This document shows positions 1 through 51,532 of a stretch of 51,532 nt of DNA, in pieces. The translations under genes were made by a program, and so were the position numbers. How positions within the stretch are numbered: the first letter of the stretch is position 1; the number at the start of each line of letters is the position of its first letter. Origin of the DNA: Parcubacteria group bacterium GW2011_GWD2_38_11 (GTDB taxonomy: Bacteria > Patescibacteriota > Minisyncoccia > Moranbacterales > GWC2-37-73); the NCBI GenBank assembly GCA_000992325.1, contig LBTZ01000002.1, forward strand, positions 1 through 51,532. Direction: 5' to 3'. The notes under the pieces were generated by a model. The model was given only the letters and a program-made list of their open reading frames with translations. It did no database searches and was not told where the DNA came from.

Positions 1-273
1 CGCGTCTTTTTCTTTTTTCAGCGCTTCTTTTTCAATTTCCAGATAAAGTTGCAGTGCTTTAGGGACCCTTCGATAAGGCAGATTAGGTCTTTTGTCAAAC
101 ATTACGTAATCAGTAAAGTCGTCGTTATTAAAATTCAAAATAACGGAGAGCCGATCTATGATATTTGTTAACTTTTTACCCTTATATTTATGTTTAAGAC
201 TAAAGACAATTTTCTCTCCGGAATAGGAGTGGGTGAATAAATATAATCTGATCTGCTTGCGATTTTTTGACAC
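1..273 (-). CDS. hypothetical protein, partial (runs off the left edge)
   Basis: Not in the supplied track. Hand translation of the minus strand from a GTG at 273 (just after an in-frame TAG) stays open to position 1: VSKNRKQIRLYLFTHSYSGEKIVFSLKHKYKGKKLTNIIDRLSVILNFNNDDFTDYVMFDKRPNLPYRRVPKALQLYLEIEKEALKKEKDA. The opposite strand reads like antisense junk. No family recognised. Confidence 0.3.
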   Translation of the reverse strand, partial: MSKNRKQIRLYLFTHSYSGEKIVFSLKHKYKGKKLTNIIDRLSVILNFNNDDFTDYVMFDKRPNLPYRRVPKALQLYLEIEKEALKKEKDA

Positions 274-396
274 TAACTAATTTTAGTTTGTCAGCGCCTT
301 TAAAATCTTCTCCTCGAAGTTATACCTGGCAAGATGACCTCCGTCTTTGTCGATGAACAACTTACTATTTTGGATTTGAGATTTATGTGATATTTG

Positions 397-2190
397 TTAT
401 ATCACACTTTCATCCTCCGCCTCCGTTCCGTCACTGTTGCATTGGGAAAAAATTTCATTCCAACGACAACGCACTGGCACACCAAAAGCGCTGACCGGTT
501 TTCTTTCGGGAGCAAATTCCTGACGCACTGCCGAAACAGCCTCTGATTTTGGAATCAAGTGAATAGCTCTCAGTGTTCCGAATTCTCTTATTTCATTAAT
601 GGAATATTTTTCAGAATAATTCTCGAAAACTTTTTCCACTTTCGATGAAGTTGGATAGATCAAGAAATAATTGCCTTCGGCATATACACTTTTGGTGTTG
701 CGAAAATCATCGCGAACTATTAAACGTTGTTCCAAATGATACAAAAATGCCCTGCGATAAAATGCTTCACTGTTAACATAGACTGGGAAATTGTTTCGCT
801 TGTAGACAGATTCAATATAATCAGTGATGAGAAGTTGCTGCTCAAGCGTCACGCGTTCATTTTCTTTGAGAATTTTATCAGATTCTATTTCAAACGCCGC
901 CACTGGGGCATTGCCAAGTTCTTGAAATCTATTTTTTATAAGCCATCCATTTGAAGCAATGAGAATGATGAAAAAAATCCAAGAGAGATATTCGATTTTC
1001 TTTTTTTCAAAAAAATCAAACATAAAACCTAACAATACAAATGGAACTGGAGCAATAAGCAAAAGAAATCTCGGCGCCAAATCATATGCAATCGGAGTAA
1101 AGAGACCCATTGAAACGACCAGCCAGATCGCCATCAAAGTCAAGAAATCTTTCCTTTTCACATCCTTCACAGAAAAGATATTCCAGCCCAAGGCCGCAAC
1201 ACCCAACAAGAAAAAAATCAAAGAAACTATACCCATAGGCAGTCCGGTCACACACTTTTCGTCGCAGATATAAGAAGGTCTCATACCCACCACTTTAATT
1301 CTTGGAAGATCAGCTTGTGAATCACCACTCAAAAGCAAGACATATCCAGCCGAAATCTCATCCACTCCCCTTATCGCTTTTTCAATTAATGTGTGGTCAT
1401 CTTTGGTGGATTTTTTGATGAACACTTTTTCAAATTCAGCCACATTCTCACCACCAGTTTTGAAATCATTAATAATGACAGGCGTATATAAAAAGACGAA
1501 GCAAATTGCTGCCGCCAACCAATATTTCCAATTAATGGAGGGCCTTTTCAAAAAAAGATATGCTCCGACAATCACAGGAAAGCCCAAAAAGGCCACAAAA
1601 TGAAGTTGCATTGCCACCGCGAGCGCAACAAACGATCCGACAAGCCACCAGCCTTTTCTTTTTTCATCTAGATCTGTTGCGCGCAAAAGACCATATAGGG
1701 TCGCCAAAGTGAAAAAAGGAAGATTATTAGGATTCCATGAAAAACGCGAATACAAAACAAGAAATATTGAAACAGCAAAAACGCCCAAGAGCATAAGCCC
1801 AATTTTTTTTGAAAAAAATCTTCTGACAAACAGATAAAACAGTGGCAACGTTAAACAGGAAAAAATAAGTGAGATGACAGCAATTCCAGAAGGAGTGTTG
1901 CCAAATACTTTTGCACTCACATAACCGAAATAATAAAATATTGGTCCAAGTCGCAAGAAAGAACCGGCAGCTTTTGGTCCAAGCAGCGGCAAGTCGCCTG
2001 CTCCGTTTTCCACCGCCAAATCAATGACTTTCGCATCCCTTGATTGATCAAGTTCGAAATGTTGCCAGTCGGAAAAGTTGTATGCGCGCAAAAAAATACC
2101 GACTGCCAAAATCGCAATCAGAATTGCTCCGACAAAAAATTTGCTCCCGGCCAAAGACTTCAAAGACTCTTTATCTATTGGATTATTCAT
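397..2190 (-). CDS. GT-C fold membrane glycosyltransferase (ArnT/PMT, GT39/GT83-like)
   Basis: 597-aa ORF with about 10 N-terminal TM helices and a soluble C-terminal domain. The N-terminal 170 aa are clearly paralogous to 4592..7306 (FLRAYNFSDWQHFELDQ...GPIFYYFGY...FGNTP...SRFSWNPNNLPFF versus FLRIYHFNDWIHFETDQ...GPAYYYIEY...FGNTP...ARFSWNPNVLPFF). Confidence 0.75.
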   Translation of the reverse strand: MNNPIDKESLKSLAGSKFFVGAILIAILAVGIFLRAYNFSDWQHFELDQSRDAKVIDLAVENGAGDLPLLGPKAAGSFLRLGPIFYYFGYVSAKVFGNTPSGIAVISLIFSCLTLPLFYLFVRRFFSKKIGLMLLGVFAVSIFLVLYSRFSWNPNNLPFFTLATLYGLLRATDLDEKRKGWWLVGSFVALAVAMQLHFVAFLGFPVIVGAYLFLKRPSINWKYWLAAAICFVFLYTPVIINDFKTGGENVAEFEKVFIKKSTKDDHTLIEKAIRGVDEISAGYVLLLSGDSQADLPRIKVVGMRPSYICDEKCVTGLPMGIVSLIFFLLGVAALGWNIFSVKDVKRKDFLTLMAIWLVVSMGLFTPIAYDLAPRFLLLIAPVPFVLLGFMFDFFEKKKIEYLSWIFFIILIASNGWLIKNRFQELGNAPVAAFEIESDKILKENERVTLEQQLLITDYIESVYKRNNFPVYVNSEAFYRRAFLYHLEQRLIVRDDFRNTKSVYAEGNYFLIYPTSSKVEKVFENYSEKYSINEIREFGTLRAIHLIPKSEAVSAVRQEFAPERKPVSAFGVPVRCRWNEIFSQCNSDGTEAEDESVI

Positions 2191-2269
2191 GTATAATGAT
2201 AAGTATAAACATTAAATTGATCACACCGGTATTATATTACAATTTCACCGTGAAATCAACCGTTTTTAT

Positions 2270-4576
2270 ATGAAAAATTTGTTAAATTATATCACAAAAA
2301 ATACGCCCGATGCGCTGCTGACATTTCTGTCTTTTGCATTTGCAATGAACACACTGCTTTTCATTTCGCGCGAGGTAAAAAACCTTTCAATGTTCAATAT
2401 TTCCAGCGACACGACAATTCACTATTTGGCATATTTCATACTCATTGTTTTGACATTCGGAGTCATCGCTTTTTTTTATACCAAAGAAACAAGCTTGAAA
2501 CTGACCATTGAAAAGTTGCTGCTGACTTTTCTGCCAGCAGAACTCTTGATGCTTTATGGTCTCAGCCAATCAACTGATTTTCATTATCTTTTCTATATCG
2601 CATCAGGACTATATGTAATCCTAGCGGGATTCTTTCTGATCAGCAGAAGGAATTTCATATGGAAGGAGAACGAGGTCAAAAACACATTCTCATCTTTCAA
2701 GATATGGGCAAAATTGCAAGGAAAAGTTGCTTGGTTTGTTATTTTTGCCGTGATGCTGACAAATTTGGGACTTGGGACATATAATCTGGCAAAATTTGGA
2801 GCAGTCGATGAGCCTCTTTGGACATTTGATCGGATTCCAAGTTATTGGAAAAATCTCAAGGAAAGAGATTGGAGAAATACCAAAATCAGCGACAAGCCAG
2901 GCATCACAGTGGCAATAATCTCAGGAGCAGGACTCCTATTTGAAAGTCCAAAGACATACAAATCAGCTTATGGCAGAGGATCAGTAGGAACCGAGCTCAA
3001 TCGTTTTGATTTTGAAAAACTGAATTTTGCTTTCAGATTTCCAATCCTACTGTTCACCATCTTAATGCTTCCTTTTTTCTATTTTCTTATGGAAAGACTT
3101 TTAGGAAAGAAAACAGCGCTTTTTTCCTACATTTCCATCGGTCTTTCTCCACTTTTGATTGGGATGGCTAGCATCATAAATCCTGATGCCATCCTTTGGG
3201 TTTTTGCGCCACTTTCACTTCTCTCCTTTTTGGTGTATCAAAAAAGAAGAAATCCTCTCTATCTTTATTTGTCAGGAATATTGCTCGGGTTGGCACTTTT
3301 GACAAAATATGTCGCCAACATTCTTTCCGTTTTCCTTTTGGGTCTTATTTTTGTTGAATATGTTTTCCACAAGGCAAACTATGCAAAAATGACATTGAAA
3401 AGATATCTCAAGGAATCCCTCACGGACTATCTCATTCTCTTTTTTGTTTCGCTGGTGGTTTTTTATATCTTGTTTCCTGCAGTTTGGATAAAACCATCGA
3501 GACTTTTGGAAGGAACACTGCTCAGTCAGGCCTTTGAGAGCACTTGGCCTATTTTTGCTGGTTTTTTTGCGCTCCTGCTAGTTGACATCGCAACAATAGG
3601 CGGAAAAATATCTTCATATGTTTTGGATCTGCTTTCCAAATACAGCAAAATTTTTCTCATTTCAATTTCAGCGCTTTTTCTTTTTTTCATCGCGTTTACT
3701 TTTGCCAACACTTACACAGGAATGTCTTGGTATGATTTTGAAGCGATCATATCTTCGCCGAAATCAGCCTACACTACAGGAGGCTATGATGGACTTTTCT
3801 TTGCAAACTTTTTTCCATTAGTTTTCAGCATAGCTCCACTCTCCCTGATCTTTCTGGTTTTCGCCGCCATTATCAGTATATTTGGAAAAAATATCCCCGC
3901 CAGAACAAGCTCAACCATCTTCTCCCTGACGCTTTTCATCTTCCTATATTATTTGGCAACCACTGTAAACAAGGTTGCAGCAATGAATCGCTATCAAATT
4001 ATGGTCTTTCCATTGGCTATGATATTAGGAGGCATAGGTATGGCCATTTTTTATGAAAAATTCATCAAAAACGAATTCGACAAGAAAAACATCGTTGTGT
4101 TGTTGTTCCTGATTTTCAGTATTGGCACCCTTTATTTCGCCAGACCATTTTTCATAAGCTATGATTCCCCTCTTCTGCCCAACAAATATTATACCGACCT
4201 CAAAGATATGGGCACCGGAAGTTATGAAGCCGCACAATTCATCAACTCTCTGCCAAATCCTGAAGAGTTGCAAGTATGGACCGATAAAAAAGGTGTCTGC
4301 CCATTTCTCAAAGCGAAATGCTATTCTGGCTTTACCTATCCAAGACTGCGCGCTGCAAATCTTGACTACGCCATTGTTTCTGCTGGAAGATCTGCCAGAA
4401 CAAAAAAAATGGTCACTCCTTTGACCATCAAAAAGGATTTGATACGCTTTGACACTCTATACGACAGGGATGACGAGAAAGTTGTCTACAAACTTGAAAT
4501 AAACGGGCGTCCAAGAAATTTCGTAAAAGTAATCGAACTTGATCAGGAATTTTTCGATTTATACAAAAATAACTGA
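2270..4576 (+). CDS. GT-C fold membrane glycosyltransferase (PMT_2/ArnT-like, lipid-carrier dependent)
   Basis: 768-aa polytopic ORF. It has an acidic first-loop motif (AVDEPLW) typical of GT39/GT83 enzymes, many TM helices, and a soluble C-terminal ~130 aa. Confidence 0.72.
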   Translation: MKNLLNYITKNTPDALLTFLSFAFAMNTLLFISREVKNLSMFNISSDTTIHYLAYFILIVLTFGVIAFFYTKETSLKLTIEKLLLTFLPAELLMLYGLSQSTDFHYLFYIASGLYVILAGFFLISRRNFIWKENEVKNTFSSFKIWAKLQGKVAWFVIFAVMLTNLGLGTYNLAKFGAVDEPLWTFDRIPSYWKNLKERDWRNTKISDKPGITVAIISGAGLLFESPKTYKSAYGRGSVGTELNRFDFEKLNFAFRFPILLFTILMLPFFYFLMERLLGKKTALFSYISIGLSPLLIGMASIINPDAILWVFAPLSLLSFLVYQKRRNPLYLYLSGILLGLALLTKYVANILSVFLLGLIFVEYVFHKANYAKMTLKRYLKESLTDYLILFFVSLVVFYILFPAVWIKPSRLLEGTLLSQAFESTWPIFAGFFALLLVDIATIGGKISSYVLDLLSKYSKIFLISISALFLFFIAFTFANTYTGMSWYDFEAIISSPKSAYTTGGYDGLFFANFFPLVFSIAPLSLIFLVFAAIISIFGKNIPARTSSTIFSLTLFIFLYYLATTVNKVAAMNRYQIMVFPLAMILGGIGMAIFYEKFIKNEFDKKNIVVLLFLIFSIGTLYFARPFFISYDSPLLPNKYYTDLKDMGTGSYEAAQFINSLPNPEELQVWTDKKGVCPFLKAKCYSGFTYPRLRAANLDYAIVSAGRSARTKKMVTPLTIKKDLIRFDTLYDRDDEKVVYKLEINGRPRNFVKVIELDQEFFDLYKNN

Positions 4577-4591
4577 TGAATTAAATTATCT

Positions 4592-7306
4592 ATGACCCTA
4601 AAAAAAATATCGGACTTAATAAAGAAAAAAAGTTTTCTTATTGCCATAGTTTTTATCATTCTTGCTGGTTCATTTCTGCGAATTTATCATTTCAACGATT
4701 GGATTCACTTTGAAACCGATCAGACAGATGATTATCTTATAACATCTCCCGCGATCCAGAATGGAATAGAAAATCTCAAGCTGCTTGGACCAAGAGCTGG
4801 AGCAGAAGAATTACGCATAGGACCGGCATATTATTATATTGAATATCTGGGTGGAAAAATTTTTGGAAACACCCCACAGGGTCATGCCGCACCAAATTTG
4901 ATTCTTGCTATTGCCGCTATGCCATTGTTCTTTGTTTTTGCGCGTCTTTATTTTTCCCGAATAATTTCCGCCTCACTGCTAGTTTTATATGCCACCTCAT
5001 TTTATCTGATTCAATATGCTCGCTTTTCCTGGAATCCAAACGTTCTGCCTTTTTTTGTTCTAGCAACCTTCTATTTGCTTTTGCGAAGCGTTTCTCCCGA
5101 AGAAAAAAGACGAGATGTTTTTTTCATATTCTCATTGACGATTCTTTCAATAATAAGCCAACTGCATTTCAACGGCCTTTTTATTATTGTCCCGGCATAT
5201 GTAATTTTTCTTCTGATAAAAAGACCGCACTTCCCTATCAAAACTTGGGTTTATGCGATCTTGTTTTCAATTCTCATTTATTCTCCAATTATATTGCATG
5301 AATTAAAATACGATTTTTCAAATTCAAAATTATTAATTGAAAAAATTTCAGGCAATTCGAAAGAAAAAGAAAAATCAGAAGAAAAGAATGTTTCAGAAAA
5401 AATAGTACAGAATTTACGTTATAATTCCGGGGAATTTTTTCTCATACTTACGGGAGAAGACAGAATAAACACAAGTCGTCCAAACGGATATTCACTGGGG
5501 ATATTATGCAACGCGTGCAAAGAAGATCGCATCTGGAGATTATCAGCACTATTTTTATACATTGCATCAGTTTTACTTCTGGGATGGAATATCAAAAAGG
5601 AAAAAAACAAAACGAGAAAGGATTTTTTGATACTTTCAGCGCTATGGTTGTCCATTGGCAGCGCTTATTTCATATCATTAACACTGAATAAATTATACAT
5701 ATATCCGAGGTTCTATCTTGTGCTTGCACCTCTTGCATTCATACTTTTGGGTCTGATATTTGAAAAAATAATCTTTAGAAAAAAACTCATCAATACCATT
5801 CTTATTGTTGCGATTACATTATTGATTGCAATAATAAATTCAACAAAAATATCAGACAGTTTTTGGCAGCTGAAAAATTCGCAGCAAATTGCGGTTAAGA
5901 TTGAAACTGAAGATGTCTTCCCCAACTATTACAGAGCTCCACTGTTCATACATCAAAAAATTTCAGATTACATAGAACAACAAGTTCCAAACAAAAATAC
6001 AAAAATTTTCATTTCATCCGAATCGGAATATGAACCGATCTATTGGATTATTCTTCAAAATAAGGGCTACAATTATTTCAATGAATTTGATGATGAAAAA
6101 CCGAGCGAGGTCGGAGAATATTTTTCAATACAATTAAGTGCTAACAAGAAAAAGAACGATTCCGAGAATTTTTCTGATTTTTTCGATATTATTGAAGTTA
6201 AGGATTTTGGAATTATGAAGGTTACGCGTCTAAAACCAAAAGTTGATGTTGCATATGACACCAATATTAATACAGTAACGCAAAAAAGAAGCCAGGTTTC
6301 AGCAATCGAAAAAATGCATTCCTGGAAAGATTTATTCCAAGACTCAACACTCTTAAACAAAGTGCCCGGCATAAAAAATATTTACGACAATGAACTGCGC
6401 ACTGCAATCATAACAGACATTGATCACTGCCCCTCAAGAGAAGCTGCTTCGACTGAAAAACTTGACGCTTTTATTGATTTTGGCGGAGAAAAAAAAGCTG
6501 ATTTTATGATCAGTCTTGGAGATAATGCGAGTCATCGTCTCAGAAGCTGCTCGACAACTGCAGATATGGATGCGCGCTTCATTGCTGATTATCTCAGAAC
6601 TTCAACCTTGCCGACACATTTCGTTCTTGGCGATCATGACATAGAAAGCGACATAAAATCATATCAAAACTGGCTGGAAACAGTCAAGAAAAATGAAACA
6701 TTCTATTCTTTTGATTTGAAAAATTTCCATATCATTGTTCTGGATACGGTTCTTGGAGGAGAACCGATGAGTCTTTCCTGCCAGGAAGATGCTTACTGCA
6801 CATTGATCGAAAATCGTCTTTCGGAATTAAACAAAATCGCATTTAAAGCATATGCTCAGAAATATGCTGATGCAAAAAAATCCATCAAAGAAGAAAAAGA
6901 TGCTCTCAATTCTATTCTTCAGGAAGTATACGATTCAAAAAAAATTACGCGATCTTGGGGTGTTCGTGATCGCGGACAAATATTAGAAAAAGAATTGGCT
7001 TGGCTTGCTGCAGATATAAATGCAACGCAACATTCCCGCGTGCTTGTTTTCAGTGATCATCCATTGTTCAAATTTGCCTCACAAAAAAAAGTTTATGATA
7101 TCGCCAATGGAGACAAGGCAAGGGAGATATTAGAAAAAAGTGGAAAAGAAATCGTGGCTATTTCCGGAGAAGCTCATCTTTGGCACGAAGAAAAGCAAGG
7201 AAATATTCAATACTACATTATCGATGAATTTCGCAAATCAAATGGCTCTTGGGCATATTTCACTTGGAATAAAGACGGATTCCGTCTGGAAAAAGAAACT
7301 CACTAA
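4592..7306 (+). CDS. GT-C membrane glycosyltransferase fused to a C-terminal calcineurin-like metallophosphoesterase domain
   Basis: 904-aa ORF. The N-terminal ~420 aa are paralogous to 397..2190. The C-terminal ~300 aa carry ordered metallophosphoesterase-like motifs: ITDIDH, LGDNASH, VLGDHDIE, VFSDHPLF, ISGEAHLW. Confidence 0.75.
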   Translation: MTLKKISDLIKKKSFLIAIVFIILAGSFLRIYHFNDWIHFETDQTDDYLITSPAIQNGIENLKLLGPRAGAEELRIGPAYYYIEYLGGKIFGNTPQGHAAPNLILAIAAMPLFFVFARLYFSRIISASLLVLYATSFYLIQYARFSWNPNVLPFFVLATFYLLLRSVSPEEKRRDVFFIFSLTILSIISQLHFNGLFIIVPAYVIFLLIKRPHFPIKTWVYAILFSILIYSPIILHELKYDFSNSKLLIEKISGNSKEKEKSEEKNVSEKIVQNLRYNSGEFFLILTGEDRINTSRPNGYSLGILCNACKEDRIWRLSALFLYIASVLLLGWNIKKEKNKTRKDFLILSALWLSIGSAYFISLTLNKLYIYPRFYLVLAPLAFILLGLIFEKIIFRKKLINTILIVAITLLIAIINSTKISDSFWQLKNSQQIAVKIETEDVFPNYYRAPLFIHQKISDYIEQQVPNKNTKIFISSESEYEPIYWIILQNKGYNYFNEFDDEKPSEVGEYFSIQLSANKKKNDSENFSDFFDIIEVKDFGIMKVTRLKPKVDVAYDTNINTVTQKRSQVSAIEKMHSWKDLFQDSTLLNKVPGIKNIYDNELRTAIITDIDHCPSREAASTEKLDAFIDFGGEKKADFMISLGDNASHRLRSCSTTADMDARFIADYLRTSTLPTHFVLGDHDIESDIKSYQNWLETVKKNETFYSFDLKNFHIIVLDTVLGGEPMSLSCQEDAYCTLIENRLSELNKIAFKAYAQKYADAKKSIKEEKDALNSILQEVYDSKKITRSWGVRDRGQILEKELAWLAADINATQHSRVLVFSDHPLFKFASQKKVYDIANGDKAREILEKSGKEIVAISGEAHLWHEEKQGNIQYYIIDEFRKSNGSWAYFTWNKDGFRLEKETH

Positions 7307-7352
7307 CATAGAAAAAGAATCATAAGCTTTGCAATTTTTGTTTGCCTGTTTT

Positions 7353-8288
7353 TTATTTTCTGCTTCTCAAATATGCTGGCAGCGCCGTGAAACTCACGAT
7401 CATTTGCAGTGCGCGACTCACCAACGCCACAGCAACCACAGCACTTGCTGGAACCCCAAAGAAACCGAAAAATGTAACATAGGCCCATTCCTTGAGTCCT
7501 ATGTTATTGATGCTGATCGGCAAAGCTGAAATTATGCTTATAAGAAAAATCACTGAAAGATATTGCCAAACTCCCACTGCAATTCCAAGTCCAGCAAAAA
7601 GTACCCAGTTGACCAAGGCTAGTCCCACCACGCCAAATAACATAGAGATTCCGATCGCTTTGAGATAAGTCCCATCTTGACGATAATGTGTGAGTTCCGA
7701 ACCGAAGTCTTGCACGGCTTTCGGCAACTTGCCGGCGATTTTTTTCCAAAAAGAAAATTTCGTCAGAATACCAAAAAAAATCAAAATATGCATCGCAATG
7801 AGCGTGCCAACAATCGCCACCCTCAATTGTCCGTGCTGGGCAATTTCATTGCGCTGAAAAATTGCAACCAGACCAGTCAAAAGCATTAGCGCAAAAAGTC
7901 CCGTCACGCGATCAAAAACCACGCTAGAACCCACAGCAGCAAAGCGCTTATTATTTTCCTTTGCAATTTGATACGTACGATAGGTGTCTCCTCCAATAGT
8001 GGAGGGCATAAAATTATTAATGAAAGCTCCTGTCAGATACAGCTGAAAACTTCTTTTCAGACTAATAGAAATATCCTTATGCGCCAAAAGCATTTTCCAT
8101 TTCCAAGCTGAAATCATCATCCCCAAGAGAAGCACTACTACATACAAAATAACATACCCCAAAGAAATTTTTTGCGTATAAAAAAGAACTTCCTTCCAAT
8201 TAATCTCAAAAACCAGCCATGCCACGAACAACAAGCTTACTGCTAGTTTCAAAATAAATTTTAGTATTTTATTATTCAATAAATGCAT
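7353..8288 (-). CDS. UPF0104 / lysylphosphatidylglycerol-synthase-TM-like flippase-like membrane protein
   Basis: 311 aa with about 8 TM helices. Contains the family-typical motif NNFMPSTIGGDTYRTYQ. Confidence 0.7.
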   Translation of the reverse strand: MHLLNNKILKFILKLAVSLLFVAWLVFEINWKEVLFYTQKISLGYVILYVVVLLLGMMISAWKWKMLLAHKDISISLKRSFQLYLTGAFINNFMPSTIGGDTYRTYQIAKENNKRFAAVGSSVVFDRVTGLFALMLLTGLVAIFQRNEIAQHGQLRVAIVGTLIAMHILIFFGILTKFSFWKKIAGKLPKAVQDFGSELTHYRQDGTYLKAIGISMLFGVVGLALVNWVLFAGLGIAVGVWQYLSVIFLISIISALPISINNIGLKEWAYVTFFGFFGVPASAVVAVALVSRALQMIVSFTALPAYLRSRK

Positions 8289-8303
8289 TATTTTTTTGTT
8301 TAT

Positions 8304-8359
8304 TAATTTTCAATTTTCAATTCACAATTTACATTGAATTTTCAAATTCAAATTTTCAA
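8304..8359. repeat. left inverted-repeat arm flanking the four-helix-bundle gene
   Basis: Reads aattttcaattttcaattcacaatttacattgaattttcaaattcaaattttcaatt. The reverse complement of 8717-8757 (aattttcaattcacagttttcaattttcaatgaattt) aligns to it imperfectly. Confidence 0.65.
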
Positions 8360-8716
8360 TTATTTACATGAACTGATTATTTTTTGAAATATCATTGTAA
8401 GTTCATGATTTTCTTGCCAATACTTCCTTATCTCATCTTTTCTCTCCAATAAGCATCCAGCAATCATCCTCAGCCAATATTTTGTCTCTTGAGCTTCTTT
8501 TTTGCAGATAAATATTTTATTTCGAAAATCCTTCTTTGAACTTGCATTGTTTGCTTCACAATAGTTTGCTCCAATGCTAGTCCCACTTCTTATTAGCTGG
8601 CTAATCAGAGGCCTTGTTATAGTATCTTGTTTTATACTTTTACAAAATTCTATAATATTTTCTCCGAATATAGCTGTTCTTTCTTCTAGATTGTATTTAT
8701 TTGAAAATTGTTCCAT
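8360..8716 (-). CDS. four-helix-bundle protein (23S rRNA intervening-sequence protein family, TIGR02436-like)
   Basis: 118 aa with the hallmark SGTSIGANYCEA...DF..K..IC.KEA.ET.YWL. Paralogue of 17234..17599. Confidence 0.88.
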   Translation of the reverse strand: MEQFSNKYNLEERTAIFGENIIEFCKSIKQDTITRPLISQLIRSGTSIGANYCEANNASSKKDFRNKIFICKKEAQETKYWLRMIAGCLLERKDEIRKYWQENHELTMIFQKIISSCK

Positions 8717-8757
8717 TGTAAATTCATTGAAAATTGAAAACTGTGAATTGAAAATTA
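8717..8757. repeat. right inverted-repeat arm flanking the four-helix-bundle gene
   Basis: See 8304-8359. Confidence 0.65.
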
Positions 8758-8761
8758 TTCG

Positions 8762-9928
8762 TTATTTATTCATTCGACCTAGATTAGAAGTTTTTACATA
8801 AATTTCCTCGTATTCCCCCGCCACCTTTTCCCAACTCAAAGTCTCGGCCAATTTGCGACTCTCAAGACTCATTGTTTTTTCAAGTGTTGGATTTAAAATC
8901 AATTTTTCAATTTTTTCAGCCAAGTCATTTGAGTCTTTCATTTTAACAATCAATCCGTTCACATTGTTAGTCAAAAGTTCTTTGGTGCCACCAGTGTCAG
9001 TTGCAACCACTGGCAATCCAACAGCCAAAGCTTCCAACATCACATTACTCATTCCTTCATTGAGCGATGGAAGCACGAAAATATTGGCTCGTTGATAAAA
9101 TGCCAGCACGTTATTATGAGCAATTGCACCAGCAAATTCAACCTTATCTTTAATACCAAGACCTTGCACTAAATCCTCAAGTGATTTTTTTTCATTTCCA
9201 TCTCCCACAATCAAAAGTCGAGCCTGATCATAACGTCCAGAGAGTATCTTGAAAGCTTGAATCAAAAACCGCACACCTTTTCTTGGAGTGACGCGCGAAA
9301 CACAAATAATAGTAAAATGTTCTTGATTGCGCTTGGTTGTGTCAGGAAAAAATTCTTCAACATCAATCCCATTATACACAACACCTATTTCTTTTTTTGA
9401 CTCAGATTTAAGTGCCAAATCCTTAAGCCCTTGGCTATTTGCAACAACAAAAGAAGCGCCTTTCCAAATTTTCAAAATAGTAGGCGTGATCCATTTGTAA
9501 AGTCCGACGAAACGCTCACTGTATCCAGGAACATCAGAGCCGCGCAAAGAAATAATATACGGAATTTTAAATTCCCATTTCAAAAACATTGAAATCACGC
9601 CGCAAGGCACGGAAAAAAATGAATGCGAAAGATCATAAGCATTCTGCTTGGCCAGTTTGCGCGCAAACCAATACGCATTCCAAGTATAGGAAATCAATTC
9701 TTTCTTGGTTTGATAATGAATATTTTCAGCATTTTTTCCAATTGGCAGCCGATGAATTGTGATGTTCTCGCCCATCTTCAAAAGATGATATTTCTCATCA
9801 ACGGAAGCCGTCACAAAATCAACCTGCAAATCAGGATTTTTTGCATATTCGCGCAACAGATAATATGAAGCATTTCCCGCTCCCCCTCCCAACGGCGGAA
9901 ATTCGTAATTGAAAAAAAGGATTTTCAT
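8762..9928 (-). CDS. GT4 family glycosyltransferase
   Basis: 388 aa. N-terminus reads MKILFFNYEFPPLGGGAGN. C-terminal EX7E region reads SLNEGMSNVMLEALAVGLPVVATDTGG. Confidence 0.85.
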   Translation of the reverse strand: MKILFFNYEFPPLGGGAGNASYYLLREYAKNPDLQVDFVTASVDEKYHLLKMGENITIHRLPIGKNAENIHYQTKKELISYTWNAYWFARKLAKQNAYDLSHSFFSVPCGVISMFLKWEFKIPYIISLRGSDVPGYSERFVGLYKWITPTILKIWKGASFVVANSQGLKDLALKSESKKEIGVVYNGIDVEEFFPDTTKRNQEHFTIICVSRVTPRKGVRFLIQAFKILSGRYDQARLLIVGDGNEKKSLEDLVQGLGIKDKVEFAGAIAHNNVLAFYQRANIFVLPSLNEGMSNVMLEALAVGLPVVATDTGGTKELLTNNVNGLIVKMKDSNDLAEKIEKLILNPTLEKTMSLESRKLAETLSWEKVAGEYEEIYVKTSNLGRMNK

Positions 9929-9968
9929 GGATTATGGAACATGGAACATACAGCACGGAACATGGAAC
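9929..9968. repeat. left arm of a cargo-less inverted repeat (ggaacatggaaca words)
   Basis: catacagcacggaacatggaaca is about 19/23 complementary to tatgttctatgttatgtgctctatg at 10071-10095. Confidence 0.55.
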
Positions 9969-10006
9969 AAAAAACTAAAGGGGGTGCCAAAAAGAATTTT
10001 GATGCT

Positions 10007-10109
10007 ATATGTTCTATGTTATATACTCTATGAATCTTGTTATATGTTTTATGTTATATGAATGTTATTATATGTTCTATGTTATGTGCTCTATGAATCT
10101 TGTTATATG
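10007..10109. repeat. two direct ~40-bp copies (period ~62 bp) forming the right arm(s)
   Basis: tatatgttctatgttatatactctatgaatcttgttatat (10007-10046) and tatatgttctatgttatgtgctctatgaatcttgttatatg (10069-10109). Confidence 0.7.
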
Positions 10110-10144
10110 AGTTTATTCTACCACCTCTTCTTCCCTTTCTCAAG

Positions 10145-10179
10145 GGCCTGCCCGCAGTGCTACAGCGTTGCAGGCGGGT
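10145..10179. repeat. GC-rich palindromic element (short form)
   Basis: ggcctgcccgcagtgctacagcgttgcaggcgggt. It shares both ends with the longer element at 14169-14257. Confidence 0.55.
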
Positions 10180-10276
10180 AAAATGGCAGCACTATTGACA
10201 ATATTGCAAAAAAGGAGTATACTAATAGAAATACCAAAAGTGCCTATGCACTTTAAAAACCAAGGAGGTAGAAAAT

Positions 10277-10459
10277 ATGTTACCCAGCACAAGAGGTTAC
10301 GCCAGGCTTGATATGAAAGGGCGCTGCGCCGCAATTGCAGCCGCCAGAGCATTCGGCAAAAGGGAGATTTATGCCTTCAAGAGGCCTCTCTCAAACTATG
10401 CCAAAAGCATCTCTGCAACAGCCATTGCCTGCTGCAGAGACGTAACACTCTTTGCATAA
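10277..10459 (+). CDS. small basic hypothetical protein
   Basis: 60-aa ORF preceded by a strong SD (ccaaggaggtagaaaatATG) and followed by a hairpin terminator at 10465-10505. No family recognised. It overlaps the antisense ORF 10140..10352, which I regard as spurious. Confidence 0.45.
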   Translation: MLPSTRGYARLDMKGRCAAIAAARAFGKREIYAFKRPLSNYAKSISATAIACCRDVTLFA

Positions 10460-10464
10460 CAAAG

Positions 10465-10505
10465 CGACCCACTGAAGAAACATTTCAGTCGGGTCGTTTA
10501 ATTTT
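10465..10505 (+). terminator. intrinsic terminator after 10277..10459
   Basis: The stem is cgacccactgaa / ttcagtcgggtcg, followed by tttaatttt. Confidence 0.6.
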
Positions 10506-10540
10506 CAAGCCATCATCAAACAAAAAAGGAGAACGGGTCT

Positions 10541-10831
10541 ATGAACAAACAGGCAACTCTCATTACAGTCAAAAAAGCTCACGATATGCAATCAGAAAAA
10601 AGCCTGATTGAAAATGATGACTGCGACTTTGCAGTCTCAGAAAGATCCGGCATCCTGTATGTTTCAACGAAACATAACGAGGCTTCATTGCTTGATGTGC
10701 CAGGCTTTTCATTGCTTTACACGGGAGGCATAGACAAGATCAAACGTTTTTGTATGCCTTCTTCGAAAGATGAATTCATTGAACAACTCCGAAAAATATA
10801 TCCTGGTCACGCAATCGTATGGATTGAATGA
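10541..10831 (+). CDS. hypothetical protein
   Basis: 96-aa ORF with SD aaaaggagaacgggtctATG, followed by a bidirectional terminator. No family recognised. Confidence 0.6.
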   Translation: MNKQATLITVKKAHDMQSEKSLIENDDCDFAVSERSGILYVSTKHNEASLLDVPGFSLLYTGGIDKIKRFCMPSSKDEFIEQLRKIYPGHAIVWIE

Positions 10832-10847
10832 TTCAGTAATGTTTTTT

Positions 10848-10883
10848 AAAAAAAGGCCTAGCGAAAATCGCTAAGCCTTTTTT
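10848..10883. terminator. bidirectional intrinsic terminator between convergent genes
   Basis: aaaaaaaggcctagcgaaaatcgctaagcctttttt. A 10-bp stem with one mismatch has an A-tract on one side and a T-tract on the other. Confidence 0.7.
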
Positions 10884-10911
10884 CTTATTTAAAAATATTT
10901 TTAAAAATATT

Positions 10912-11118
10912 TTATACATCTTCCACTTTTTCTTTCATATCCATCATCATCTTTTTCTTATTATCATCAGACATCTGATTCATTTCCGCCATCTTGTCAG
11001 GATGCGCATCTTTCATATGTGCCATCATTTTGTCCACAACCTCTTGCTCAGAGTTTCCTCTAGCCTCAAAACGGCATTCTTCATCGCCCATCATTTTACA
11101 AGTTAATTTTTTCATCAT
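10912..11118 (-). CDS. DUF1059-like small protein
   Basis: 68 aa reading MMKKLTCKMMGDEECRFEARGNSEQEVVDKMMAHMKDAHPDK. The C..(x)..C then EE.V......H....H layout matches my recollection of DUF1059. An SD-like aaaggggg lies upstream. Confidence 0.55.
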   Translation of the reverse strand: MMKKLTCKMMGDEECRFEARGNSEQEVVDKMMAHMKDAHPDKMAEMNQMSDDNKKKMMMDMKEKVEDV

Positions 11119-11290
11119 ACATATACACCCCCTTTTCTAGTTACATAACACAAAAGACTCGACCAATGAATAATACAAAACAAGGCAAAAAAAATTACAA
11201 AAAGACCCGATGAAAATCCACCAGGCCTTTTTGTTTTTGAATTGTATTTGAATTTCCTGCAACCTAATTCCTAATTTCTACCAAGCTGTT

Positions 11291-12616
11291 TTACCGTCCT
11301 ATCGATTTATATTCAAATCCCATCTCTTTCATTTTTTTAGGTTCATACAAAAGTCTGCCGTCAAAAATCATCGGGGTTTTCAAAAGTTTCAAAATTTCCT
11401 CAAAATCTGGCGTGCGGAATTCTTTCCATTCAGTGATAACAAGCATCGCATCAGCACCCTTGAGCGCATCATATTTGTTTTCAAAATATGCAATGCTTGA
11501 ATTTTCTCCAAAATATTCCTCGCGCTTAGCCATCGCCATCGCTTCTGGATCATGCGCCTTAATTTTGGCTCCTCTTTTGACCAATTCATTTATGATAGTA
11601 AGCGCTGAAGATTCGCGCATATCATCTGTGCCAGCTTTGAAAGCCAATCCCCACACGCCAAAAATTTTTCCGTTCAAATCTTCGCCCAAAGCATCCACCA
11701 CTATTTGAGACAACACAAATTTTTGCTTGTCATTTGTTTCCAATGTTTGTTTCAGCATTTCAGCGTCATATCCAAAATCTTTGGCTGTCTTTACCAACGC
11801 TTTCACATCCTTTGGAAAGCACGATCCACCGAAACCAGGACCGGCATACATAAACGGTTCTCCAATGCGTGGATCGGCGCCCATTGCTTTGCGCACATTA
11901 TCAAAATCAGCTCCCGCCTTGCTGCAAATATTTGCCAATTCATTATTCACGGAAATTTTCGCAGCCAAAAAACAATTTGAAGCATATTTCACAATCTCAG
12001 CTGTCTTTGGATCCATAGCAAAAAATCTTCCTTCGCGTCGCATAAAAGGTTCGTATAATTCGCGCATTATTTCAATAACGTCTTTCGAATCTGCGCCTAT
12101 AACAATACGACTCGGTTCCAAGAAATCTTTGACTGCAGTTCCTTGCGCCAAAAATTCCGGATTACTCACCACTGAAAAAGGAATTTCAACTCCTCTTTTT
12201 CTGAGCTCTTCTGCAATATTTTTGGAAACTTTTTCCGCAGTTCCCACCGGCACAGTTGATTTGTCCACAACAATAAGAGGATGATCCATCATTTGACCAA
12301 TTGAAGTTGCCACACCAAGCACGTGAGAAAGATCTGCGCTTCCATCTTCATTGGGAGGTGTGCCCACGGCAATAAAAAGAATGTCGCATTTCTTTAGAGT
12401 TTCTTCCAGATCAGTCGTAAATGTCAAAGTTTTATTTTTCAAATTTCGAGAAACCAATTCATCCAAGCCTTTTTCGTGAAGTGGAACTTTGCCAGAAGAA
12501 AATTGATCAACTTTTTTTTGATCATTATCCACACAAATAACAGTGTTCCCCATCTCCGCAAAGCAAGCACCCGTCACACTTCCCACATATCCCGTCCCAA
12601 TAACTCCAATTTTCAT
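11291..12616 (-). CDS. ugd: UDP-glucose 6-dehydrogenase
   Basis: 441 aa. N-terminal Rossmann motif MKIGVIGTGYVGSVTG, catalytic GGSCFPKD, and a typical C-terminal UDP-binding domain. Confidence 0.9.
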   Translation of the reverse strand: MKIGVIGTGYVGSVTGACFAEMGNTVICVDNDQKKVDQFSSGKVPLHEKGLDELVSRNLKNKTLTFTTDLEETLKKCDILFIAVGTPPNEDGSADLSHVLGVATSIGQMMDHPLIVVDKSTVPVGTAEKVSKNIAEELRKRGVEIPFSVVSNPEFLAQGTAVKDFLEPSRIVIGADSKDVIEIMRELYEPFMRREGRFFAMDPKTAEIVKYASNCFLAAKISVNNELANICSKAGADFDNVRKAMGADPRIGEPFMYAGPGFGGSCFPKDVKALVKTAKDFGYDAEMLKQTLETNDKQKFVLSQIVVDALGEDLNGKIFGVWGLAFKAGTDDMRESSALTIINELVKRGAKIKAHDPEAMAMAKREEYFGENSSIAYFENKYDALKGADAMLVITEWKEFRTPDFEEILKLLKTPMIFDGRLLYEPKKMKEMGFEYKSIGR

Positions 12617-12630
12617 ATTTTTAAAATATT

Positions 12631-12668
12631 ATGCTAATTATGCGAATAAATACCAATCCACGAATTAC
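12631..12668. repeat. left inverted-repeat arm flanking the GxxExxY gene
   Basis: atgctaattatgcgaataaataccaatccacgaattac compared with the reverse complement of 13108-13146 (atgctaatccacgaataaatgccaatccactaattgcgaa). Confidence 0.7.
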
Positions 12669-13075
12669 TAATACTTAAATTCAGAATTTATGACTCTTTT
12701 AGGCTTTAAATATTTATCTCTGAAATTTATCAACAAGCCCAACTTTTTATTTAAAGCAATGAGATATCTTTTAGTTTGATAAAAATCAGTTCTTTCAATT
12801 AATCTTTTTGCCTTAAGCTCTAAAATAATTGAGTCTTCTATCAAAAAATCAATCTTATTTCTATTTATTTTTTCTCCCTCAAAAGAAACAGGCAGAAATT
12901 CTTCTCTTTTGTAGTTTATATTGTTTTCCTTTAGATTTTTTTCTAAGCAATCTCCATACTGCTTTTCATTGCAATACCTGCCCAATTCATTGTGAACAGC
13001 AAATAAAATTCCACCTATCTTATATGATAGCTCGGGATAAATAAGTTCTTGTTTCATTTTTGTTTTTATTTGCAA
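12668..13075 (-). CDS. GxxExxY family protein (PD-(D/E)XK nuclease-like fold)
   Basis: 135 aa. The layout HNELG....E..Y...[16 protein letters not shown] and LGLLINF matches the GxxExxY family (TIGR04256-like). Confidence 0.75.
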
Positions 13076-13146
13076 TTAGTGTATTGGCGATTAGCCACGC
13101 TCCCTATTCGCAATTAGTGGATTGGCATTTATTCGTGGATTAGCAT
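13069..13146. repeat. right inverted-repeat arm (one and a half tandem copies) flanking the GxxExxY gene
   Basis: tttgcaattagtgtattggcgattagcc ... ttcgcaattagtggattggcatttattcgtggattagcat. Confidence 0.7.
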
Positions 13147-14087
13147 CACATCTGTGTAATTTCTTTGATATTATAATTCATTCTTCTCTGATTTTTATAG
13201 TAAACTTTTAGAAGTATATCAGCCAATAGTCCGAACACGAAAAGTTGGATGCCGACAAGCACTAAGAAGATTCCTACCAATGGCCAGATTTTTTCTGACA
13301 GAGATGCTCCGAAAAAAATCTTTTCAACAGCCATCCAGAGAATTATCAATGTCCCAACAAATGAAAGCACGATTCCGCTTCCTCCAAAAAGATGGAGCGG
13401 CCTGTTGGAATATTTGCGCCAAAACCAAATCGAAATCATATCCACAAAACCTTTCATCCCACGTTTCCAGTTGTATTTGGTCACGCCGTGAACACGAGGA
13501 AAATGCGAAACTTTCACCTCGCCAACTTTATACCCCTGCAACTCCAAAAGTGCCGGCATAAAACGATGCATTTCTCCAAACAGATCCACATCTTCAAAAC
13601 AATTGCGCTTATATGCTTTCAGAGAACAACCGCTGTCGTGAATCGTGTCTTGAATCAAAATCTTTCGCAGCATATTGGCAGTGCGCGAAAAGATTTTTTT
13701 GCTCAAGGAATCTTTACGCTTGAAGCGCCAACCGGAGACAACATCAAAACCTTCTTCCATCTTTTCCAAAAGAAGTCCAATATCGGCTGGATCATTTTGC
13801 AAATCACCATCCATTGTGATCACAACCTCACCTTTTGCCTGTTTTATGCCAGCATCAAAAGCGGCAGTTTGCCCAAAATTTTTGCGAAATTTGATCAAGG
13901 TCAGTGGCGAAAGTCCTTCACAGTCTTTAACCGTGCCATCTTTTGAACCATCATCAATAAAAATGATTTCGAATGACTTTTCAAGCTTCTGACACGCCTC
14001 CAAGATACGCCTGTGCAATTCCTTCACATTCCCCTCTTCATTATAAAGTGGCACAACCACTGAGATTAACGGTTTCTGATCATCCAT
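13146..14087 (-). CDS. GT2 polyprenyl-phosphate glycosyltransferase (DPM1/ArnC/GtrB-like)
   Basis: 313 aa. Motifs VVVPLYNEEGN, IFIDDGSKDGT and MDGDLQNDP, plus two C-terminal TM helices. Confidence 0.87.
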   Translation of the reverse strand: MDDQKPLISVVVPLYNEEGNVKELHRRILEACQKLEKSFEIIFIDDGSKDGTVKDCEGLSPLTLIKFRKNFGQTAAFDAGIKQAKGEVVITMDGDLQNDPADIGLLLEKMEEGFDVVSGWRFKRKDSLSKKIFSRTANMLRKILIQDTIHDSGCSLKAYKRNCFEDVDLFGEMHRFMPALLELQGYKVGEVKVSHFPRVHGVTKYNWKRGMKGFVDMISIWFWRKYSNRPLHLFGGSGIVLSFVGTLIILWMAVEKIFFGASLSEKIWPLVGIFLVLVGIQLFVFGLLADILLKVYYKNQRRMNYNIKEITQM

Positions 14088-14168
14088 ACTTATTAAGTTT
14101 ATAGATTAATTTACCTGTCAATTATATCGCAAATTTAATTTATAAACAATATTTAAAGAATTTTCTGT

Positions 14169-14257
14169 GGCCCCGCCCGCATCGCTACGCGAGCAACCCG
14201 CCTGCAACGATATTACATTTCGGACAGGGCTCGCTTGCGAAACGTTGCGGGCGGGTG
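14169..14257. repeat. GC-rich palindromic element (long form)
   Basis: The 14172-14195 segment cccgcccgcatcgctacgcgagc pairs with the 14229-14255 segment gctcgcttgcgaaacgttgcgggcggg. It is very GC-rich within an AT-rich spacer. Confidence 0.65.
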
Positions 14258-14269
14258 TGCATAACTTCC

Positions 14270-14299
14270 TTGCTTTACCACTCCTGCCAGAAGTATAAT
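14270..14299 (+). promoter_or_regulatory. candidate sigma70-type promoter for 14435..15211
   Basis: TTGCTT, an 18-nt spacer, then TATAAT. Confidence 0.35.
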
Positions 14300-14434
14300 G
14301 TTATAGTAGGTTTTAATGAAACAAAAAATAAACAATAATCGTTATAAGCTTGCAAGGTTTGTTATTTTTTATAAGACTATCATAAGGATACCTTATAAAC
14401 TTTAAAAACATTACAAACTTTATAACTACAACGT

Positions 14435-15211
14435 ATGCACAAAAAAATTGTATTTTCAACGCTAGTGTTTGCACTGGCAATTCCTGTCGTGCCAGCATTT
14501 GCACAAGTTTCAACAACATCAACAACACAAATTGAAAAATCTCGCACAGAAATGCGAACAGAATTGCAGGCACAAAAACAAGCAAACCAAACTGAAAGAG
14601 CTGAGCTCAAAGAAGATGCACAAGTCAAACGAGCAGAGCTTCAAGCAAAGCGTCTTGAATTTCAAGATAAAAAAGAAAAAATGGCAGAGGAGAAATGCAA
14701 GAGTATTGAAAGCAAAATAGCCACTCGAGTTGGCCGCTATCAAAACAACGGACAAATGCTGGAAAAAGTTTATGGCAATATGCAAGCCAGACTTGCAAGA
14801 TTGCTTACAAAGCTCAAAACTGCAGGAGCTGAAACTGCAAAATTGGAAACTGACCTTGCAGAACTTAATGTCAAAATAAACAAACTAAAAGCTGATCAAG
14901 CAACTTTTATGACCACTCTGGCAGATTCTCAAGCTTTTGTTTGTGGAAAGTCTGAAGGTGAATTCAAAAACAAACTGGAGCAAGCAAGAAAAGTTCCTGA
15001 AATCATCAAACAAGACCGTCAGGAAATTAAAAACTTTTTTCAAACAACCATTAAGACTGACTTGCAAGCAATCAGAAAACAATTAGCTGAACAAAAAGAA
15101 ACCACCGAGGCAACCGAAACTCCAGCAGCACCTGTAACAACAGTGCCAACAGAATTGCCAGCAACACCTGCGACACCTGCAGCACCAGTTGCACCAGCCC
15201 CAATTCTTTAA
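14435..15211 (+). CDS. secreted coiled-coil protein with Pro/Thr/Ala-rich C-terminus
   Basis: 258 aa. Signal peptide MHKKIVFSTLVFALAIPVVPAFA/Q, a long charged heptad-like region, and a PAAPVTTVPTELPATPATPAAPVAPAP tail. Confidence 0.7.
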   Translation: MHKKIVFSTLVFALAIPVVPAFAQVSTTSTTQIEKSRTEMRTELQAQKQANQTERAELKEDAQVKRAELQAKRLEFQDKKEKMAEEKCKSIESKIATRVGRYQNNGQMLEKVYGNMQARLARLLTKLKTAGAETAKLETDLAELNVKINKLKADQATFMTTLADSQAFVCGKSEGEFKNKLEQARKVPEIIKQDRQEIKNFFQTTIKTDLQAIRKQLAEQKETTEATETPAAPVTTVPTELPATPATPAAPVAPAPIL

Positions 15212-15289
15212 TCCCCCGCATTTTTAAATTTATTAATTCGTTAATGCGTTAATGCGTTAATTCTTTAATTTTTAAATACAAAATACAAA

Positions 15290-15580
15290 ATGAACAAAGC
15301 AACAAAAATATCACTGCTAGTTCTGGCATTGATAGCTGCCATCTTAATTGTCTGGTATAGCCTGCAATTAAACCAGCAAGATGCAGTGCCAGCCGCAAAC
15401 ACAAACATCCAAAAACAAGCAACGCCAAAAGATCCTGCTGCTAGCGCAACCCCACTTCCACCGCTTCCAGCTGATAGCAAACAAGCTATCGACAGTGAAA
15501 TTCAAGGAATTGACCAAGAACTTCAAGCCACTGATGCTGCGCTTTCATCAGACATTGAAGATTCAAGCCTGGGACTCTAG
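15290..15580 (+). CDS. small membrane-anchored or secreted protein
   Basis: 96 aa with an N-terminal TM (ISLLVLALIAAILIVW). A strong terminator follows at 15616-15643. Confidence 0.55.
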   Translation: MNKATKISLLVLALIAAILIVWYSLQLNQQDAVPAANTNIQKQATPKDPAASATPLPPLPADSKQAIDSEIQGIDQELQATDAALSSDIEDSSLGL

Positions 15581-15615
15581 AAATCAAAAAAAACAATAGC
15601 GAAAATTTCAAAAAA

Positions 15616-15643
15616 CTGCTACCATAGAGGTAGCAGTTTTTTA
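15616..15643 (+). terminator. intrinsic terminator after 15290..15580
   Basis: ctgctacc-ataga-ggtagcag followed by ttttttatttttt. Confidence 0.8.
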
Positions 15644-15664
15644 TTTTTTATTTTTTATTCATTT

Positions 15665-15701
15665 GCAATTAGCTGATTGGCATTTATTTGTGGATTAGCA
15701 T
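15665..15701. repeat. solo copy of the 13108-13146 arm
   Basis: gcaattagctgattggcatttatttgtggattagcat versus gcaattagtggattggcatttattcgtggattagcat. Confidence 0.75.
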
Positions 15702-15715
15702 AGCATTTAAAATTC

Positions 15716-17173
15716 ATGTTTAAAACAAAAATTACAATTTTACTCTTACTAACTTTCTTGCTAACACCTTTTTACCACTCTCGCGCTTCCCTGTCTGACG
15801 ATGCCAATTATTATGAAAAATATCCTTTATACAGCAAATACGAAAAAAAGAAAGATTATTCAAAATACAAAAAAGCTAAGGAAAAATACGGTTTTGAAAG
15901 CAGTGAGGAAAGATTGAAATACAAGCAAGCTTACGACAATTACAGATTGTACAAGAAAAATCCAGCTGCAAATCAAAAATATGCCGGACTTCTTAAGGAA
16001 TACAAGAAATACAAAAACTACAAGGAAAAATACGTTCCTGTAAAAAAATATTCCAAATACAAAAAATACGACAAGAAGGAATATGACAACTACAAAAACT
16101 ACGGCTCGAGCGCATATAAAGATGGCTACAATCGTTACAAGGCGTTCACAACTGACATCACCAATGTCACCACCAACCGAGGACCGGAAATAAAAGTGGG
16201 ACTTTGGAGTTCAAACACCACCGATCTTGTGGCCAATCCGTTCAAGATAACAGCCAACAAAGAATTTCGAGTGACAAATTGTGCGGGAACAGTAGTGGCA
16301 CCTTCAATTGCACTTGAGCAAAATGTCAGGGTTTCATATGCAGGAGATGGAATTTTGAATGCATACAATGCCAATCCACTGATTTTAGCCAATGTTAATG
16401 TGGGAGATAAAATTTGTTTTGATGCAGTAGACGGAAACAATTCGGATATGATTTTTGATGTCAACAGACCGCTTCTTTATGATGGCGATTCAGGATCAGG
16501 ATACGATCAATATAGAGGCAAAATCAAGATTCAGCACAGCTTAGATCCTAATCTGGAAAATGATGGAAATTATAATTGCGGCTTGTATCAAGACGAAACT
16601 TTTCCAGCTTGGGATCCGGCAAATTCTTGCCGACGAGTATGGGTGATCAATGAACTACCTTTGGAATTATACCTTTGGGGTTATGGAGAGATGAGCACTG
16701 GCGGAATTGAAGAATTGGCAAAAACAATGATAGTCGCCGCTCGCTCGTATGCTCGTTGGTGGGTTGAATATGCCACCAAGTGGGATATGGCTGGTTTTGA
16801 TTTGATCGCCAGTCCTGTCAACCAAATATACAACGGATATGATTACGAACTGACGCACTCATTTATTCCGGACGCAGCGCAAAAGACCAACGGAATTATT
16901 ATGAAATATGGCAGCGACATTGTTCTGGGTGCATATTGCAGCAACACTGACGGTCGAACCAAAAGCGCACTAGAAGCTTGGGGACTATCAAACCATCCAT
17001 ATTTAAAATCAGTGGCAGATCCATACGGCGCAATCTCCAATCCTAGCGCAGGCAATCATATGGTTGGACTTTCAGCCAATGGAGCCAAAGTGCTCGCCCG
17101 TGATCACTCCTGGCAATGGAGTCGCATTCTTAGTTACTACTATTCCAGCATAGACATTATGAAAGAATACTAG
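15716..17173 (+). CDS. SpoIID/LytB-domain protein with Lys/Tyr-rich N-terminal region
   Basis: 485 aa with a signal peptide. The C-terminal half has SpoIID-like motifs (YGEMSTGGIEELAKTMIVAARSYARW, NQIYNGYDYE, AYCSNTDGRTKS, YLKSVADPY). Confidence 0.8.
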   Translation: MFKTKITILLLLTFLLTPFYHSRASLSDDANYYEKYPLYSKYEKKKDYSKYKKAKEKYGFESSEERLKYKQAYDNYRLYKKNPAANQKYAGLLKEYKKYKNYKEKYVPVKKYSKYKKYDKKEYDNYKNYGSSAYKDGYNRYKAFTTDITNVTTNRGPEIKVGLWSSNTTDLVANPFKITANKEFRVTNCAGTVVAPSIALEQNVRVSYAGDGILNAYNANPLILANVNVGDKICFDAVDGNNSDMIFDVNRPLLYDGDSGSGYDQYRGKIKIQHSLDPNLENDGNYNCGLYQDETFPAWDPANSCRRVWVINELPLELYLWGYGEMSTGGIEELAKTMIVAARSYARWWVEYATKWDMAGFDLIASPVNQIYNGYDYELTHSFIPDAAQKTNGIIMKYGSDIVLGAYCSNTDGRTKSALEAWGLSNHPYLKSVADPYGAISNPSAGNHMVGLSANGAKVLARDHSWQWSRILSYYYSSIDIMKEY

Positions 17174-17184
17174 TATTAAAAAAA

Positions 17185-17214
17185 TATCAAATTTCAAATA
17201 TCAAATTTCAAATA
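17185..17214. repeat. left inverted-repeat arm flanking the second four-helix-bundle gene
   Basis: atatcaaatttcaaatatcaaatttcaaat. It is complementary to the atttgaaat words at 17597-17650. Confidence 0.6.
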
Positions 17215-17233
17215 AAAGTCCAAAACAAAAAAA

Positions 17234-17599
17234 ATGACAAATGGAAAACCAACAAAATTTGATTTAGAGGAGCGTACGGCAATTTTTGGAGAAAAAATTA
17301 TTAAATTTTCTAAATGTATTTCCAAAAGTGAAGTAACGAAACCACTGATCAGCCAAATTGTAAGAAGCGGAACAAGTATTGGCGCAAATTATATGGAAGC
17401 TGATGGAGCGGAATCTCGAAAAGACTTTATCCACAAATTAGGCATTTGCAAAAAAGAAAGTAAGGAAACCAAGCATTGGCTTAGAATGATTGCCGTTGCA
17501 GACTCGGAAGTAAGTAACGAGTCTAGAGAATTATGGAGGGAATGCCAAGAACTTACGCTAATATTTTCAGCAATAATTACAAAGACAAAACAAAATTGA
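17234..17599 (+). CDS. four-helix-bundle protein (23S rRNA IVS protein family)
   Basis: 121 aa reading SGTSIGANYMEADGAESRKDFIHKLGICKKESKETKHWLRMI. Paralogue of 8360..8716. Confidence 0.88.
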   Translation: MTNGKPTKFDLEERTAIFGEKIIKFSKCISKSEVTKPLISQIVRSGTSIGANYMEADGAESRKDFIHKLGICKKESKETKHWLRMIAVADSEVSNESRELWRECQELTLIFSAIITKTKQN

Positions 17600-17650
17600 A
17601 ATTTAGTAATTTGAAATTTATTTGAAATTTTTAATTTTTAATTTGAAATT
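17597..17650. repeat. right inverted-repeat arm flanking the second four-helix-bundle gene
   Basis: tgaaatttagtaatttgaaatttatttgaaatttttaatttttaatttgaaatt. Confidence 0.6.
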
Positions 17651-17655
17651 ATCTA

Positions 17656-18249
17656 ATGTCTCTTCCCCCAAAAACCCCTTTTATCCTTTTTAGCTTGGCT
17701 ATCATCATCCTTTCTGTTTTGGCATTTCCTATTGTGAAATCTCGCTATTTTACTGCTGAGCAAAAAGATGAAGCCAGTGAAATTATTTCAGAAACAATGC
17801 CTCCCGAATCTCTTGATGAAACAAATCCTGCTGAATTTGAAGATGAAGCAATCAATCTTGAAGAAGAAAACGAAACTGAAGGTATTTCAGAGGATTCCGA
17901 AGATGAGGGTATCAATGAAGAAGATTTGAATGATGAAATTATCGTCGAGGACAACAGTTTTTTGGAAATTCTGTCTTCTGACTGTAAAAATGGTTGCAAA
18001 GATTTTGACAAAGACGAAGACATTCAATATTGCAAACAATATTGCGGTCTTGTCAGCACACCGAAAATTGCCAATGGTTGCGATAAATTTAAAGACTTGG
18101 AAAGAGATTATTGCTTCAAAGAAGAAGCGATCCAAAAAAGAGACGGCAAAATTTGCAATGAAATTCAGGATGATGGCATCAAAAAATCCTGCTTCAATCG
18201 CATTACCGAAGACATCCTAGACGCACCACAATCATCTAGCGTCAAATAG
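17656..18249 (+). CDS. membrane-anchored acidic protein with Cys-rich C-terminal domain
   Basis: 197 aa. N-terminal TM, a D/E-rich linker (about aa 40-95), then 10 Cys in about 90 aa in repeated C-x-spacer patterns. Confidence 0.65.
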   Translation: MSLPPKTPFILFSLAIIILSVLAFPIVKSRYFTAEQKDEASEIISETMPPESLDETNPAEFEDEAINLEEENETEGISEDSEDEGINEEDLNDEIIVEDNSFLEILSSDCKNGCKDFDKDEDIQYCKQYCGLVSTPKIANGCDKFKDLERDYCFKEEAIQKRDGKICNEIQDDGIKKSCFNRITEDILDAPQSSSVK

Positions 18250-18304
18250 ACACCACACAAAAATATCACTAGACACTGAAAACCCCCGATGCTATACTTT
18301 TCTT

Positions 18305-18487
18305 ATGAACATTTTCAAGTGCGACATCTGCAATAAAGTCATAGAGGGAAAGACTCAGAGCATCCATCTCGGAATAGGTGGATTTTTTGGAAATCGTGCT
18401 GAATTCTGCGAAAAATGCGCAGAGCCTATTTTAAATTTTTTGAAGGATAAAAAAATAATAAATAATGAAAACAAAAAAGATGAATAA
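18305..18487 (+). CDS. small zinc-ribbon-like protein
   Basis: 60 aa with two CxxC pairs (CDIC ... CEKC). Overlaps the next ORF by 23 nt. Confidence 0.5.
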   Translation: MNIFKCDICNKVIEGKTQSIHLGIGGFFGNRAEFCEKCAEPILNFLKDKKIINNENKKDE

Positions 18488-18776
18488 AAAAATAAAGGAA
18501 ACAAAAAAAGAATTAGGATTGGATGATATAGCCAGAATTGTTCAGAATGGATTTTTAAAAATAGACGAAAGATTTGATGGTATGAACAAAAGATTTGATG
18601 GTGTAGAAGAAAGATTAGATGGTGTAGAAGAAAGATTAGATGGTGTAGAAGAAAGATTAGCAAGCGTTGAAAAGAAAATTGACCGTATTGAAGGTGAAAT
18701 TATCAAGAAAGTTGACACGGTTAAATATAACACAACCAAATATCGCGTGAAAAAGCTGGAAGAGAAATTTGCATAA
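18465..18776 (+). CDS. coiled-coil protein with tandem heptad repeats
   Basis: 103 aa reading ERFDGMNKRFDGVEERLDGVEERLDGVEERLASVEKKIDRIEGE. It is encoded by three perfect 21-bp DNA repeats. Confidence 0.6.
   Translation: MKTKKMNKKIKETKKELGLDDIARIVQNGFLKIDERFDGMNKRFDGVEERLDGVEERLDGVEERLASVEKKIDRIEGEIIKKVDTVKYNTTKYRVKKLEEKFA
18597..18659 (+). repeat. perfect 21-bp tandem repeat x3 inside a CDS
   Basis: gatggtgtagaagaaagatta occurs three times, preceded by two degenerate copies from 18567. Confidence 0.95.
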
Positions 18777-18932
18777 AAATATCCACAAAAAATTAGTTAG
18801 CAAAGAAATTCAGCACGATGCTGGATTTTTTGATATCTCCCCTACATCCTTGTTTTGGCTATTTTTTAACCTTTTTTGTTGTTTTGAAATATTTATCCAA
18901 CCTAATCCGTATTTACTTGTGCATAGCCTCCA

Positions 18933-18961
18933 TTGACGCATTTTGCTCTTTGTGCTATGCT
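18933..18961 (+). promoter_or_regulatory. candidate promoter with extended -10
   Basis: TTGACG, a 17-nt spacer, then TATGCT, with TG one base upstream of the -10. Confidence 0.4.
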
Positions 18962-18967
18962 TTAGAC

Positions 18968-19056
18968 ATAACTAGGTACCCGGGACAAATCCCAGAGGGA
19001 AAGCTAGCAATAGCTACCGGAATATCTGACCGAGGCGCAAGCTTCGGTTTTGTTTT
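18968..19056 (+). ncRNA. candidate ~90-nt structured small RNA (unclassified)
   Basis: It lies between the promoter-like site at 18933-18961 and the terminator at 19030-19056. Internal hairpins are ggga-caaa-tccc and agcta-gcaa-tagct (GNRA loop). The region is unusually GC-rich for local intergenic DNA, and no credible ORF is present (track ORF 18818..19111 looks spurious). Confidence 0.3.
19030..19056 (+). terminator. intrinsic terminator with GCAA tetraloop
   Basis: ccgaggc-gcaa-gcttcgg (7 bp including one G.U) followed by ttttgtttt. Confidence 0.6.
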
Positions 19057-19116
19057 GTCTAATTTTACTTATTGCATTAAGATAACCAATTTCTTTTCAA
19101 GCATTTTATAATAATT

Positions 19117-19611
19117 TCACAATCTTTTTTCATTCTTTTCATCAAAATGTGATCTGCTAAGACCAGCGACCATATCAGCCAAACGCACACAAGCAATTTG
19201 ATCATCCTTTATCATTTTAACTTTACTAGCAGATACACCTTTATCACGCAAGATTTTCTTTATTTTCAATTCATACCATCTTGGCTTTTTACCATCAATA
19301 TATATACAAGAAATACGTTTTTCTATCGCCATATGCGAAAGAATTCTTTCCAACTCTTTTGCTGGATTCACTGGATTTTTGATTATGGCAATTTTAACTT
19401 TGAAATTTAACTTCAAAGCTTTTTGAATAAATTTTTCTTTGAATTTCCAGGCAACTTCAGACCAGTGAAATTTTTCTATTTTAAGCTCCTTTTCAATTTC
19501 ACAAATTCTCTTTTCAATTGCGTTAAAATCTTTAACTTCAATATACACTAAGGTAAATGAGGAATGATCAACTTTTTTATGTATTCCAGATTCATCAATA
19601 AAAATATGCAT
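19117..19611 (-). CDS. DUF3800-like protein
   Basis: 164 aa. The N-terminal MHIFIDESG and C-terminal ACVRLADMVAG resemble the DUF3800 signature as I recall it. Confidence 0.65.
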   Translation of the reverse strand: MHIFIDESGIHKKVDHSSFTLVYIEVKDFNAIEKRICEIEKELKIEKFHWSEVAWKFKEKFIQKALKLNFKVKIAIIKNPVNPAKELERILSHMAIEKRISCIYIDGKKPRWYELKIKKILRDKGVSASKVKMIKDDQIACVRLADMVAGLSRSHFDEKNEKRL

Positions 19612-19818
19612 TTGTTTTTTGTTTTTATTGTTTATAATGATATTATATCACTTATTTATTTTGACTGCAAGAACAGGGTTAATATTAATCAGTCAATACT
19701 AACCCTAATTAATATTTTTACTTATTCCAGCCATATATAACTGGGTTTTTGACGTTGTTTAATCCCCTACATCCATATATTAATTACAGGCGGATTTAAA
19801 GAATAATCCTCCACCACT

Positions 19819-19917
19819 TTATAAACTTTAGAAACCTTATGAACTTTATGAACTATTTTTATAAACCTTAAAAACTTTATGAACATTATGAACTATTTTT
19901 TATAAGCCTTAAAAACC
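19819..19917 (+). repeat. ~41-bp AT-rich tandem repeat, 2.4 copies
   Basis: ttataaactttagaaaccttatgaactttatgaactattttt / ataaaccttaaaaactttatgaacattatgaactatttttt / ataagccttaaaaacc. Confidence 0.85.
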
Positions 19918-19922
19918 ATTAG

Positions 19923-19950
19923 TTGCCTTTTCTCCCCCTTTTGATATAAT
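19923..19950 (+). promoter_or_regulatory. candidate promoter with extended -10, facing the repeat-rich leader of the GT2 fragment
   Basis: TTGCCT, a 16-nt spacer, then TGaTATAAT. Confidence 0.35.
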
Positions 19951-20006
19951 AAAATAGCTTTAATAAAAGCGTTTATGCGCTTTTTTACATACAGCCACCC
20001 CTATTA

Positions 20007-20110
20007 TGTCATTCCCGTGAAAACGGGAATCCAGGCCCGCATTTTATTCTGTCATTCCGGACTTGCCGTGCCCGCCCCTGGAGGGATCCGGAATCCAGAC
20101 CCGCATTTTA
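20007..20110 (+). repeat. two tandem GC-rich palindromic mini-elements (tgtcattcc...ggaatccag.cccgcatttta)
   Basis: 20007-20046 reads tgtcattcccgtgaaaacgggaatccaggcccgcatttta. 20050-20110 reads tgtcattccggacttgccgtgcccgcccctggagggatccggaatccagacccgcatttta. Confidence 0.85.
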
Positions 20111-20190
20111 ACTTTACAAACCTTATAACTTTATAAACTTTCTGCATTCTTACTTTACAAACCTTAGAAACTTTATGAACTTTACGAACC
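20111..20190 (+). repeat. AT-rich repeat related to 19819-19917
   Basis: actttacaaaccttataactttataaacttt ... tactttacaaaccttagaaactttatgaactttacgaacc. It overlaps the start of the truncated GT2. Confidence 0.7.
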
Positions 20191-20501
20191 CAAAAACATT
20201 CATCGTCATCCCCGCTTTCAATGAAGAAACGGTTATTCAGGACGTCATCCGAGAAGTTCAGGGTGCTGGATATGAAAATATTATTGTTGTTGATGATGGA
20301 AGCTCCGACAACACTCAAGCAAAAGCCAAGGAGCTGATTGGAAAATTAGCTTTGAGACACAAAATCAATCGCGGCAAAGGCGGAGCAACCAAAACTGGCA
20401 TCGAAGCCGCCAAACTATTGGGCGCCGAAATAATAGTGACGATTGACGGCGGTCAGCATGATCCAAAAGACATTTTGGATGCACCAAGAACAGTAGAATG
20501 A
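20175..20501 (+). pseudogene. truncated GT2 glycosyltransferase (N-terminal fragment only)
   Basis: 108 aa. FIVIPAFNEE, VVDDGSSDNT and TIDGGQHDP are the first half of a GT2/GtrB-type domain. The frame then stops and a strong terminator follows. The start codon lies inside a repeat. Confidence 0.6.
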
Positions 20502-20523
20502 AAAAGCTTAAAACATTATAAAA

Positions 20524-20553
20524 ACACCCCAGCTATTATGATAGCTGGGGTGT
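20524..20553. terminator. bidirectional terminator between the GT2 fragment and the second dehydrogenase
   Basis: A 13-bp perfect stem, acaccccagctat / atagctggggtgt, with A-rich sequence before it and T-rich sequence after it. Confidence 0.75.
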
Positions 20554-20579
20554 TGTGTTTTTATGCAAGAACAATGTTT

Positions 20580-21872
20580 TTACGGTCTTCCAATACTGGA
20601 ATATTTAAAACCCAGCTGTTTCATTTCTGAAGGATTGAAAATATTTCGACCGTCAACAATCTTAGGCGTTTCCATGAGTGACTTCACTTTTTTCAGATCT
20701 GCACTTTTAAAACATTCCCATTCAGTGACAATCAAGAGAATTTCTGCTCCATGCACCGCTTCATACATATCATCACAATGAGTAATCTTTCCAGAAAATT
20801 CCCTGCGAACATTTGCCACAGGATCAAACACACGAACAATTGCCCCATCTTCCAGCAACTCCTTTATGATTTTGATTGAAGGCGCTTCACGCACATCATC
20901 AGTTTCGGGCTTAAAAGCGACACCCCAGATAGCGATTACTCGTTTTTTCAGGGTCATGATTGCCATTTCTTCAACCTTGCGCATGAAATAACAAATTTGA
21001 GATTCATTAACATCAACCACGGTCTGAAAAATTGCATGGTCGATGCGATGATGTTTGGCAATGGCAATGAGATTTTTAGTGTCCTTGGGAAAACAAGAAC
21101 CTCCATAGCCAACGCCGGATTGCAAAAAATATGGACCAATTCTTTTGTCGAGTCCTACACCTTGCATCACGTTTTCAATGTTGGCGCCAGATGCTTCGCA
21201 AATTTGAGCCAAAGCATTGGCCGAAGAAATACGTTGCGCCAACATGAAGTTAGCAGTGAGTTTGATCATCTCCGCACTGCAAGTGTCAGTCACCACCTTG
21301 GGACATTCGATCTTTTCATACAATTGCCGGAGACAACCTGTTGCAATAATGTCACCACCCATAATAATACGGTCAGGCTGCATAAAGTCAGCAACCGCAT
21401 TTCCTTCCCTGAGGGTTTCAGGATTAGATCCGACATGAAATGACGTGACACTATTATGCGAAACAAGAGACTCGGAAATCTGCTGCGCAGTTCCAATGGG
21501 AACTGTCGATTTGCCGATGACAACCAACATGTTTTTTGTCGTGTGCAGCGCAATCTGCTTGGCAGTCTGTGCCACATAAAACAAATCCGCTCTGCCGTCG
21601 CGCTCTCGTTCAGGAGTGCCAACAGCGATCATGGCAACGTCATATTCATTGATTTCCGAACCAATATCAACTTTAAATGACAGCCTGCCTTCTTCAAGAT
21701 TCTTTTTCAACAGTTCCGTGAGTCCTGGTTCATAAATCGGACATCCTCCATTTTGAAGCGTTTCAATTTTTTCAGGGTCAATATCAACCCCGCAGACTAA
21801 ATGCCCAAGATCAGCCAAACAAACCGCTGTGACAAGCCCAACATACCCAGTTCCCACAATGTACACTTTCAT
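20580..21872 (-). CDS. UDP-glucose/GDP-mannose dehydrogenase family protein (second copy)
   Basis: 430 aa with MKVYIVGTGYVGLVTA and GGSCFPKD. Strong SD (aaggaggaagcgaATG). Confidence 0.88.
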   Translation of the reverse strand: MKVYIVGTGYVGLVTAVCLADLGHLVCGVDIDPEKIETLQNGGCPIYEPGLTELLKKNLEEGRLSFKVDIGSEINEYDVAMIAVGTPERERDGRADLFYVAQTAKQIALHTTKNMLVVIGKSTVPIGTAQQISESLVSHNSVTSFHVGSNPETLREGNAVADFMQPDRIIMGGDIIATGCLRQLYEKIECPKVVTDTCSAEMIKLTANFMLAQRISSANALAQICEASGANIENVMQGVGLDKRIGPYFLQSGVGYGGSCFPKDTKNLIAIAKHHRIDHAIFQTVVDVNESQICYFMRKVEEMAIMTLKKRVIAIWGVAFKPETDDVREAPSIKIIKELLEDGAIVRVFDPVANVRREFSGKITHCDDMYEAVHGAEILLIVTEWECFKSADLKKVKSLMETPKIVDGRNIFNPSEMKQLGFKYSSIGRP

Positions 21873-22050
21873 TCGCTTCCTCCTTGGATTTTGTGATACA
21901 TAGCTTTACAAAGAACTACAAAACAAACCTGCCTTATTTTAACTCCTTTTGAGCATTAGTCAACAAGCATATTTACACACACCCCTATTTTTATAATAAA
22001 GTTGTTTTTTATGATACAATAGGTAAATAAAAATTTATTAAAGAATATTT

Positions 22051-22986
22051 ATGAAAATTCTTGTAACTGGTGGTGCTGGGTTTATTGGTTCACATTTATG
22101 CAAAAAGCTTCTAGCAGCTGGCAATGAAGTTCTTTGTGTTGATAATTTCTTCACTGGGAGCAAAAAAAACATTTTGGATTTGTTGAAAAATCCAAAATTT
22201 GAATTACTTCGTCATGATGTAACATTTCCTTTATACGTCGAAATTGACCAAATTTATAATCTCGCCTGTCCAGCTTCGCCAGTACATTATCAATTCGATC
22301 CAGTGCAGACAACCAAAACATCGGTTCATGGTGCAATCAACATGCTTGGACTTGCCAAAAGAACGCGCGCAAAAATTCTGCAAGCTTCAACTTCAGAGGT
22401 TTATGGCGATCCAGATGTTCATCCGCAACCAGAATCATATTGGGGCAAAGTCAACCCGATTGGCATTCGATCTTGTTACGACGAAGGAAAACGCTGCGCA
22501 GAAACACTCTTTTTTGATTATTACAGGCAGCACAACACAAAAATACGAGTGATTCGCATTTTCAATACATATGGACCAAACATGAATCCTCACGATGGCC
22601 GCGTTGTTTCAAATTTCATCGTGCAAGCACTCAAGAACAAGGACATCACCATATATGGAGATGGCTCACAAACTCGAAGTTTTCAATATGTGGATGATCT
22701 CATTTCCGGGATGATAAAAATGATGAACAATAAAAAAGATTTTGTTGGACCTGTTAATATCGGAAATCCCATAGAATTCACAATCAAAGAGCTTGCTGAA
22801 AAAATAATCTCAATGATTCCAGAGAGTACCAGCAAGATTATTTTTGAAGATCTTCCCCAAGATGATCCGAGACAAAGAAAGCCGGACATCACTCTTGCCA
22901 AAAAAGAATTGAATTGGGAGCCAACTGTGCAACTGGAAGCTGGCCTCACCAAGACAATTGAATATTTCAAAAGCATCATCAAATAA
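22051..22986 (+). CDS. uxs: UDP-glucuronate decarboxylase (UDP-xylose synthase)
   Basis: 311 aa with [32 protein letters not shown] and DGSQTRSF. It is a typical UXS-type short-chain dehydrogenase. Confidence 0.9.
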
Positions 22987-23020
22987 CAATACTACATCAC
23001 AAAAACAATTTTAAAAAAAA

Positions 23021-23046
23021 CTCAGGCCAAAACGCCTGAGTTTTTT
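23021..23046 (+). terminator. intrinsic terminator after uxs
   Basis: ctcaggc-caaaac-gcctgag followed by tttttt. Confidence 0.8.
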
Positions 23047-23082
23047 GTGCTAATATCGGAATAAACTTAATCGCTTGCACTT

Positions 23083-23173
23083 TGTCATTCCCGCGGAGGC
23101 GGGTCTCGATGCCCCTTGAGGGTAAGTCCAGGTTCTAATGCGGGCCTAGATTCCCTTTTTCAAGGGAATGACA
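23083..23173. repeat. two GC-rich mini-elements in head-to-head (inverted) orientation
   Basis: It begins tgtcattcccgcggaggcggg and ends taatgcgggcctagattccctttttcaagggaatgaca. The end is the reverse complement of a 20007-type unit. Confidence 0.8.
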
Positions 23174-23240
23174 TACCACGAATTCAGTTGATTCGGTATA
23201 GCCACCATCATACTTTTCGCTAAAGTATGCTTCATTTTAA

Positions 23241-23642
23241 TTAAGCTTTTTCACTTCTCAACTCATATATCCCCATGATGACAGTCAGCACAAGGAAATA
23301 ATAGGCGTAGATGGCCAAATTTTCAGCCACAGCTTCAAATTTCAAGATCAAGGCAAAAGGAGTCAAGACAAGAAAGAAAAGAGCAGGAAAGGCCAAAATT
23401 TGACTCCGTACAGGACGCAGGATGATTCCAATGAGCACAAAGAAAATCAACGTATTCATAATCCCCCATTGGAAATAAATTCCCATCGTCAAGGCCACCA
23501 AAAAAATCACAATATTCAAAACCTTTTTTGGTGTCATTTTTTTGATTTCCCAAGATTTTATTTCGGAGAAGACCTGAAAATAAATTTTCACAGTATGAGA
23601 AATCACCAATATTCTAATTTTTGACCATTTTTCTTTTAACAT
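23241..23642 (-). CDS. small membrane protein
   Basis: 133-aa ORF with 3 predicted TM helices. An alternative ATG at 23537 (MTPKKVLNIV) would give 99 aa. Confidence 0.5.
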   Translation of the reverse strand: MLKEKWSKIRILVISHTVKIYFQVFSEIKSWEIKKMTPKKVLNIVIFLVALTMGIYFQWGIMNTLIFFVLIGIILRPVRSQILAFPALFFLVLTPFALILKFEAVAENLAIYAYYFLVLTVIMGIYELRSEKA

Positions 23643-23669
23643 ATATTTTTTGGCTTAAATCCCAGTCAT

Positions 23670-25847
23670 CTAGTTATACATAATTTTTCTTTTTTTGAAA
23701 AACACATAAAGATGACGGGACAGGTAAATTATTAAAAACAAAACTGCAAGGCCACTGATGATCATGCCTTTCCACATCAAACGGATTGGATAATACTCAA
23801 TGACAATTTGTGAGATATCGTCAGGATTTTCAACACTCCAACCATTAGCATACCCGCGAGCTTTGAAATGATTTACGATTTCTTTTTCTTTTCCATCTGA
23901 ATCAATAGTATAGGCTTTCCAGAGCGGGTTGTATGTTTCCGCGAGAATTATATTTTTGCCAATTTTGTGATCTTTCACATCTATAACAAACTTCTTTGGA
24001 TTAATCTCTCTAAAATCTGCCCCGAAAGAATTGCTTTTGATCTTGTCAAAATTTCTCTCAATTGAGATAACATTTCCATGGAGATCAATATTTTCATTTT
24101 GCCAAGAGAGATATGGCAAGAAATATTCTGAGGAAATTTCATAGAGAATGAAATATTCATTTTCTTCCAGGTTCTTAATAATTCCCCTGTCCGCCAAGGC
24201 TCTCATCTTAAAAAGAGTTTTCTTCACAGAATCTTCTAGGGCATCCTTATGGTAGATGATATACTGAGAGTTCATCATCCCTAAAGTCTTAATTATCCAC
24301 GATTCATCATTAGGAGCTATATCGTTAAAATCTTCAGCATAGCCCCAGCCAGGAAAGTTATACTGGGCTCCATTGGCATCTAACAATTTTTTATTGTAAA
24401 GATTTCTAGTTATATCAACGCCATAAAATTCCCATTTGGGAAAATAACTAACTCCCGATCCATCTCCATAAGTAGCTGGCAGAGTTGCAATTTTTGATTT
24501 TTTATCATTGAAATTTACTTTTTTTCTTATAGAATAATATTCATCAGGAATTTTAATCAAAAAACTCATTTTAGCTTTCTTATAATCCTTTTCTGAATTA
24601 ACTCGATAACCAGCAGTTTGCTGAAGCTTACCAATAAAGAAAGGCAAAGGAACCATTAAAGCAAGAATCAGAAAAATGTACACTAATTTCTTATGTTTTA
24701 TATTGATTAAGGTAATTAGGAGCAAACAAGACATAATAAAAGGGATGTAGATCGCAGTCTTATCATAACCACGCAAAGTGCTGAATCCCCAAATATGATA
24801 GATAAGATAGTTTGAAATTTCAAAAGGCGGCCTAACTTTCACAATCAACATTACAAAAATCAAAAAAATTATCAGAAAAGAAAAAAACAAGAAGCGATTT
24901 TTTTCTTTTTGAGCAGAAACGAGCCCAAAGAAAACCAACCCAACAGGAATAAAAGCTAGCAAGATAAAAAGGTTTTGAAAAGATTTTAAATTTCTATAAT
25001 AAAAATTGAAAGGGAAATTATTATCATTAAATTGCATCCCTCCGAAAATATAAGAGATTGGATTGGAGGTTGATCTGATAATGGTTTCGAAATCAATAAC
25101 ATTTGAAGATGCGAGTCCCTCTACCCCACTTTTCATCTGCGGAGCCAGAGGAAAAATCCAAGAAGCACTCACCAGAAAAGAAAAGACGATAATCAAAAAT
25201 ATTTTTCCCAAAAACAATTTACTTATGGTTGCTTTTTTTATATATAAGAAAATACAAGTCAGCAGAAAAAGCAGCAGCGCAAAAGAAAGGGCAAAAGCTG
25301 GATTTCCAAAACCAGAAGATCCCAGGAACAAAACCAAGCAAAACCAAAAACCATAGCTGATTTTTTGACTATTCAAGAATTTGACAAACAGACCAATCAA
25401 AACTGGGATAAAAACATATAGCGATGGAAAATAAGAATAACCCCAATTGCCAGTAAAAAAAGAAAGAGTATAGAGATTCAAGGCGTAGAAAAGTGAGACC
25501 GCACTCCTCGGCAAGTCTTCAGATTTAGGAAAAATCAATTTGGAAAAAAGCCAGAAAGAAAGATATGATCCAAAAATGAGGTAACCCAAATAAAAAGAAA
25601 GCTGAATGGAGTCAGAAACACCAGCGAGACTAAGAAAATAAAAAAACACATAGAAAAATCCAGTTCTACCTTGAGTATCCCAAAAAAAACTAAAGAGGCT
25701 ATTCTTGGCTTCAACCAACTGATTAGTATCTCCGCCGCCGAAAACATAACCTTCAGGGAAAAGATTGACGAAAATCACCCAGACCAAAACAGCCAAACCC
25801 AGAATAAAATATTTATTTTTTTTAAAAAAAGATATAAGCTTGATCAT
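23670..25847 (-). CDS. large polytopic GT-C-like membrane protein (YfhO-like, tentative)
   Basis: The track ORF runs to 25919 but would overlap the upstream gene by 65 nt. The ATG at 25847 (MIKLISFFKK) sits 8 nt after the upstream stop. It has about 13 TM helices, a ~300 aa extracytoplasmic domain, and a final TM. The C-terminus is paralogous to 27462..30119. Confidence 0.65.
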   Translation of the reverse strand: MIKLISFFKKNKYFILGLAVLVWVIFVNLFPEGYVFGGGDTNQLVEAKNSLFSFFWDTQGRTGFFYVFFYFLSLAGVSDSIQLSFYLGYLIFGSYLSFWLFSKLIFPKSEDLPRSAVSLFYALNLYTLSFFTGNWGYSYFPSLYVFIPVLIGLFVKFLNSQKISYGFWFCLVLFLGSSGFGNPAFALSFALLLFLLTCIFLYIKKATISKLFLGKIFLIIVFSFLVSASWIFPLAPQMKSGVEGLASSNVIDFETIIRSTSNPISYIFGGMQFNDNNFPFNFYYRNLKSFQNLFILLAFIPVGLVFFGLVSAQKEKNRFLFFSFLIIFLIFVMLIVKVRPPFEISNYLIYHIWGFSTLRGYDKTAIYIPFIMSCLLLITLINIKHKKLVYIFLILALMVPLPFFIGKLQQTAGYRVNSEKDYKKAKMSFLIKIPDEYYSIRKKVNFNDKKSKIATLPATYGDGSGVSYFPKWEFYGVDITRNLYNKKLLDANGAQYNFPGWGYAEDFNDIAPNDESWIIKTLGMMNSQYIIYHKDALEDSVKKTLFKMRALADRGIIKNLEENEYFILYEISSEYFLPYLSWQNENIDLHGNVISIERNFDKIKSNSFGADFREINPKKFVIDVKDHKIGKNIILAETYNPLWKAYTIDSDGKEKEIVNHFKARGYANGWSVENPDDISQIVIEYYPIRLMWKGMIISGLAVLFLIIYLSRHLYVFFKKRKIMYN

Positions 25848-25854
25848 AAAGAAT

Positions 25855-27450
25855 TTAATTAGATTTCTCGACCCTGCTCGAAATGACCCGTTGGGAGTTT
25901 GCTTGTGTTTCAGCTTCAATTAATAATTTATCTAGACCATATTTGACAGTTTTTCTGTCTTGAAAAGTTTCATCAGTAATTATTGGTTCAATCTTCAAAT
26001 ACACGATGTTTTTGCGAAAAGCTTCGGTAATTTCTTTTTCAAAAACCTGCATTCCATCTTTTGAATCAGGATTTTTAGTAATTTCCTGCCATTTTTCATC
26101 GTCAAAGCTATATAACAATCGAACATTTTCCCAATCTAAATTGTTTTTTTGAGCAGAAAGACGGAAGCTCCTGAAAGGCAAGGCATTCTCAAATTTATAA
26201 ATGAAATTTGAATCATTCTTTGGATTTTCTCTATATATTTCTCCAAAAACAATCTTTTTTTCCTCATCAAAAGAAACATCACTAGTAAAAGAATTCAAAT
26301 CAGTCAAGGCATATTGTTTTTGAGATGGTTGAAATTTGAAAAGCATTTTTCCATCACCCAGATCTTCCAGTGTGGTTCCAAGAAAAATTCGCTGGCCAGC
26401 ATATTCCTTATAGTCAAGACCAAAAATATTAAAGTAAAGATTTCCCTTTATTGGGAAAGTTTCACCATCTTTCTTGAGAACGACTGATCCATCTGAATAA
26501 ATTTTCGAATCAGAAGATCCAAGCATTTCAAGATAATTAAATTTATTAGAATCAGCACGCTCATTATTGATGCCGAAAAAGTAATATTCCCCAACATCCA
26601 CCTTTTCATAAATTGGAAATTTGAATTTTCCATTGGGCTCGCGATATTGCATAGCCTCGGCAGAAGAGAATTTAATACTGGCCAATGCACCACCCTTAAT
26701 TTCAGGAACTGAGTTTTTAAAATCAGCCTTCCTTAAGACAAATTCGTAATTACCACCATTACCACTACCTTGTTGAATAATATTAAAATCAACTTCAATT
26801 TCTGTGATATAATCTTTTCCTGCCTTAAAAATTTGTCCGAAAATAATTTTTGGCTGTAACAATTGCTTAAATAAGACAGTGTTCTGGGCTTGAGAAGATG
26901 CAATTTTTTCCGTGTCAATCTCACCAAAAATAGTCGGGCTAATTTTTCTCATCTCATCATCATTTTTAACATTCAACCTAGTAACGCGAAAATCGCTCAG
27001 AATTACTTCAGCGCCATCAATATTTTTCTTTTCAATAATAAAATCTGTATAATTTCTATCAGTGGCAAAAATAACTTCCTTAAAGTTATCATCTTTTGAT
27101 TTCCATACAGGAAATTCTTGCAAAAAAATTTCCTGATAAAAAATATTAGTGGCTTTTATCGAAATAATTGTATCCTGGTTGGCCTTTTCACGAAAAGTCA
27201 GGCGATAGAATTCACCCATCTGAGAAGAAAAAACATCGTTTTGAAAAAATTTCAAATTAACATCAGAAAGAGATGATTCCTTAATAAGCTGCTTACAATT
27301 ACCACCCACACATTCCTTGGAGGTAATTCTTCTTAATGGAAAACCGCTATCAATAAGAAAGAAAAGGGTGAAAACGGCCAATACCCAGAAGTACCGCTGA
27401 TTCCACACGATAAATTTCCAGAAAAAATTTAATTTATTCATGATTATCAT
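25855..27450 (-). CDS. membrane-anchored extracytoplasmic protein, unknown function
   Basis: 531 aa with a single N-terminal TM (YFWVLAVFTLFFLI). The rest is soluble and beta-rich-looking. No family recognised. Confidence 0.65.
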   Translation of the reverse strand: MIIMNKLNFFWKFIVWNQRYFWVLAVFTLFFLIDSGFPLRRITSKECVGGNCKQLIKESSLSDVNLKFFQNDVFSSQMGEFYRLTFREKANQDTIISIKATNIFYQEIFLQEFPVWKSKDDNFKEVIFATDRNYTDFIIEKKNIDGAEVILSDFRVTRLNVKNDDEMRKISPTIFGEIDTEKIASSQAQNTVLFKQLLQPKIIFGQIFKAGKDYITEIEVDFNIIQQGSGNGGNYEFVLRKADFKNSVPEIKGGALASIKFSSAEAMQYREPNGKFKFPIYEKVDVGEYYFFGINNERADSNKFNYLEMLGSSDSKIYSDGSVVLKKDGETFPIKGNLYFNIFGLDYKEYAGQRIFLGTTLEDLGDGKMLFKFQPSQKQYALTDLNSFTSDVSFDEEKKIVFGEIYRENPKNDSNFIYKFENALPFRSFRLSAQKNNLDWENVRLLYSFDDEKWQEITKNPDSKDGMQVFEKEITEAFRKNIVYLKIEPIITDETFQDRKTVKYGLDKLLIEAETQANSQRVISSRVEKSN

Positions 27451-27461
27451 TTTACTATATC

Positions 27462-30119
27462 TTAAAGCTTTACATCCTTTTTAAGCGCAATATCACGCCT
27501 TGATCTCCTCCAACCATAACCCAAATAACCGAGGCATGCAAGCAGGGTTACAAGGGAAATGCCAGCTCCAACATAGAAAAGTCGCTGCGGCCAAAATTCG
27601 ACAACGAGCTCCATATCATACGTGCCATCTGAATTTTTTTTGCAAAAACTCTCATTGTCATTCCCGCGAAGGCGGGAATCCAGTCCGCACAACTCCTCAA
27701 CATCAACGATCCAACTGTTTGCATATCCGTTAGCCATAAGATGACTTTCTTCTGGCAATTGCACCACGCTATCATTATGAGCGAAGTCGAGAAATCTGTC
27801 CTCACTGTCTCCCGCCTTTTTTGCCAACCAAGTTTCAAAAATGTTCCCATTTGGCAAATTATCATTTTGAATCGTGCCTTGAAAATTTTTGGAAATAAAA
27901 TCAATATTGTATTTTTCAATATAATCCGGAACTTCTTCTTGCTTGTTACTGTCCCACTTCTGATGGCCAATTTCCTTTTCTTTGCCATCCCCCAACGTGC
28001 TAACTAACCCATTATCCAAAAAGCCAGCCAACTCTTCTTTTGATGCTTGGTCATCACCATTACCATCTAAAATCTTGTAATTATCCAAATTTGCATCTTG
28101 TATCTTGTTTTTTGTTTTTTGTTTTGGCGAAGCCAAATAGGCTTTCCATCCATCATGATATCCTTCAGACATTACCAACGGAAATACGCCTCTTGCATTA
28201 TTAATTCTAACCCTATATTTAGTTGGATTAATTTTTGAAAATTCCAAAAATGGCAACACCTTTTCATCTTCTTTTTGAGTGAAATATTGCCTTATAGAAT
28301 CCTTTCTATTAAAATTTTGCTTTGATAGGAATACTGACGAATTGATTTCGAAATTTTTATCAGCAAATACCTTCCCAATTTCAGATTCATCTAATTGTGA
28401 GATAAGCAACTTATTTGGAATGTAAAAATGAGGAAGGAAGGAATTATTATCCACAGAATAAATATCAAGCCTTCCAATACTTTTCTTATTTAATTCTTTT
28501 ATTTCTTCAAAACAGGAACTTGTTGATGGTAAAACGTCATTTTGCATTATCACATTTTTTATATTTTGAACAGCGAATGCCTTCCTCAAAATATCAATGT
28601 CTCTCTTGGTATTGTATTCGTTATAACATAATTGTTTTTTAATATTTTCATCGACGTATTTACCACTAAAAGGCGTGAAACTGGTGGTTTGTTTCATAAA
28701 GAACCGCAAGATGTTTGCTGAATCAAAATTATTTCCATTCCAGCTAAATAAGGTGTATATAAACTTGGAACTAAAGTATTGATCTGGAAAAATCTTGTAT
28801 GTATTTATTATTTTTTTATCCTTAAGTGCGACTTCATTTTCAAAATAATATCCAGGAACCTTAGTGGGCTTAGTCAAGGTGACAAAAAATTTATCAAAAA
28901 AATAATAGGAACTTAGCACAACCATAGGTATAAGAAAAAGCATTTTTATCTTATTATTTGATTTCATTTTTTCCAAAGCCAATATAAATAAAATTACAAA
29001 GGCAAAATGAACAACGAACTGAAATTTGAAGAGGGCTCTAAATAGACTAAATCCTGGAATATATTCCCAGAGCAATAAAAATAATCTACCCAGTGGATTA
29101 TTGGTTCCCATGGAAAATGCATAAGAAAATACGAAGATAACAATAAAAAAAATACTCAATTTCTTATTCCGAGAGCCCTTTGCGTAAAAAAATAAATGAA
29201 TACAGAAAACAAAAATGGCTATACTAAAAGCTGCAACTACTATATAATTTCTCGTAAAAAAACCTGCCGGATGATTTGGGTTATTTACGAAACTATGGGA
29301 GAACATGAATGGCAAAAAACTTTTAATTTGCCTACTACTTTCAGACAATACCCCCAACGCTGCATCATCCGAGTAAAAAACTATTGATTGATTTGGGCTG
29401 TTTTTTTTAATCAGAGCATCATAAGCTGGATTCATCAACCAAAAGGCATTCAAAAAAATAAAAAAACATATCGCAAACAATGACTTTGCTTTATTTTTCA
29501 ATAAATATCGCCATTTAAAAACTACTACATATAAGAAAACCACAGTCAATAGTAATACAGTGTTGAGGATATAAGAATTTACAAATAAAACAAGCATCGA
29601 CAGAACAAACACATCTTTGAATACGATCGTTCTACCTCTACAGCTGAACAAGTAGCCAATGAATAAATTAACGAATACAAAAGAGTATGCAATATCACTC
29701 TGACTCAAAACTATACCAGCAATAAGAGGATTAACAACCACGAAAAACATTACCAGCACATGGTCAATAATATTTGCCTGCTTAAATACGTTTTTTGTAA
29801 GATATATACTAGATACAATCAATCCGAAAATTGTTCCATAAAAATATAGTATGCTAACAAAATATACATCAAAAAAATGTGTCAGTATGTAAAAAATGGA
29901 TTGGAAGGGAAAAGAGATAATCATCATTGGTATGTAGTATCCATTGTCGTTATTCATCCATATAAAAGGATTCAGTAAATAAGAATTATTCTTCCACAAA
30001 CTAAAATTTCCATCTCCAAACAAAATTAATCCATTTTGACTTTTATAAAAAACAAAAGAAAAAAACAGTATACTAACTGCTGCCAACAAGAGACCAAGTT
30101 TTTTATTTATATTGAACAT
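27462..30119 (-). CDS. large polytopic GT-C-like membrane protein (YfhO-like, tentative) carrying an in-frame repeat insertion
   Basis: 885 aa with the same architecture as 23670..25847. The shared C-terminal block reads GYANSW...VVEFWPQRLFYVG plus a terminal TM. It contains the GC-rich element at 27656-27690. Confidence 0.65.
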   Translation of the reverse strand: MFNINKKLGLLLAAVSILFFSFVFYKSQNGLILFGDGNFSLWKNNSYLLNPFIWMNNDNGYYIPMMIISFPFQSIFYILTHFFDVYFVSILYFYGTIFGLIVSSIYLTKNVFKQANIIDHVLVMFFVVVNPLIAGIVLSQSDIAYSFVFVNLFIGYLFSCRGRTIVFKDVFVLSMLVLFVNSYILNTVLLLTVVFLYVVVFKWRYLLKNKAKSLFAICFFIFLNAFWLMNPAYDALIKKNSPNQSIVFYSDDAALGVLSESSRQIKSFLPFMFSHSFVNNPNHPAGFFTRNYIVVAAFSIAIFVFCIHLFFYAKGSRNKKLSIFFIVIFVFSYAFSMGTNNPLGRLFLLLWEYIPGFSLFRALFKFQFVVHFAFVILFILALEKMKSNNKIKMLFLIPMVVLSSYYFFDKFFVTLTKPTKVPGYYFENEVALKDKKIINTYKIFPDQYFSSKFIYTLFSWNGNNFDSANILRFFMKQTTSFTPFSGKYVDENIKKQLCYNEYNTKRDIDILRKAFAVQNIKNVIMQNDVLPSTSSCFEEIKELNKKSIGRLDIYSVDNNSFLPHFYIPNKLLISQLDESEIGKVFADKNFEINSSVFLSKQNFNRKDSIRQYFTQKEDEKVLPFLEFSKINPTKYRVRINNARGVFPLVMSEGYHDGWKAYLASPKQKTKNKIQDANLDNYKILDGNGDDQASKEELAGFLDNGLVSTLGDGKEKEIGHQKWDSNKQEEVPDYIEKYNIDFISKNFQGTIQNDNLPNGNIFETWLAKKAGDSEDRFLDFAHNDSVVQLPEESHLMANGYANSWIVDVEELCGLDSRLRGNDNESFCKKNSDGTYDMELVVEFWPQRLFYVGAGISLVTLLACLGYLGYGWRRSRRDIALKKDVKL
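27656..27690. repeat. GC-rich mini-element inside the 885-aa CDS
   Basis: tgtcattcccgcgaaggcgggaatccagtccgcac. It is translated on the minus strand as LCGLDSRLRGNDN. Confidence 0.85.
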
Positions 30120-30818
30120 TTATGCCTTTTTTTCACACAAAAAAATTATACTCTGACCAAGACGCGGAAATAATTTTGCAAAAACAGAAAATTGCAGATT
30201 ACCAGAATTTGAAAAGTTAACAACGTCTGATTTTTCAATCAGCGTTTTAAATTCATGCTTGTTTAATAATTTCCTCAGTGTATTAAAAGTGAAATAACGA
30301 ATATGACCAGAACTATCGTACTCATTGGGAGATACTTCAATTATTGGATTTTTACCCAAAAACAAGAATATCCTCCTTCCAAATGACGCAATATTAGGAG
30401 TGGATATAATTAACTTGCCCGAGGGTTTCAAAAGCCGTTTTATTTCTTGCAGAAAAAAATCCGTATCATATATATGTTCAATTATCTCACCAATAACAAT
30501 TACATCAAAAAGATTATCCTCAAATGGAAATTGGTTTCTATCATCAAAGAAAAATTGTTTAACTTTTATTTTTTTTTCCTCGCAAAGCTGAACTCCAAAA
30601 TCGCTCGCCTCCACCCCATGGAAATTATTATTTCTGTTTTTTACCTTTGACAAAAATGTGCCATCATAACACCCAATATCCAGCATATCGGCATTTTTAA
30701 AATTCAAATCATTAATCATGCTTAACATAATCTCAATTCTTGGATTATTTCTTAGTTCCAAGTTTCTATTCACCTCGTACATTTTTTTATATATATCTTT
30801 CATGGGTCTAATATGCAA
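30120..30818 (-). CDS. class I SAM-dependent methyltransferase
   Basis: 232 aa. Motif I MLDIGCYDGTF and motif II/III DVIVIGEIIEHI. Confidence 0.8.
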   Translation of the reverse strand: MHIRPMKDIYKKMYEVNRNLELRNNPRIEIMLSMINDLNFKNADMLDIGCYDGTFLSKVKNRNNNFHGVEASDFGVQLCEEKKIKVKQFFFDDRNQFPFEDNLFDVIVIGEIIEHIYDTDFFLQEIKRLLKPSGKLIISTPNIASFGRRIFLFLGKNPIIEVSPNEYDSSGHIRYFTFNTLRKLLNKHEFKTLIEKSDVVNFSNSGNLQFSVFAKLFPRLGQSIIFLCEKKA

Positions 30819-31800
30819 TTAAAATTGTTTCATTAGCTAAACTAAAAGGATTAATTTTTCTAATCATAAACTTATATTCCGGATTCAAATTCGCAACAAA
30901 AGGTTTTATTTCATAGAAATCTTGCGCCCTATGATAAATTGATATCAATAAAACCGGCTTTTGTTCTTGGATGGTTTTTTTTGCACCTATAATTGACTTA
31001 TATTCGGCACCTTCAATATCCATTTTAATTAACCCGATTTTCAATTTATTCTCCCCTGCAAATTCATCTATTGTTATTACTTCAATATTTTCTCCATCAC
31101 CCCCATCAGTTATTGTAGCCATCAATCCCTCACTTTTTATTTGAAGCGAAGCTTTTTCATCGCCCAGCCCATTATTTACAGCAACAACATTATTCAGTCT
31201 ATATTCTCCAATAACCTTTTTAAGATTTTCATAATTGTTTTTTTGTGGCTCAAAAGAATATATCTTATTAAATGAATATTCCCCACTGAATACAATTGCA
31301 CTATCACCAATAAAAGCTCCTGCGTCAATAACATCTCCACCCTTCATTTTTTCAGCTCTTTCTCTTGGTACAAAATTCAGGCCATTATGATAAAAAAATG
31401 TTTCCACCGGAAAAGAATTCAACATTGGATAAAGCTTCTTGTATCCACTTAAATCAATATCGTCTTGCTGCCTAATTTCTTCTTTACTAAAATATTCATT
31501 ATTCAAAATATTATTAGTATAAATATATTTTTGCCTCTCCAATAATCTGTCAATAAGTTCTTGACTCTCATCATCAAGATTTTCCTTCAGCTGTTTGATT
31601 TTTTCCTCTTTTCCAAAATAAAATAAGAAATCTCGAGCTCTTTCAAAATCCATATCATCCCTGAAGCTGAATTTGAAAATATTTGGAAGAATTCCAAAAA
31701 GAAGATTCGCTAACGCAAACGCTCTCCATTCTGTTTTAATTGAGACATTAAAAAGGCTCAGTATATTTTTGGCAAAACTAAATAATTTTATCTTCATCAC
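30808..31800 (-). CDS. FkbM family methyltransferase
   Basis: 330 aa with VIDAGAFIGDSAIVF and LIKMDIEGAEY. Tandem paralogue of 31804..32817. Confidence 0.85.
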   Translation of the reverse strand: MMKIKLFSFAKNILSLFNVSIKTEWRAFALANLLFGILPNIFKFSFRDDMDFERARDFLFYFGKEEKIKQLKENLDDESQELIDRLLERQKYIYTNNILNNEYFSKEEIRQQDDIDLSGYKKLYPMLNSFPVETFFYHNGLNFVPRERAEKMKGGDVIDAGAFIGDSAIVFSGEYSFNKIYSFEPQKNNYENLKKVIGEYRLNNVVAVNNGLGDEKASLQIKSEGLMATITDGGDGENIEVITIDEFAGENKLKIGLIKMDIEGAEYKSIIGAKKTIQEQKPVLLISIYHRAQDFYEIKPFVANLNPEYKFMIRKINPFSLANETILIAY

Positions 31801-31803
31801 TGT

Positions 31804-32817
31804 TTATTTATTAATATAGGCAATAAGCATTATTTCTTGCGCGAGACTATATGGATTGAATTTTCTAATTACAAATTCATATCCACAATCCAAACTTTCT
31901 AGATATGGCTTTATTTCAAAAAAATCTTTTCCTCTGTGGTATATTGATATCACCAAGACTGGTTTGAATTTTTTAATCGTTTCTGTCGCTCCCAATACCG
32001 CATTATATTCAGACCCCTCTATGTCCATTTTTATCAAACCAATATTGGCATTATTTTTTCCTACAAAATCATCTATGGTAACAATATTTATTGATTCATC
32101 TCCAGCATCACCAACATAAGAACCTGGGCCTTGAGATTTTATTTTGATTTGACCAACAAAATCCCCAACCCCTTTTTCAACCGCAAGCACATTAGATAAG
32201 TTATTCTCCTTTATATTAGTGACTAATTTAGAGAAATTGTTTTTTTCAGGCTCAAATGCATATATTTTGTGAAAATCATATTCCTTATTGAAAATAACAG
32301 AAGAATCACCCCAGAAAGCTCCCGCATCCACAACATCTGTCCCAATAAGGGATTTTTTAACCTCAGCCGGAAGCAATTTTAGACCATTATGATAAAAGGA
32401 GATAACCTCATCAACAAATCCTGGAAGATTATTCTTACTTTTCCTCTCCCTATCCAAGAGTGACTGCTCTTTCAACTCTTCCTGATTAAAAAATTGATCA
32501 GTATCCATCAAGCTATGCGTATAAATATACTCAAACCTCTTAAGAATCTCATCTACCAAAACGCAACTAGTTTCATCTAAATCCTTTTTTAAATCCAGGA
32601 TGAACTTATTTTCATCGTAACTACCACCAAGTAAATAATACTTGACGAAACTCTCGGCAAACATAAAACTGCTCTCATCTCGAACAATATATTTACCCTT
32701 ACTAAAAAATGAAAAGATTATCAGATTTACAAAATTAGACAATTTAATAATATTTTTGAGCGGCGCATTCAAAAATTTCAATACTCTATAAATAAGCTGG
32801 AAAAGTTTTGTTTTCAT
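31804..32817 (-). CDS. FkbM family methyltransferase
   Basis: 337 aa with VVDAGAFWGDSSVIF and LIKMDIEGSEY. Confidence 0.85.
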   Translation of the reverse strand: MKTKLFQLIYRVLKFLNAPLKNIIKLSNFVNLIIFSFFSKGKYIVRDESSFMFAESFVKYYLLGGSYDENKFILDLKKDLDETSCVLVDEILKRFEYIYTHSLMDTDQFFNQEELKEQSLLDRERKSKNNLPGFVDEVISFYHNGLKLLPAEVKKSLIGTDVVDAGAFWGDSSVIFNKEYDFHKIYAFEPEKNNFSKLVTNIKENNLSNVLAVEKGVGDFVGQIKIKSQGPGSYVGDAGDESINIVTIDDFVGKNNANIGLIKMDIEGSEYNAVLGATETIKKFKPVLVISIYHRGKDFFEIKPYLESLDCGYEFVIRKFNPYSLAQEIMLIAYINK

Positions 32818-32835
32818 TTTTATAAGATTTATTAA

Positions 32836-33666
32836 TTATAATGATTTTATTTTCGCCTTTTCAACCACAAATTTCAATTTACCTGTGTCTGGCACCTCAG
32901 TTTTATTATACTGAGAAAAAGTATTAACATATTTATTTGGCAAATGATGAATCAAGGAATCCTCAATATGATCAAGATTAACGAGTTTCGTCAAATTACA
33001 GCGAAAATAAACGTCTGATGCAGCAGATTCCAACACTGCCCCAAATCCACCATCGGGACCCAGGAAATAATTTCCTGATGATAATACTGCCCTGAACTGA
33101 TCACTAGTTAATAGATACGATGCCTGATGCAGGTTATTCGGCTCAAAATATGTTTCCCCGTCAAGAACAAGCTTGTATTCAATAATTTTATTTTTTATCA
33201 AATAGTGCTTAAGAGCGTAAAACCTCATCCAAAATGGTCCATGTCTCAGGGTGCAATTTCCCGAATGGAAATCTATCAAATAAACATAGTCATCATTTTT
33301 CAATTCAAACCTAACAAAGCCAGGGATAAAAGGGGTCCCTTTCAATTTTTGAGAATATTGAAGAAAATATCGTATATTTCTTTCGGTAATCAGTATATCA
33401 TTTTCTGAATAAATAAACAAATCATATTTATCAACATTTTCTGCCATGTATTCCTTGTGTTGATGTGGTAGCATCAGGCCTATGCTGGGATCAAACCTAA
33501 ACTTTTTTATTCTGATATTATCAAATTCCGACAAATTGATATCATCGGTCAAAAAAACTGCCACATCTATATCAAAATGCATGCTATTATATTCTCTCAA
33601 TATCGTTTTCAAATACTCAACTTGCCCACTACCATAGCTTGGTATACAGACTAATATTTTTTCCAT
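32836..33666 (-). CDS. hypothetical protein (possible GT-A-like transferase)
   Basis: 276-aa ORF tightly packed in the glycan operon. The N-terminal ILVCIPSYG and later FIYSENDILI loosely resemble the beta1 and DxD regions of GT-A enzymes. The family call is weak. Confidence 0.6.
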   Translation of the reverse strand: MEKILVCIPSYGSGQVEYLKTILREYNSMHFDIDVAVFLTDDINLSEFDNIRIKKFRFDPSIGLMLPHQHKEYMAENVDKYDLFIYSENDILITERNIRYFLQYSQKLKGTPFIPGFVRFELKNDDYVYLIDFHSGNCTLRHGPFWMRFYALKHYLIKNKIIEYKLVLDGETYFEPNNLHQASYLLTSDQFRAVLSSGNYFLGPDGGFGAVLESAASDVYFRCNLTKLVNLDHIEDSLIHHLPNKYVNTFSQYNKTEVPDTGKLKFVVEKAKIKSL

Positions 33667-33670
33667 TTAC

Positions 33671-34813
33671 TTAAAAGGATTTTGCCTCCACTCCAGCAAG
33701 AGTATCCCAATTATATTTATCTATTAATTTAACACCATTTGAATTATCAAAATCGCCAGACTCAAACAATTTTACAACCTTATCTGCCACATCGATATAA
33801 TCACCCTTTGCAGATATAATAACTTCCTTGTTTTTGTATATATTTTTATATGGCTCCAAATCATAAGCAAAAGTTTTCACACCCAGACAAACAGCTTCCA
33901 AAAGAGCAATCCCAAAACTTTCACTTTGACTAGTACTTAAAAACCAAAAGCTCTTGGAGCTCTTTATTATATTAAATTTTTCTTGTCCAGCAATATATCC
34001 TAAAAAATTTATATTTTGCTCTAAATTCAAATCCTTGATTTTTTTTCGAAACTGATTCTCTGTTGAATCATCACCTTTTCCCATGATAGCCAATTGAAAA
34101 TCAGGAAATTTCTCTTTTACAATCAATAAAACTTTTAGCATATCGTAAATACCCTTTGTTTCATTTATTCTACCTACAAAAAGCGCATCTATATTAATTT
34201 GATCATTTTTAGACGCCTTTTTTATTAGGTCAATCTCAACCGCATTGCCCGTAACGACTATTTTTTTCTCATCAAAACCAGCCGTAACCATATATTTTTT
34301 CAACTCTTGAGATATGGCGAAAATCTTATCAACCCTTTTCAAGAAAAACAAGCTGACCTGAAAAAAAAGCCATGCTAAAAACCTCAATAGCTTATTTCCT
34401 GGATCACTAATTGGAACAATGTTATCAAAAACTGTTAACCACTTTATTTCAGGATTTTTTCTCTTTAATAAATATGGAAAAATAATCAAATCCATCACCG
34501 AGGAAATAGAGTAAATTATTTCAAATCTAGCAGCTAAATCCCTTCGATAAGAAAAGGCTAGCATATTCCTACGAATTGCCTCGAGGATAAACTGAGCTTT
34601 ACTTGTAATCAACCTTGTTTTTCTAAGCTCAATATATTCATAATCTCCTACTATTCCTTCTTTATCTATACGTTTTTTGAGAAAATCATTGCAAAAAATA
34701 GCAATATGAAAACCTTTCGATTGCCATAATTTTATTTTTAAAAGCAATGGAATTATATTTCCATGCTCAATAGTGATAGCATTTATAAGTATTCTTGTTT
34801 TTTTCTCTGACAT
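33671..34813 (-). CDS. GT4 family glycosyltransferase
   Basis: 380 aa. C-terminal domain has FVGRINETKG and SQSESFGIALLEAVCLG (EX7E). Confidence 0.8.
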   Translation of the reverse strand: MSEKKTRILINAITIEHGNIIPLLLKIKLWQSKGFHIAIFCNDFLKKRIDKEGIVGDYEYIELRKTRLITSKAQFILEAIRRNMLAFSYRRDLAARFEIIYSISSVMDLIIFPYLLKRKNPEIKWLTVFDNIVPISDPGNKLLRFLAWLFFQVSLFFLKRVDKIFAISQELKKYMVTAGFDEKKIVVTGNAVEIDLIKKASKNDQINIDALFVGRINETKGIYDMLKVLLIVKEKFPDFQLAIMGKGDDSTENQFRKKIKDLNLEQNINFLGYIAGQEKFNIIKSSKSFWFLSTSQSESFGIALLEAVCLGVKTFAYDLEPYKNIYKNKEVIISAKGDYIDVADKVVKLFESGDFDNSNGVKLIDKYNWDTLAGVEAKSF

Positions 34814-34816
34814 TTC

Positions 34817-35410
34817 CTAAATATTATTCATTACTTCTTTTATTTTTTCACGCCATAGATAATATCCCTTACCTAATATATGTATTCCATCACCATAATA
34901 TATCCCCTCCTTTTCCTTTAATAATGAATCATTAATATCAATATAAGCAACATTGTTTTTTTCCGAATATTCTTTCAACATACCGTTCAATTTTTTAATT
35001 TTTTCATTTATAGATATAAATCTATCCTGGGTTGGATTCAGATATAAAGTAGACTGAACAATTGGCACAATCTCATGCTCCCTGAGTCCCGCAATAACAT
35101 TCTTATAATTATTAAAAACATCTGTTTCCGACCTCTCTATGAAAAAATCATTAACTCCCATCATTAAAAAACACGCGCGTGGGTTTAAATTGTAGACATA
35201 TTCCATTCTATCTAAAATTCCTTCCGTATTGTCACCAGGAATTCCCCTGTTGACAACATCATTCCTTCCCAATAGTTCATCCCAATTCGCATTATATGTT
35301 AAAGAATCTCCAAGCATAACTATATTTGTCTTATCAGTAAGATAAATACCATAAAGACCCTTTGCCATATAATTTCGATCATTTGAATTCAAATTTTGTG
35401 CAATCACCAT
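34817..35410 (-). CDS. SGNH/GDSL hydrolase family protein
   Basis: 197 aa. Block I MLGDSLT, block III GVNDF, and block V DGIHIL. Confidence 0.8.
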   Translation of the reverse strand: MVIAQNLNSNDRNYMAKGLYGIYLTDKTNIVMLGDSLTYNANWDELLGRNDVVNRGIPGDNTEGILDRMEYVYNLNPRACFLMMGVNDFFIERSETDVFNNYKNVIAGLREHEIVPIVQSTLYLNPTQDRFISINEKIKKLNGMLKEYSEKNNVAYIDINDSLLKEKEGIYYGDGIHILGKGYYLWREKIKEVMNNI

Positions 35411-35525
35411 ATCAACTTTTTTATATCCAGTCTGCCTTCTTTGATTTATATAAAAAACTACAAAAAAACAATGCTCAAGATAACCGATGATAATATTACT
35501 ATTTTAGTTAAAAGTATCTTATTCA

Positions 35526-36179
35526 TTATCTATTTTTATTCTGACAAATTAAAATAACATTATATCCAAGCAATCTTCCCAAGAAAGGAAGGTTCCGAAT
35601 TATATTTCCAAAATTATTTGAACTAAATTTTTCTTTTTCAATTTTTAAACCACACATCTCAATTAATTGACGTGCCGTTTTCAATGTATATAAATGCAGA
35701 TGAGTACGATCAAGAATTCCACTTTCAATATAATTAAAATTTCCAAACAATAAACCAATTCTTGTAGTGAAGTTTGCGACATTTGGCAAGGATATTAAAA
35801 CTCTTCCATCCTCATTGAGAAAATTTTTCACAAAATATCGAAGTACCTTTTCAGGATAAACAAGATGTTCCAAGACATCAGCAAATATAATCACATCAAA
35901 TTTTTCATCTATTTTAAATTTTTCAAATTCATTCAAGTCTAATTGAAAAACTTTTTCATATCCATGCTCATTTTTTGCAACCTCCAAATCAACATTATCA
36001 TAATCAATTCCAAAAAAAATATTCTCATTTGATATTTTTTTCAGATATCCCTTATTGCAACCTATATCAAGCACTTTTTTGCCCTTACCAATCTCTTCAG
36101 CTATCAAATAATGCGTGCCCCAGCGAGCAGAGTTAAAGTTATATTGTTTCATGATTTTATTTAAATTTAGGTAAACCAA
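35526..36179 (-). CDS. class I SAM-dependent methyltransferase
   Basis: 217 aa with VLDIGCNKGYL and DVIIFADVLEHL. Confidence 0.8.
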   Translation of the reverse strand: MVYLNLNKIMKQYNFNSARWGTHYLIAEEIGKGKKVLDIGCNKGYLKKISNENIFFGIDYDNVDLEVAKNEHGYEKVFQLDLNEFEKFKIDEKFDVIIFADVLEHLVYPEKVLRYFVKNFLNEDGRVLISLPNVANFTTRIGLLFGNFNYIESGILDRTHLHLYTLKTARQLIEMCGLKIEKEKFSSNNFGNIIRNLPFLGRLLGYNVILICQNKNR

Positions 36180-37149
36180 TCTGTTTAAAGGCTGAGAACT
36201 TATACGAACCGAAATACATCAAAGAAAATAGCTCTCTGTCACTCACAATTCTATTTTTTTGCACCATGTTTCTTTTTTTAAAACTATCAAACAAATTAAC
36301 AACATTCCACCAATATGACTCCCAGATAATAGCACACATTTTAAAATTTCCCGTTAGCAGATACACCAATGATTCTGCGGAATTTTGCAATATAAACAAT
36401 GGAACTGTCCAAAGCAAGTTAACTGCATTGTAATTCTTCAACATATTCCTTAAATTATGACTTTCGACCCAGAAACGTCTTTCACTTGATGTGGTATGCC
36501 TTTGGTTTGTCTTGGCCTGAGTTTCCATGGATGATCCTCCTCCATAATGAACCAAGCGGGTATCTTCGCAAATACCCAACCTCATGCCAAACAAATTTGC
36601 CCGCCAACACAAATCCGTATCCTCGCTATACATGAAGTATTTTTCATCAAATCCTCCTAATTTTGCGAAATCATCTCTACCTATTATTAGCGAACAACCC
36701 TCTACATAAAATAGCCTACTCCCGGGACCAGGCGATGCCAAAACATCAAGTTGTAAAAAACTTCCATCTAATGGATCGATACCCTTCGCGTTTACAATTC
36801 TGGGTCCAACAATATTTAAATTTTTGTCTTTCTTAAACTTGATTAATTTTTCCAGCATGTCGCTTGGAGACTCCGTATCGTTATTCAGGAAAAACAAATA
36901 CTCACCTTGGCTACTTTTCACTCCAATATCATTAGCAGCTCCAAAACCCAAATTTTTATCATTTTTTATAATTACAATATCTTTATAATTTTCCTGAACA
37001 AAATCAACACTTTCATCAATAGAATTATTATCAACAAAAATTATTTCAAAATTTTTATATGTCTGATCGGAAAAAGAATCTAGGCATCCTTTTAGCCATT
37101 TTTTTCCATTATAATTAACAACGACTATAGAAATTAAATCTTTTTTCAT
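36157..37149 (-). CDS. GT2 family glycosyltransferase (rhamnosyltransferase-like)
   Basis: The track ORF begins at a GTG at 37200. The ATG at 37149 (MKKDLISIVVVNYNG) lies 1 nt after the upstream stop. Motifs: IFVDNNSIDES, FLNNDT, YSEDTDLCWR. Confidence 0.8.
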   Translation of the reverse strand: MKKDLISIVVVNYNGKKWLKGCLDSFSDQTYKNFEIIFVDNNSIDESVDFVQENYKDIVIIKNDKNLGFGAANDIGVKSSQGEYLFFLNNDTESPSDMLEKLIKFKKDKNLNIVGPRIVNAKGIDPLDGSFLQLDVLASPGPGSRLFYVEGCSLIIGRDDFAKLGGFDEKYFMYSEDTDLCWRANLFGMRLGICEDTRLVHYGGGSSMETQAKTNQRHTTSSERRFWVESHNLRNMLKNYNAVNLLWTVPLFILQNSAESLVYLLTGNFKMCAIIWESYWWNVVNLFDSFKKRNMVQKNRIVSDRELFSLMYFGSYKFSAFKQIGLPKFK

Positions 37150-37150
37150 T

Positions 37151-37702
37151 TCAGTTTTTTGATTGCTTAATAATCTCAGCAGGAACACCGCCAACGACAC
37201 AATTATCAGGAATGTCCTTCACGACAACAGCATTTGCCCCAATAATGACGTTATTTCCAATTTTCACATTTCCAATGATTCTGGCGCCAGTGCCTATTGT
37301 GACATCATCCCCAATAACCGCACTACGACTGTCTTCCAAATTTTTTGTTCCGATAGTTAGGGGTCCTATAAGATGCACATTCTTTCCGATAACAGCACTG
37401 TGCGCTATTATAATTCCCCTATTGTGCATATATACGCCACCTCCAATTGTTGCATGTGGGTCTATATTGATATCTAAAATATAATAAGTAAAAATAAAAT
37501 AAAAAGGATAGGTGATAAATCCAAAAAATTTCAAAAAAATACTCTGGCTGGTTAAAAAATAATGTTGCCAACGATAAACAAAGGAGAACATCATTCCTGG
37601 ATTATGGAAAAAAACTAAAAGAAAAATTACGAGATTATTTTTTTTATTAAATCTCAGATAGGATTCCCAATCAGATTTTATCAATTTAAAGCTTGACAAC
37701 AT
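37151..37702 (-). CDS. hexapeptide-repeat (LbH) O-acyltransferase, serine-acetyltransferase-like, with hydrophobic N-terminus
   Basis: 183 aa with IGGGVYMHNRGIIIAHSAVIG and IGTGARIIGNVKIGNNVIIGANAVVVKDIP. The N-terminal ~80 aa are hydrophobic. Confidence 0.8.
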   Translation of the reverse strand: MLSSFKLIKSDWESYLRFNKKNNLVIFLLVFFHNPGMMFSFVYRWQHYFLTSQSIFLKFFGFITYPFYFIFTYYILDINIDPHATIGGGVYMHNRGIIIAHSAVIGKNVHLIGPLTIGTKNLEDSRSAVIGDDVTIGTGARIIGNVKIGNNVIIGANAVVVKDIPDNCVVGGVPAEIIKQSKN

Positions 37703-37711
37703 TTAATTATT

Positions 37712-38317
37712 TTATTTAAAATTATTAATAGTCTTAACTACTTTTGCTGGATTACCAGCAGCAATCGCATCCGCGGGAATATCATGAGTAACAACTGAGC
37801 CTGCTGCTATAACAGCTCTATCACCAATAGTAACACCCTTGAGAATCATCACTCTTCTCCCAATCCAAACATCATTTCCAATTTTTACAGGACCATGTGC
37901 GGGATTTTTTACTTCAATCGACATGCCCCTTCCACCATAATCACTATCCGATTCTATGTCTCTTCTTCGATCCTCAGCATAAATTGAATGTGAATTATTG
38001 TCTTGAATATACACGTCTGAAGAAATCAGACAATGCGATCCTATTTCCACACTTTCCATAGCGCGAATTATAGTACGCTCATTTATAGAAGTGTACCCAC
38101 CAATTTTAATTTTTCCCATTCCCTCAACCACTAGCCAGCCAGAAAGTTTCATATCTTCACCAAGAATTATCTGGTTTTTATTCTTTACACCCGATATACC
38201 AGAACCAAACTTCAAGAATACTCTCCCCTCACACGTTACTTTTCTTCGATATATTCTACCGTATATTTTTGTAATAATTCTATTAAAAATATCATACAAA
38301 CTAATAAGTAAATCCAT
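37712..38317 (-). CDS. hexapeptide-repeat O-acetyltransferase (maltose/galactoside acetyltransferase-like)
   Basis: 201 aa reading [49 protein letters not shown]. Confidence 0.85.
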
Positions 38318-38319
38318 AT

Positions 38320-39459
38320 TTATAGGTTATTTTTAAAAATTATACTCCAATCAAATTTTTTAATATAAGCGGTAGCATTCATGCGATATTCCTTCAAATT
38401 ATTTTCATCTTTCATTAATTGAATAACTGATTGAGAAATTTGATCCTTGTCATAAAAAATTATTTTACCACACTTATTATTTTCTATTTCCTTAGCATTA
38501 TGTGGTAAGTCAGTCAAAAGAATCGGCAATCCAGCTGATAAATAATCTTTTAGCTTTGTAGGATCAGCATAATAAGTAAAATTATCCTTTTTACTGTCAT
38601 ACATCGCTATCGCCAATGCACTATCTGCCATAATTTGGTCAAGCTCTTTTCTCTCCTTAATCCACCCAGCAAAGGTAACACTATTTTCAAGTCTCAATTC
38701 TGCAACTTTGTTTTTAAGAATATCCTCGTATTCTCCACCGCCTACAATCAGGAAATGAAAATCTGGGATTTCCTTGATTATATCCGGCATTGCATCTAGC
38801 ACCAACTGCACCCCCTGCTTTTCCAATAGATTGCCAACGAAAAGAAGCTGATGCTTTTTAATTTGTTCAAAAGGAAGTTTTTTTACTCTATCAAACCAAA
38901 CACCAATCGGAACCACTTTTTGATTGCAATACAAATCCATTTTTAATCCTCTGACGTTTTCCCTGCCTTCAGCGATTCGACATGAAACATTCCACACCTC
39001 ATCCGCATTTTTTACGCAAAATTTGTCTATCCAATGATAAAAATTATTAAGCGTTTTATTTGTAAAACGTTGAGGCACATAATCAATAGTGTAATAAACC
39101 ACCCTATTCACTCTTTTTATTTTTTTAATAAAAATTCCGATCAAAGCATTTAATGGATCTACACCAATCCACATATCAAATTTTTCCTTTTCAGAGAGAA
39201 ACCATTTAATACTTAAAAATATTTCCAAAAAATAATTCGCGATTTGCCTTCTCGATCGTATTTTTGTCTCATTTTTGCATATTATTTCACCATTCTTGAT
39301 TTTTTCACAATATGACTTTGTTTGGTCGATCTGAAGAGGGTGCGCAATAAATAACAGTCTATTAATCTTTTGATCAATCAGATATTCACGAAGCGCTTGT
39401 GGAGCCCCGTATACCAAGTAATGAGTAGCTATAACTATTCTACTTTTAGAAATGTCCAT
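38320..39459 (-). CDS. GT4/GT1-type glycosyltransferase
   Basis: 379 aa. The C-terminal Rossmann half has [12 protein letters not shown] and IVGGGEYED. The family call rests on architecture. Confidence 0.72.
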
Positions 39460-40492
39460 ATTTGCAAATTTCTTTCAAGATATCATCAATGTCGTATTTA
39501 AATTTCCATGCGGGATAATGCTCTTGAAATTTGGCAACGTCACTAATATACCAAATATGATCACCGATTCGATTGGTTTTTGAATATTTTATATTTGCCT
39601 TTTTACCGGTCAATTTTTCTATTTTTTCAATTGCCTCCATCATGGAAATATTCGAATGTCTACCGCCTCCCATATTATAAACCTCAGCAATTCGTGGTTT
39701 CTTATAAAAATGCCAAAAAGCATTCACCAAATCATATGAATGAATATTATCCCTAACCTGCTTCCCTTTATATCCGAATATATTATACTGCTTGCCAGTA
39801 GCTATACATTTTGCCAGATATGCCAAAAATCCATGCAGCTCTGCACCTGAATGATTTGGTCCGGTTAAACACCCTCCTCTAAAAATTGCAGTTTTAAGAT
39901 TAAAGTAACGACCGTATTCTTGAACCATAACATCTGCAGCTAATTTAGAAACACCAAATATACTATGCTTTGTTTGATCAATACTCATACTTTCATCAAT
40001 ACCCCTGTAAAATTGGTGTTTCTTATCAATTTCAAAACGCGTTTCCAATTCAACCAATGGCAACAAATTAGGAGTATCGCCATAAACTTTATTGGTGGAT
40101 GTGTAGATAAAAGATGCTTTGGGGCAATATTTTCTAAAATTTTCAAGCATGACCAACGTACCATTTGCATTAACAGAGAAATCAGTAAATGGTTCTTTTG
40201 CGGCCCAGTCATGTGATGGTTGAGCAGCAGCATGAATAATCAAATCAAATTTATTTTTTTTGAAAACCTTTTCAATAGCTGCATTATCTCGAATATCTAT
40301 TTTATAATGATGATATTTCGGAAGACTTTTTTTCAATTCACTCACACTCCATTTCGTGCTTGCATCTTGCCCAAAAAAATATGCTCTCATGTCGTTGTCA
40401 ATACCATGAACCTCAAATCCCTTTTTCGCAAAAAATCTTACTGATTCCGATCCAATCAATCCACCCGATCCCGTAATAAGTATTCTTTTCAT
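39446..40492 (-). CDS. NAD-dependent epimerase/dehydratase (CDP-paratose 2-epimerase-like)
   Basis: 348 aa with [16 protein letters not shown], the catalytic YGVSKLAAD, and [15 protein letters not shown]. Confidence 0.85.
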
Positions 40493-40497
40493 TTTAT

Positions 40498-41304
40498 TTA
40501 TCTTATTAAAAATTTAATTCCTACCAATCCCCTCAAAAAATACATTCCAAATGTTAAAAATGGATGCGCAAACATCTTTCCCCATTTTCCATCTTCCACA
40601 AAAACTCCCAGAAATCTGTAACATAACCCAAACTGCTTTTTCAAATCCTCATCATTTTTTCCCCATTTTTCAATATAGTCATCGAATTTCTTAGCGTAGT
40701 ACCCCTTTTTACTCAAATATTTCCCAAGCTCAAATTCTGCCTCATTATGATATATTGGAGTTTTTATAAGTTCCACCTTTCCAATACTGCGCAATTTCTT
40801 GTCCAAATCCCAGTCCTCTGGCCCAGTCAAATTCTCATCAAATCCACCAACTTGCTGAAAGGAGCTTTTTTTGATAAAACGCGCACAATCAATCACGGTT
40901 GCATCATAAAAACTTCTTTCAAATCTGCGAACCTTGCTGAAAAACTTGTCACCCATCACAATTTCGGAAACATATAATGCAACAATTTCTGAATTATTTG
41001 TCACTTTTTCCACGCAATCTCTGATAACATCTTGATGCAAAATCATGTCCGCATCAAGATACATGAAATATTCCCCGTCAGCCTTTTCCACTCCAAAATT
41101 TCTCTGCGCGCTTCTTTCCGGCCCTTTATCAAAAACTTTATCCGTATATTTCAATGATATCTCTTTGGTTTTATCATCAGACTCATTATCAACGACAATA
41201 ATTTCAATCAAATCTTGCGGATAAGATTGAGCCTTAATAGATTTGAGACAATTCTCAATATTTTTTTCCTCGTTTTTAGTTGTAATGATGACCGAAACTA
41301 ACAT
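40498..41304 (-). CDS. GT2 family glycosyltransferase
   Basis: 268 aa with [25 protein letters not shown] and YLDADM. Confidence 0.85.
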
Positions 41305-41312
41305 AGTTTGTA

Positions 41313-41822
41313 TTAGTTACTATATTTTAGAAATGGAGCATTTTTCCTCTCAATCAGGAATTTTTGATAATGCTGCGGTGTGACAATGAGTTTACTTTCG
41401 AAATTCTTACTTGCCCTGAAAATGATTGAATACGCTTTGACTGACATGCCATCATTCTGAAAGGTGTCGAAACACAAATGAAAAAACATACCCAGTGCAA
41501 GCGCAAATGAAACTGATTTCAAAACCAGTTGTTTTTTGACCAAAAAGGCCACTGCTAATAGGATGATAACATATTCCCACCCATGAAACAACATATATAT
41601 CTTCCCGCTTTGCAAAAATTGATAGCCATGAGAAAAATATCCCAAGTCAAACTTAAAGCCAAGTGCCAAGAAATAATCAATAAAATGATCCATATCAACC
41701 AACACTCCGCCAACAATCGCCGCCACAAAAGAGACTAGAGGGTTTTTCCATAGTCTCCAGGTGATAATGCCCGCAAGAATGCTCAGGGCAACATGAATGG
41801 ACAGATGCAGTGTTAAACTCAT
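41313..41822 (-). CDS. membrane protein, DUF457/YdjM-like metal-dependent hydrolase (tentative)
   Basis: The track ORF extends to 41897. The ATG at 41822 (MSLTLHLSIHV) overlaps the upstream stop as ATGA. It has 4-5 TM helices and a VDMDHFIDY motif. Confidence 0.5.
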   Translation of the reverse strand: MSLTLHLSIHVALSILAGIITWRLWKNPLVSFVAAIVGGVLVDMDHFIDYFLALGFKFDLGYFSHGYQFLQSGKIYMLFHGWEYVIILLAVAFLVKKQLVLKSVSFALALGMFFHLCFDTFQNDGMSVKAYSIIFRASKNFESKLIVTPQHYQKFLIERKNAPFLKYSN

Positions 41823-43381
41823 AGTGATGTTGGTTTTTCCTTGTTGCTTTTCCCAAAATCCATCAGATGGCCCATCACCTTTAATCCAGCAACCCAAATA
41901 TATTTCACATCAGCAAAGGTTCGAATGGACAAGAGTTTTTTGATGATGAATTTTGGAGTTATGAATGATTTGTATAGGCTCTGCACAAGTTCCTTGGCAT
42001 CCTGAGATGAAAGTGGTGATTTCATGACCATTTCTCGTTGATCAAATCGCGAATATTCTCTGGTGACCAACAAATCATTTTCGTCGCAATCCTTATACAA
42101 AGGCGTGCCCGGATATGGAATTACGATCGTTCCCTGCAGTGTATCCACATAGCCCTTCTTGAAAAGATCCGCTGCCTTGTCGATGGTTTTTTGAGCCATC
42201 TCTTTTGTTTCCCAGGGATATCCGATCATGGTTGTGATATGGGGCTCCAATCCTGCCTCTTTGCACATCTTGAGACCGGGTTCAATCTCTTCCACTTTCA
42301 AATTCTTGCATATTTTGTCCAATGTTTCCTGATTTGCCGATTCCAATCCAAAAAGAATGAATCGAAAGCCTGCTCGCTTCATCAAGCGCCACACTCGCGG
42401 CTCTGAAATCCCGGTGATACGCATGTTGCAGCTCATCACAACTTTTTTGTTGTATCCGCGTTCAATCATGCCTTTGCAAAATTCTTCCAGCCATGGACCA
42501 ATTGGCAAACTTCCAGAATCTTCCATGATTTCCTTTACGCCAAGATCAATCAAGTTCCCCACCTCATCCAAAGCATTTTTTGCGCTGCGTGTTCTGAAAT
42601 GTTTTCCTGGAAAAAATGTTGTCCAGCTGCAAAAAGTGCATTTTCCCCACCAACAATCACGTCCGCTCATCATATATGTCCCAGGAGTGAACTTGAAATT
42701 TCCATTTTTATAGGCATAATCCTTCCATTTGGTGAGTTCGCGATCAATCATTGGCAAGGTGTCCAAGTCATGGTTTGAAAGATCCGATGGACCTGAATTA
42801 GTGATTGTCATTCCGGACTCCGATCCGGAATCTAGAGATTCCTGAACTAAATTCAAGGCAGGCTCCGAAACAAGCTCAGGATGACACTCGCTGGGCTGAC
42901 GGTACCAAAAACCTCCTTCAAGTTCGCTGTTTTTACTGAGATGATCAGCCAAGCTCAAAAGCATAAAGTCATAGTCGCCTGAAGCAATCACGAAATCAAC
43001 TTTTGACTTTTCCATTGTTTCCTCTGGCCTCGCGGTCACATGATCTCCCATCATCACCACCTTGGAATTAGGAAGTTTTTCTTTTAATTCACCCACGATT
43101 TTCCAATGCATTTCAACCACTGGAGTTTTGGTTTCAATCGCAATCAGATCAGGTTTCTGCTCAATGATATCTGCAAGCCATTGCTGATATGTTTTTTCCT
43201 CAGCAATTCCATCATCCCAAATAACTTCATATCCCTTTTCCTTGAGCAATGTGGCTGCATAGGCAGGAATCACGGGATAGATATATGTTGGGTTATTGAA
43301 CCACTGAAATTGTCTGTTCTGCGAGAGAAGAGCAATTCCCTTGTTTGATTCTAGCGGTGGATAAGAAATGGCTATTCGCAT
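41819..43381 (-). CDS. B12-binding-domain radical SAM protein
   Basis: 520 aa. The N-terminal region is cobalamin-binding-like (DLIAIETKTPVV...VMMGDHVT). A cluster motif RDCWWGKCTFC opens the radical SAM core, and a C-terminal extension follows. It carries a repeat insertion at 42806-42886. Confidence 0.85.
   Translation of the reverse strand: MRIAISYPPLESNKGIALLSQNRQFQWFNNPTYIYPVIPAYAATLLKEKGYEVIWDDGIAEEKTYQQWLADIIEQKPDLIAIETKTPVVEMHWKIVGELKEKLPNSKVVMMGDHVTARPEETMEKSKVDFVIASGDYDFMLLSLADHLSKNSELEGGFWYRQPSECHPELVSEPALNLVQESLDSGSESGMTITNSGPSDLSNHDLDTLPMIDRELTKWKDYAYKNGNFKFTPGTYMMSGRDCWWGKCTFCSWTTFFPGKHFRTRSAKNALDEVGNLIDLGVKEIMEDSGSLPIGPWLEEFCKGMIERGYNKKVVMSCNMRITGISEPRVWRLMKRAGFRFILFGLESANQETLDKICKNLKVEEIEPGLKMCKEAGLEPHITTMIGYPWETKEMAQKTIDKAADLFKKGYVDTLQGTIVIPYPGTPLYKDCDENDLLVTREYSRFDQREMVMKSPLSSQDAKELVQSLYKSFITPKFIIKKLLSIRTFADVKYIWVAGLKVMGHLMDFGKSNKEKPTSL
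42806..42886. repeat. composite of two GC-rich mini-elements inside the radical SAM CDS
   Basis: tgtcattccggactccgatccggaatctag followed by ...cctgaactaaattcaaggcaggctccgaaacaagctcaggatgaca. It is translated as CHPELVSEPALNLVQESLDSGSESGMT. Confidence 0.8.
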
Positions 43382-43395
43382 AATTTACTGTAATT

Positions 43396-43424
43396 GCAGA
43401 TCCTGAAACAAGTTCAGGATGACA
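43396..43424. repeat. palindromic mini-element (tgtcatcctgaacttgtttcaggatctgc type), intergenic
   Basis: gcagatcctgaaacaagttcaggatgaca contains a perfect 8-bp stem (atcctgaa/ttcaggat). It matches the in-CDS copy at 42858-42886 at about 24/29 positions. Confidence 0.8.
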
Positions 43425-43431
43425 AGTATTA

Positions 43432-44409
43432 TTATCGTAATTTACTGATTAAATTTTTAGTGAAAACAAAACCTCTGATAAAATTTGCACCATACACCAA
43501 ATGCGTGAGAAATATGCAATAAAGAGCATTTGAGATTATGAGCAGATTTTTTTCATGCTTATGGATGTCATGGAAGGCCTTCATCATTGCTAAGCCATAT
43601 ACAGCCCATCCGATCAGATACAACAGCAAAATAAATTCACTATAAAAACTCAAAATTCCACCCAGAACCACGAACAATAAAAAGAAACTCGGTACAAAAT
43701 AAATCAGTTTAAAAGAATTCTCTGGATATCTTTTGGCGAAAAAACCTCGATGTAATCCATATCCACCAACCTGTTTCAGATGCTTGCCAAGCCCTGCTCT
43801 GCGATGATGGTACACGATCAACTGTGGATTATAAATGATACTTTTCGGATATTTTTTAATCAAATCCAAACAAAGTTTCGTGTCTTCTCCTGGCCAAAAG
43901 TCGCCATTAAAGCCTCCAATTTCGCCAAATTTTTCTTTTCTGATTGAAAAATTCACACTTGGCCAATCATCAACTGAACCTCTTTTGCCAACGGAGGCAT
44001 ATCGCTCAGGACATCCACCCGACAGCGCGCTCAAAAAAACCGCTCCACTCACCTTTTGCCAGAAGCTGTCACTGGGAGGTGTTAGTGCCGGTCCCCCCAC
44101 CGCAATGACCTTCTCATCAAGAAAGTCCTGTTCCAAAATATCCAAGAAATTAGTCTCTGGATATGCATCGTCATCAATAAAAACAAGGATTTCTCCCTGC
44201 GCATCCTCGATTGCCTTTGTTCTCTTAACCGCAGGACCACAATGTCCAGTGGCAATCTGTCTTGTCTTTGGCCAACCTTCTCCGGTTGCCTCATCAGGAT
44301 AAACAATAATCTCATAATCATCTCGTGGAATATTCAACACCATTGACACTGCCTCGCGGACATAATCATTGATTGCCTTAACTGGAATAATAAAACTGTA
44401 TTTAATCAT
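43432..44409 (-). CDS. GT2 family glycosyltransferase with C-terminal TM helices
   Basis: 325 aa with YSFIIPVKA, VFIDDDAYP and WPGEDTKLC, plus 3 C-terminal TM helices. Confidence 0.8.
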   Translation of the reverse strand: MIKYSFIIPVKAINDYVREAVSMVLNIPRDDYEIIVYPDEATGEGWPKTRQIATGHCGPAVKRTKAIEDAQGEILVFIDDDAYPETNFLDILEQDFLDEKVIAVGGPALTPPSDSFWQKVSGAVFLSALSGGCPERYASVGKRGSVDDWPSVNFSIRKEKFGEIGGFNGDFWPGEDTKLCLDLIKKYPKSIIYNPQLIVYHHRRAGLGKHLKQVGGYGLHRGFFAKRYPENSFKLIYFVPSFFLLFVVLGGILSFYSEFILLLYLIGWAVYGLAMMKAFHDIHKHEKNLLIISNALYCIFLTHLVYGANFIRGFVFTKNLISKLR

Positions 44410-44420
44410 AGAGACTTATT

Positions 44421-45365
44421 TTATTTGTTTTTCCTGACCACATATATTGGTCTGTTTATAACCTCACCATGGATATTTGCAATATACAATGCCATGAGCC
44501 CAACTGACATCAAAATAATTCCAACCAAAAAGACCAGTAGAATGGCCAAATTTTCTGCATCTGAGAAAGTTGATGCGAAGGGTGTGCGGAAAAAGTATTT
44601 GCCCAGCAAAATGTAAAAACCTGCGCTGCCGGAAACCAAAGTGATCAAAGTTCCCAAATATCCCGCAATTTTTAGCGGTAATAAACTGAGCGAAATAAAA
44701 CTGTTCACTGCCAATCGAAAGAGCTTCCAGAAATTATAACTGGCCACTCCATGAATTCTTTCGTTAGCCTTGAATTCAACATATGCGCGCCGAAAACCCA
44801 ACCAATCAATTAATGCCCTGGTCATCCTATTTGCCTCAGTGAAGCGATTGAACTCATCAATCACGATCCTGTCTAGCAAGCGATAATCCGTGGCATTTGG
44901 CAAAACTTTTATTTCAGCGATTCTGTTGATTATCTTATAAAAAACAATTGAACCTATTTTCTTTATTAAACCTTCTCCGCTATTGATTTTTCTCACTCCA
45001 ACCACCACCTCAGCGCCTTCTTCCCATTTTTGGATAAATTCCGGGATAAGTTCCACTGGATGTTGGAGATCGGCATCAATCATGATGCATGCATCGCCCT
45101 GGCAATTGTGAATTCCAGCAGTGGTGGCCATTTCTTTTCCAAAATTACGTGAAAATTCAATATATCCTATATTTGGATATAAATCCTTCAATTTCTTGAT
45201 TTCTCTATCGCTTACATCCTCACTGCCATCATTCACGAAAATAATTTCAAAGTCATATTCAGACAGGGAAGAAATAACCCTTTGCACTTCAGCATGAAAC
45301 AAGGAAATGTTTTCTTCCTCATTATATACTGGACAAATAATTGAAATAAGTTTTTTTTGACTCAT
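44421..45365 (-). CDS. GT2 polyprenyl-phosphate glycosyltransferase (GtrB/CsbB/ArnC-like)
   Basis: 314 aa with SIICPVYNEEENI, IFVNDGSEDVS and IDADLQHP, plus two C-terminal TM helices. Confidence 0.87.
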   Translation of the reverse strand: MSQKKLISIICPVYNEEENISLFHAEVQRVISSLSEYDFEIIFVNDGSEDVSDREIKKLKDLYPNIGYIEFSRNFGKEMATTAGIHNCQGDACIMIDADLQHPVELIPEFIQKWEEGAEVVVGVRKINSGEGLIKKIGSIVFYKIINRIAEIKVLPNATDYRLLDRIVIDEFNRFTEANRMTRALIDWLGFRRAYVEFKANERIHGVASYNFWKLFRLAVNSFISLSLLPLKIAGYLGTLITLVSGSAGFYILLGKYFFRTPFASTFSDAENLAILLVFLVGIILMSVGLMALYIANIHGEVINRPIYVVRKNK

Positions 45366-46633
45366 GTTTTTATTATTCTGGGATTATCGAAAAGTAGAAA
45401 TAAACCAGCCAAAATGGCAGCAATTTGCGCTATTGAGATTATGCCAACGATAGCCTTGATGCTTGTTCCAAAAAACAAAAGACTTATTAAAGCAATCATT
45501 GAAATTACTAGTAGTAAATATGAAATGCCAGTCTTATTGACTGAAAGTAAATATGAATAAAGCATATTTACAAAGGAATAAAACGTGACCATTATAGCAA
45601 ACCACACCAGATAACTGGCCACACTCGCGTACTTGTTGCCGAACAATAATGCCAATATCTGTCCAGGAATAATAGCATACACCCCAATAGCTGCCAAGCA
45701 AACGACCGCCATAAGCATTGAAGCATTTTTTAAAACTTTGCGTGAATTACTTTTTTTATGATGATCACCTGCTGACATTGAAAACAGCACACTACCAATC
45801 ACGCCAGTGGCAAAGAAAATTATCTTCGCCACAATTGTGAGCGCTCCGTATTGCCCAGCGGTCAGTGCATCAAGATTGTGCTTGGCGATAACCATATCGA
45901 TATTACCCATCATGCTGATTGCCAAAGATCCAAAAAAAACAGGCACGATATATTTTTTCATGGATGCATAATCGACAAGATTTTCATGTTTATCATGCCC
46001 ACATTCTTCCTTTTCATGCGTCAGAAATTTCAACATTCCCAACGAGGCAATATATGAGGCAACTGCCCCCAGCATGAAACTTCCCACGATTCCATTCAAG
46101 CCAAAGCTCAACTTAACAAGCACAATCATGCTGATAAGCTTGGCCACTGTGCCCCAGATTCCCAACATGCTCACATCTTTGAATTTTTGCCAACCATTCA
46201 ACATTCCACTGTTTACCGCCACCAAAAACGAAAAAAACATTGAAATCCAAATGATGACCAAGGGCACACTACTTTTGATATTCAAAAAATGACTAATCAT
46301 CGGGGAAGTGAAAAGAGCCAGCAAAAAAATCGGCAAGCCATAGGTGAAAACTTTTTTGTTTAGATATTTCAAAATCTCATAGCTTCCACTTTTATCATCA
46401 TCAGCTTTGCAATGAGCGGCATATTTCGTGGCAACCATCGCCAATGTCATAGCTGGAACTGAAATAATGTTCATGAGCGAGACAAGCGACTCAACTTCAC
46501 CATAAACCTGGACGCTGATCATCCTTCCAGCAATTAAATGAAAAGCGTAGTTGAGAACATTTCCAACCATGCTACCAGCAAACAAAATGGCACTATTTCT
46601 GGCAAAGGCATTATTTTTGATTCTTTGGATCAT
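45362..46633 (-). CDS. oligosaccharide/polysaccharide flippase (Wzx-like, MOP superfamily)
   Basis: 423 aa with about 12 TM helices and an N-terminal NSAILFAGSMVGNVLNY. Its stop overlaps the next start (ATGA). Confidence 0.78.
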   Translation of the reverse strand: MIQRIKNNAFARNSAILFAGSMVGNVLNYAFHLIAGRMISVQVYGEVESLVSLMNIISVPAMTLAMVATKYAAHCKADDDKSGSYEILKYLNKKVFTYGLPIFLLALFTSPMISHFLNIKSSVPLVIIWISMFFSFLVAVNSGMLNGWQKFKDVSMLGIWGTVAKLISMIVLVKLSFGLNGIVGSFMLGAVASYIASLGMLKFLTHEKEECGHDKHENLVDYASMKKYIVPVFFGSLAISMMGNIDMVIAKHNLDALTAGQYGALTIVAKIIFFATGVIGSVLFSMSAGDHHKKSNSRKVLKNASMLMAVVCLAAIGVYAIIPGQILALLFGNKYASVASYLVWFAIMVTFYSFVNMLYSYLLSVNKTGISYLLLVISMIALISLLFFGTSIKAIVGIISIAQIAAILAGLFLLFDNPRIIKT

Positions 46634-46681
46634 TTTGTTTTGACTATTCTTTTAAGAATTCTTTAGGAAGCTCAATATTTT

Positions 46682-47425
46682 TTAACCATTTGTATTAGAT
46701 GTTTGAAGATATTCCTTCAGCACAACCGAAGTCTCACCATATCCCCTTACCACACCACCATCAATCCAGACCACCCGGTCACAAAACTTTTCAATACTTT
46801 CATGATCATGTGAAATAAACAAAATTGTTTTTTGCCTTCTTATTTTTTTAAAATATGTGTAGCATTTTTGTTGAAAAGCTTCATCGCCCACTGCCAAAAC
46901 TTCATCAAGCAGCAAGATTTCCCTGTTTGCGTGGACTGCCACAGAAAAAGCCAAGCGCACTTGCATCCCAGAAGAATAGCGATTCAATTTTTGATCAACA
47001 AATCTTTCCAATTCTGCAAATTTCACAATTTCTGAAAATTTTGCATCAACTTCCTTTTTGGTCATTCCCAAAATTATTGCGTTGAGATATATGTTGTCGC
47101 GCCCAGAAAGTTCTGGATTAAAACCAATTCCCAATTCCAAAAAAGGCGAGATCATTCCATTGATCTCAATCTTTCCACCATCTGTCTGATATATCCCAGC
47201 CAGAATTTTCAATAGCGTGCTTTTCCCCGATCCGTTTTTTCCAACAATCCCAAAAAATTCTCCTTTTTTCACTTCAAAAGAAACGTCGTCAAGCGCTTTG
47301 AATTCCTCAAAACTTTTCTTTTTGAAAATATTCACCGCCATCCCACGCAAAGAAGACACCTTCTCGTGAGGAATTTTAAAGGTCTTACTGACGTTTTTTA
47401 CTGATATCGCAATGTTTTTTTCCAT
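46682..47425 (-). CDS. ABC transporter ATP-binding protein (polysaccharide/teichoic-acid export type, TagH/Wzt-like)
   Basis: 247 aa. Walker A GKNGSGKSTLLK, signature YSSGMQVRL, and Walker B ILLLDEVL. Confidence 0.9.
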   Translation of the reverse strand: MEKNIAISVKNVSKTFKIPHEKVSSLRGMAVNIFKKKSFEEFKALDDVSFEVKKGEFFGIVGKNGSGKSTLLKILAGIYQTDGGKIEINGMISPFLELGIGFNPELSGRDNIYLNAIILGMTKKEVDAKFSEIVKFAELERFVDQKLNRYSSGMQVRLAFSVAVHANREILLLDEVLAVGDEAFQQKCYTYFKKIRRQKTILFISHDHESIEKFCDRVVWIDGGVVRGYGETSVVLKEYLQTSNTNG

Positions 47426-47447
47426 CTAAATATTGTAACTCATTTTA

Positions 47448-47477
47448 AGTATATTTTCCACATTTCTTTTTCCGCAA
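47448..47477 (-). promoter_or_regulatory. candidate promoter for the long minus-strand glycan operon
   Basis: The minus strand reads TTGCGG, an 18-nt spacer, then TATACT, about 22 nt upstream of the ABC ATPase start. Confidence 0.3.
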
Positions 47478-47819
47478 AAGAAACCTGGAGGTTTGAAAGT
47501 CACCCAAAGGGTGATCAGCCTCTGGCTGAAAAACTCGCACCTGATGAAGATACTGTGGCAAAAACTTCGCTCTACGCTAAAATTTACACTGCGTGCCTTC
47601 GCTTGCTAGCGGGCACTACGTTTCAAAATTTCTTAACGCTCCATTCGTTGCAGATTTGTATCGGCGAATTTCTAGTGCGAAACGGGATGCAAAATACAAT
47701 ACAAATGCCTTTTTACAAATTAATTTTATCATTTTAAGGGCAAAAATGCAATATTTTTAAGACAAAGAAAAAAGGAACCGATTATATCGATTCCTTTTAT
47801 TGAAACGCAAGAAAAAATT

Positions 47820-48299
47820 TCAGCAAGTCATCATCAAGATATCACTGATTCCCCTTGCCAGCACTGGGTTACCAATTTTATCCTTGGCAGCCAAATTCAG
47901 AAGCCTGAAAAGGTCGGTCCTGTTGAACTTGAGCATAAAACACTTAAGTCCGACAACCTCTTTTTCATCTGCACCCAGGAAAATTCTGGTTGAAACAGCC
48001 AGGAAATCTGACAGGCAAGAGATTTCAGGAAATGAAAGGGTTTTCAGTTCATACCTGTCATTCGTTTTCCCAAAAACCTTGTTGAGAATTTCAGAGAGCC
48101 TATCTCCAAGTTTCTGGCCCTCATCCCCCGTTGCAATTGCCGAAAAAATTTCATCCTGACTATTTGATGTTGCGGATTTGTCAGAACGATTCCCACCACT
48201 TACAACCTTCATCGTTGCATAATGCGGAGAATTGCGAAACCGACGGGACACCAACTCATTTTCGGTTGAAAAAACATCCAAAGATTTACTACTTTGCAT
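47820..48299 (-). CDS. hypothetical protein
   Basis: 159-aa ORF with a strong SD (gaaaggagctttATG). No family recognised. Confidence 0.6.
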   Translation of the reverse strand: MQSSKSLDVFSTENELVSRRFRNSPHYATMKVVSGGNRSDKSATSNSQDEIFSAIATGDEGQKLGDRLSEILNKVFGKTNDRYELKTLSFPEISCLSDFLAVSTRIFLGADEKEVVGLKCFMLKFNRTDLFRLLNLAAKDKIGNPVLARGISDILMMTC

Positions 48300-48625
48300 A
48301 AAAGCTCCTTTCGTCCTACTGGTTGGATTTGAACTGCTTTATATATCTACTCTATTGTTATGTTAAAACTACTAAATCACCATCCTACCTTTATACAGCA
48401 TTTTCAATATCCTGTCAAGCCCCCGTAATATCCCAATAGCTTGGAAACTTTTCTGGCATACTAATTAGTTATCAATTAACGTTCCAAGCTATTAGTTAGA
48501 AGACCACCCCCTAGAAATACATCCATTTATAGAATGTAACATTTTTCACATAAACCCTTCCACAAACCCGACGCCATATCTTTTTAATTCAACATATATC
48601 TTCTCACCACCTTCCAAACCAACAT

Positions 48626-48663
48626 ATACCAAAACCAGACGACCGCATAGTTTTGGTATATGT
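48626..48663. repeat. 36-38 bp palindromic repeat, copy 1
   Basis: ataccaaaaccagacgaccgcatagttttggtatatg, with a 10-bp stem ataccaaaac/gttttggtat. Confidence 0.85.
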
Positions 48664-48769
48664 TGGTATAACACAAGATTTCAACAAGAGTTCAAAAAGC
48701 AGATTATTTCACCTCAAAAAACCAGACTATTTTTGTATATAAAAAAATACCGAAAGTAACTTCTGTATT

Positions 48770-49324
48770 TCAATACAATTTGAATTTTAATTTCAACTCT
48801 TCTTCATTTGAAATATTAACAATTTCCCCATAGCGGACCAAATTTCGAAGCTGAAAATATTCCGTGATAAAATTTATTTCATCCAAACATGGAAAAGGAT
48901 GCACAAAAACAGATTTTTGTATCTCCCTAAATCCAATATCTTTCAATTTATCTCTAAGGATATTTCTTTCCGATCTTCTCTTTTCTGGAATATCAAACAT
49001 CACAATTCTCCATTTCTTGTCCCACCGCAGAGGTTTGGCAATTTCGATTGTACCTATTTTAAATTCAAGCGTTTTCAGTTTTCCTTTTTCGGTTAACACG
49101 ATCTTGGTTAATCCATTTTCTTGCTCAATATATTCAACTAAACGCTCTTGTTTAAATTCTTTTACTACGCGATAAAGATACTGTTTATTTATTTCATGCC
49201 AATCCTTTTTGAGGGTTTTAAAAACATAGCGTTGTGATTTTGGATTATTCGCAAAACCAAGTGCCAACCCTCCAGCAAGAAGAAGTAATACCTTTCTTTT
49301 AATTGGGCTTCTGATTACTTTCAT
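48770..49324 (-). CDS. PaaX-like / Cas2-fold domain protein (possible transcriptional regulator)
   Basis: 184 aa. The N-terminal region is winged-helix-like. The C-terminal WDKKWRIVMFDIPEKRRSERNILRDKLKDIGFREIQKSVFVHP matches the PaaX C-terminal/Cas2-like ferredoxin-fold pattern as I recall it. Confidence 0.55.
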   Translation of the reverse strand: MKVIRSPIKRKVLLLLAGGLALGFANNPKSQRYVFKTLKKDWHEINKQYLYRVVKEFKQERLVEYIEQENGLTKIVLTEKGKLKTLEFKIGTIEIAKPLRWDKKWRIVMFDIPEKRRSERNILRDKLKDIGFREIQKSVFVHPFPCLDEINFITEYFQLRNLVRYGEIVNISNEEELKLKFKLY

Positions 49325-49350
49325 CTTGTTTTAATAAAAATTTATCCATC

Positions 49351-49386
49351 ATACCAAAACTCGACGACCGCATAGTTTTGGCATAT
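49351..49386. repeat. 36-38 bp palindromic repeat, copy 2
   Basis: ataccaaaactcgacgaccgcatagttttggcatat. It differs from copy 1 at 3 positions. Confidence 0.85.
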
Positions 49387-49501
49387 ATAATAAATTAATG
49401 ATTTTTATTTTTTGAACCTAAATTTCTAACACCAAATTGGTTTGATTAATGCTATAATGTCATCTCAAGTGAAGTGAGTCCGACAATCTTAACGCTTTTT
49501 A

Positions 49502-49918
49502 TTATTTTTTTGCTTTTCGAGATTCCCAGAAAATTATACCGAGACTTGAAATTAAAAAAATTACAGGCAATAAAAAGATTGCTAATTCCTTAATACTAGG
49601 AAAAAACATATCGCCCATAGAAGGCAAGAAAAAAATAGATACAATTGAAATTGGAATAAAAATTATCGCAAATTTTGACCAAGCATTAAAAATTTGTTCG
49701 CGTAAAAATACTATTATGAAAGATATGATAAAAATCGGAACGGCAAAGACAAAAAAAGGCAATATGACAGTGTTAGAAATATCTATATATTTATGCAAAC
49801 AATTAATATCGTTTTTTACACAAAGTCCAAAAATATCTGGTGATCCAAGCACTAGACTCAAGATAGATACAGTAGTTGATCCGATCAAAATCCAATAATT
49901 TTTTTTCTTATAATTCAT
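49502..49918 (-). CDS. small membrane protein
   Basis: 138 aa with 4 TM helices. Confidence 0.6.
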   Translation of the reverse strand: MNYKKKNYWILIGSTTVSILSLVLGSPDIFGLCVKNDINCLHKYIDISNTVILPFFVFAVPIFIISFIIVFLREQIFNAWSKFAIIFIPISIVSIFFLPSMGDMFFPSIKELAIFLLPVIFLISSLGIIFWESRKAKK

Positions 49919-49950
49919 ATTTTTTTATTTTAGCACAAATTAATTAATAA

Positions 49951-51532
49951 TTACATTGCAAGTATTTTATCCATAATCCCCATCAATTTTTCCGCTTCGT
50001 CTTTCAGAATGCGGAATTTTTCAGGAGTATTAATGTCGCTGAAAACTTCAATTTGATGTTTTACATTTCTCAACATTGCATCAGCGGCTACACTATGACC
50101 TTTTTCCAATTGTTTTTTAGCGTTGTCTATTTTATTAACCAATCGATCCTTAACCGTCTTGTCGACATCAAGAGAGCTAATAATTTTTTCAAAAATTTCC
50201 AACAGATCCTCTCTTTTAATCACTTCTCCTGGTCGAAAAATCGCATCGATTTGTCCATCATTTTCCACATCTATTTTCATTTCGCCAATGCTATCAGAAA
50301 TTAAAATTTCAGCTTTCATTCCTTGCATAACAGGAATATTAGTAAATGTGGTTGTTTTGACGTCTTGCTTGCCGATAACTTCATCAATTTCAAAAGTAAA
50401 TGTTCCCAAATCTTCCCCTTCAAGAATAACAGTCTGGACAAGATTTCCTTCTGATCCAGCATATTTTGTTTCGCCAAACTCCATATAATATGAATTAGGA
50501 ATCTGTTTTTCAAAAAATCTCAAATCAGAAAGTGGATTTTTGTTTTCAATAAGACCAGTATGCCTTCCATCTTTATCATAAATATGCAACGCCACAGGAG
50601 AATGCAGGCGATATCGGAGACTTTTATCTTCATTTTTTACTTCCGGTTTTTCCATAGAAATATAATTTACTGATTCCTTTTTTCCCTGAATAATATTTTT
50701 AATGAAATCTTGTAATGGTTCAATTTCTAATATATCTGCATGTTCTCTACTAACCTTAAAATCTAAATCCAAAAGATTATTATAAAGCTTAAGATCAACA
50801 TAATATCTTTCCGCATTACCATCCATTTCCACTGCACTTGGAACAACCACTGTTTCGTCTCCATCTTGTGTGAAAAGCAATGAGCGATCAATATTGCTCA
50901 ATTTATTGGGACAGAAAATAAAATCGCAATCATCATATTTTATGCCCCTAATCGTATCCAATCCCCAACCTGCGATCTGGACAACCTCCATACCCGCAGG
51001 AGCTTGCCATAAATCCAAAGATTCATGGGTTTTTTCAGCTTGAGAGAAAAAATTATCCTTAAGCACATTTGGCGAATCAGTATCATCAGTATCAGGTTCA
51101 GTACGCTTACCATCATCACCAAGCAAGAATTTTTTGAACTCATCAAAATTATTAATATCATTTCCGAAGATTGATGGAAAATCATATATATTTTTCACGT
51201 CTGAATCAAATTCAATAACAGGACTTTGAACAACATCAAAATATTTTTTTGATGGAAGAAGGTTGTAAGCACTAATCATATTTTCTCCAAATCCACGCGC
51301 GGTCTTCTTGTCAAGAATCACCCCATAAAGAAAATTAGACCCATCTCCATGCAAAAGTCCTAATGCAGCTTTAGGTGTGCCAATCTGAGGAGTGGCAACC
51401 ATAATGATACGATCTACAAGTTTTTCCTCTCCACTTTTTTTCAAACTATCAACAATAACTTTTGCAAGCAAGCCGCCATTACTATGTCCGATAAGTGTCA
51501 CTTTTCCTGTTTTTGATTCCTTTGCTGAATTT
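49951..51532 (-). CDS. alpha/beta-hydrolase (lipase/esterase-like) protein with long C-terminal extension, partial at the right edge
   Basis: The frame remains open upstream of the track start (codon at 51501 is GTG) to the window end: NSAKESKTGKVTLIGHSNGG. The GHSxG nucleophile elbow lies at the very N-terminal visible part, followed by about 500 aa of unknown domains. Confidence 0.72.
   Translation of the reverse strand, partial: NSAKESKTGKVTLIGHSNGGLLAKVIVDSLKKSGEEKLVDRIIMVATPQIGTPKAALGLLHGDGSNFLYGVILDKKTARGFGENMISAYNLLPSKKYFDVVQSPVIEFDSDVKNIYDFPSIFGNDINNFDEFKKFLLGDDGKRTEPDTDDTDSPNVLKDNFFSQAEKTHESLDLWQAPAGMEVVQIAGWGLDTIRGIKYDDCDFIFCPNKLSNIDRSLLFTQDGDETVVVPSAVEMDGNAERYYVDLKLYNNLLDLDFKVSREHADILEIEPLQDFIKNIIQGKKESVNYISMEKPEVKNEDKSLRYRLHSPVALHIYDKDGRHTGLIENKNPLSDLRFFEKQIPNSYYMEFGETKYAGSEGNLVQTVILEGEDLGTFTFEIDEVIGKQDVKTTTFTNIPVMQGMKAEILISDSIGEMKIDVENDGQIDAIFRPGEVIKREDLLEIFEKIISSLDVDKTVKDRLVNKIDNAKKQLEKGHSVAADAMLRNVKHQIEVFSDINTPEKFRILKDEAEKLMGIMDKILAM

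What the first reader, a model, noticed from the sequence alone, without database searches (positions are those of the whole stretch)
4592..7306. GT-C glycosyltransferase fused to an extracytoplasmic metallophosphoesterase domain
The N-terminal ~420 aa are a polytopic ArnT/PMT-like module, paralogous to 397..2190. After the last TM helix the protein continues for about 300 aa (roughly nt 6400-7306) with an ordered set of calcineurin-like phosphoesterase motifs: DIDH, GDNASH, GDHD, SDHP, GEAH. GT-C enzymes use polyprenyl-phosphate-linked sugars on the outer face. A fused phosphoesterase could process the phosphodiester or lipid-phosphate product, recycle the carrier, or trim a phospho-sugar decoration. 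I do not recall this domain combination being characterised.
Basis: partly seen in the sequence, partly recalled or inferred. Interest (0 to 1): 0.62.

Follow-up and report, generated by a model that had tools for sequence, protein, structure and literature searches.

The report
Glycosyltransferase fused to outward-facing phosphoesterase
One intact gene of a tiny uncultured (Moranbacteria-type, candidate phyla radiation) bacterium joins a membrane sugar-transferring enzyme to an unusual metal-dependent phosphate-ester-cutting domain outside the cell; in related genomes this domain sits on different neighbouring transferases, which suggests an undescribed step in building the cell surface.

Summary
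Confirmed. ORF 4592-7306 (+) is an intact 904-aa protein in a ~0.94-Mb Moranbacteria-type (CPR) genome. It is an 11-TM GT-C glycosyltransferase (ArnT/PMT-like fold, full-length paralogue of 397-2190). A 12-residue linker joins its outward-facing tail to a 307-aa metallophosphoesterase (MPE) domain.

Pfam misses the MPE. HHalign matches it to canonical Metallophos proteins (E 2e-41). A profile search of PDB and AlphaFold/Foldseek (purple acid phosphatases, ADPRibase-Mn-like 2nxf, Rv0805, GpdQ; E 1e-11) agree.

Every metal-ligand position is occupied, but four are shifted to carboxylates: DxH to DxD, GNHD to GDHD, motif-IV His to Asp, GHxH to GExH. The fusion is collinear in three assemblies and under purifying selection.

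In the tree, this MPE nests among MPEs fused to another GT-C subfamily. Within one conserved locus it is attached to three different GT-C genes, or stands alone with a membrane anchor. It therefore seems to serve the pathway, not one transferase.

The substrate is unknown. My best guess is an outer-face phosphodiesterase/pyrophosphatase acting on a lipid- or wall-linked glycan intermediate. I found no publication on it. The scan has met this fusion before on other DNA (e1-1912273, e1-1559906 and others), with concordant verdicts.

The parts
4592..7306 (+). Whole fusion gene, 904 aa plus stop
   Evidence: Open frame. Gapless 904-codon alignment with two other assemblies, L002 and G040/L019.
4592..5851 (+). 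GT-C transmembrane module, residues 1-420, about 11 TM helices with the N-terminus inside
   Evidence: Hydropathy and positive-inside rule. AF2 model pLDDT 86 with Foldseek hits to ArnT, AglB, ALG12, STT3 and PMT. PMT_2 at 25.1 bits.
4712..4732 (+). First outer loop acidic motif ETDQTDD (residues 41-47), the likely catalytic loop of the GT-C
   Evidence: D43 and D47 are invariant in 28 family members. The position directly after TM1 is typical of GT-C enzymes (established knowledge).
5852..6346 (+). GT-C extracytoplasmic tail domain, residues 421-585, mixed alpha/beta
   Evidence: Aligned with the tail of the paralogue P0002. Free-standing orthologues of 576-579 aa align to residues 1-584. Secondary structure.
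6347..6382 (+). 12-residue linker TLLNKVPGIKNI, the fusion junction
   Evidence: Lies between the end of GT-C homology (about residue 584-585) and the start of MPE-family homology at residue 598-599. The sequence was read directly.
6383..7303 (+). Divergent metallophosphoesterase domain, residues 598-904
   Evidence: AF2 pLDDT 91. Foldseek PAP, 2nxf, Rv0805 and GpdQ at E 1e-11 to 1e-9. HHalign E 1.9e-41 to canonical Metallophos proteins.
6416..6427 (+). Motif I, DIDH. D609 matches the canonical Asp and D611 replaces the canonical His of DxH.
   Evidence: Column mapping. Distant free-standing relatives read D-x-H at the same columns.
6518..6535 (+). Motif II, GDNASH. D644 is the bridging Asp, and S647 replaces the second Asp of GDxxD.
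6629..6640 (+). Motif III, GDHD. D681 replaces the Asn of GNHD; H682 and D683 are kept.
   Evidence: P0028 keeps N at this column.
6770..6976 (+). Family-specific insert, residues 727-795: a C730-x5-C736 loop, about three helices, then RDRG
   Evidence: Unaligned to canonical MPEs in HHalign. Helical in the model. Shortened in P0028. C730, C736, R792 and D793 are invariant.
7052..7063 (+). Motif IV, SDHP. D822 sits in the canonical His position.
7166..7189 (+). Motif V, GEAHLWHE. E860 replaces the first His of GHxH; H862 is kept.
397..2190 (-). B-type GT-C paralogue (597 aa) without MPE, part of the conserved locus
   Evidence: Syntenic in L002, L003, L004, L019, L021, L032, L033 and L038.
2270..4576 (+). 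A-type GT-C (768 aa), 15 nt upstream of the fusion gene. It is the homologue of the N-terminal part of the A-MPE fusion P0006 and ends at that protein's domain junction.
   Evidence: 39% identity to P0006 residues 44-759. Intergenic sequence.
7353..8288 (-). LPG_synthase_TM / UPF0104 membrane protein, convergent neighbour and conserved locus member
   Evidence: Pfam E 9e-43. Synteny.
8762..9928 (-). GT4 glycosyltransferase of the locus
   Evidence: Synteny.
11291..12616 (-). UDP-glucose/GDP-mannose dehydrogenase of the locus
   Evidence: Synteny.
13146..14087 (-). GT2 glycosyltransferase, the likely polyprenyl-phosphate-sugar synthase that feeds the GT-Cs
   Evidence: Pfam Glycos_transf_2. 69-89% identical across the compared loci. 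A GT2 plus B-type GT-C fusion exists elsewhere, P0184.

Best explanation
SHOWN. The gene encodes one polypeptide with two enzyme-type modules on the outer face of the membrane. The first is an ArnT/PMT-like GT-C glycosyltransferase with 11 TM helices, an acidic first outer loop and an outer tail domain. The second is a dinuclear-type metallophosphoesterase hung on that tail by a 12-residue linker. The MPE keeps a side chain able to bind metal at every ligand position, but four positions are changed to carboxylates: D611, D681, D822 and E860. Site 1 reads D609/D611/D644/H862. Site 2 reads D644/D681/D822/E860.

INFERRED, about 0.7. The MPE is catalytically active and works in the same surface-glycan pathway as the locus. 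That locus holds Wzx-type flippase genes in relatives, three GT-Cs, GT2, GT4, a UDP-sugar dehydrogenase and UPF0104. The MPE does not appear to be tied to one particular transferase.

MECHANISM I COMMIT TO, about 0.3-0.4. The GT-Cs extend a glycan on the outer leaflet using polyprenyl-phosphate sugars. The MPE, held at the membrane surface beside them, hydrolyses the phosphodiester or pyrophosphate bond that ties a glycan to its polyprenyl carrier. This is UpsH-like chemistry on the opposite face of the membrane. It would free the carrier lipid and release the finished or stalled glycan. The carboxylate-rich site suggests a hard or higher-valent metal pair (Mn2+, Ca2+, Mg2+ or Fe3+) in place of Zn2+ or Ni2+.
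For: - Architecture and integrity.
- GT-C fold.
- MPE homology and fold.
- Ligand mapping.
- Outside location: topology. All 17 full-length free-standing relatives read start with a hydrophobic anchor 10-25 residues before the first strand, and P0047 has a lipobox. Four invariant Cys also fit an outside location.
- Active-site columns are invariant across 26 fusion clusters down to 42% identity, and dN/dS of the MPE part is 0.19-0.20.
- Pathway coupling: in a conserved locus the MPE is fused to A (L037), to A' (L003, L004, L038) or to B' (window, L002, G040). It is free-standing next to A in G066 and G025. The MPE tree needs at least 4 fusion/fission changes, and the window's MPE nests (100/99 support) inside A-fused MPEs. 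In L033 an unrelated membrane-anchored canonical MPE occupies the same slot.
- Donor type: a GT2 gene lies in the locus, and a GT2 plus B-type GT-C fusion exists.
- Bond type: the nearest named sequence neighbours are phosphodiesterases, SpdA and CpdA. Structural neighbours include the pyrophosphatase-type 2nxf and the diesterases Rv0805 and GpdQ.
- Precedent: the MPE UpsH frees undecaprenyl phosphate from UndPP-linked polymers (PMC11898649).
- LCP genes in the genome imply UndPP-linked wall polymers.
Against: - No activity, metal or substrate is known for any member of the family.
- PMT_2/ArnT-type GT-Cs release polyprenyl monophosphate, which needs no phosphatase.
- The genome already has a PAP2 phosphatase for Und-PP.
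- UpsH acts on the cytoplasmic face and keeps the GHxH histidines.
- In the order sampled, 10 of the 14 genomes with a strong MPE match encode the free-standing MPE away from A- or B-type GT-C genes, among unrelated neighbours. Only about 14 of 151 genomes have the family, while 138 of 151 have B-type GT-Cs. It is therefore an accessory, not a core step.
Confidence: 0.4

Rival explanations
1. Glycan-trimming phosphodiesterase, PGAP5/Cdc1/Ted1-like. The MPE removes a phosphoester substituent (for example a phospho-alcohol or sugar phosphate) from the glycan or acceptor that the GT-Cs are building. This would be a maturation step.
For: The MPE is an outer-face, membrane-proximal domain in a pathway built by Dol-P/Und-P-dependent GT-Cs. 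The domain moves between GT-C partners, as expected if it acts on their common product. The nearest named relatives are diesterases.
Against: No enzyme that would install such a substituent was found in this 90%-complete genome. There was no match to the sulfatase/LtaS/EptA family or to the TagF-type family. Sequence relationship to PGAP5 was not tested.
Confidence: 0.2
2. General surface phosphodiesterase or nucleotidase for nutrient scavenging, in an organism that depends on imported nucleotides and phosphate. The GT-C only serves as its membrane anchor.
For: Most free-standing relatives in the sampled order lie outside glycan loci, carry a plain TM anchor and have unrelated neighbours. Structural neighbours include surface cyclic-nucleotide phosphodiesterases such as Lmo2642 and Rv0805, and PhoD. 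The distribution is patchy and accessory.
Against: All full-length fusion proteins found are with GT-C modules of the same locus: 26 clusters plus P0043 and P0045, at least 4 fusion/fission changes, three GT-C lineages. When free-standing inside the locus, the MPE abuts the A-type GT-C. A random anchor would not be so specific.
Confidence: 0.15
3. Non-catalytic module. The MPE fold has lost its chemistry and acts as a phosphate- or glycan-binding or structural domain for the GT-C.
For: Four canonical ligands are replaced, and the Asp of GDxxD is lost (S647). Pfam's model does not recognise the domain. Some relatives are clearly degenerate: P0050, and the 'DIGAC' forms P0029, P0036 and P0043.
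Against: Every replacement is to a metal-binding Asp or Glu, not to an inert residue. The ligand columns, H682 and H862 are invariant or nearly invariant across the 26 fusion clusters. This pattern is unlike known dead MPEs.
Confidence: 0.08
4. Artefact: two adjacent genes joined by a frameshift, a sequencing error or a misassembly.
For: Orthologues of the GT-C part at 60-70% identity are free-standing proteins of 576-579 aa.
Against: The same 904-codon frame occurs without gaps or stops in the window, in G040 and in a groundwater metagenome contig, at 89% amino-acid identity to the window, with purifying selection on all parts.
Confidence: 0.01

Closest known systems
ArnT (GT83) and PMT (GT39) type GT-C glycosyltransferases, Pfam PMT_2/PMT
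   Same: Polytopic fold (Foldseek 5ezm/5f15 E 7e-7), an acidic first outer loop and an outer tail domain. The polyprenyl-phosphate-sugar donor is inferred from the locus GT2 gene and from a GT2-GT-C fusion.
   Different: No sequence-level match to any solved GT-C. The PMT_2 score lies just under the cut-off. It carries a C-terminal phosphoesterase that no characterised GT-C has, as far as my searches show.
Three-component glycosylation systems (GtrA/GtrB/GtrC; CsbB/GtcA/YfhO)
   Same: The locus combines a GT2, membrane flippase-like proteins (UPF0104 here, GtrA in L003) and GT-C enzymes.
   Different: There are three to four GT-Cs per locus, plus a Wzx-type flippase, GT4 and a sugar dehydrogenase. 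A phosphoesterase is also part of the set.
Dinuclear metallophosphoesterases: purple acid phosphatases, ADPRibase-Mn-like 2nxf, class III phosphodiesterases (Rv0805, GpdQ, CpdA, SpdA)
   Same: Same fold and motif order. The 'LGDN' and 'RD.G...WL' stretches align with purple acid phosphatase.
   Different: Four ligand positions are shifted to Asp or Glu. The second Asp of motif II is lost. There is a helical insert of about 65 residues with a CxxxxxC loop, four invariant Cys, and scores far below every curated family cut-off (30 bits against 400 for SpdA).
UpsH (YpbG) of Bacillus subtilis, undecaprenyl-pyrophosphate sugar hydrolase (PMC11898649)
   Same: A membrane-tethered metallophosphoesterase that acts on polyprenyl-linked glycan intermediates. 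The free-standing relatives of the window's domain have the same architecture, one TM helix plus an MPE.
   Different: UpsH faces the cytoplasm, keeps both GHxH histidines and is stress-induced. The window's domain is predicted to lie outside and is fused to a GT-C. Orthology was not tested.
PGAP5 (MPPE1) / Cdc1 / Ted1 of GPI-anchor maturation
   Same: A membrane-bound MPE on the non-cytoplasmic side that processes a glycolipid built by GT-C mannosyltransferases (established knowledge).
   Different: PGAP5 is eukaryotic and is never fused to a GT-C. The matching phospho-substituent transferase family was not found in this genome. Sequence relationship was not tested.

Membership tests
Metallophosphoesterase (calcineurin-like) superfamily | Beta-sandwich phosphoesterase fold | tested here: met
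   AF2 model pLDDT 91, pTM 0.89. All 50 listed Foldseek PDB hits are MPEs, best E 1e-11.
Metallophosphoesterase (calcineurin-like) superfamily | Detectable sequence homology to canonical members | tested here: met
   HHalign probability 100%, E 1.9e-41 against 30 distant phmmer hits; the 10 such hits that were scanned are all Pfam Metallophos. phmmer hits at 1e-10 to 1e-5. PDB profile hits at 1e-5 to 7e-4.
Metallophosphoesterase (calcineurin-like) superfamily | Five motifs in order with the canonical ligands D-x-H / G-D-x-x-D / G-N-H-[DE] / H / G-H-x-H | tested here: not met
   Order and spacing are kept, but the residues read D-x-D / G-D-x-x-S / G-D-H-D / D / G-E-x-H. This is a variant ligand set, not the canonical one.
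Metallophosphoesterase (calcineurin-like) superfamily | Pfam PF00149 above its gathering score | tested here: not met
   No hit for the whole protein or the isolated domain. The genome-wide PF00149 search finds only another gene.
Metallophosphoesterase (calcineurin-like) superfamily | Metal-dependent phosphoester hydrolysis | not testable with these tools
   Needs biochemistry.
GT-C glycosyltransferases (PMT_2 / ArnT / PMT type) | GT-C membrane fold | tested here: met
   AF2 pLDDT 86. Foldseek hits to ArnT, AglB, ALG12, STT3, PMT, PglB, AftA and Emb.
GT-C glycosyltransferases (PMT_2 / ArnT / PMT type) | Conserved acidic residues in the first extracytoplasmic loop | tested here: met
   D43 and D47 are invariant in 28 sequences. 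The loop is predicted outside.
GT-C glycosyltransferases (PMT_2 / ArnT / PMT type) | Pfam PMT_2 above its gathering score | tested here: inconclusive
   25.1 bits against a 26.1 cut-off for this protein. The paralogue P0002 scores 46.5 bits, and most listed homologues carry precomputed PF13231.
GT-C glycosyltransferases (PMT_2 / ArnT / PMT type) | Polyprenyl-phosphate-sugar donor | not testable with these tools
   Only context is available: a GT2 gene in the locus and the GT2 plus B-type GT-C fusion P0184.
UpsH (YpbG)-type UndPP-sugar hydrolases | Catalytic domain on the cytoplasmic face | tested here: not met
   The tail is predicted outside. UpsH was shown to be cytoplasmic.
UpsH (YpbG)-type UndPP-sugar hydrolases | Both GHxH histidines (H202, H204) required | tested here: not met
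   The first His is Glu (E860) here.
PGAP5/Cdc1/Ted1-type glycan phosphodiesterases | Partner transferase that installs the phospho-substituent (sulfatase/PigN/EptA superfamily) | tested here: not met
   No PF00884 match in the 90%-complete genome.
PGAP5/Cdc1/Ted1-type glycan phosphodiesterases | Sequence membership | not tested
   No reference sequence was compared.
Class III cyclic-nucleotide phosphodiesterases (CpdA/SpdA/Rv0805) | Score above the curated NCBIfam cut-off | tested here: not met
   SpdA 30 bits against a 400 cut-off. Relatives score similarly low.

The most novel reading that the evidence does not exclude
The domain could be the founding member of an outer-face carrier-release or transfer step. 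In this reading a carboxylate-rich (possibly Ca/Mn/Fe) metallophosphoesterase cuts the polyprenyl-(pyro)phosphate-glycan bond outside the cell. It would either free completed glycan and recycle the carrier, or pass glycan phosphate to a wall acceptor. Such a route for surface-polymer release or attachment has not been described in bacteria, and it would be specific to ultra-small CPR bacteria.
Probability: 0.15. Interest if true: 0.8.

Novelty: new variant of a known kind. Interest (0 to 1): 0.55.

Why it matters
The cell envelope of CPR/Patescibacteria is almost unknown. These organisms live attached to hosts and cannot make many of their own lipids. Within this order, B-type GT-C genes are nearly universal (138 of 151 genomes), and the GT-C locus recurs in the same gene order in all the related loci compared.

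The locus repeatedly captures the same unusual phosphoesterase, fused to whichever GT-C lies nearby. This Rosetta-stone pattern points to a missing chemical step on the outer face of the membrane. Identifying the substrate would add a reaction to polyprenyl-carrier glycobiology. It would also give a variant metal site (mostly carboxylates) to a heavily studied enzyme superfamily.

In practical terms, the domain is invisible to Pfam, so these proteins are currently annotated only as 'glycosyltransferase family 39'.

Tried and rejected
- Single-sequence Pfam and PDB searches of residues 587-904 gave only noise (DUF7852, ATP synthase delta). Profiles were needed.
- A sequence profile of the GT-C module found no solved structure. 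Fold search was needed.
- I tested whether the MPE could be the organism's Und-PP phosphatase. BacA was not found, but a PAP2 protein is present, so this role is not required.
- I looked for enzymes that make phosphodiester decorations or teichoic-type polymers. Neither the sulfatase/LtaS/EptA family nor the TagF family was found. Two LCP ligases are present.
- I pooled 91 neighbours of ten free-standing relatives to look for an enriched partner family. Nothing consistent appeared, only GT4 in a few loci plus housekeeping genes.
- I considered that the window's fusion arose by loss of the stop codon between B' and a downstream MPE gene. The closest B' orthologue loci do not support this. L032 has no MPE, and L033 has an unrelated MPE on the other strand. 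The MPE tree instead places the domain inside A-fused MPEs.
- Model coordinates are not exposed, so Cys-Cys distances and metal geometry could not be measured.
Full report
**What is there.** The window is contig C2 of a 0.94-Mb, 39-contig, 90%-complete genome. Named relatives of its proteins are annotated as Candidatus Moranbacteria/Moraniibacteriota, in the CPR/Patescibacteria. ORF 4592..7306 (+) is open for 904 codons. It starts 15 nt after the stop of the preceding GT-C gene, 2270..4576.

**N-terminal module.**
- Residues 4-585 align over their whole length with the 597-aa product of 397..2190: 33% identity, E 3e-96. The first 585 residues are therefore a complete GT-C of that subfamily, called 'B type' here. 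They comprise about 11 TM helices plus a 165-residue tail.
- Hydropathy shows positively charged short loops on alternate sides. This gives N-terminus in, a first loop (36-96, with ETDQTDD) out, and everything after residue ~420 out.
- Pfam gives PMT_2 at 25.1 bits, just below the 26.1-bit cut-off. The paralogue scores 46.5 bits.
- A sequence profile of 28 family members finds no solved structure.
- The AlphaFold2 model (pLDDT 86) matches ArnT (5ezm/5f15, E 7e-7), then AglB, ALG12, STT3, PMT, PglB, AftA and EmbA/B.
- D43 and D47 in the first outer loop are invariant.

**C-terminal domain.**
- Single-sequence Pfam and PDB searches fail. NCBIfam gives only a weak SpdA hit (E 4e-7, 30 bits against a 400-bit cut-off).
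- A search of 1.8 billion representative proteins found 221 relatives. About 32 are close family members (E below 1e-30). The remainder include ordinary proteins of 250-400 aa, and the ten of these that I scanned are all Pfam Metallophos.
- A profile of 22 family members hits only metallophosphoesterases in PDB: 2nxf at 1.3e-5 and purple acid phosphatases at about 1e-4.
- HHalign between the family and 30 of the distant canonical-type hits gives probability 100%, E 1.9e-41.
- The AlphaFold2 model of residues 598-904 is confident (pLDDT 91, pTM 0.89). All 50 of its listed Foldseek hits are metallophosphoesterases: purple acid phosphatases, 2nxf, Rv0805, Lmo2642, GpdQ, Mre11, LpxH and PhoD.

**Metal site.** I mapped every relative onto the family HMM columns and checked the mapping against the HHalign alignment.

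| Canonical element | Window residue(s) |
|---|---|
| Asp of D-x-H | D609 |
| His of D-x-H | D611 |
| Bridging Asp of G-D | D644 |
| Second Asp of GDxxD | S647 |
| Asn of GNHD | D681 (one relative, P0028, keeps Asn) |
| His-Asp of GNHD | H682-D683 |
| Motif-IV His | D822, not H823 |
| First and second His of GHxH | E860 and H862 |

- All ligand positions therefore stay competent to bind metal. Site 2 becomes all-carboxylate and site 1 keeps a single His.
- More distant free-standing members still read D-x-H, and three of them (P0037, P0047, P0049) keep His at column 822. The shift is therefore gradual within the family.
- GDHD, G-[ED]-x-H and four Cys (C613, C653, C730, C736) hold in nearly all family members. 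Exceptions are P0028 (GNHD), the degenerate P0050, and the short forms P0053-P0055, which lack the C730/C736 columns.
- An insert of about 65 residues, mostly helical (727-795), has no counterpart in canonical enzymes.
- I could not measure geometry because model coordinates are not exposed.

**Is the fusion real?** The same 904-codon frame is present in a same-genus genome (G040) and in a groundwater metagenome contig (L002). Both are 89% identical to the window at the protein level, with no gaps or stops. dN/dS is 0.07 for the TM module, 0.12-0.14 for the tail and 0.19-0.20 for the MPE.

**Location of the MPE.** Beyond the topology count, all 17 full-length free-standing relatives I read begin with a hydrophobic anchor 10-25 residues before the first strand. 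One of them has a lipobox. Replacing that anchor with the outward-ending tail of a GT-C keeps the domain outside.

**Evolution and context.** The locus is conserved across the family. Its order is B(-) | A(+) | X(+) | UPF0104/LPG_synthase_TM(-) | GT4(-) | UDP-sugar dehydrogenase(-) | GT2(-). In relatives, a Wzx-type flippase and a ~510-aa unknown protein lie further upstream. The MPE sits at different places in this locus:

| Locus | Position of the MPE |
|---|---|
| L037 | Fused to A; an MPE-less A' follows |
| L003, L004, L038 | Fused to A' |
| Window, G040, L002 | Fused to B' |
| G066, G025 | Separate gene abutting A |
| L032 (70% B' orthologue) | Absent |
| L033 (60% B' orthologue) | Replaced by an unrelated, membrane-anchored canonical MPE on the other strand in the same slot |

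- A maximum-likelihood tree of the MPE domain places the window's copy inside a clade of A-fused copies, with 100/99 support. The tree needs at least four fusion/fission changes overall.
- The window's fusion is therefore best explained as a swap of GT-C partner within the locus, confined so far to one genus. In a 151-genome sample of the order, only G000 and G040 have a ~907-aa frame, while 138 of 151 genomes have B-type GT-Cs. About 14 of 151 have a strong MPE-family match, mostly free-standing.
- Ten free-standing copies outside the locus have no consistent neighbours.
- More distant GT-C-MPE fusions also exist: P0043 and P0045, with 38% identity in the MPE. So does a GT2 plus B-type GT-C fusion, P0184.

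**Function.**
- Shown: two intact, selected, outward-facing enzyme-type modules, and a recurrent physical or genomic link between this MPE family and the GT-C locus.
- Inferred from the GT2 gene and the GT2-GT-C fusion: the GT-Cs use polyprenyl-phosphate sugars, as in three-component glycosylation systems.
- That reaction needs no phosphatase. The genome also has a PAP2 enzyme for Und-PP, although BacA was not found. Simple carrier dephosphorylation is therefore unlikely to be the reason for the domain.
- The genome has two LCP ligases, so UndPP-linked wall polymers probably exist. It lacks detectable LtaS/EptA-type and TagF-type enzymes. This weakens a PGAP5-like trimming role and a teichoic-acid role.
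- The nearest named sequence relatives are phosphodiesterases. A published precedent shows that the membrane-tethered MPE UpsH frees undecaprenyl phosphate from UndPP-linked polymers, although on the cytoplasmic face (PMC11898649).
- On balance I favour hydrolysis of the (pyro)phosphate link of a lipid-linked glycan at the outer leaflet, at about 0.3-0.4. Glycan trimming follows at 0.2, scavenging at 0.15, and a non-catalytic module at 0.08.

**Comparison with what is known, and novelty.** Both halves belong to known superfamilies. Full-text searches for the combination found nothing, and the only relevant paper was the UpsH study. Pfam does not see the MPE, so databases list these proteins only as family-39 glycosyltransferases. 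I class the finding as a new variant of a known kind. The architecture is uncharacterised, and the MPE clade has a carboxylate-shifted metal site and a private insert.

**Earlier scan notes.** The scan has already met this fusion on other DNA. The same 904-aa protein appears in a relative (e1-1912273), and sister fusions appear in e1-1559906, e1-1551853, e1-1276444, e1-1556541 and e1-3707751. My independent tests agree with those notes. They add the residue-level ligand mapping, the tree placement that shows a partner swap, and the three-partner picture within one locus.

Noticed in passing
window 2270-4576 (+): The upstream A-type GT-C (768 aa) is the homologue of the N-terminal 760 residues of the A-MPE fusion P0006. 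It ends about 10 residues after the point where P0006 continues into its MPE. The window thus looks like 'A | B'-MPE' where a relative has 'A-MPE | A''.
   Followed up: partly
L033:9367-10431 (-): In the locus of a 60% B' orthologue, a membrane-anchored canonical Pfam Metallophos protein lies between B' and the UPF0104 gene. It reads DxH, GNHE, GH.E and is not detectably similar to the window's MPE by tblastn. This may be a non-orthologous replacement of the same function.
   Followed up: partly
P0184 (850 aa, metagenome protein): A GT2 domain is fused to a B-type GT-C (41% identical to the window's GT-C). This Rosetta-stone link supports polyprenyl-phosphate-sugar supply to this GT-C subfamily.
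   Followed up: no
P0050, P0029, P0036, P0043 (relatives): Some family members have degenerate metal sites. P0050 reads N644, L681, R682, A859, R860, D862. The 'TDIGAC' forms lack a ligand at column 611. These are probably inactive or altered copies.
   Followed up: no
window 8360-8716 (-), 12668-13075 (-), 17234-17599 (+): Small genes are wedged between the glycan genes: two of the 23S-rRNA-IVS four-helix-bundle family and one PD-(D/E)XK_3.
   Followed up: no
G000 whole genome: No match was found for BacA, the sulfatase/LtaS/EptA family or the TagF family. One PAP2, two LCP ligases and only one Pfam-detectable Metallophos gene (C14:31590-31961) were found. The genome is 90% complete.
   Followed up: partly
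G014, G140, G133, G043, G061, G148 and others (order survey): Several B-type GT-C matches in related genomes carry one to three in-frame stop codons (TAA, TAG or TGA). These may be pseudogenes or assembly errors among the many paralogues.
   Followed up: no
window 1-273 (-): A truncated ORF lies at the contig start. In relatives this position holds a conserved ~510-aa protein with no Pfam match, followed by a Wzx-type flippase. These look like unexplored members of the same locus.
   Followed up: no

Follow-up and report, generated by a model that had tools for sequence, protein, structure and literature searches.

How does a short, GC-rich palindrome come to lie inside an intact gene, read as protein, and to which kind of mobile or repeated DNA does it belong? 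We addressed this question for a gene of a Candidatus Moranbacteria (CPR) genome, within a contiguous stretch of 51,532 nucleotides that we refer to as the window. The original prediction described the palindrome as a repeat inserted in frame in a YfhO-like glycosyltransferase gene, behaving as Rickettsia palindromic elements (RPEs) do. Our analyses make it very probable that a single 27-bp NTS/SRM unit was copied into what is instead an AftD-like GT-C glycosyltransferase gene.

Sequence, hairpin and reading frame of the element

The plus strand at 27656-27690 was letter for letter the sequence first reported. Its core is an NTS/SRM hairpin of 27 nt (27657..27683, plus strand; GTCATTCCCGCGAAGGCGGGAATCCAG), which matches the SRM motif exactly and is missing in orthologues. 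The stem (ATTCCCGC/GCGGGAAT) consists of 8 perfect base pairs closed by a GAAG loop; the proposed hairpin is thus real in its 8-bp stem, but not in its 9-bp arms, where one C is unpaired. Folded as single-stranded DNA, the element reached −8.9 kcal/mol (z = −3.65), with none of 200 shuffles equally stable. We also considered an RNA role, which is unsupported, as the mRNA-level fold of the element region showed no extra stability relative to shuffles (z = −0.62); an Rfam scan placed no family over the element, and its single match in the window was a DUF3800-II RNA. The GC content of the core was 63% versus 32.5% for the host gene, in line with the GC-rich character first ascribed to it, and a 22-nt word allowing at most 3 mismatches was present at 3 places in the window, where 0.00 were expected.

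On the minus strand the core is read as codons 813-821, LDSRLRGND, and the 885-aa open reading frame (27462..30119, minus strand) runs intact through it (...ELCGLDSRLRGNDNESFCKK...), as predicted. The unit is exactly nine codons long and free of stop codons in 5/6 frames, so the frame of the host gene is kept. Furthermore, the identical 885-aa protein was found on 15 contigs, the four of them listed coming from different ENA and JGI samples, which excludes an assembly artefact. Beside the core lies TCCGCA (27684..27689, plus strand), the reverse complement of codons Cys811-Gly812 (TGC GGA). This hexamer is similar to the tail (GCCCGCA) carried by the intergenic copies, for which the tail consensus is CCAG[G/A]CCCGCATT, and the inserted piece may reach into it.

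Size of the insertion

The extent of the insert had been judged against a paralogue (23670..25847) that is only 21-28% identical to the host protein, giving a length of 28 residues. The segment is indeed missing elsewhere, namely from orthologues, but it comprises 9 amino acids (27 nt), because orthologues differ by just LDSRLRGND. These true orthologues retain ELC...C-KN-DG-YD and are short by just 9 residues, and the form ELC...C-KNSDGTYDM is ancestral in the orthologue group. Similarly, codon alignment with the syntenic orthologue gave +27 nt in the window gene. The orthologue comparison that the original prediction had called for showed C-x5-C in six closer homologues, all lacking LDSRLRGND, versus C-x14-C in the window protein; across the family, loop length was x4-x6 in 60/74 representatives, with both cysteines kept in at least 90%. 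Given its absence from these homologues and representatives, the 27/27 match of the unit to a cross-phylum repeat, a GC content twice that of the gene and the failure of any shuffle to reproduce it, there is practically no chance that the orthologues have lost an ancestral segment by deletion, or that the segment is a chance palindrome.

In a search for an empty-site allele, the 90% identity cluster contained, besides the 885-aa protein, just one fragment of 197 aa, and a gapped DNA pattern spanning the site had no match in JGI metagenomes. As no such allele was found and the nearest orthologue is just 58% identical to the host protein, neither the precise ends of the insertion nor its age are fixed.

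Identity and structure of the host protein

The YfhO label did not hold. The host protein has no YfhO match in Pfam, nor any other match at E ≤ 1; its distant relatives match PF11847 (GT-C_AftD). A structural model built on a 74-sequence alignment reached a pLDDT of 89.4, superseding an earlier, unusable model from a 7-sequence alignment (pLDDT 47.9), and its best structural match was mycobacterial AftD (6w98, E 2.6e-8); a PDB profile search was uninformative. Sequence and model together point to an AftD-like GT-C membrane glycosyltransferase that is not demonstrably YfhO.

The insert is positioned in the Cys811...Cys826 loop of a C-terminal beta-rich domain, and the last transmembrane helix starts at around residue 845, about 25 residues further on, which agrees with the tolerant loop predicted ahead of this helix. 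Block-wise pLDDT was 66 for residues 811-820, versus 96 and 95 for the preceding blocks, 95 for 831-840 and 89 for 841-850. The insert-bearing loop is structurally permissive and presumably exposed at the surface. By analogy with other GT-C enzymes, the C-terminal soluble domain should be extracytoplasmic; Cys811 and Cys826 may form a disulfide outside the cell, and the protein is presumably made and working.

Family identity of the repeat

The NTS consensus, which contains dRS3, is CGTCATTCCCGCGMAVGCGGGAATCYRG (PMC11893778; PMC1797815), and the published search criterion admits at most one mismatch to it (PMC11893778). Positions 27656-27683 read TGTCATTCCCGCGAAGGCGGGAATCCAG, with one mismatch to this consensus (first base T for C). 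Using the published degenerate SRM motif, HGTCWYN(0-2)YYVSBRHN(0-5)WNVSBRGN(0-2)RNCYNB (PMC11893778), we found exact matches at 27656-27683 and 20007-20034, two in the window versus a mean of 0.04 in dinucleotide shuffles. All bases reported as critical for SsnA are kept in the genic copy, namely the GTC upstream, the palindrome itself and the C following it. Furthermore, the window 27-mer is identical at 27/27 positions to a repeat occurring across phyla, and among matches to GTCATTCCC-N8-GGGAATCCAG on 120 viral contigs it was the second commonest variant (28/187). The claim of a repeated hairpin family is therefore borne out, as the element is multi-copy in the window and of the known NTS/SRM class.

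Copies inside ORFs of at least 200 aa accounted for 6/71 and 29/282, versus 57-66% of random positions; most members of the family lie between genes, and a constant minority is in frame. The tail GGAATCCAGRCCCGCATT was rejected as a probe for a particular lineage, since about half of its 58 genome matches had arisen by chance in genomes of high GC content; some 25 represented genuine copies, in Saccharibacteria, Moraniibacteriota, Parcubacteria, Colwellbacteria, Bdellovibrionales and other MAGs.

These results bear on the RPE reading, of which the in-frame behaviour in loops stands and the identity does not. Like the element studied here, RPEs are palindromic selfish repeats found in frame in loops of unrelated housekeeping genes, compatible with the fold and leaving the genes intact (Ogata et al. 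2000; PMC10969869). However, RPEs are about 150 bp long, form ten families restricted to Rickettsia, encode a conserved peptide module of about 50 aa and have no known partner enzyme (PMC10969869), whereas the unit described here measures 27 nt (9 aa), or 81 nt as a doublet, occurs in CPR and across phyla, and is associated with GIY-YIG genes of the Ssn type. The element matches the NTS/SRM consensus, and it is set apart from RPEs by description rather than by consensus alignment; membership in, or direct homology to, an RPE family is extremely unlikely. We assign the element to the known NTS/SRM repeat family, here with RPE-like in-frame behaviour and in a phylum new for it, and our literature search found no report of NTS/SRM copies in frame, nor of any in CPR.

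Other copies in the window

Besides the copy at 27657, the window holds five further copies. Four are intergenic, in the two regions originally listed, and one, at 42807-42835 on the plus strand, is genic and had been overlooked. An SRM copy with a tail (20007..20043, plus strand; TGTCATTCCCGTGAAAACGGGAATCCAGGCCCGCATT) shares its first 28 nt with the copy upstream of an Ssn-like gene in a Moraniibacteriota genome (locus L163), and a long-loop variant (20050..20108, plus strand) has the 5' box, the 3' box and the tail in common with it; a form resembling this variant also occurs in locus L142. Two facing SRM units (23083-23113 on the plus strand, 23137-23175 on the minus strand) compose a 93-nt inverted doublet (23083..23175) between convergent genes. 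The remaining inverted doublet (42806..42886, minus strand; 81 nt, 27 codons) joins a long-loop GTCATCCTGAGC... unit to CTAGATTCCGGATCGGAGTCCGGAATGACA, and supplies, in frame, residues 166-192 (CHPELVSEPALNLVQESLDSGSESGMT) of the 520-aa product of a B12-binding radical-SAM gene (41819..43381, minus strand). Most radical-SAM orthologues are without this doublet; 8/20 have inserts at the site, 7 of the 8 with recognisably repeat-derived peptides.

A third gene is affected in a second genome. The GT2 gene of the window (40498..41304, minus strand) is the empty-site counterpart of an orthologue in Moranbacteria GW2011_GWC2_37_8 that is filled with an in-frame SRM (VIPVEAGIQ; L001, 1383-1409), which brings the in-frame repeat events to three genes across two syntenic genomes. 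Relative to GWC2_37_8 the gene order has changed, which a plain inversion between the inverted copies 20005-20043 and 23137-23175 does not account for.

Association with Ssn-like nuclease genes

Small single-domain GIY-YIG (cd10448) nucleases of Neisseria and Wolbachia, named Ssn and typically encoded between copies of the repeat, bind such hairpins as single-stranded DNA and cut them on one strand only, in an Ssn/NTS system first described in 2025 (PMC11893778). In L163, a GIY-YIG gene (PF01541, E 2.5e-15), whose product has no specific NCBIfam or PDB match, lies between inward-facing repeat copies. Among metagenome loci with close relatives of this gene, the repeat was present on at least one side in 61/69 and on both sides in 43/69. 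A link between the repeat and Ssn-like genes is thus shown both for this related Moraniibacteriota genome and for the metagenome loci. The 51.5-kb window itself contains no Ssn/GIY-YIG, RAYT or transposase gene. To our knowledge, transposition activity has never been demonstrated for Ssn proteins.

The short palindrome, the REPIN-like inverted doublets (23083-23175 and 42806-42886) and the mainly intergenic distribution would also suit a REP/REPIN mobilised by a RAYT, an IS200/IS605-like Y1 transposase. The Ssn authors themselves liken Ssn/NTS to REP/REPIN-RAYT (PMC11893778), and both systems combine short hairpins and inverted doublets with a gene for a small nuclease that lies between its own repeats. 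Nevertheless, we regard this origin as very unlikely: the 5' box differs, the GTAG type being missing, no Y1_Tnp match was obtained among the larger ORFs of the window, and the repeat-flanked gene encodes a GIY-YIG protein of about 100 aa rather than a Y1 HUH transposase.

An NTS/SRM unit could be kept for what it does as DNA, that is, as an Ssn cleavage site shaping or limiting single-strand recombination at a variable surface-glycan locus. A recombination-shaping role has been proposed for Neisseria NTS clusters, dRS3/NTS arrays lie near capsule and other surface loci there, and SsnA reduces transformation by NTS-bearing DNA (PMC11893778; PMC1797815). All copies in the window are inside its glycan-biosynthesis region (20 to 43 kb), and the genic copy has every SsnA-critical base intact. 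Against this, the sample is one window, which has no Ssn gene, and a recent insertion explains the perfect consensus equally well, so that we consider such a role improbable.

Recurrence at the same loop

We observed hairpin-encoding inserts in the same loop of five other homologues (P0149, P0171, P0153, P0197 and P0130), and on a loop-masked tree the insert carriers were scattered singletons. As different hairpin repeats occupy the glycosyltransferase loop and the radical-SAM loop in lineages scattered over the families, both loops are insertion hot spots. P0149, only 30% identical overall, has the same junction as the window gene (TGC GGA/element/AAT), and this identity could reflect gene conversion, lateral segment exchange or target preference rather than simple independent insertion.

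Acquisition by gene conversion or lateral exchange from a homologue carrying the segment (the P0149/P0171 lineage) would account for a junction, orientation and frame that agree despite diverged flanking codons. However, since those flanking codons are unshared, the exchanged tract would be barely longer than the element, and the presence of other hairpin families in the same loop elsewhere fits a permissive or preferred target; we hold this route to be unlikely. Copying of the unit itself into the loop remains our preferred explanation and, the loop being permissive and repeatedly filled, the insert is most likely tolerated selfish DNA rather than a functional module.

Discussion

In the mechanism we propose, a 27-bp NTS/SRM hairpin unit would have been copied into the glycosyltransferase coding sequence, where its nine stop-free codons leave the host reading frame open and lengthen a Cys-x5-Cys loop to Cys-x14-Cys just ahead of the C-terminal membrane anchor. 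The same permissive loop has acquired hairpin repeats independently in several other lineages, and the unit was presumably spread by a nuclease of the Ssn type or by some process acting on single-stranded DNA.

The repeats of the window share with NTS/SRM the hairpin, the directional 5' GTC box, the 3' C, the inverted pairs, the mainly intergenic location and the multiple copies, as well as the NTS-ssn-NTS arrangement around small GIY-YIG genes seen in L163 and the metagenome loci. They differ in their CPR/Patescibacteria host; the Ssn paper covered NCBI reference/representative genomes, and its text mentions neither Patescibacteria nor copies within coding sequences (PMC11893778). Whereas the Neisseria repeats were described as noncoding (PMC1797815), copies here lie in frame within conserved proteins, repeatedly in the same loops. 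The intergenic copies of the window also carry an additional conserved tail, GCCCGCATT.

A further idea, which we offer as speculative, is that Ssn-associated hairpin repeats in CPR insert with a frame-keeping target preference, and so would repeatedly generate loop variation in envelope glycosylation enzymes, beyond being passive junk. The use of the codon step TGC GGA/AAT in distant homologues, together with the repeatedly filled radical-SAM loop, is the pattern such a preference would leave; if true, this would be the first indirect evidence of real Ssn/SRM mobility.

These results place NTS/SRM repeats in ultra-small CPR bacteria, where they have entered coding genes in frame, either as single units of 27 nt or as doublets of 81 nt, and the filled and empty sites reported here provide concrete material for studies of repeat movement. 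Repeat-derived CPR peptides such as LDSRLRGND, VIPAKAGIQ and CHSRESGNL...WIPAFAGMT should be masked before sequences are aligned, trees built or structures predicted. Furthermore, the finding extends the concept of selfish DNA inside proteins past Rickettsia.

Hairpin element and its copies

The sequence of the hairpin element originally predicted at window 27656-27690(+) (tgtcattcccgcgaaggcgggaatccagtccgcac) was confirmed, and the accompanying claims of high GC content and intergenic recurrence also held: the 27-nt core has 63% GC (gene, 32.5%), and copies were found at 20007-20108 and 23083-23175. Folded as single-stranded DNA, the element forms a perfect 8-bp stem (ATTCCCGC/GCGGGAAT) with a GAAG loop and a free energy of −8.9 kcal/mol, which 0 of 200 shuffles equalled. 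The intergenic copies comprise one at 20007-20043(+), a long-loop version at 20050-20108(+), and a 93-nt inverted doublet in which 23083-23113(+) faces 23137-23175(−); a related copy inside another gene, at 42807-42835(+), had been missed. The number of copies expected by chance in the window is zero.

Identification as an NTS/SRM repeat

A literature search with the ATTCCC-N8-GGGAAT core led to a 2025 description of Ssn nucleases (PMC11893778). SsnA, a 94-aa GIY-YIG protein, binds and cuts the Neisseria transformation sequence (NTS; CGTCATTCCCGCGMAVGCGGGAATCYRG), which includes dRS3, as single-stranded DNA and on one strand only, and NTS-like "Ssn-related motifs" (SRMs) flank ssn genes across phyla (PMC11893778). 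The genic copy (27656-27683(+)) differs from the NTS consensus solely at the first base, and keeps all bases reported critical (the palindrome together with the C that follows it, and GTC upstream). Both this copy and 20007-20034 match the published SRM motif, with 0.04 matches in shuffled windows. The exact 27-mer was the second commonest variant (28 of 187 core-pattern matches in 120 viral or prophage contigs), and copies with the same tail occur in Saccharibacteria, Moraniibacteriota, Parcubacteria, Colwellbacteria and other MAGs.

Genes for a GIY-YIG protein, a RAYT or a transposase are absent from the window. A Moraniibacteriota MAG locus (L163) carries a 111-aa GIY-YIG gene (PF01541, E 2.5e-15) with inward-facing copies on both sides, the upstream one identical to window 20007-20034 at all 28 nt; the same NTS-gene-NTS layout is found in loci L082 and L179. 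Among 69 metagenome loci with sufficiently long flanks, encoding 59-79% identical relatives of this protein and spanning 30% to 67% GC, the repeat is present on at least one side in 61 and on both in 43. In L163, the repeat's GCCCGCA tail extends into the 3′ end of the Ssn-like gene.

In-frame insertion in the host gene

The element lies within an 885-aa ORF, 27462..30119(−), and is translated as ...ELCGLDSRLRGNDNESFCKK...; the identical protein is present on 15 contigs, the four shown coming from different ENA and JGI groundwater samples. Its best homologue is in Candidatus Moranbacteria GW2011_GWC2_37_8, at a syntenic glycan-biosynthesis locus. The insert had been sized against a paralogue of just 21-28% identity, and six true homologues revise it to 9 residues; these proteins lack the segment, reading C-x5-C where the window reads C-x14-C, with ELC, the second Cys and KN-DG-YD conserved. 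Codon alignment with the syntenic orthologue gave a net +27 nt, and removing CTG GAT TCC CGC CTT CGC GGG AAT GAC, the exact reverse complement of core 27657-27683, leaves C-GNESF-C. Across 74 representatives of the 5,785 detectable family members, the Cys-Cys loop is x4-x6 in 60, and each cysteine is at least 90% conserved. Because homologue loops are x4-x6, the cysteines are conserved and the net gain is 27 nt, we place the insert, from these alignments, at residues 813-821 (LDSRLRGND).

The YfhO label given to the host protein was not supported: it has no YfhO match, nor any other Pfam family match, even at E ≤ 1. Distant family members match PF11847 (GT-C_AftD), and the best structural matches of a model built with 74 sequences (mean pLDDT 89.4, pTM 0.88) are mycobacterial AftD, followed by ArnT and oligosaccharyltransferases. 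Model pLDDT is 66 in the block with residues 811-820 (preceding blocks 96 and 95; following 83, then 95 and 89), a profile consistent with a flexible loop that connects strands and lies about 25 residues ahead of the C-terminal helix.

Recurrent insertions in the Cys-Cys loop

Other family members carry inserts in this loop, each forming a DNA hairpin: P0149 has CGLDSRLRGNDNISC, with unit, orientation, frame and junction all as in the window; P0171 a long-loop version; P0153 a GTCATCCTGAA...TTCAGGATC unit beginning at the Cys codon; P0197 the hairpin GTCATTGCGA...; and P0130 a different GC-rich hairpin. On a neighbour-joining tree with the loop masked, the long-loop alleles fall singly at dispersed positions and the window protein pairs with P0001, a short-loop protein, which argues for several independent insertion events. 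The junction common to the window and P0149 (TGC GGA before the unit, AAT after it), where flanking codons differ, may reflect target preference, selection keeping the Cys codon, or gene conversion. The 6 nt past the core (window 27684-27689) resemble the GCCCGCA tail, as do the bases beside the genic copies of P0149 (L266) and P0197 (L270), conserved Cys codon included; since adjoining bases resemble the tail, the inserted piece may exceed 27 nt, the surplus being balanced by a loss.

Other in-frame copies

An 81-nt (27-codon) inverted doublet at 42806-42886(−), translated CHPELVSEPALNLVQESLDSGSESGMT, lies in the B12-binding radical-SAM gene 41819..43381(−). This site is filled in 8 of 20 aligned orthologues (the window's protein counted) and empty in 12, the closest empty one, P0011, reading RDGQIG; 7 of the 8 inserts contain repeat-derived peptides, such as CHSRESGNL...WISAFAGMT. 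Similarly, a GT2 gene of GWC2_37_8 (L001:1077-1913) carries SRM GTCATTCCTGTGGAGGCAGGAATCCAG in frame at L001 1383-1409, read as VIPVEAGIQ, which its window orthologue, 40498..41304(−), lacks while being near-identical outside that loop.

In our census, 6 of 71 copies in CPR and other MAG loci and 29 of 282 in viral contigs were genic (ORFs of at least 200 aa), compared with 57-66% of random positions; some of the long ORFs on GC-rich contigs may not be genuine. Most copies of the repeat family are intergenic, with a smaller but consistent in-frame fraction, and in-frame copies never use the only frame with a stop codon.

Other features of the window

The two tandem SRM copies are bracketed by AT-rich arrays (19816-19917 and 20103-20189) whose repeat period is 9 bp (consensus ACTTTATAA); in L142, another Moraniibacteriota MAG, a similar run of actttatgaactt comes after an SRM. 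The 108-aa ORF 20175..20501(+) next to these SRM copies of the window, with a Glycos_transf_2 match in its database record, is probably what is left of a GT2 gene. SRM copies at 20005-20043 and 23137-23175 (39 nt each, inverted, 92% complementary) bracket a 3.1-kb segment of UDP-glucose dehydrogenase plus epimerase, whose gene order is unlike that of the GWC2_37_8 locus; a simple inversion between these copies does not account for the change. The dehydrogenase gene is intact in the window (20580..21872) and in L006, and is two ORFs in L004 18248-19538 (one ENA assembly, same population), a difference due either to strain variation or to misassembly.

An Rfam DUF3800-II RNA (73 bits) at 18968-19031(+) lies just beyond the 3′ end of DUF3800 gene 19117..19611(−), on the opposite strand. 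The glycosyltransferase genes are interspersed with genes for two paralogous '23S rRNA intervening sequence' proteins and for a small PD-(D/E)XK nuclease (8360..8716(−), 17234..17599(+), 12668..13075(−)). Palindromic 36-nt repeats, 92% identical, at 48624-48661 and 49351-49386 flank gene 48770..49324(−), whose 184-aa protein has Pfam matches to PaaX_M (Cas2-like) and CRISPR_Cas2.

Mechanism and role

The unit in the host gene spans 9 codons, has no stop in five frames and occupies a permissive loop; the reading frame is preserved, as are the conserved motifs downstream. We infer that the unit would spread by a process that works through single-stranded DNA and is linked to Ssn-type nucleases, and that selection would retain only copies with a length multiple of three, in tolerant loops. 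An RNA role is not supported, because the mRNA fold of the element region is not unusual and SsnA has no action on RNA (PMC11893778). A DNA-level role is possible, in which the element, by analogy with what has been proposed for Neisseria, would influence how a variable glycan locus recombines.

Neither the repeat family nor the in-frame phenomenon is new in itself. Our literature searches turned up no account of NTS/SRM units from CPR genomes, or of any lying in frame inside proteins; the genomes screened in the Ssn paper were the NCBI reference and representative sets, and Patescibacteria go unmentioned in its text (PMC11893778). The pattern of repeated insertion at the same sites is the part that merits follow-up.

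Follow-up and report, generated by a model that had tools for sequence, protein, structure and literature searches.

A radical SAM gene of a Moranbacteria-like CPR bacterium contains, in frame, an 81-nt stretch that is very probably a non-autonomous dimer of tagged palindromes. We assign it to the superfamily of CGTC/TGTC-tagged REPs, which includes the Neisseria dRS3/NTS repeats and the Ssn-related motifs (SRM), and take it to have landed in a permissive loop, with an Ssn-like GIY-YIG system as its likely origin. Translated hairpin repeats are already known from Rickettsia and others; they had not previously been noted in this CPR clade.

An in-frame hairpin dimer in a B12-binding radical SAM gene

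The gene lies in a 51.5-kb window (the whole stretch of DNA analyzed). Its product shows Pfam matches to B12-binding (residues 40–136) and Radical_SAM (residues 241–402), and its Cys triad (C243, C248, C251) is invariant across its family. On the minus strand the 81 nt read TGTCATCCTGAGCTTGTTTCGGAGCCTGCCTTGAATTTAGTTCAGGAATCTCTAGATTCCGGATCGGAGTCCGGAATGACA, translated as CHPELVSEPALNLVQESLDSGSESGMT (residues 166–192). A sequence-only reading of this DNA had described the stretch as a composite of two palindromic elements translated inside the enzyme, and our analysis bears this out: the insert consists of two repeat units in mutually inverted orientation, its length is divisible by three, and the frame used is the only open one in its orientation. 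The gene and the parts of the insert are as follows.

41819–43381 (−): B12-binding radical SAM protein, 520 aa, in a glycosyltransferase/polysaccharide gene cluster
42806–42886 (−): in-frame dimer of [T]GTCAT-tagged hairpin repeats, 81 nt, TGTCAT...ATGACA, tags outward
42859–42886 (−): half 1, TGTCAT tag and degenerate CCTGAGC..TTTCGGA hairpin
42835–42858 (−): middle 24 nt (8 codons), missing from the orthologous elements of L003, L210 and L009
42806–42834 (−): half 2, TAGAT-TCCGGA-TCGGAG-TCCGGA-ATGACA, with its tag at the 3' end

The first 29 nt of half 1 match a perfect intergenic palindrome (43396–43424, −) at 24/29 positions (hand count); this palindrome lies 510 nt away, and both values agree with the sequence-only reading. 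In the orthologue L003 the same half is a perfect CCTGAAC-TTGT-TTCAGG hairpin. In the DNA fold, a stem formed by ATCCTGAGCT and AGTTCAGGAAT encloses the middle stretch (42835–42858). This stretch may have arisen as a tandem copy of the first hairpin module that has since diverged (PELVSEPA / LNLVQESL), or it may be a loop module nested in the element. Half 2 forms a perfect hairpin of 6 bp, or 8 bp with the flanking AT pairs (stem ATTCCGGA/TCCGGAAT, loop 6 nt). Its plus strand begins TGTCATTCCGGAC and shares 13 identical nt with the copy at 20050, in agreement with its earlier assignment to a tgtcattcc...ggaat type. Terminal inverted repeats (TGTCATYCC...GGRATGACA) are present, and an Rfam scan of 42400–43700 with E up to 1 returned no match.

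In an AlphaFold model of the protein (pLDDT 85.3, pTM 0.87), the insert sits at the tip of a β-hairpin (strands 158–163 and 191–195), a more exact position than the interval between cobalamin-binding domain and Cys cluster where it had correctly been placed before. Residues 166–188 have pLDDT <50, while the model is confident elsewhere; the 27 added residues are thus predicted to be disordered, in a surface loop that follows the B12-binding domain and precedes the radical SAM core. That the insertion was tolerated and kept can be attributed to its place in a surface β-hairpin turn, its multiple-of-three length, its stop-free C-H...M-T frame, and the predicted disorder of its Gly/Ser/Glu-rich peptide.

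The same loop carries inserts in several lineages

Roughly 108 of 120 aligned homologues have just a turn of 4–5 residues between the GGFWYR and IxNSG motifs, against 31 residues in the window protein. About 27 extra residues had been anticipated here from the sequence, and a linker of the same length and sequence conserved among homologues had been named as counter-evidence; the homologues share no such linker. In P0002, which is 85% identical, the turn is short and the site empty, and the intergenic palindrome upstream of the gene is missing from its locus too. The insertion does not form a clean empty/filled pair: ancestral turn residues are replaced, and left junctions vary between lineages by 0–4 codons.

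At least eight radical SAM lineages carry inserts in this loop, each with empty-site sisters in a neighbor-joining tree (computed without support values). The hairpin types differ by group (CCTGAAC+TCCGGA, TCCCGCG-type pairs, or single units). Seven genic inserts that we read as DNA are all tags-outward pairs of 57–81 nt, in multiples of three and encoding 19–27 aa. With the exception of L008, the CH..MT frame is the sole open frame in that orientation in the genic inserts examined. We considered this shared C-H...M-T frame as a sign of common descent and rejected it, since stop codons shut the other frames.

The window gene and its counterparts in L003, L210 and L009 have the identical two hairpin types in the same order, and their right junctions agree as well (ATGACA, then I/V-x-N/S-S-G). 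Half 2 is identical between the window gene and L003 at 29/29 positions, compared with 80.7% identity for the gene (P = 0.002), and matches L210 and L009 at 26–27/29, compared with 71–75%; in L009 its stem differs by a compensatory A>C / T>G exchange. The sequence-only reading had seen the genic copy as drifting after the loss of perfect dyad symmetry. The loss holds for half 1; half 2 remains a perfect hairpin, and with its full identity in L003 the genic copy is not simply drifting.

Copies in the window and beyond

Eight family copies occur in the window, at 20007, 20050, 23083, 23173 (−), 27656, 42806, 42886 (−) and 43424 (−), and all of them, like both ends of the 81-nt element, begin with TGTC(AT). 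The pattern TGTCATYCYGARC, with at most one mismatch, matched the window four times against 0.35 expected, a count reached in 0/100 shuffles. A loose finder (GTCAT plus hairpin) gave 11 hits compared with 1–10 in shuffles; because of this noise in AT-rich DNA, we replaced it with a stricter one, requiring a GC-containing perfect stem and an ATC/AAT tail, for the analysis of dimers and tag density. Outside the 81-nt element, the copies are these.

43396–43424 (−): intergenic single copy TGTCATCCTGAACTTGTTTCAGGATCTGC between the upstream GT2 gene and the radical SAM start codon; 8-bp stem, 5-nt loop, DNA fold z = −3.6
27656–27683 (+): single copy TGTCATTCCCGCGAAGGCGGGAATCCAG, encoding LDSRLRGND on the minus strand in an 885-aa ORF (27462–30119, −)
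20007–20098 (+): two intergenic copies in direct orientation, at 20007–20034 (stem TCCCGT) and 20050–20098 (TCCGGA stem, 25-nt loop)
23083–23173 (+): 91-nt dimer, tags outward, in the intergenic space of convergent genes; left hairpin degenerate

L003 and L009 have the palindrome of 43396–43424 at the equivalent position, and L001 lacks it. The 885-aa ORF is a second gene of the window with an in-frame copy; at that site most homologues have 6–8 residues between two flanking Cys. ORFs adjoining the intergenic copies encode a glycosyltransferase, a dehydrogenase or unknown proteins.

Beyond the window, at least 120 stretches contain the exact 25-mer GTCATCCTGAAYTTGWTTCAGGATC; they represent many phyla, with many Patescibacteria among them, and a Rickettsiaceae MAG (L111) carries it too. 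Among 141 related copies, 80 have ATGAC[AG] within 220 nt downstream and 61 are single units; GTCAT is preceded by T in 67 copies and by C in 63. The related loci include 76 unique dimers, and related dimers span 53–160 nt. Testing the boundaries of 75 dimers for target-site duplications (k = 4–6) gave 0 matches, no more than shuffled pairings.

Hairpins of this type flank GIY-YIG nuclease genes

In 80 metagenomic GIY-YIG loci, an outward tag was found upstream in 41/76, downstream in 41/76, and on both sides in 30/72. Up to 250 nt from the GIY-YIG gene, tags occurred at a density of 2.27 per kb, and no tag was found in 54 kb lying more than 600 nt away. The gene between such ends encodes a GIY-YIG nuclease of ~96 aa, classed as such by its match to Pfam PF01541; in none of the loci do such ends enclose a transposase gene. 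In a Levybacteria (CPR) genome the order is TGTCATCCTGAACTTGTTTCAGGATCT, GIY-YIG gene (L214:601–888), AGATTCCGAAATGAATTCGGAATGACA, and the nearest named relatives of this nuclease come from Levybacteria and Microgenomates. The following sequence is a candidate substrate of that protein.

TGTCATCCTGAACTTGTTTCAGGATC: candidate ssDNA substrate of the Levybacteria GIY-YIG protein

Searches with the GIY-YIG protein returned only UPF0213 GIY-YIG proteins with weak E-values in the PDB and one weak, sub-threshold match to a group I intron endonuclease in NCBIfam, which holds no Ssn model. A six-frame motif scan detected no GIY-YIG gene in the window. Ssn nucleases are known to cleave such hairpins as ssDNA; they have been shown to act as nucleases restricting transformation rather than as transposases, and mobilization by Ssn has been raised as a hypothesis only (PMC11893778).

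Origin of the insert

Because the same hairpin types, in the same outward layout, flank small GIY-YIG genes, the genic element resembles a gene-less miniature of such units. In each repeat unit a short hairpin is joined to a [T/C]GTCAT tag and an ATC-type tail, and in the dimer the tags face outward; the genic dimer would represent the two ends of a GIY-YIG (Ssn-like) unit minus its gene. Copies may be made in trans by a hairpin-specific single-strand GIY-YIG nuclease, without target-site duplication. Recurrence in one loop would mainly reflect a selective filter, in which only insertions in permissive loops and with open frames survive.

The agreement of the window gene, L003, L210 and L009 in hairpin types, order and right junction could also stem from one or a few ancient insertions in an ancestral radical SAM gene, passed on vertically and followed by many precise losses (e.g., by slippage across hairpins) that restored the short turn; hairpin dimers are indeed described as deletion-prone (PMC3733652). 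We regard this as unlikely, as inserts and empty sites alternate among sister lineages in the tree, hairpin types and left junctions differ between groups, and the empty sites all show the family-wide turn, which would demand an exact loss every time. The conservation of half 2 exceeds that of its gene, which makes simple neutral tolerance insufficient and could speak for active targeting to, or maintenance at, the site, through homing-like spread or through gene conversion from other copies in the genome, driven by a hairpin-specific nuclease. The compensatory stem change in L009, the occurrence of the same dimer in non-sister lineages, and the empty site of L001, which reads GGTCA exactly where the tag starts, fit such a process as well. 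It is nonetheless quite unlikely: the 150-nt flanks on either side of the element are 79% identical (230/291), equal to the gene average, and we therefore rejected a transferred recombination patch around it; junctions differ between lineages; and both the unrelated palindromes in the same radical SAM loop (P0012 and P0084) and a second loop, in another protein, that has collected several repeat families point to a permissive-site filter.

Terminal inverted repeats, small size, many copies and the length range of the related dimers would also suit a classical MITE, that is, a deletion derivative of a DDE-transposase IS mobilized by cut-and-paste. The lack of target-site duplications at the 75 dimers, the small GIY-YIG gene in the place where a transposase would be expected, and the high share of single units make this very improbable. 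Loop length does vary in the family, one clade having a conserved 25-aa insert (GxWN..INW..G.F) at the same position, yet an ordinary lineage-specific expansion that resembles a palindrome by chance is refuted by the DNA identity shared with intergenic window copies and with copies from other phyla, by the first hairpin of L003, a perfect copy of the intergenic one, and by the enrichment of the pattern over shuffles. The reading as a tagged-palindrome dimer in a permissive loop admits a bolder, tentative and on balance doubtful extension: tags-outward dimers might be the miniature form of an uncharacterized type of mobile element, whose enzyme would be a hairpin-specific GIY-YIG single-strand nuclease acting without target-site duplication, with cross-phylum spread at near-constant 25-nt ends, repeated colonization of the same permissive protein loops in CPR bacteria and upkeep there at the DNA level. 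If true, such dimers would be a standing source of protein-loop variation in CPR bacteria.

Relation to known repeat families

CGTC-tagged REPs form the families CGTC-1 to -4 (Di Nocera et al. 2013; PMC3733652), with a CGTC or TGTC tag, an AT-starting stem of 8–9 bp, a loop of 4–5 nt and a short tail. The window copies share the tag, which in the published families is CGTC, often TGTC, and in the window always TGTC. They also share the prevalence of inverted dimers, often heterodimers. Over half of the published intragenic copies are dimers coding for 20–30 aa (PMC3733652), as is our insert with 27 aa. The copies at 27656 and 20007 resemble CGTC-1 in their 8-bp stem, 4-nt loop and CCA tail. 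Stem and loop sizes also agree for 43424, whereas half 2 has a 6-nt loop and half 1 a stem that is degenerate in the window and perfect in L003. Differences lie in the tails, since the CCTGAAC and TCCGGA types end in CTG, CTA or CTC where CCA is published, and in the hosts, published mainly from Alphaproteobacteria and four other phyla and not from CPR/Patescibacteria; no dedicated enzyme had been identified in the 2013 paper (PMC3733652).

A single mismatch separates the copy at 27656 from the Neisseria NTS consensus CGTCATTCCCGCGMAVGCGGGAATCYRG. The NTS-ssnA-NTS architecture, in which hairpins bracket a small single-domain GIY-YIG gene (cd10448 for the SRM family; PMC11893778), appears to recur in our related loci with PF01541 genes, and the short-spacer dimers resemble NIME units (dRS3-RS-dRS3; PMC1797815). 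The published SRM pattern, HGTCWYN(0-2)YYVSBRHN(0-5)WNVSBRGN(0-2)RNCYNB, strictly applied, matches only 20007 and 27656 in the window (0.1 expected) and neither genic half, half 2 failing at one position of the 3' arm on hand reading. We therefore judged membership by layout. The role demonstrated in Neisseria is the restriction of transforming ssDNA. The window has no nuclease gene, and there is no mention of CPR or of translated intragenic copies in the Ssn paper (PMC11893778).

REP/BIME elements with RAYT transposases (REPtrons) likewise combine tagged hairpins and inverted dimers with a small gene lying between repeats of its own, and they too lack target-site duplication; their tag is GTAG instead of CGTC/TGTC, and their enzyme is an HUH tyrosine transposase instead of a GIY-YIG nuclease. 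Rickettsia palindromic elements are in-frame inserts as well: they occur in housekeeping genes unrelated to one another, at sites on the protein surface that the fold can accommodate, as summarized in papers citing the original work (Ogata et al. 2000, 2002, cited in PMC10969869 and PMC3733652). The RPE-1 type measures ~100–150 bp and is confined to Rickettsia, whereas the host here is a Moranbacteria-like CPR bacterium; the likeness drawn here is one of description. RPE-4 and RPE-6 correspond to CGTC-4 and CGTC-1 repeats, respectively (PMC3733652). Palindromic repeats that code for protein were known from Rickettsia and some Proteobacteria; our findings add the small CPR/Patescibacteria genomes to their range, and tie translated copies to hairpin repeats lately linked with Ssn GIY-YIG nucleases. 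Repeated inserts in one loop of an enzyme family also provide a natural data set on targeting versus selection after random insertion. In addition, the repeats account for recurrent odd low-complexity peptides (CHPELVSGS, ILKQVQDD, LDSRLRGND and CHSREGGN...GMT), which can mislead annotation, alignment and structure prediction.

A dimer of tagged hairpins is translated within a radical SAM gene

The gene for a B12-binding radical SAM (rSAM) protein contains the following dimer of [T/C]GTCAT-tagged hairpins:

42806-42886, minus strand: 81-nt element, starting TGTCATCC and finishing GGAATGACA

As proposed in the sequence-only reading, the element is translated in frame, forming residues 166-192 (CHPELVSEPALNLVQESLDSGSESGMT) of a 520-aa ORF (41819-43381, minus strand) with the Pfam domains B12-binding (40-136) and Radical_SAM (241-402). 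The likenesses claimed for its two halves also held: the first 29 nt equal a perfect intergenic copy 510 nt away (43396-43424) at 24/29 positions, and the other end has its first 13 nt in common with the copy at 20050. This 13-nt shared-head pattern matches four times in the window against 0.35 expected, and no shuffle reached four matches. Downstream, a 194-aa membrane-protein ORF (41313-41897, minus strand) overlaps the end of the rSAM gene by 79 nt; in the homologue P0047 (637 aa), its counterpart is fused to the rSAM C terminus.

The best homologues come from Moranbacteria/Patescibacteria and mainly have 483-495 aa. In an alignment of 120 homologues, GGFWYR and IxNSG are separated by a 4-5-residue turn in the great majority versus 31 residues in the window protein, confirming the suspected extra residues. 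In the syntenic homologue P0002 (85% identical), the turn is short and no palindrome precedes the start codon; loop insert and palindrome are both present in P0001 (89% identical). An AlphaFold model based on a 90-sequence alignment was confident (pLDDT 85.3, pTM 0.87). Its pLDDT drops below 50 at residues 166-188, flanked by strands 158-163 and 191-195, and the insert is therefore predicted to enlarge the tip of a beta-hairpin as a disordered segment. The linker between B12-binding domain and Cys cluster, where the insertion had been placed, could be specified as this beta-hairpin tip, which carries an in-frame, stop-free insert of repeat origin, disordered in the model.

Loop inserts are paired units that recur across lineages

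At the DNA level, the inserts of seven loci (the window locus, L003, L210, L009, L006, L007 and L008) are pairs of units, each consisting of a [T]GTCAT tag, a short hairpin and an ATC-YRG tail, with both tags facing outward. For the window element, this agrees with the proposed composite of two mini-elements. Their lengths (81, 57, 57, 60, 72, 81 and 72 nt, respectively) are all multiples of three. Except in L008, the sole stop-free frame in the orientation found is C-H...M-T; we rejected this shared frame as a sign of common descent, since stop codons close the other frames and thereby impose it. The window element is 24 nt longer than those of its orthologues; this additional stretch is either a second, diverged copy of the first hairpin module or a nested loop module. 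L003 has two perfect hairpins; in the window, the second is perfect and the first degenerate. In L007 and L008, the genic dimer is immediately followed on its 3' side by a perfect AT-rich palindrome (AATTCAGAAATAACTTCTGAATT, read NSEITSEF), amounting to ~6 residues more than in other homologues.

In a neighbour-joining tree (loop masked, without support values), GTCAT-type inserts occur in at least eight rSAM lineages, each with empty-site sisters. Between insert groups, hairpin types are unlike and left junctions lie 0-4 codons apart. The loop of P0013 holds a single unit, 28/28 identical to window copy 27656, while P0012 (L212:1501-3018) and P0084 have an unrelated palindrome (CCCGGTTAAATCCG...CGGAATTTAACGGGG, read PVKS...FNGV) in the same beta-hairpin loop. 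Across 121 rSAM proteins, GTCAT-type peptides are confined to this loop; repeat-like inserts of other kinds are concentrated at the N terminus and after residue 105. A second window gene, encoding an 885-aa hypothetical protein (ORF 27462-30119, minus strand), translates element 27656-27683 as LCG-LDSRLRGND-NESFC. Here, LDSRLRGND sits between two conserved Cys that are 6-8 residues apart in most homologues; several homologues have other repeat-like inserts there (DSLPAGRQAAAHGND, RSLDFARDD, PSP..GEG types, HRPPST types). In our reading, permissive loops filter frequent insertions, with targeting as the alternative.

At the second hotspot, after window-protein residue ~105, the homologues P0051, P0056, P0086, P0021 and P0075 carry repeat-like peptides (..KGEG, ..ERGGG, AKGESAFAG). 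N-terminal extensions of the type M..AKGGSAFG in P0011, P0049, P0051 and P0068 could stem from upstream repeats that are translated or from wrongly called start codons.

The second half of the dimer exceeds gene identity

The genic copy had been described as drifting after loss of dyad symmetry. This applies to half 1 (the CCTGAAC-type hairpin), which is degenerate, but not to half 2 (the TCCGGA hairpin), which is perfect and 29/29 identical to L003, the genes being 80.7% identical (P=0.002). Half 2 agrees with L210 and L009 at 26-27/29 positions, with genes 71-75% identical (P about 0.01-0.02), and in L009 the stem differs by a compensatory change. Similarity of the flanks, 150 nt on each side of the element, is no higher than the gene average. 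This leaves three readings of the half-2 hairpin: it is under constraint as DNA or RNA, has been renewed from copies elsewhere, or arose after the genes split.

GIY-YIG nuclease genes lie between the same hairpin ends

The loci retrieved with a 25-mer of the CCTGAAC type included small GIY-YIG ORFs (Pfam PF01541). One of them, in L103, is flanked by TGTCAT-CCTGAAC hairpin-ATCTCG on one side and CGAGAT-hairpin-ATGACA on the other. The nearest named relatives of its protein come from Levybacteria and Microgenomates; in the Levybacteria genome GCA_001782155.1, the GIY-YIG gene is flanked by TGTCATCCTGAACTTGTTTCAGGATCT and AGATTCCGAAATGAATTCGGAATGACA. Scanning metagenomes with an alignment built from these GIY-YIG proteins provided further loci (n = 80, without taxonomy), with an outward tag at most 250 nt from the gene upstream in 41/76, downstream in 41/76 and on both sides in 30/72. 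In the 30 loci with full flanks, tag density was 2.27 per kb up to 250 nt from the gene (34 tags), and the 54 kb lying more than 600 nt from it contained no tag. All the window hairpin types (CCTGAA-cttgt, TCCCGC-gaag, TCCGGA, TCCCTT-gaaa) are present at GIY-YIG loci. These nuclease genes are bracketed by the same ends as the genic dimer, which therefore looks like both ends of a GIY-YIG unit minus the gene. Across 75 dimers, the boundary is Y/GTCAT...ATGAC/R (slashes mark the boundary) and no target-site duplication was found.

A GIY-YIG nuclease would recognise the tagged hairpin on single-stranded DNA, and copies might thereby be made in trans. Ssn enzymes recognise such hairpins; nuclease activity and transformation restriction, not transposition, have been shown for them (PMC11893778). 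The empty site of L001 (~3480-3500) reads GAT GGT CAG ATT, with GGTCA exactly where the GTCAT tag of filled sites starts, which could be microhomology or chance.

The Levybacteria GIY-YIG unit has a complete left end, and upstream of it (L214:480-560) the 21-mer CATTCATTGTCATCCTGAACT, a stutter of tag and half stem, stands three times in tandem. On a Moranbacteria-like contig (L008:6480-6800), an 84-aa GIY-YIG ORF, located 3.2 kb upstream of the rSAM gene, has the arms of a perfect 20-bp inverted repeat (CCCCCACACCAATTATGTTT / AAACATAATTGGTGTGGGGG) on its two sides in place of GTCAT hairpins.

Repeat family and distribution

The window holds eight copies of the family, five intergenic and three translated. 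Copy 27656 departs from the Neisseria NTS consensus at one position, and copies 27656 and 20007 match the published Ssn-related motif (SRM) pattern (0.1 expected; PMC11893778). In layout, the copies agree with the 'CGTC-tagged REPs' described by Di Nocera et al. (PMC3733652), in which the tag is frequently TGTC, CGTC-1 is dRS3 of Neisseria, and the Rickettsia conorii palindromic elements RPE-6 and RPE-4 are CGTC-1 and CGTC-4, respectively; copies inside genes are mainly dimers coding for 20-30 aa. The exact CCTGAAC-type 25-mer occurs in at least 120 stretches of species genomes. Hosts among the matches listed are Patescibacteria (many classes), Bacteroidota, Alpha- and Gammaproteobacteria, Campylobacterota, Spirochaetota, Elusimicrobiota, Melainabacteria, Firmicutes, Dependentiae, Chloroflexota and a Rickettsiaceae MAG. 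ATGAC[AG] follows within 220 nt downstream in 80/141 copies, and 10/141 lie inside stop-free spans of at least 60 codons on each side, reading CHPELVSGS or ILKQVQDD.

Publications already exist on palindromic repeats that are translated (RPEs), on CGTC-REP dimers inside genes and on the association of Ssn with SRM. Neither Patescibacteria nor intragenic copies appear in the Ssn paper (PMC11893778), and no paper connecting Patescibacteria with GIY-YIG and such repeats came up in a full-text literature search; the new part is therefore the host clade for an otherwise known kind of element. For this organism, the analysis covers the 51.5-kb window of the genome. The aspects worth pursuing are the recurrence of inserts in the loop and the conservation of one half of the element.

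Arrays of 9-nt units (TTTATAAAC / CTTATGAAC type; window 19809-20193) lie on either side of the intergenic hairpin copies 20007 and 20050, and L212 has similar 9-mer arrays upstream of its rSAM gene, beside a 23S_rRNA_IVP-family gene. A repeat finder additionally reported in the window:

18562-18666: 21-nt tandem units
10006-10109: 14-nt tandem units
48624-48659 / 49351-49386: 36-nt inverted pair, 691 nt apart
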